DNA from: Candidatus Latescibacterota bacterium
GTDB lineage: Bacteria; Latescibacterota; UBA2968
Direction: 5' to 3'
NCBI GenBank assembly: GCA_038279365.1
Contig: JAYODI010000025.1
Location: 14,373 to 29,743 of the forward strand
DNA length: 15,371 bases
Shown: piece after piece, positions 1-15,371 of the stretch
Position numbering within the stretch: position 1 is the stretch's first letter
How the letters are laid out: each line of letters starts with the position of its first letter
The notes under the pieces: model-generated
What the model saw: the letters and a program-made list of their open reading frames with translations, nothing else
Database searches by the model: none
Told to the model about the DNA's origin: nothing
Translations under genes and position numbers: made by a program

Positions 1-1104
1 CCCATTATTATGCTGTTTTTGGGTGGCTTTTTCTTGGCGATGGCGGCCACCAAATATCGCTTGGATCAAAATTTAGCGCGTGTTTTGCTGAAACCTTTTG
101 GATCAAACCCCAAGTTTATTTTATTGGGGCTTATGGTGATTACAGCGGTATTTTCAATGTTTATGAGCAATACCGCCACCACAGCGATGATGTTGGCCAT
201 TTTGATGCCTGTTTTAAAAGCTTTTGAGGCTGATGATTCTGGAAAAGTGGCATTTGCATTGGGTATTCCTTTTGCTGCAAATATTGGCGGTATTGGAACA
301 CCCATTGGAACACCGCCCAATGCGGTGGCCATGAAATATTTGGGGGGCGCAATCAGTTTTGGAAAGTGGATGAGTTTTGCCCTGCCTTATGTGTTTGTGA
401 TGTTGGTCTTTGCATGGATATTGTTGTCTGTGATGTTTCCTTGTAAATGCCCCACACTTGAAGTGGATATGAAAGGGCGGTTTTTAAAACACAAACGCGC
501 TTGGGTGGTCTATGTGACTTCGCTGTTGACCATTGTACTTTGGTTGACCGACTTTTTGCATGGCATGAATGCTTATGTGGTGGCCATGATTCCTGTGGCG
601 GTTTTTTCTGCCACACAGATTATTACCTCCGAAGATTTGAAGCTGATCAGTTGGGATGTTTTGTGGTTGGTGGCCGGTGGCATTGCCTTAGGGCAAGGGT
701 TAGAGCAAAGTGGGTTGGCTGCGCGTTTGGTGTCGCAAATACCATTTGAAAATTTTTCACCGCTTTGGGTGGTTGGTCTTGCTACTGGGGTTGCTGTGCT
801 GATGGCCACATTGATGTCCAATACGGCTACTGCCAATTTGCTGTTGCCCATGATTGCTGTTTTGGGAGCCAGTCTAAAGGGTTTGGACGTGATGGGCGGC
901 AGTGCGATGCTGATTGTTGTGGTGACCATGTCTTGCTCTTTGGCGATGGCATTGCCAGTAAGCACCCCACCCAATGCCATGGCTCATGCAACGGGTGTGA
1001 TCAAAACCGATCAAATGTTTCGATGTGGCATTGTGATTGGTATTGCTGGCCTAATGTTGTCTTATGTGTTGATGTTTGTTTTGACGGGCATTGATTTTTG
1101 GTAG
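1..1104 (+). CDS. DASS/SLC13 family Na+-coupled anion (di/tricarboxylate or sulfate) symporter, 5'-truncated by the window edge
   Basis: Frame is open from base 1 (PIIMLFLGGF...). Highly hydrophobic, with both DASS repeat signatures: SMFMSNTATTAMM / GTPIGTPPNA and LMSNTATANL / PVSTPPNA. Stop TAG at 1102-1104. Confidence 0.92.
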   Translation, partial: PIIMLFLGGFFLAMAATKYRLDQNLARVLLKPFGSNPKFILLGLMVITAVFSMFMSNTATTAMMLAILMPVLKAFEADDSGKVAFALGIPFAANIGGIGTPIGTPPNAVAMKYLGGAISFGKWMSFALPYVFVMLVFAWILLSVMFPCKCPTLEVDMKGRFLKHKRAWVVYVTSLLTIVLWLTDFLHGMNAYVVAMIPVAVFSATQIITSEDLKLISWDVLWLVAGGIALGQGLEQSGLAARLVSQIPFENFSPLWVVGLATGVAVLMATLMSNTATANLLLPMIAVLGASLKGLDVMGGSAMLIVVVTMSCSLAMALPVSTPPNAMAHATGVIKTDQMFRCGIVIGIAGLMLSYVLMFVLTGIDFW

Positions 1105-1116
1105 GTGAGGTGATTT

Positions 1117-2457
1117 GTGAACCCAGGTGCAGAACAAAACAGTGATTATGTCGATGCTTTGTTGACCACTTATTTTTCAGACCCCCAATATCAGGTGTCT
1201 CTCAAAGCTGGCGAGGTATTGCTTCATCAGGGAGAACCCAACGATCGGCTTTACGTTTTGCTCAGTGGTTGTTTGCGTGCCGAACAACAAGGTGAAAGTG
1301 GGTATACCACAGAGATTTTTCAAGCCACATCACATCGTTTTGTGGGGGTTTACAGTTTTTTTTCGGCGACCTATTTGAGTGTGATGACATTGGTAGCAGA
1401 CGCAGATTGTGTTTTGGCCTACCTTGACCGAAATCGTTTTTTCGATTTGCGCAAAAAAGGAGATCCTCTTTTTGAACGGTTTATGCCGGTTGTGGTCACC
1501 GAGTTGGTTAATCGTTATCGCCAAACACAAGAGTTGACCATTGCAAGAGAAAAGGCTTTTCAAAAATTGCTCGAAACAGAAAAGGTTGCGTCGTTGGGGC
1601 AATTGGCAGCTGGTGTGGCTCATGAGTTGAACAATGCCATCGCTGTATTGGAGCGCAACAGTGAATGGTTAAGCCAGGCCATACACGATATTTTTGACCA
1701 TTCAGATGCTTCGGCATTTTATCAGAAAGGTCTTGATGAAGGATATCGGTTGTCAAGCAAGGAACGGCGGCAGCAACGCCGTGCTTTAGAAAAGAGATGG
1801 CAGGTAGATGCTCAAAAAGCAGTGTGTCTTGTGGAATTGGGATTAGAGAATGACACCAATCAAAAGTCAGATGATCAACTTTTAAAATATCATAAGGCTT
1901 GGAAAATGGGTTCTGCGTTGCATGATGTTTTGGTGGCCTCCAAACAAGCAGCGCATGTGGTGCGATCCATGAAAGTTTTGGGCATGGCATCGACCGAACG
2001 CATTTCTGGCGTTGATATCAATGGCACCCTTCAAGATGCGTTGGCATTGTCCAAACCTTTGTTGGAGGGTGTGGATGTTGCATTGGATTTTGAAGCGTTG
2101 CCTCCCGTGTTTGCAAATGCGGGTGAGTTGGTGCAAATTTGGCTTAATCTCATCAAGAATGCCTGTGAAAGCATGGTGACTGTTGCGCACCCTAAGTTGT
2201 CTGTTATGAGTCAGTGTGTGGCCAATGTTGTCGAGATTACGATTGAAGATTGTGGAATTGGGATTTCACCTGACGTTTTGCCACATATTTTTCAACCCAA
2301 TGTGACCACAAAGATCGATGGTTTGTCTTTTGGATTGGGGTTGGGGTTGACGATTGTGCAAAGATTGGTTCACCAACTCAATGGCGATATTGCTGTTGAG
2401 AGTTGTCCTGGGCGCACTTCATTTTGTGTGCATATTCCAATTGGGAGTAAATCATGA
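1117..2457 (+). CDS. Cytoplasmic sensor histidine kinase with N-terminal cyclic-nucleotide-binding (Crp-like) fold
   Basis: GTG start after AGGTGAGGTGA RBS. N-terminal LKAGEVLLHQGEPNDRLYVLLSG (cNMP fold), H-box LGQLAAGVAHELNN, N-box QIWLNLIKNA, G1 DCGIGI, F-box IFQPNVTTK, G2 GLGLGL. No obvious transmembrane helix. Confidence 0.9.
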   Translation: MNPGAEQNSDYVDALLTTYFSDPQYQVSLKAGEVLLHQGEPNDRLYVLLSGCLRAEQQGESGYTTEIFQATSHRFVGVYSFFSATYLSVMTLVADADCVLAYLDRNRFFDLRKKGDPLFERFMPVVVTELVNRYRQTQELTIAREKAFQKLLETEKVASLGQLAAGVAHELNNAIAVLERNSEWLSQAIHDIFDHSDASAFYQKGLDEGYRLSSKERRQQRRALEKRWQVDAQKAVCLVELGLENDTNQKSDDQLLKYHKAWKMGSALHDVLVASKQAAHVVRSMKVLGMASTERISGVDINGTLQDALALSKPLLEGVDVALDFEALPPVFANAGELVQIWLNLIKNACESMVTVAHPKLSVMSQCVANVVEITIEDCGIGISPDVLPHIFQPNVTTKIDGLSFGLGLGLTIVQRLVHQLNGDIAVESCPGRTSFCVHIPIGSKS

Positions 2458-2927
2458 CGCTGCACATTATTTGTGTGGATGACCAGCGAGAAGTTTTGGC
2501 GGCCTTACAAAATGACTTGTCTGTTTTGCCTTTTGTGGTAGAAGGGTGCGAGTCGGCAGAAGAGGCTTGGGAAGTGATGGAAGATTTGGATGCCTCTGGC
2601 GAATTTGTGGCTCTGATTGTATGTGACCAGGTGATGCCCGATAAGAATGGGGTCGATTTTTTGTCTGAAGTGGCCACGGACGACCGTTTTTTACACACGC
2701 GCAAAATGCTGTTGACGGGGTTGGCTACACACCGTGACACAATTCGAGCTATTAACGAATCTAATATTGATATGTATATTGAGAAACCCTGGGATGTGGA
2801 AAGCTTGTTGGATCACATTTGTCGTTTGGTGACTGAATTTGTGGTTTCTGCGCGGCTTGATTATGCATCTATGATAGACGTATTACACTCAGAAACGCTT
2901 TACAAAGCATTGCGAAAAAAGACTTAA
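2454..2927 (+). CDS. Stand-alone response regulator (receiver domain plus short C-terminal tail)
   Basis: ATGA overlap with the kinase stop. Receiver motifs CVDD, CDQVMP (phospho-Asp), LLTG, EKPW. No recognisable DNA-binding output domain. Confidence 0.92.
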   Translation: MTLHIICVDDQREVLAALQNDLSVLPFVVEGCESAEEAWEVMEDLDASGEFVALIVCDQVMPDKNGVDFLSEVATDDRFLHTRKMLLTGLATHRDTIRAINESNIDMYIEKPWDVESLLDHICRLVTEFVVSARLDYASMIDVLHSETLYKALRKKT

Positions 2928-2960
2928 ATGTAGGTTGGTGAGTAATACAATAGACATGGG

Positions 2961-2994
2961 GCAGGCACAAGTGATGGTTGTGCCTGCTTTTTTT
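2961..2994 (+). terminator. Intrinsic terminator after the transporter/two-component unit
   Basis: GCAGGCACAA-gtgatgg-TTGTGCCTGC perfect 10-bp stem followed by T7. Confidence 0.88.
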
Positions 2995-3013
2995 GTGACA
3001 TGTAAATTCGTAT

Positions 3014-3042
3014 AGAGACGCGAGTGTCTCACTTTAAGTGAG
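3014..3042. promoter_or_regulatory. Candidate upstream activator sites (overlapping dyads) for the PFOR sigma54 promoter
   Basis: GAGAC-N6-GTCTC (3015-3030) overlaps CTCACTT-T-AAGTGAG (3028-3042), about 80-105 bp upstream of the inferred start site. Confidence 0.5.
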
Positions 3043-3091
3043 GGAGATATAAATAAATCCATTTGTTTTAAGGATATTAGGCTGGTTAAAA

Positions 3092-3109
3092 TTTGGCATA
3101 GGGGTTGCT
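3092..3109 (+). promoter_or_regulatory. sigma54 (RpoN) -24/-12 promoter of the PFOR operon
   Basis: TTTGGCATAGGGGTTGCT has exact GG-N10-GC spacing and matches TGGCAC-N5-TTGCW. It is intergenic and correctly oriented. Confidence 0.82.
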
Positions 3110-3158
3110 TTTATGATTTTGTGATCGTTAGGGTATGAACTTTTTTCTTGGAGGTCTC

Positions 3159-6100
3159 ATGGAACGTCCCATGGTCACAATAGACGCCAATGAGGCAGCA
3201 GCATACGTGGCACATCAAGTGAATGATGTGATTGCTATTTATCCAATTACGCCTTCTTCGCCGATGGGTGAGTTGGCCGATGCGTATGCAGCTGGTGGAA
3301 AAACCAATATTTGGGGCACGGTGCCTTTGGTAATGGAAATGCAAAGCGAAGGTGGGGCTGCAGGAGCGGTGCATGGTGCTTTGCAAACAGGGTCTTTAAC
3401 GACAACTTTTACGGCGTCACAAGGGTTGTTGTTGATGATTCCCAATATGTATAAAATTGCCGGGGAACTAACCCCCACGGTTTTTCATGTGGCGGCACGA
3501 TCATTGGCCACTCAAGCCCTGTCTATTTTTGGCGATCACAGCGATGTAATGGCCACACGGCAAACAGGTTTTGCGCTGTTGGCTTCTAACTCTGTGCAAG
3601 AATCCATGGATTTTTCATTGATCTCACAAGCGGCAACCTTAGAATCGCGCGTACCATTTTTACATTTTTTTGATGGGTTTCGCACCTCTCATGAGGTGAT
3701 GAAAGTGGAGCAGTTGAATACCGAAGACATTCGGGCCATGATTGATGATAATTTTGTTCGTGCCCACCGAAACAGAGGATTATCACCCGATCACCCCGTG
3801 ATTCGTGGAACGGCACAAAACCCCGATGTGTATTTTCAAGGGCGAGAAGCATCAAATACATTCTATTTGAATTTGCCTGATATTGTGCAAAAAACGATGG
3901 ACAAATTTGCCACATTGGTAGGTCGGCAATATCACTTGTTTGATTATGTTGGGGCACCCGATGCCGAGCGGGTCATTGTGCTGATGGGTTCTGGTGCAGA
4001 AACTGCCCATGAAACGGTGGATTATTTGGTAGAACGGGGTGAAAAAGTAGGGATTTTGAAGGTGCGGCTATATCGGCCATTTTCGATCTCACATTTTATA
4101 GATGCTTTGCCGAAAAGCGTAAAATCTATTGCCGTATTGGATCGCACCAAGGAACCTGGCGGCATTGGCGAACCTATGTATTTGGATGTGGTGTCAGCTA
4201 TTCAAGAGTCGGATGTATTGGAAAGCAAACCCAAAGTGGTGGGTGGGCGATATGGTTTGTCATCCAAAGAATTTACCCCCGCCATGATTAAGGGCGTGTT
4301 TGATGAGTTGGCAAAACCGAAGCCTAAAAATCATTTTACGGTGGGTATTACAGACGATGTAACACATACGCATATTGACTATGATCGTTCTTTTTCGATT
4401 GAAGGATCCGATGTGTTTCGGGGCATGTTTTTTGGGTTGGGAGCAGATGGTACGGTGGGGGCAAATAAAAACTCGATCAAAATTATAGGTGAGTATACCA
4501 ACAATTTTGCGCAGGGTTATTTTGTTTACGATTCCAAAAAGTCGGGATCGATTACGACCTCACATCTGCGGTTTGGCAAAAAGCCCATTCGTTCGGCGTA
4601 TTTGATCGATCAGGCTGATTTTGTGGCGTGCCATCAATTTGTGTTTTTAGAAAAATACGATATGCTCAGATATGCGAGGAATGGTGGGACTTTTTTATTA
4701 AACAGCCCCTATGGTCCAGATGAAGTATGGCATCATTTGCCACGCAAGGTTCAAGAGCAAATTGTTGAAAAGGATTTAAAATTATTTGTGGTTGATGCCT
4801 ATGAAGTGGCCCGACAAACGGGTATGGGACAGCGCATTAATACGGTAATGCAAACGTGCTTTTTTGCCATTAGTGGGGTGTTGCCTCAAGATGAGGCCAT
4901 TGGATACATTCAAGACGCCATTCGCAAAACATATGGCAAAAAAGGCGAAAAAATAGTGGAAATGAATTTTGAAGCTGTTGAAAAGTCCGTTGAAAACTTG
5001 CATGCCGTTCAGGTACCCAGCCAAATCAGCAGCGTGATTGAAATGTTGCCCCCGGTGCCTGCAAATGCACCAGACTTTGTGCAACGTTTTACCGCGCCTG
5101 TTATTGCGGGTTTGGGAGATGATTTGCCGGTCAGTGCGATGTCTATAGATGGCACATTTCCTACGGCCACATCACAATGGGAAAAACGCAACATCGCACT
5201 TGAAGTACCGGTTTGGGATATGGATGCGTGTATTCAATGCAACAAATGTGCTTTGATATGCCCCCATGCATGCATTCGTCCTAAAATTTATGACGAAGCA
5301 CATTTGGAAAATGCCCCCGATACGTTTAAGTCGGTGGATGCCAAATCGCGTGAATTTAAAGGCATGAAATATACGTTGCAGGTTGCGGTTGAAGATTGTA
5401 CGGGGTGTGGTTTGTGTGTTCATTTTTGTCCAGCAAAGAACAAGTCACAAACAAGCCTCAAGGCGATTAATATGTCTGCCCAAGAACCGATCCGTGATAC
5501 GGAACGAAAAAATTATCAATTCTTTCTCAATTTGCCTGAGTTAGATCGCCGGCAAGTGAAGATGAATACGGTGCGCGACTCACAACTGTTGCAACCTTTG
5601 TTTGAATATTCGGGGGCTTGTGCAGGGTGTGGGGAAACACCTTATCTCAAATTGGTCAGTCAATTTTTTGGTGACCGAGCCATGGTGGCCAACGCAACGG
5701 GATGTTCTTCCATTTATGGTGGCAATTTACCCACCACACCTTGGGCTACTGATGGCAAAGGCCGAGGACCTGCTTGGGCAAACTCCTTGTTTGAAGACAA
5801 TGCCGAGTTTGGTTTGGGATATCGTTTAACACTGGACAAACGTATGGAATATGCCCAAGAATTGGTGCATCGATTGGCCGATGTCTTGGGGGCTCAGTTG
5901 GTTGATGGTTTGTTACATGCGCTACAAAAGGACGAAGCCGATATTTTTGAACAACGCCAACGTGTGGAAGCGGTTAAAGAAAAATTGGCTGGTGTAGCAA
6001 GTGATGATGCACGTGAGCTATTAGATGTGGCCGATGCGTTGGTCAAAAAAAGTGTGTGGATTGTGGGCGGAGATGGGTGGGCATATGACATTGGTTATGG

Positions 6101-6728
6101 CGGATTAGACCATGTTATGGCATCTGGGCGCAATGTGAACATCTTGGTGTTAGACACCGAAGTGTATTCCAACACGGGCGGTCAAATGTCAAAATCGACC
6201 CCACGTGCTGCCGTGGCCAAGTTTGCGGCTGGTGGCAAGCCCACGCCAAAGAAAGATTTGGCACTGATGGCGATGAGTTATGGCAATGTGTATGTGGCAC
6301 GTGTGGCAATGGGTGCAAATGATATGCAAACTGTGCGTGCGCTCTTAGAAGCCGAAGCCTATGATGGGCCCTCGTTGGTCATCGCCTATTCGCAATGTAT
6401 TGCCCACGGGATTAATATGAGCACGGGTACTGATCAACAAAAAGCTGCGGTTGATTCTGGGCATTGGGTGTTGATGCGATACAATCCTGAGCGGGCAATG
6501 GCGGGCGAAAACCCATTGCTACTGGATTCGAAAGCGCCCAAAATGAAGTTTAAAGAATATGCCTTAAGTGAAGCGCGCTATCACATGTTGGCGCGTAGCA
6601 AACCTGATGCATCTGAGGCGTTAATGGTGTTGGCTCAACGTGATGTGGATACGCGCTGGCGATATTATGAGCAAATGGCGAGCATGCATTTTGGCGAAAA
6701 TGGAAAAACACCATCCGAGAAGGCTTAG
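3159..6728 (+). CDS. nifJ: Pyruvate:ferredoxin (flavodoxin) oxidoreductase, single-chain type
   Basis: YPITP, MQSEGGAAG, GLGADGTVGANK, two ferredoxin motifs (CIQCNKCALICP, CTGCGLCVHFCP), ACAGCGE, and TPP motif GGDGWAYDIG...YSNTGGQ. Start moved to ATG 3159, which follows a GGAGG RBS. Confidence 0.97.
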   Translation: MERPMVTIDANEAAAYVAHQVNDVIAIYPITPSSPMGELADAYAAGGKTNIWGTVPLVMEMQSEGGAAGAVHGALQTGSLTTTFTASQGLLLMIPNMYKIAGELTPTVFHVAARSLATQALSIFGDHSDVMATRQTGFALLASNSVQESMDFSLISQAATLESRVPFLHFFDGFRTSHEVMKVEQLNTEDIRAMIDDNFVRAHRNRGLSPDHPVIRGTAQNPDVYFQGREASNTFYLNLPDIVQKTMDKFATLVGRQYHLFDYVGAPDAERVIVLMGSGAETAHETVDYLVERGEKVGILKVRLYRPFSISHFIDALPKSVKSIAVLDRTKEPGGIGEPMYLDVVSAIQESDVLESKPKVVGGRYGLSSKEFTPAMIKGVFDELAKPKPKNHFTVGITDDVTHTHIDYDRSFSIEGSDVFRGMFFGLGADGTVGANKNSIKIIGEYTNNFAQGYFVYDSKKSGSITTSHLRFGKKPIRSAYLIDQADFVACHQFVFLEKYDMLRYARNGGTFLLNSPYGPDEVWHHLPRKVQEQIVEKDLKLFVVDAYEVARQTGMGQRINTVMQTCFFAISGVLPQDEAIGYIQDAIRKTYGKKGEKIVEMNFEAVEKSVENLHAVQVPSQISSVIEMLPPVPANAPDFVQRFTAPVIAGLGDDLPVSAMSIDGTFPTATSQWEKRNIALEVPVWDMDACIQCNKCALICPHACIRPKIYDEAHLENAPDTFKSVDAKSREFKGMKYTLQVAVEDCTGCGLCVHFCPAKNKSQTSLKAINMSAQEPIRDTERKNYQFFLNLPELDRRQVKMNTVRDSQLLQPLFEYSGACAGCGETPYLKLVSQFFGDRAMVANATGCSSIYGGNLPTTPWATDGKGRGPAWANSLFEDNAEFGLGYRLTLDKRMEYAQELVHRLADVLGAQLVDGLLHALQKDEADIFEQRQRVEAVKEKLAGVASDDARELLDVADALVKKSVWIVGGDGWAYDIGYGGLDHVMASGRNVNILVLDTEVYSNTGGQMSKSTPRAAVAKFAAGGKPTPKKDLALMAMSYGNVYVARVAMGANDMQTVRALLEAEAYDGPSLVIAYSQCIAHGINMSTGTDQQKAAVDSGHWVLMRYNPERAMAGENPLLLDSKAPKMKFKEYALSEARYHMLARSKPDASEALMVLAQRDVDTRWRYYEQMASMHFGENGKTPSEKA

Positions 6729-6737
6729 GGCAGATTG

Positions 6738-6787
6738 TTTACTCGTGGTTGTTGGCGCTGGTGATGAACCCCAACAACTACGGTAAA
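6738..6787 (+). other. Long intergenic RNA hairpin without a U-tract
   Basis: TTTACtCGTGGTTGTTGG (6738-6755) pairs with CCAACAACTACGGTAAA (6771-6787): about 17 bp with one bulge and one G-U pair. Confidence 0.65.
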
Positions 6788-6860
6788 TCATGGTGATATT
6801 CTTGGGTGAGGGGTTTACGCTTTGAAATTGCACCTATTATGACTTTTAGAGGAGTGATGT

Positions 6861-7853
6861 ATGGACTTAACCACAACATATATGGGCATGACACTTAAAA
6901 ACCCGCTTGTGGCATCGGCATCGCCGTTGTCGCGTGAAGTTTCAAATGTGCGTGCTATGGAAGATGCTGGCATTGCGGGGGTGGTGATGTATTCGCTCTT
7001 TGAAGAGCAAATTGCTCACGAAACGGCAGAAGTAGACCATTACTTGAGTTATGGTACAGAGAGTTTTGCCGAAGCCTTGGATTATTTCCCCGAACCCGAT
7101 ATTTATCATCGTGGCCCAGATGAATACTTGGATCATATTCGACGATTAAAGGATGCGGTGGATATCCCTGTTATTGCCAGTTTAAACGGTACGTCATCGG
7201 GGGGGTGGACGCGATATGCCCAATTGATGGAAGAGGCCGGTGCCGATGCCTTGGAGCTCAATGTGTATCATATTCCCACCGATCCTACGGTGGGGGCGGC
7301 ACAAGTTGAACAAATGTACTTAAATGTTTTGACAGATGTCAAAAGTCAGGTATCTATTCCGGTGGCGATCAAATTAAGCCCCTATTTTAGTGCGATGGCA
7401 GCTATGGCTCGTCAGTTGGATTTGGCAGGCGCTGATGCTTTGGTTTTGTTTAACCGATTTTATCAGCCTGACTTTGATTTGGAAAACTTGGATGTGGTTT
7501 CGAATGTGATTTTGAGCACGCCAATAGCCGCGCGATTGCCCTTGCGATGGATTGCAATTTTACACGGACGTATTTCTGCCGATTTGGCTGCCACCAGTGG
7601 GGTACACAACGCGGAAGATGTGCTTAAGATGTTGATGGCTGGGGCAAATGTAACGATGATGTGCTCGGCTTTGTTGCGCAATGGCATCGGACATGCGTGG
7701 CGTGTATTGGAAGATTTGAGAACATGGATGGGTGAACGAGAATATGTTTCTGTGGCTCAATTACAAGGGAGTATGAGCCAAAAATCTTGTGGCGACCCCA
7801 GCGCTTATGAACGTGCCAACTATATGCGGGCGCTCAATACGTATAAGATGTAG
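6861..7853 (+). CDS. Dihydroorotate dehydrogenase-like FMN protein (DHOD-like family found beside PFOR)
   Basis: AGAGGAG RBS. MDLTTTYMGMTLKNPLVASASP, SLFEEQI, IPVIASLNG, GADALELN, PVAIKLSPYF, LVLFNRFYQPD, AYERANY. Lacks the class-1 SCPN catalytic motif. Confidence 0.9.
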   Translation: MDLTTTYMGMTLKNPLVASASPLSREVSNVRAMEDAGIAGVVMYSLFEEQIAHETAEVDHYLSYGTESFAEALDYFPEPDIYHRGPDEYLDHIRRLKDAVDIPVIASLNGTSSGGWTRYAQLMEEAGADALELNVYHIPTDPTVGAAQVEQMYLNVLTDVKSQVSIPVAIKLSPYFSAMAAMARQLDLAGADALVLFNRFYQPDFDLENLDVVSNVILSTPIAARLPLRWIAILHGRISADLAATSGVHNAEDVLKMLMAGANVTMMCSALLRNGIGHAWRVLEDLRTWMGEREYVSVAQLQGSMSQKSCGDPSAYERANYMRALNTYKM

Positions 7854-7873
7854 TTTCAACATATCCTGATTAT

Positions 7874-7909
7874 AAAACCGCCGAAGCATCATGCTTTGGC
7901 GGTTTTTTT
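7874..7909 (+). terminator. Intrinsic terminator (possibly bidirectional) after the PFOR/DHOD-like operon
   Basis: AAAACCGCCGAAGCA-tca-TGCTTTGGCGGTTTT stem running into T7. Confidence 0.9.
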
Positions 7910-8038
7910 GTTATTGTGACCAAGATTGATTTTTTGTGGGACAACACCGTCACAGGATGATCAATGATTGGAAATGTGATAATTTTTATAAGGTATTAAA
8001 AAATAACATTTTAATTGTTTTGGGTGGCGTGATTTTTG

Positions 8039-8056
8039 TTTGGCACAGGGGTTGCG
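8039..8056 (+). promoter_or_regulatory. sigma54 (RpoN) -24/-12 promoter upstream of the TonB gene
   Basis: TTTGGCACAGGGGTTGCG is an exact TGGCAC-N5-TTGC match and is 16/17 identical to the element at 3092-3108. Confidence 0.82.
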
Positions 8057-8106
8057 TTGGTTATGGGTGTCCGAGGTGGTCATATTATGATGTGAAGGAG
8101 GGTCTC

Positions 8107-8895
8107 ATGGTACTGGAAACTGTAAAACAACCTGAGATGGACGAATTGTCAAAAGGACATTCGTCAGAGGATAGAGGGGCTGAAAGCCACGGTGCACATT
8201 CAAATGATGTTTCGTCAAAGATATGGATTACTCAGGACGTGGTTCGAGAGAAGCAGCCTTTTGCTGATTTGCGTCAGACCTACCGAAAAGTGATGGGCAT
8301 TTGTGTGAGCATCACTTTTGTTTTGCACACTGCTGTTGCGGTGGCTTTTCCAACATTTGTATCTGACAGAAGAGAAATTAAGAAGGTGCAGCATGTGATT
8401 GAGGTAGAAAACTTACCCGAAACACAACAAATGAAACGGCCTCCTCCGCCACCAAGACCTGCTGTTCCAATTGAGACCGAAAGTACGGATGTTCCCGATG
8501 ATGTGACCATAGAATCAACGGATCTCGACTTTGATGATGCGCAAGTAGATTTGCCACCGCCACCTCCTCCTGGCAGTGCCGATGAAGAAGTAGAAGAAGA
8601 GATCGTTGAATTTTGGGCTGTTGAACAAGTACCAGAACCCGTAAAACAGGTGGCGCCAGAGTATCCTGAAGTGGCGCGTAAAGCGGGTTTGACAGGTACC
8701 GTTTTTGTGGAATTTACAGTGGGCAAAGACGGGCTTGTCAAAGGTGCACGTGTTGTGCGTGGGCCCACCATTTTCCACGATGCTGCACTGGCTGCCGTTT
8801 TTCAATTTGTATTTAAACCTGCCATGCAAAATGACAAACCCGTGAGTGTACGCATGACGCAACCGATCCGATTCCGTCTTAAAGGCGCAGAGTAG
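8107..8895 (+). CDS. tonB: Energy transducer TonB family protein
   Basis: ATG 8107 follows AAGGAGGG (the ORF-track start at 7936 runs through the promoter). One TM helix with His (GICVSITFVLHTAVAVAF), Pro-rich/acidic linker (RPPPPPRP, LPPPPPP, DEEVEEE), and TonB_C domain (PEYPEVARKAGLTGTVFVEFTVGKDG...FKPAMQNDKPV...PIRFRL). Confidence 0.9.
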   Translation: MVLETVKQPEMDELSKGHSSEDRGAESHGAHSNDVSSKIWITQDVVREKQPFADLRQTYRKVMGICVSITFVLHTAVAVAFPTFVSDRREIKKVQHVIEVENLPETQQMKRPPPPPRPAVPIETESTDVPDDVTIESTDLDFDDAQVDLPPPPPPGSADEEVEEEIVEFWAVEQVPEPVKQVAPEYPEVARKAGLTGTVFVEFTVGKDGLVKGARVVRGPTIFHDAALAAVFQFVFKPAMQNDKPVSVRMTQPIRFRLKGAE

Positions 8896-8910
8896 GCTAA
8901 AGGATTCTCA

Positions 8911-9528
8911 ATGGATCAGCTCTACGAAATTCAATATAAACGGCCCTGCCGCACCAAATTTTGTAAAGGTTGCACAAAAGGATTGTCGATTGGCGATCAT
9001 GTGGTGTTAGAGAAACAAGGGGAAGTGGGGACTGTGGTTTGGAAAGGGCAAATCGACGATCCTCAAAGCACACCCAGCGATGATGAGGCCATTCGACCCG
9101 CATCGACTTTTGATGATGATTTGGCTTTGGATATCAAGCAGAAGGAACGGGCTGCATTTGACTTGTTCTTAGAAAAAATAGAAGAGCACGATTTGCCCAT
9201 GAAACCTGTAGGTGTTGCTTGGGATATGCAAGGCAATACCATCACGTTTTATTTTACGGCCCATAAACGTGTCGATTTTAGGGCTTTGGTCAGAGATCTT
9301 GCCCATGTGTATCATCGCCGTATTGAATTGAGGCAAATAAGTCCGCGTGTTGAGGCACAGATGATGGGCGGGTGTGGGTCTTGTGGGCGCGAACTGTGTT
9401 GTTCAAGTTTTATTGAAAAACCTCAAACGGTGCCTTCGCAAATTGCGCAATCGCAGACAACTTCGCAGAATCTTTCAAAATTGGTAGGTGTATGTGGGCA
9501 GTTGAAGTGTTGTTTGAGATATGAGTAG
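8911..9528 (+). CDS. PSP1-domain protein, RicT/YaaT-like Fe-S regulatory subunit
   Basis: FYFTAHKRVDFRALVRDLA...RIELRQI (PSP1 signature), GGCGSCGRELCC, KLVGVCGQLKCCLRYE. Starts 15 bp after the tonB stop. Confidence 0.88.
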   Translation: MDQLYEIQYKRPCRTKFCKGCTKGLSIGDHVVLEKQGEVGTVVWKGQIDDPQSTPSDDEAIRPASTFDDDLALDIKQKERAAFDLFLEKIEEHDLPMKPVGVAWDMQGNTITFYFTAHKRVDFRALVRDLAHVYHRRIELRQISPRVEAQMMGGCGSCGRELCCSSFIEKPQTVPSQIAQSQTTSQNLSKLVGVCGQLKCCLRYE

Positions 9529-9582
9529 CGTGTTTTTCTATGGGTTGGATCAGGGTGCATTGGATTGCGAAAGGTGATCAAA

Positions 9583-10452
9583 ATGATACAAGGGAAACAG
9601 GCAACGGGTGGTGACTTAAATGTTTATTTTCAAGATGTGCGCAAAACACATCCATTAAGTCGCGAAGAAGAGCAGATGCTTTCTGCCCGCATCAAAAATG
9701 GCAATTTAAAGGCCCGAAATCAATTGGTAACTGCAAATTTGCGCTTTGCCTTAGATGTGGCCAAACGGTATCAGGGGCGTGGTTTGCCATTGGATGATCT
9801 TGTTAGTGCGGCAAATTTTGGCCTTATCGAAGCGGCAAAACGATTTGATGGGCAAAACGGGGTGCGTTTTATCACCTATGCCGTTTGGTGGATTCGGCGA
9901 TACATTCTTAAAGCGCTTTCGGGTGAACAACATTTGATCCATTTGCCTGGGCATATGGTTGATCTTTTGAGCAAGGTGCAACGCGTTGCACGAGATCTGC
10001 AACAGCAATTAGAGCGTGTGCCCACACCCATCGAGATTGCAGAACAAATGGAAGAATCGGTTACTCAGGTGCAATTGGCATTGGAAAGCAACCGCGATGT
10101 TTGTTCGTATGATGATATGGGGAGTGAGCAAGATTGCAGCTTGTTGGATAAAATACCCGATCCTGGTGCAGAAGATATGCTGGAACCGGTAGAACAAATC
10201 GGCCAAACTGAGGAAGTAGATTTGTTGCTGTCGTCTTTAACACAACGCGAAGCCGATGTGGTGCGCAAGTATTATGGTTTGGATGGGCTGGGTGGCGATA
10301 ATTTGGCCGAGATAGGCCGCGAATTGGATTTGAGCCGTGAACGGGTGCGCCAAATTAAAACGTCGGCGTTAAAGCACCTAAAAGTGCGTGCAAGAAGCTT
10401 GTATCGTCAGGCCGATTGGTCGGGAGAGTCGGTTGCCACATCACATGCTTAA
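9583..10452 (+). CDS. RNA polymerase sigma70-family factor, RpoD/SigA-like without region 1.1 (probable alternative paralog)
   Basis: AAGGTGA RBS before ATG 9583. Region 1.2 YFQDVRKTHPLSREEE, region 2 LVTANLRF...AKRYQGRGL...GLIEAAKRFD...RFITYAVWWIR, region 4 LAEIGRELDLSRERVRQI. Confidence 0.92.
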   Translation: MIQGKQATGGDLNVYFQDVRKTHPLSREEEQMLSARIKNGNLKARNQLVTANLRFALDVAKRYQGRGLPLDDLVSAANFGLIEAAKRFDGQNGVRFITYAVWWIRRYILKALSGEQHLIHLPGHMVDLLSKVQRVARDLQQQLERVPTPIEIAEQMEESVTQVQLALESNRDVCSYDDMGSEQDCSLLDKIPDPGAEDMLEPVEQIGQTEEVDLLLSSLTQREADVVRKYYGLDGLGGDNLAEIGRELDLSRERVRQIKTSALKHLKVRARSLYRQADWSGESVATSHA

Positions 10453-10469
10453 GGTGATGCCCATAACAC

Positions 10470-10514
10470 ATATGCCCCATTGTCTTTAACTGGACAGTGG
10501 GGCATGTTTTTTTT
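10470..10514 (+). terminator. Intrinsic terminator after the sigma factor gene
   Basis: ATGCCCCATTGTC (10472-10484) / GACAGTGGGGCAT (10493-10505) stem with one G-U pair, followed by G and T8. Confidence 0.9.
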
Positions 10515-10569
10515 AGGTTGGACGTGTTCTCGGCGTTTTTTATTGGGTTCTTAATGAGAGGATAACCCC

Positions 10570-11460
10570 ATGCAAGCTGCAGTGATGAGTTATTGTTTGC
10601 GCGGCGCATTACCTGAAGATCAGCGGTCAATGGAAGAGATTGTGAAGCTGGCCGCCAAAGAAGAGATCTTTTGTTTGGAAATATATACGGGTGGTTGGGA
10701 TGTCGATGGCGACATGTGTAAGGCTGCTGAGGGGCTTAAGGCTTTGGCGGAAGATTTGGGTATTTCAATGCCTGTGATGGGCTCTGGCACACGATTGGGG
10801 CATATTGATGCCTCACGAGAAAAGAATATGGCCCAACTCAAAGCCGAAGTAGAAACCTGTGCGATTTTGGGTGGAACCGTGATGACGTTGCCTATTGTGG
10901 ATGGGCAACCCGTGCCAACAAACAAACCCAGTGCCATTGTTGGCCTGAGATTTGAACAGATGTTGCCCGAGTTGGTGGCTCAGCTTCAAGAACTGGCCGA
11001 CTATGCCAAAACCTTTCAGGTGGAATTGGCCGTTTTGAACCACTGTTTTTTGGTGTATTTGGGGTGGCATCAAAAATGGCTTACCTTGTTGTCTGAGCGT
11101 GACAATGTGGGTGCCTGTGTAGACCCCGGCAATTATTTGCATTATGGCCATCAAGACCCCGAACCTGTTTGCCGAGAATTGGGGCGCTTGACGAAAATGG
11201 TGCGAGCGGGCAATGTGCTGCCCAAATTGGATGAAGACGTCATTGCACAATTTAAAAGGGATGGTCAGTTTCAACCCTGGCAAGCCGTTTCATTTGATGA
11301 AGGCATGATTGATCAGGTTGCCTGTTATCAGGCCTTGTCCGATGGTGGATATGATGGGGTTGTCTCGCTCAAAACAGCAGGCACGCACCCCAATGGCAGT
11401 TTAGATGCCATTCGCCATTCTTGGCAGTCTTTAAACAAGGCATTGAAACAAATAAAATAG
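10570..11460 (+). CDS. Sugar phosphate isomerase/epimerase family TIM-barrel protein (xylose isomerase-like / AP endonuclease 2 fold), atypical active site
   Basis: GAGAGGA RBS. Family pattern: LEI, CAILGG, LQELADYAKTFQVELAVLNH, NVGACVDPGN, DEGMID, ALSDGGYDGVVSL. Confidence 0.8.
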   Translation: MQAAVMSYCLRGALPEDQRSMEEIVKLAAKEEIFCLEIYTGGWDVDGDMCKAAEGLKALAEDLGISMPVMGSGTRLGHIDASREKNMAQLKAEVETCAILGGTVMTLPIVDGQPVPTNKPSAIVGLRFEQMLPELVAQLQELADYAKTFQVELAVLNHCFLVYLGWHQKWLTLLSERDNVGACVDPGNYLHYGHQDPEPVCRELGRLTKMVRAGNVLPKLDEDVIAQFKRDGQFQPWQAVSFDEGMIDQVACYQALSDGGYDGVVSLKTAGTHPNGSLDAIRHSWQSLNKALKQIK

Positions 11461-11464
11461 TGAT

Positions 11465-12454
11465 TTATTGTACGGCAACTGTTTTGCCCGTTTGTCCCGA
11501 TTCCATAGCAGCAAAAATAAGTGCCATGGTTTTGCGTACATCTTGTGCGCTGGCCTGAGCCAAGGGGCGTTTTGTGGCAATGGCGGTGAGAAATTCGCGG
11601 TGAATTTGTGCCTCACCATCGAGAGTGACCGATTCGGGAATGGGGTGTTCTTTGCCATTGATCAACAGGGGGCCATTGTTGCCATTAAGATGAATGACAC
11701 CATTATCGCCCATAACCGTCCAATCTACACCTGCTGCATGATGAAACGACAAGGCACAATTGAGAATGGTTCCTTTTTCTGTATGGGCAATAAGAGAGAC
11801 TTCGTCTTCGATGTCGATGGCAGGGTGTGGATCAATGTTTTTAACAATGGCCGAAACGGATGTGGCTTTGTCATTGAGCCACCAAAGCAATACATCGAGG
11901 GAGTGGGTGCCAATGCCGGGCAAAATGCCACCTGAGAGCGCCTGTTTGGCAAACCAACTGTTTTCATCACCGCCCCTGCCAGAACCTAAACGTCTGTGCA
12001 TGATGTGGCGGATGTTGCCTATGGTGTTTTCATCGAGTAAGTGTTTGACATAACGAATGGCATTTGAAAAACGCAAACTCTGCCCAGACATAAGCAAAAG
12101 GTTGTGGGCTTCGGCTGTGGCAATCATGGCATCAACGTCTTTTAATGTGAGGGCCATGGGCTTTTCTATGAGCACGTGCAACCCTTTTTGAAGGCAGGCT
12201 TGGGTGTATTTTGCATGCAGGTTGTTGGGCACTGCAATGATTGCGGCATCGGCTGTAACTTGATTGAGTGCGGTATCTAAATCGGCAAAGGTAGGGGCGA
12301 TACCGTGTTCATTTTCAATGTTTTTTCGGGCGGTTTCCGACGGGTCAACGCCAGCGACGATGGTTGCAAGATTGGGTAAGTTTTTTAGTCCTTGCACATG
12401 GCTGAGGTTCATACGACCACAACCAACGAGTAAAATGCGTGTGGGGGTGCTCAT
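11465..12454 (-). CDS. Gfo/Idh/MocA family NAD(P)-dependent oxidoreductase
   Basis: RILLVGCGRM Rossmann start, AVPNNLH, HVLIEKPMA, GQSLRF, GTHSLD, DIEDE. Start is either ATG 12454 (GGAG upstream) or ATG 12472 (adjacent to the upstream stop). Confidence 0.9.
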   Translation of the reverse strand: MSTPTRILLVGCGRMNLSHVQGLKNLPNLATIVAGVDPSETARKNIENEHGIAPTFADLDTALNQVTADAAIIAVPNNLHAKYTQACLQKGLHVLIEKPMALTLKDVDAMIATAEAHNLLLMSGQSLRFSNAIRYVKHLLDENTIGNIRHIMHRRLGSGRGGDENSWFAKQALSGGILPGIGTHSLDVLLWWLNDKATSVSAIVKNIDPHPAIDIEDEVSLIAHTEKGTILNCALSFHHAAGVDWTVMGDNGVIHLNGNNGPLLINGKEHPIPESVTLDGEAQIHREFLTAIATKRPLAQASAQDVRKTMALIFAAMESGQTGKTVAVQ

Positions 12455-12473
12455 AGGGAATGATGGCTCCATG

Positions 12474-13490
12474 TTAAAAGTCGAGAAAGACCTGGGCGGG
12501 TTTGCCCGTTTCGATGGATTCGATTATGGCACAACATACAGCTACAGATCGGGCACCATCTGTGGCGTTGATCAGGGGTGTTTGATCTGTTTCGATGCAT
12601 GTGAGAAAATGGTCGAGCACTTGGGGGCATGGGTGATCTTCGGGTTGAATGGGAATGGGCAATTCTGAAAAGTCGTCCACGTGAGGTATGCCACCCACAA
12701 AAAGTTTGTTTTTAATCACACTACCCTTTGTGCCATGATAACCAAAGTTGAGATTATACGGAATTTCGGCCCCACAAGAAACCAGACATTTGCCCACAGC
12801 ACCCGATTGGAATTTGAGGCTGGCAATGACGGTATCGTACCACGGTGCATTGGGAATGTTTTTGTTGGTGCCATAGGCACTGACTTCGATTATTTCGCCA
12901 ACAATCCAACGCATAAGGTCTAATGGGTGGCAAGCCCCACCCACAATGGGCAATTGTCCTTCTTGTTTGGCGTCCATCCACCACTCATGTCCTGGAAGGG
13001 GCAAGAAGGGTTTGAGATTGTGGACATAATCGCCTTCAACAAAACACGCTTCGCCCAATGTACCTGATTGCACAAGGTGGTGAATGGTTTCAAATAAAGC
13101 ACTAAAACGCGCGCTTTGCCCGACCATGACCTTTTTATCGGATGCTTTGGACGCATCGACAATCTTTTGACAGTCTGCAACGGTGACTGCCAAAGGTTTT
13201 TCGACAAAAAGGTGTTTGCCATTTTCAAGAGCGGCAAGGGCCTGGGTCACGTGTTGTGAATTGGGCGTGCACAAGTAAACAATGTCTATGGCATCATTGG
13301 TGATAACATCATGATAATCTGTTGTGATGTATTGCGCATGATAAGTGGTCTGCAAGTTTTGAGCAATGGGTTGGCTACGGGGGGTGCTGCAAATGGTATG
13401 TAACTGGGCACGTGGATGGCTGGCAATGGCTTTCATATGTTCACCACCAATATAGCCTGTGCCAATAACGGCAATGTTGTGTGTGGGCAT
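12474..13490 (-). CDS. Gfo/Idh/MocA family NAD(P)-dependent oxidoreductase
   Basis: True start ATG 13490 after AAAGAGGT. IAVIGTGYIG, IDIVYLCTPNSQH, GKHLFVEKPLA, ACHPLD. Confidence 0.92.
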   Translation of the reverse strand: MPTHNIAVIGTGYIGGEHMKAIASHPRAQLHTICSTPRSQPIAQNLQTTYHAQYITTDYHDVITNDAIDIVYLCTPNSQHVTQALAALENGKHLFVEKPLAVTVADCQKIVDASKASDKKVMVGQSARFSALFETIHHLVQSGTLGEACFVEGDYVHNLKPFLPLPGHEWWMDAKQEGQLPIVGGACHPLDLMRWIVGEIIEVSAYGTNKNIPNAPWYDTVIASLKFQSGAVGKCLVSCGAEIPYNLNFGYHGTKGSVIKNKLFVGGIPHVDDFSELPIPIQPEDHPCPQVLDHFLTCIETDQTPLINATDGARSVAVCCAIIESIETGKPAQVFLDF

Positions 13491-13520
13491 TGTGACCTCT
13501 TTGGAAACGTGTCGGTGTGG

Positions 13521-13562
13521 TTTTGCAATATAGAAGTGAAATGCAAAAATAAAAAAGTGAAA
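13521..13562. promoter_or_regulatory. Candidate operator(s) in the divergent intergenic region
   Basis: TTTTGCA-N14-TGCAAAA (13521-13548) and direct repeat AAGTGAAA at 13534 and 13555. Confidence 0.45.
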
Positions 13563-13604
13563 ATTGAGCGTTGATTTGGGCATGGGTATTGGATAGGAGT
13601 TGGT

Positions 13605-14642
13605 ATGGCAAAAATTCGGTTTGCGTTGGTAGGAGCTGGCATGATTGGGCAGTTGCATGCGCGGGTTATTTCTGAAATGGCGGATGCAGAGTTGGTGGCT
13701 GTGTGTTCTCGCGATTTGGAACGGGCAAAAGCGCTGACGGATCAATATGGGGGTGAACCCACCGTAAATTTTGAGGCGATGATTGCGCGTGAGGATATTG
13801 ATGCGGTTTCGATTTGTACTGCCAGTGGCGAACACGCCTTGTTTGGTATTCCTGCAGCACAAGCGGGCAAACATGTGTTGGTTGAAAAACCAATTGAGAT
13901 ATCGTTGGAAAAAGCCGATGCACTGATTCAAGCCTGCCAGGACCACGGTGTCAAATTGGGTGTGATCTTTCAGTTGCGATTTTTGGATGGGTCGCGTGAA
14001 GTGAAAGAGGCAGTGGAGAGGGGGGTGATTGGCAAGTTGGTGATGGCTGATTGTTATATGAAATTTTATCGGCCTCAGGAATATTATGACAACTCCCGTT
14101 GGAAAGGCACTGTGGCCTTAGATGGGGGTGGGGCCTTGATCAATCAGGGGATTCATGGTTTGGATTTGTTGCTGCACTTGGCAGGTGATGTGGCTTCTGT
14201 AAAAGCATATACGGCCATTTTAGCCCATGAAAATATTGAGGTAGAAGATACCTGTGTGGCTTGTGTCAAATATGCCAATGGCGCTTTGGGTGTTATTCAG
14301 GCAACCACTTCGATACATCCTGATTTTCAACAGCGCATCGAACTACATGGGACAAAGGGTACAATTGTTTTGGAAGGGACTGAAGAAACGTGGGTTTCTC
14401 ACTGGGAGACGTTTGATGGGGGAAAACGGGATGTAGAAAGGCGGGAAGTACACGTTTCTGGTGCACATGCCGTATTGGAAGAAGGAGGCGAAGGGCATCG
14501 GCGACAAATGGATGATTTTATTACATCTATTCAAAATGATGGCCAACCGCAGGTCAATGGGGCAGAGGGCAGGCGGTCTTTGGCCGTTGTCAGGGCGGTT
14601 TATGCCTCTGCGGCAACTGGCAATGAAACCCGTGTGGGGTGA
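13605..14642 (+). CDS. Gfo/Idh/MocA family NAD(P)-dependent oxidoreductase
   Basis: AGGAG RBS. FALVGAGMIG, IDAVSICTASGEH, GKHVLVEKP, WKGTVALDGGGALINQGIHGLD, IEVED. Confidence 0.93.
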   Translation: MAKIRFALVGAGMIGQLHARVISEMADAELVAVCSRDLERAKALTDQYGGEPTVNFEAMIAREDIDAVSICTASGEHALFGIPAAQAGKHVLVEKPIEISLEKADALIQACQDHGVKLGVIFQLRFLDGSREVKEAVERGVIGKLVMADCYMKFYRPQEYYDNSRWKGTVALDGGGALINQGIHGLDLLLHLAGDVASVKAYTAILAHENIEVEDTCVACVKYANGALGVIQATTSIHPDFQQRIELHGTKGTIVLEGTEETWVSHWETFDGGKRDVERREVHVSGAHAVLEEGGEGHRRQMDDFITSIQNDGQPQVNGAEGRRSLAVVRAVYASAATGNETRVG

Positions 14643-14756
14643 AAACATGCGTTGACTAATTTTTTGTATCTCCTTATTTTGATACCTGTCAGAAGACAGA
14701 TGTCTCGCTCCAAAGGTTGGGGATGTTGTGGGGCTAAGAGATGAAAATACAAAGCG

Positions 14757-14785
14757 TTGCTTTTTTTTAAAAAAAAGCTTAGGTT
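14757..14785 (+). promoter_or_regulatory. Putative sigma70 promoter of the desaturase gene
   Basis: TTGCTT (14757-14762) - 17 bp - TAGGTT (14780-14785). The spacer is mostly the T8A8 run. Confidence 0.55.
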
Positions 14786-14831
14786 CCATCGAGAAGATCG
14801 TTTTACATTTTGTAAATGAGGAGTTGGTTTA

Positions 14832-15371
14832 ATGGATACACCGATGCAAACAATGAATACGAAGTCTGTTGATCATGAAGCGCTCGTGCGTCCCCCTTAT
14901 GAGTTTAGAAAGTTTGCTTTTGTGTGGTTGGTGCATCTGCTTTTGGTTGCTGGTAGTGTTTTGTGGGCCTTGGATTATTTTGTTGTAAGTTGGCCCTCGG
15001 TTGCGCTTGCTGTTGGTTGGTTTGTTGTTTCTTCTACGGCCATTACAGCAGGTTATCACCGTCTTTTTTCTCATGCGGCTTATCGGGCCAAATGGCCTTT
15101 AGAATTGTTCTACCTGATTACTGGTGCTGCGGCTTTTCAAGGATCGGCATTACAATGGTCGGCACAGCATCGCGATCATCACACCTATGTGGATCAACCC
15201 AAAGACCCTTATAATATTCATATGGGGTTTTGGTTTGCGCACATGGGGTGGGTGGTTCGACAGACCAACCCCAACTATGACCGTGTGAAAGACTTACAAA
15301 AAAGCCCACTGATGCAATGGCAGTTTAAATATTATTATATCATTGCCCTGTTGACCAGTTTTGTGATCCCC
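14832..15371 (+). CDS. Membrane fatty acid (acyl-CoA/acyl-lipid, delta-9 type) desaturase, 3'-truncated by the window edge
   Basis: Translated by hand from ATG 14832 (GAGGAG RBS): MDTPMQTMNTK...AITAGYHRLFSH...QGSALQWSAQHRDHHTYVDQPKDPYNIHMGFWFAHMGW, open to the end. The first two His boxes are present. Absent from the ORF track because there is no stop in the window. Confidence 0.93.
   Translation, partial: MDTPMQTMNTKSVDHEALVRPPYEFRKFAFVWLVHLLLVAGSVLWALDYFVVSWPSVALAVGWFVVSSTAITAGYHRLFSHAAYRAKWPLELFYLITGAAAFQGSALQWSAQHRDHHTYVDQPKDPYNIHMGFWFAHMGWVVRQTNPNYDRVKDLQKSPLMQWQFKYYYIIALLTSFVIP

Follow-up and report, generated by a model that had tools for sequence, protein, structure and literature searches.

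The window, by which we mean the whole stretch of 15,371 nucleotides of Candidatus Latescibacterota DNA that was analyzed, contains three same-strand open reading frames (ORFs) at positions 8107 to 10452. The first (8107 to 8895, + strand, 262 aa) encodes a long-form TonB paralog, recognized by PF03544 (TonB_C; 76.1 bits against a cut-off of 24.6) and TIGR01352 (52 against 27.1 bits). It is followed on the + strand by a PSP1 gene of the RicT/YaaT family (8911 to 9528, 205 aa; PF04468, 86.9 bits) and by a gene for a sigma-70-family factor (9583 to 10452, 289 aa), in which Pfam detected regions 1.2, 2, 3, and 4, while region 1.1 is missing. The gaps between the genes are 15 bp (TonB/PSP1) and 54 bp (PSP1/sigma) when ATG 8107 and ATG 9583 are taken as starts; each of these codons is preceded by a Shine-Dalgarno-like sequence and agrees with the homologue lengths of 259 to 263 aa and 289 aa, respectively. 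Thus, ORF coordinates and Pfam domains confirmed the three co-oriented genes of the original prediction, including their spacing. Its claim that exbBD, a TonB-dependent receptor, ricA/ricF, and an anti-sigma gene are missing from the window was also borne out: ExbB/ExbD, TonB-dependent-receptor, Com_YlbF (RicA/RicF), and anti-sigma Pfam domains were found in none of the 13 window ORFs, all of which gave other domains. The scan of these ORFs revealed neither rpoN nor an enhancer-binding protein, no second sigma gene was found in the 15-kb window, and an Rfam scan of the window gave no match. The rest of the window between the ORFs consists of small gaps of at most 253 nt each.

Two intrinsic terminators on the + strand flank the three genes. 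The upstream one (7874 to 7910; 15-bp stem and T-run) closes a PFOR/DHOdh-like operon and marks the 5' boundary of the unit; its hairpin (7874 to 7906) folds with -22.6 kcal/mol (z -6.6), and 0 of 200 shuffles fold equally well. The downstream one (10470 to 10515; 16-bp stem and U8) closes the three-gene unit (-27.4 kcal/mol, z -7.3; again 0/200 shuffles). No terminator-like site was detected on the + strand within 8107 to 10452, and the PSP1-sigma gap does not fold better than its own shuffles. In the 253-nt intergenic gap past the upstream terminator, 66 nt upstream of ATG 8107 and oriented toward the genes, lies the sigma54-type -24/-12 element TGGCACAGGGGTTGCG (8041 to 8056, + strand). It matches TGGCAC-N5-TTGC exactly at 8041 to 8055, with the GG and GC doublets ten bases apart. 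The predicted bracketing of the genes by a sigma54-type promoter element and a strong terminator was confirmed, with the exact element on the 5' side and the -27.4 kcal/mol hairpin on the 3' side.

Taken alone, the exact match is weak evidence for a promoter: it was observed once in the window with 0.10 expected, and at least one such match turned up in 20 of 200 shuffles. The generic sigma54 pattern with one mismatch was not enriched (3 observed, 2.6 expected in the window), nor was it when 1 to 2 mismatches were permitted. A stronger signal came from the 15-mer TGGCAYAGGGGTTGC, which is present twice in the window (3094 and 8041), each time past a terminator and 65 to 66 nt upstream of a start codon (2 observed against 0.14 expected; 2 was reached by 1/200 shuffles). 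Its other copy belongs to a twin element (TGGCATAGGGGTTGCT, 3094 to 3109, + strand) located 5' of the PFOR operon, 65 nt upstream of ATG 3159. Furthermore, the PFOR operon and the TonB gene have in common a near-identical RBS/start context, GGAGGTCTCATGG. These data support an operon-like unit under a sigma54-type promoter, and the PFOR operon and the TonB-RicT-sigma unit are probably co-regulated via the twin elements. The earlier suggestion that the unit acts in step with PFOR was thus partly upheld, by the repetition of the -24/-12 element, spacer included, 5' of the PFOR operon. The twin promoter makes this co-regulation a testable hypothesis.

The middle protein passed the RicT/YaaT family model NF041131 (183.3 bits against a cut-off of 70). 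At residues 158 to 201 it has the cysteine motif CX4CCX30CX4CC with all six cysteines intact, and it ends right after the second cysteine pair. This is the motif given for RicT in the portion of PMC6751060 that was consulted. The protein, which we take to be an Fe-S protein that helps in RNA processing, shares family model and motif with RicT (YaaT) of Bacillus subtilis, but differs in its length (205 aa, while most matches have 270 to 300 aa), in the phylum it comes from, and in that neither ricA nor ricF is present in the window.

The sigma factor did not reach any NCBIfam equivalog cut-off. The best score was for RpoS (TIGR02394, 208.6 against 378.7 bits; NF004207, 194.1 against 394), and assignment to primary RpoD was rejected on the same grounds (NF004208, 181.5/555; TIGR02393, 188.3/354; NF006666, 199.9/572), as was FliA/WhiG. 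An ECF sigma factor of a cell-surface signaling system was also rejected: regions 1.2 and 3 are present, and a FecR or receptor domain was found in 0 of the 13 ORFs. The match to MzaA of the MZA anti-phage system (190.8 against 800 bits) spans only the sigma part of that model and was dismissed; apart from this partial match, PADLOC found nothing in the window. An ESM Atlas search returned generic sigma clusters only.

In the sigma tree (all trees were built by FastTree only), the window protein forms a clade with P0001-P0037 and the sigma factor of L001, a related locus (36 rows; local SH-like support 100; stem length 0.48). The 96 rows outside this clade include sigmas of Flavobacteriaceae/Bacteroidales and P0077, which is labeled as Latescibacteria RpoD/SigA. 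The basal clade member P0035, whose placement was flagged as a long branch, and the non-clade P0112 share one contig size, 5,656,476. This coincidence and the existence of P0077 speak indirectly against the window sigma being the only group-1/2-type sigma of its genome. Region 4.2 of the window sigma retains RERVRQI, but region 2.4 has WWIRR in place of WWIRQ and region 2.2 has AAN in place of EGN/AGN. After WWIR, 30 of 33 clade sequences have R, and 80 of 83 others have Q.

Could this nevertheless be the housekeeping sigma of the lineage, short, devoid of region 1.1, and Bacteroidota-like, so that the cluster is an ordinary housekeeping gene order? Relatives were automatically named 'RNA polymerase primary sigma factor' or 'RpoD/SigA', the window offers no other sigma as a counterpart, and the likeness to the Bacteroidota primary sigma (sigma A of Bacteroides fragilis) includes a similar length, the lack of region 1.1, the YAVWWIR sequence, and approximately 40% identity. 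Bacteroidota primary sigmas, on which Vingadassalom et al. worked, are reportedly equally short. However, the window sigma belongs to a clade apart from the Bacteroidota sigmas and from P0077, scores below P0077 with the RpoD model NF004208 (181.5 against 243.5 bits), and has the R-for-Q exchange; moreover, it would be unusual for a housekeeping sigma to be expressed from a sigma54-dependent promoter. We consider the housekeeping reading quite unlikely, and the sigma factor is probably a non-housekeeping (alternative) one.

A TonB gene recurs together with this sigma factor in relatives. The longest contig of 13 sigma clusters was exactly as long as that of a TonB cluster (4092, 6152, 22409, 22889, 58344, 217229, 29522, 3803, 4385, 3391, 69182, 22489, and 38722). 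Outside the window and L001, co-location means such equal contig sizes and not sequence; adjacency, gene order, and promoter were checked in L001 alone. This was the one locus in the sigma clade among the 80 loci listed by a profile search with the sigma alignment, the others being mostly Bacteroidota, Actinomycetota, and Cyanobacteriota sigmas; no Latescibacterota locus was among the matches listed. Co-location spans the core sigma subclades with sigma identities from 47 to 98%, and for the basal P0035 a co-located TonB was not seen. In L001, a TonB gene (64% identical product) directly precedes the sigma gene (55% identical product), with 29 nt between them.

L001 also has an exact -24/-12 site (0.01 expected), located past a terminator. 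It precedes a porin-like/YceI/TonB/sigma run, in which the TonB gene lies 2.4 kb downstream of the site and behind two other genes. From this site to the sigma gene, no terminator-like site was found on the + strand. A weak -24/-12-like match at 3522 to 3537 of L001 was rejected as a promoter, because it overlaps the TonB start codon. About 105 nt 5' of the -24 element in the window, the inverted repeat GTGAC...GTGGGACAA...GTCAC (7916 to 7953) is a candidate upstream activator site. Its pattern, which was defined post hoc, matched the window only there and at 2995 to 3032 and L001 at 992 to 1033, that is, only 5' of the three -24/-12 sites. When the upstream regions (window TonB, window PFOR, and L001) were locally aligned, the result did not exceed that of shuffled sequences, the three scores being reached by 640, 92, and 278 of 1000 shuffles; the repeat is a lead only.

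PSP1 accompanied TonB and sigma in the nearest subclade only, whose sigmas are at least 72% identical. Contigs of equal size matched all three genes in three cases (22889, 217229, and 29522), PSP1 and sigma in two (19650 and 24902), and TonB and PSP1 in one (2994). In L001, the sole more distant locus with DNA, PSP1 is absent. From these comparisons, the conserved unit is the TonB-sigma pair and not the triad, which contradicts the proposal of one conserved three-gene module. The synteny expected by the original prediction was recovered in L001 for TonB and sigma with an exact upstream -24/-12 site, but not for PSP1. Most likely, RicT is a lineage-specific passenger, inserted between the TonB and sigma genes in one subclade. 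That its gene lies outside the conserved module is a useful negative result. A literature search yielded no described TonB-sigma pair and nothing relevant on Latescibacteria sigma factors.

The TonB protein consists of a variable cytoplasmic N-terminal extension of approximately 45 aa, one membrane helix, a Pro-rich linker, and the TonB_C domain. The linker is highly conserved and contains the runs RPPPPPRP and LPPPPPP. A histidine of the membrane helix (H74 in FVLH) is nearly invariant (at least 90% conserved in two TonB alignments); the importance of the histidine at this place is known from H20 of E. coli TonB. In the TonB tree, the window protein sits among long-type TonBs, distinct from a type of approximately 215 aa. 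All 15 linked TonBs, including those of the window and L001, fell into long-type groups, and the ~215-aa clade, with 79 rows, contained no TonB linked to sigma.

These distributions bear on whether TonB, RicT, and sigma are neighbors by descent only, cotranscribed but functionally unrelated, with TonB being the general TonB of the cell. Across 14 TonB/sigma pairs, the pairwise identities of the two proteins rise and fall together (Spearman 0.82; none of 2000 permutations as high), but this is what vertical inheritance would produce for any two genes; in addition, PSP1 comes and goes, and neither a receptor nor exbBD is nearby. Yet the pair was kept across sigma identities ranging from 98% to 47%, although all neighbors other than TonB and sigma differ between the window and L001. 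The linked TonBs are, moreover, the distinct long type, and one genome of 8,426,055 bp has both types, P0324 (long) and P0342 (~215 aa). Mere neighborhood is therefore, in our view, an unlikely account. Since none of the 120 sigma matches listed was a clade sigma with the contig size of the P0324 genome, the pairing is not obligatory.

The cytoplasmic extension, carried only by sigma-linked TonBs, together with the tight linkage in L001, could also suggest that the long-form TonB is a membrane-tethered sigma regulator, which would hold the sigma factor by its N-terminal extension and release it upon outer-membrane events. Against this, the sequence of the extension shows little conservation, an anti-sigma domain was not detected, and PSP1 stands between the two genes in the window; we consider such tethering very unlikely. 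Complex prediction for the sigma factor with TonB residues 1 to 62 gave a score of 0.00 and hence no answer, speaking neither for nor against binding. Equally improbable to us is a two-gene signaling device of long-form TonB and sigma, a non-ECF counterpart of cell-surface signaling without a FecR-type anti-sigma. In such a device, the lineage-specific TonB extension would directly make sigma activity respond to contact with a partner in the outer membrane or to the state of the proton-motive force.

With slightly more than even confidence, we favor a sigma54-to-alternative-sigma cascade that is co-expressed with a dedicated TonB, the TonB-sigma pair being the stable core and RicT the passenger. 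An enhancer-binding protein would activate sigma54-RNA polymerase at 8041 to 8056 and at the near-identical PFOR promoter. The transcript would supply the alternative sigma, whose changed regions 2.4 and 2.2 may confer another -10 preference and another core interface. The co-made TonB paralog, with ExbB/ExbD encoded elsewhere, could energize outer-membrane transport for the new regulon, by analogy to HasB.

Cascades from sigma54 to an alternative sigma are known, such as RpoN-RpoS in Borrelia and RpoN-FliA in flagellar hierarchies. As in these cases, a -24/-12 promoter precedes a sigma-70-family gene, so that one sigma would set the supply of another. Here, however, the sigma shares its operon with a TonB paralog and, in the window lineage, with RicT; it fails the RpoS and FliA/WhiG cut-offs, and rpoN or an activator gene is not in the window. 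Because the sigma is probably non-housekeeping, the predicted sigma54-to-sigma70 cascade is plausible, but RicT does not belong to it as part of a module. To our knowledge, no member of the Latescibacteria has been cultured, and nothing is known of how they regulate their genes. If true, a conserved, dedicated TonB-sigma pair under sigma54 control would offer a handle on the joint switching of envelope transport and transcription in this group.

According to the consulted part of PMC3602595, the has operon of Serratia marcescens, tied to a sigma factor, encodes HasB, a dedicated TonB paralog that is unlinked to exbB-exbD; the has system includes a signaling cascade of a sigma and an anti-sigma factor and adjoins genes for the receptor HasR and the hemophore. 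As far as this source goes, the window resembles it in having a tonB paralog, with no linked exbB-exbD, whose operon is connected to regulation by sigma factors, but differs in that the sigma is non-ECF (regions 1.2 and 3) and neither an anti-sigma nor a receptor gene is nearby. TonB systems and sigma factors are already known to be connected, and the TonB-sigma pair would extend these connections to a non-ECF sigma.

The TonB, PSP1 and sigma genes form a unit (8107-10452, + strand) in which TonB runs from ATG 8107 to 8895, PSP1 occupies 8911-9528 and the sigma gene starts at ATG 9583. AGGAGG precedes the TonB ATG and AAGGTG the sigma ATG, and the sigma homologues are 289 aa long. A TonB start at GTG-7936 was rejected, since the longer open reading frame (ORF) would engulf the promoter and the homologues measure 259-263 aa. 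With these starts, the gaps of 15 and 54 bp given in the original prediction were recovered unchanged. The operon before the unit ends in a terminator (-22.6 kcal/mol) 5' of the -24/-12 element, and the strong terminator said to close the unit was confirmed as a 16-bp stem followed by U8 (-27.4 kcal/mol; z, -7.3). Folding of the PSP1-sigma spacer revealed no structure beyond that of its shuffles. Near matches of all three proteins (P0005, P0126, P0252) bear Candidatus Latescibacteria names.

A sigma54 promoter had been proposed in front of the three genes, and an exact -24/-12 element is indeed present at 8041-8055. A lone exact match is weak evidence, with 20/200 shuffles also holding one, and relaxed -24/-12 patterns were not enriched in the window. 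The 8041 site stands above chance because of a twin at 3094: TGGCAYAGGGGTTGC occurs in two copies against 0.14 expected, and only 1/200 shuffles reached two. The second copy (TGGCATAGGGGTTGCT; region 3094-3161) belongs to the operon of pyruvate:ferredoxin oxidoreductase (PFOR; ORF 3135-6728; TIGR02176, 1888 bits), whose likely start is ATG 3159. Each copy is 3' of a terminator and 65-66 nt 5' of an ATG (leaders of 65 nt for PFOR and 66 nt for TonB) in nearly the same ribosome-binding context, the PFOR start context GGAGGTCTCATGG almost copying that of TonB, GGAGGGTCTCATGG. We read the two elements as putative promoters of one regulon.

A genome scan for relatives of the sigma factor matched 601 stretches, of which 562 were confirmed and the best 80 loci kept. 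A FastTree phylogeny of 132 rows was built from the window sigma, 115 of the 120 sigma matches (five shorter than 240 aa were left out) and the sigmas of 16 of the 80 loci. One clade of 36 rows (local support, 100; stem length, 0.48) unites the window sigma with matches P0001-P0037 and locus L001. Outside it are 96 rows, among them sigmas of Flavobacteriaceae and Bacteroidales, short sigmas from actinobacteria and cyanobacteria, P0077 (labelled Latescibacteria), and P0112. WWIR is followed by R in 30/33 clade sequences having the region and by Q in 80/83 others; region 2.2 reads xAN in 35/35 clade sequences and xGN in 81/82 others, while region 4.2 (RERVRQI) is unchanged in the clade. P0035, at the clade base on a branch flagged as long, and P0112, outside the clade, are both on a contig of the same size (5,656,476), suggesting that a single genome carries the two as paralogs. 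The window sigma reached none of the NCBIfam equivalog cutoffs and was outscored by P0077 on RpoD models. Its short size and lack of region 1.1 are not decisive, because the Bacteroides primary sigma likewise lacks region 1.1. We conclude that it is probably an alternative sigma factor.

The PSP1 protein passed the RicT model (183.3 versus 70 bits), and its residues 158-201 are an exact CX4CCX30CX4CC, the motif described for RicT by Adusei-Danso et al. (PMC6751060). It stops right past the second CC, where most homologues continue to 270-300 aa; both it and the nearest relatives (204-212 aa) lack the C-terminal tail of these longer proteins and end in ...CCLRYE. No RicA or RicF gene was found in the window.

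Co-location in relatives was scored when matches of different queries reported an identical longest-contig size, which shows co-location, not order. Because matches are tabulated as 90% clusters, and the 64,021-bp contig of the window itself was sometimes uncounted, a missing coincidence is no evidence of absence. Thirteen sigma clusters, whose sigma identities span 47-98%, shared a contig size with TonB (contigs of 4092, 6152, 22409, 22889, 58344, 217229, 29522, 3803, 4385, 3391, 69182, 22489, and 38722 bp). PSP1 coincidences were confined to the nearest subclade: with both genes on contigs of 22889, 217229, and 29522 bp, with sigma at 19650 and 24902 bp, and with TonB at 2994 bp. No TonB or sigma match coincided with the PSP1 matches of 55-59% identity (11,889- and 42,438-bp contigs). 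Of the predicted three-gene synteny, co-location of TonB and sigma was observed (13 clusters and L001), and PSP1 was seen with them in the nearest subclade only. TonB and sigma identities co-vary (Spearman, 0.82; 14 pairs, fragmentary pair P0253/P0036 excluded; 0/2000 permutations reached this value), as expected of any two co-inherited genes.

An unclassified "bacterium" contributed L001, a contig of 5,682 bp and the only one of the 80 kept loci with a sigma of this clade. When the three window proteins were compared with these loci by tblastn, sigma was detected in all, TonB in one and PSP1 in none, L001 included. The L001 TonB (3529-4281) is 64% identical to that of the window, and the sigma (4311-5141; 55% identical) follows 29 nt past it. 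An exact TGGCAC-N5-TTGC is located at 1130 (one copy versus 0.01 expected; 1/200 shuffles with one), 3' of a terminator at 899-920, and is followed by genes for a 467-aa protein, a YceI-like protein, TonB and sigma. Since no terminator-like site was found on the + strand between this promoter and sigma, the pair is downstream of a sigma54-type site in 2/2 loci with DNA, at differing distances. The 467-aa protein has a signal peptide, a C-terminal ...SFSF and no family match; to us its sequence looks like that of an outer-membrane barrel. A NapC/NirT-type cytochrome gene begins at 5334, downstream of sigma. All three -24/-12 sites also have an inverted repeat, GTGA(GA)C...GTGGGACAA...G(TC)TCAC, 80-120 nt 5' of them (window 2995-3032 and 7916-7953; L001 992-1033), with GATTG plus GTGGGACAA common to the window TonB site and L001. 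This pattern was drawn post hoc from the same three sites, and local alignment of the upstream regions was no better than shuffles (not significant); the repeat is a candidate, as a lead only.

The TonB family is conserved to an unusual degree, with 55-67% identity across the 120 clusters listed (P0241-P0360), which include several complete genomes (2.9-8.4 Mb). The normally variable linker PETRQIKRPPPPPRPAVPIETES-DVPDDVTIESTDLDFDD is also conserved, and this Pro-rich stretch (IPETRQIKRPPPPPRPAVPIETES.DVPDDVTIESTDLDFDD) is almost invariant in these clusters, an uncommon feature for TonB linkers. In a tree of 120 rows, the 15 sigma-linked TonBs (including window and L001) all fell within two neighbouring groups of long proteins, which have a variable N-terminal extension of ~45 aa; that this extension may bind sigma is only an idea. 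No sigma linkage was seen for any of the 79 rows in the ~215-aa clade; among its members are proteins labelled Latescibacteria and Gemmatimonadetes, along with several complete genomes. The two forms are paralogs, because one genome (8,426,055 bp) has both long P0324 and short P0342. No clade sigma for this genome was among the 120 sigma matches listed, which disfavours obligatory TonB-sigma pairing.

We propose that sigma54 and an activator would switch on the PFOR and TonB operons, that the sigma made from the latter would redirect polymerase to a further regulon, and that the TonB paralog would serve transport belonging to that regulon; RicT would be a passenger in the window's lineage. Sigma54-to-sigma cascades are among the nearest precedents. 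Another is HasB, a dedicated TonB paralog whose gene, like that of the window TonB, is not next to exbBD and whose operon is subject to sigma/anti-sigma control (PMC3602595). Unlike these precedents, the window operon couples a TonB paralog to a sigma with regions 1.2 to 4, and neither an anti-sigma factor nor a receptor is nearby. The literature searched yielded no account of such a combination.

All 13 genes of the window have Pfam domains, and Rfam detected no RNA families. A CitMHS transporter gene (10-1104) precedes that of a histidine kinase whose N terminus bears a cyclic-nucleotide-binding (cNMP) domain (1117-2457), which overlaps a receiver-only response regulator gene (2454-2927) by 4 nt. 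The pair (1117-2927) is directly 5' of the PFOR promoter, and Pfam found no sigma54-activator domain in either protein. A dihydroorotate-dehydrogenase-like gene (6861-7853; NF005741, 497.6 bits) lies directly 3' of PFOR in the same operon. Beyond the three-gene unit is a xylose-isomerase-like TIM-barrel gene; the window also holds three GFO/IDH/MocA oxidoreductase genes and the start of a fatty-acid desaturase gene. One GFO/IDH/MocA ORF (490 aa; 12474-13946, - strand) overlaps an oxidoreductase ORF (13605-14642, + strand) by ~340 nt; Pfam domains in the 490-aa ORF start only at residue 157, and translation probably begins at a more internal codon.
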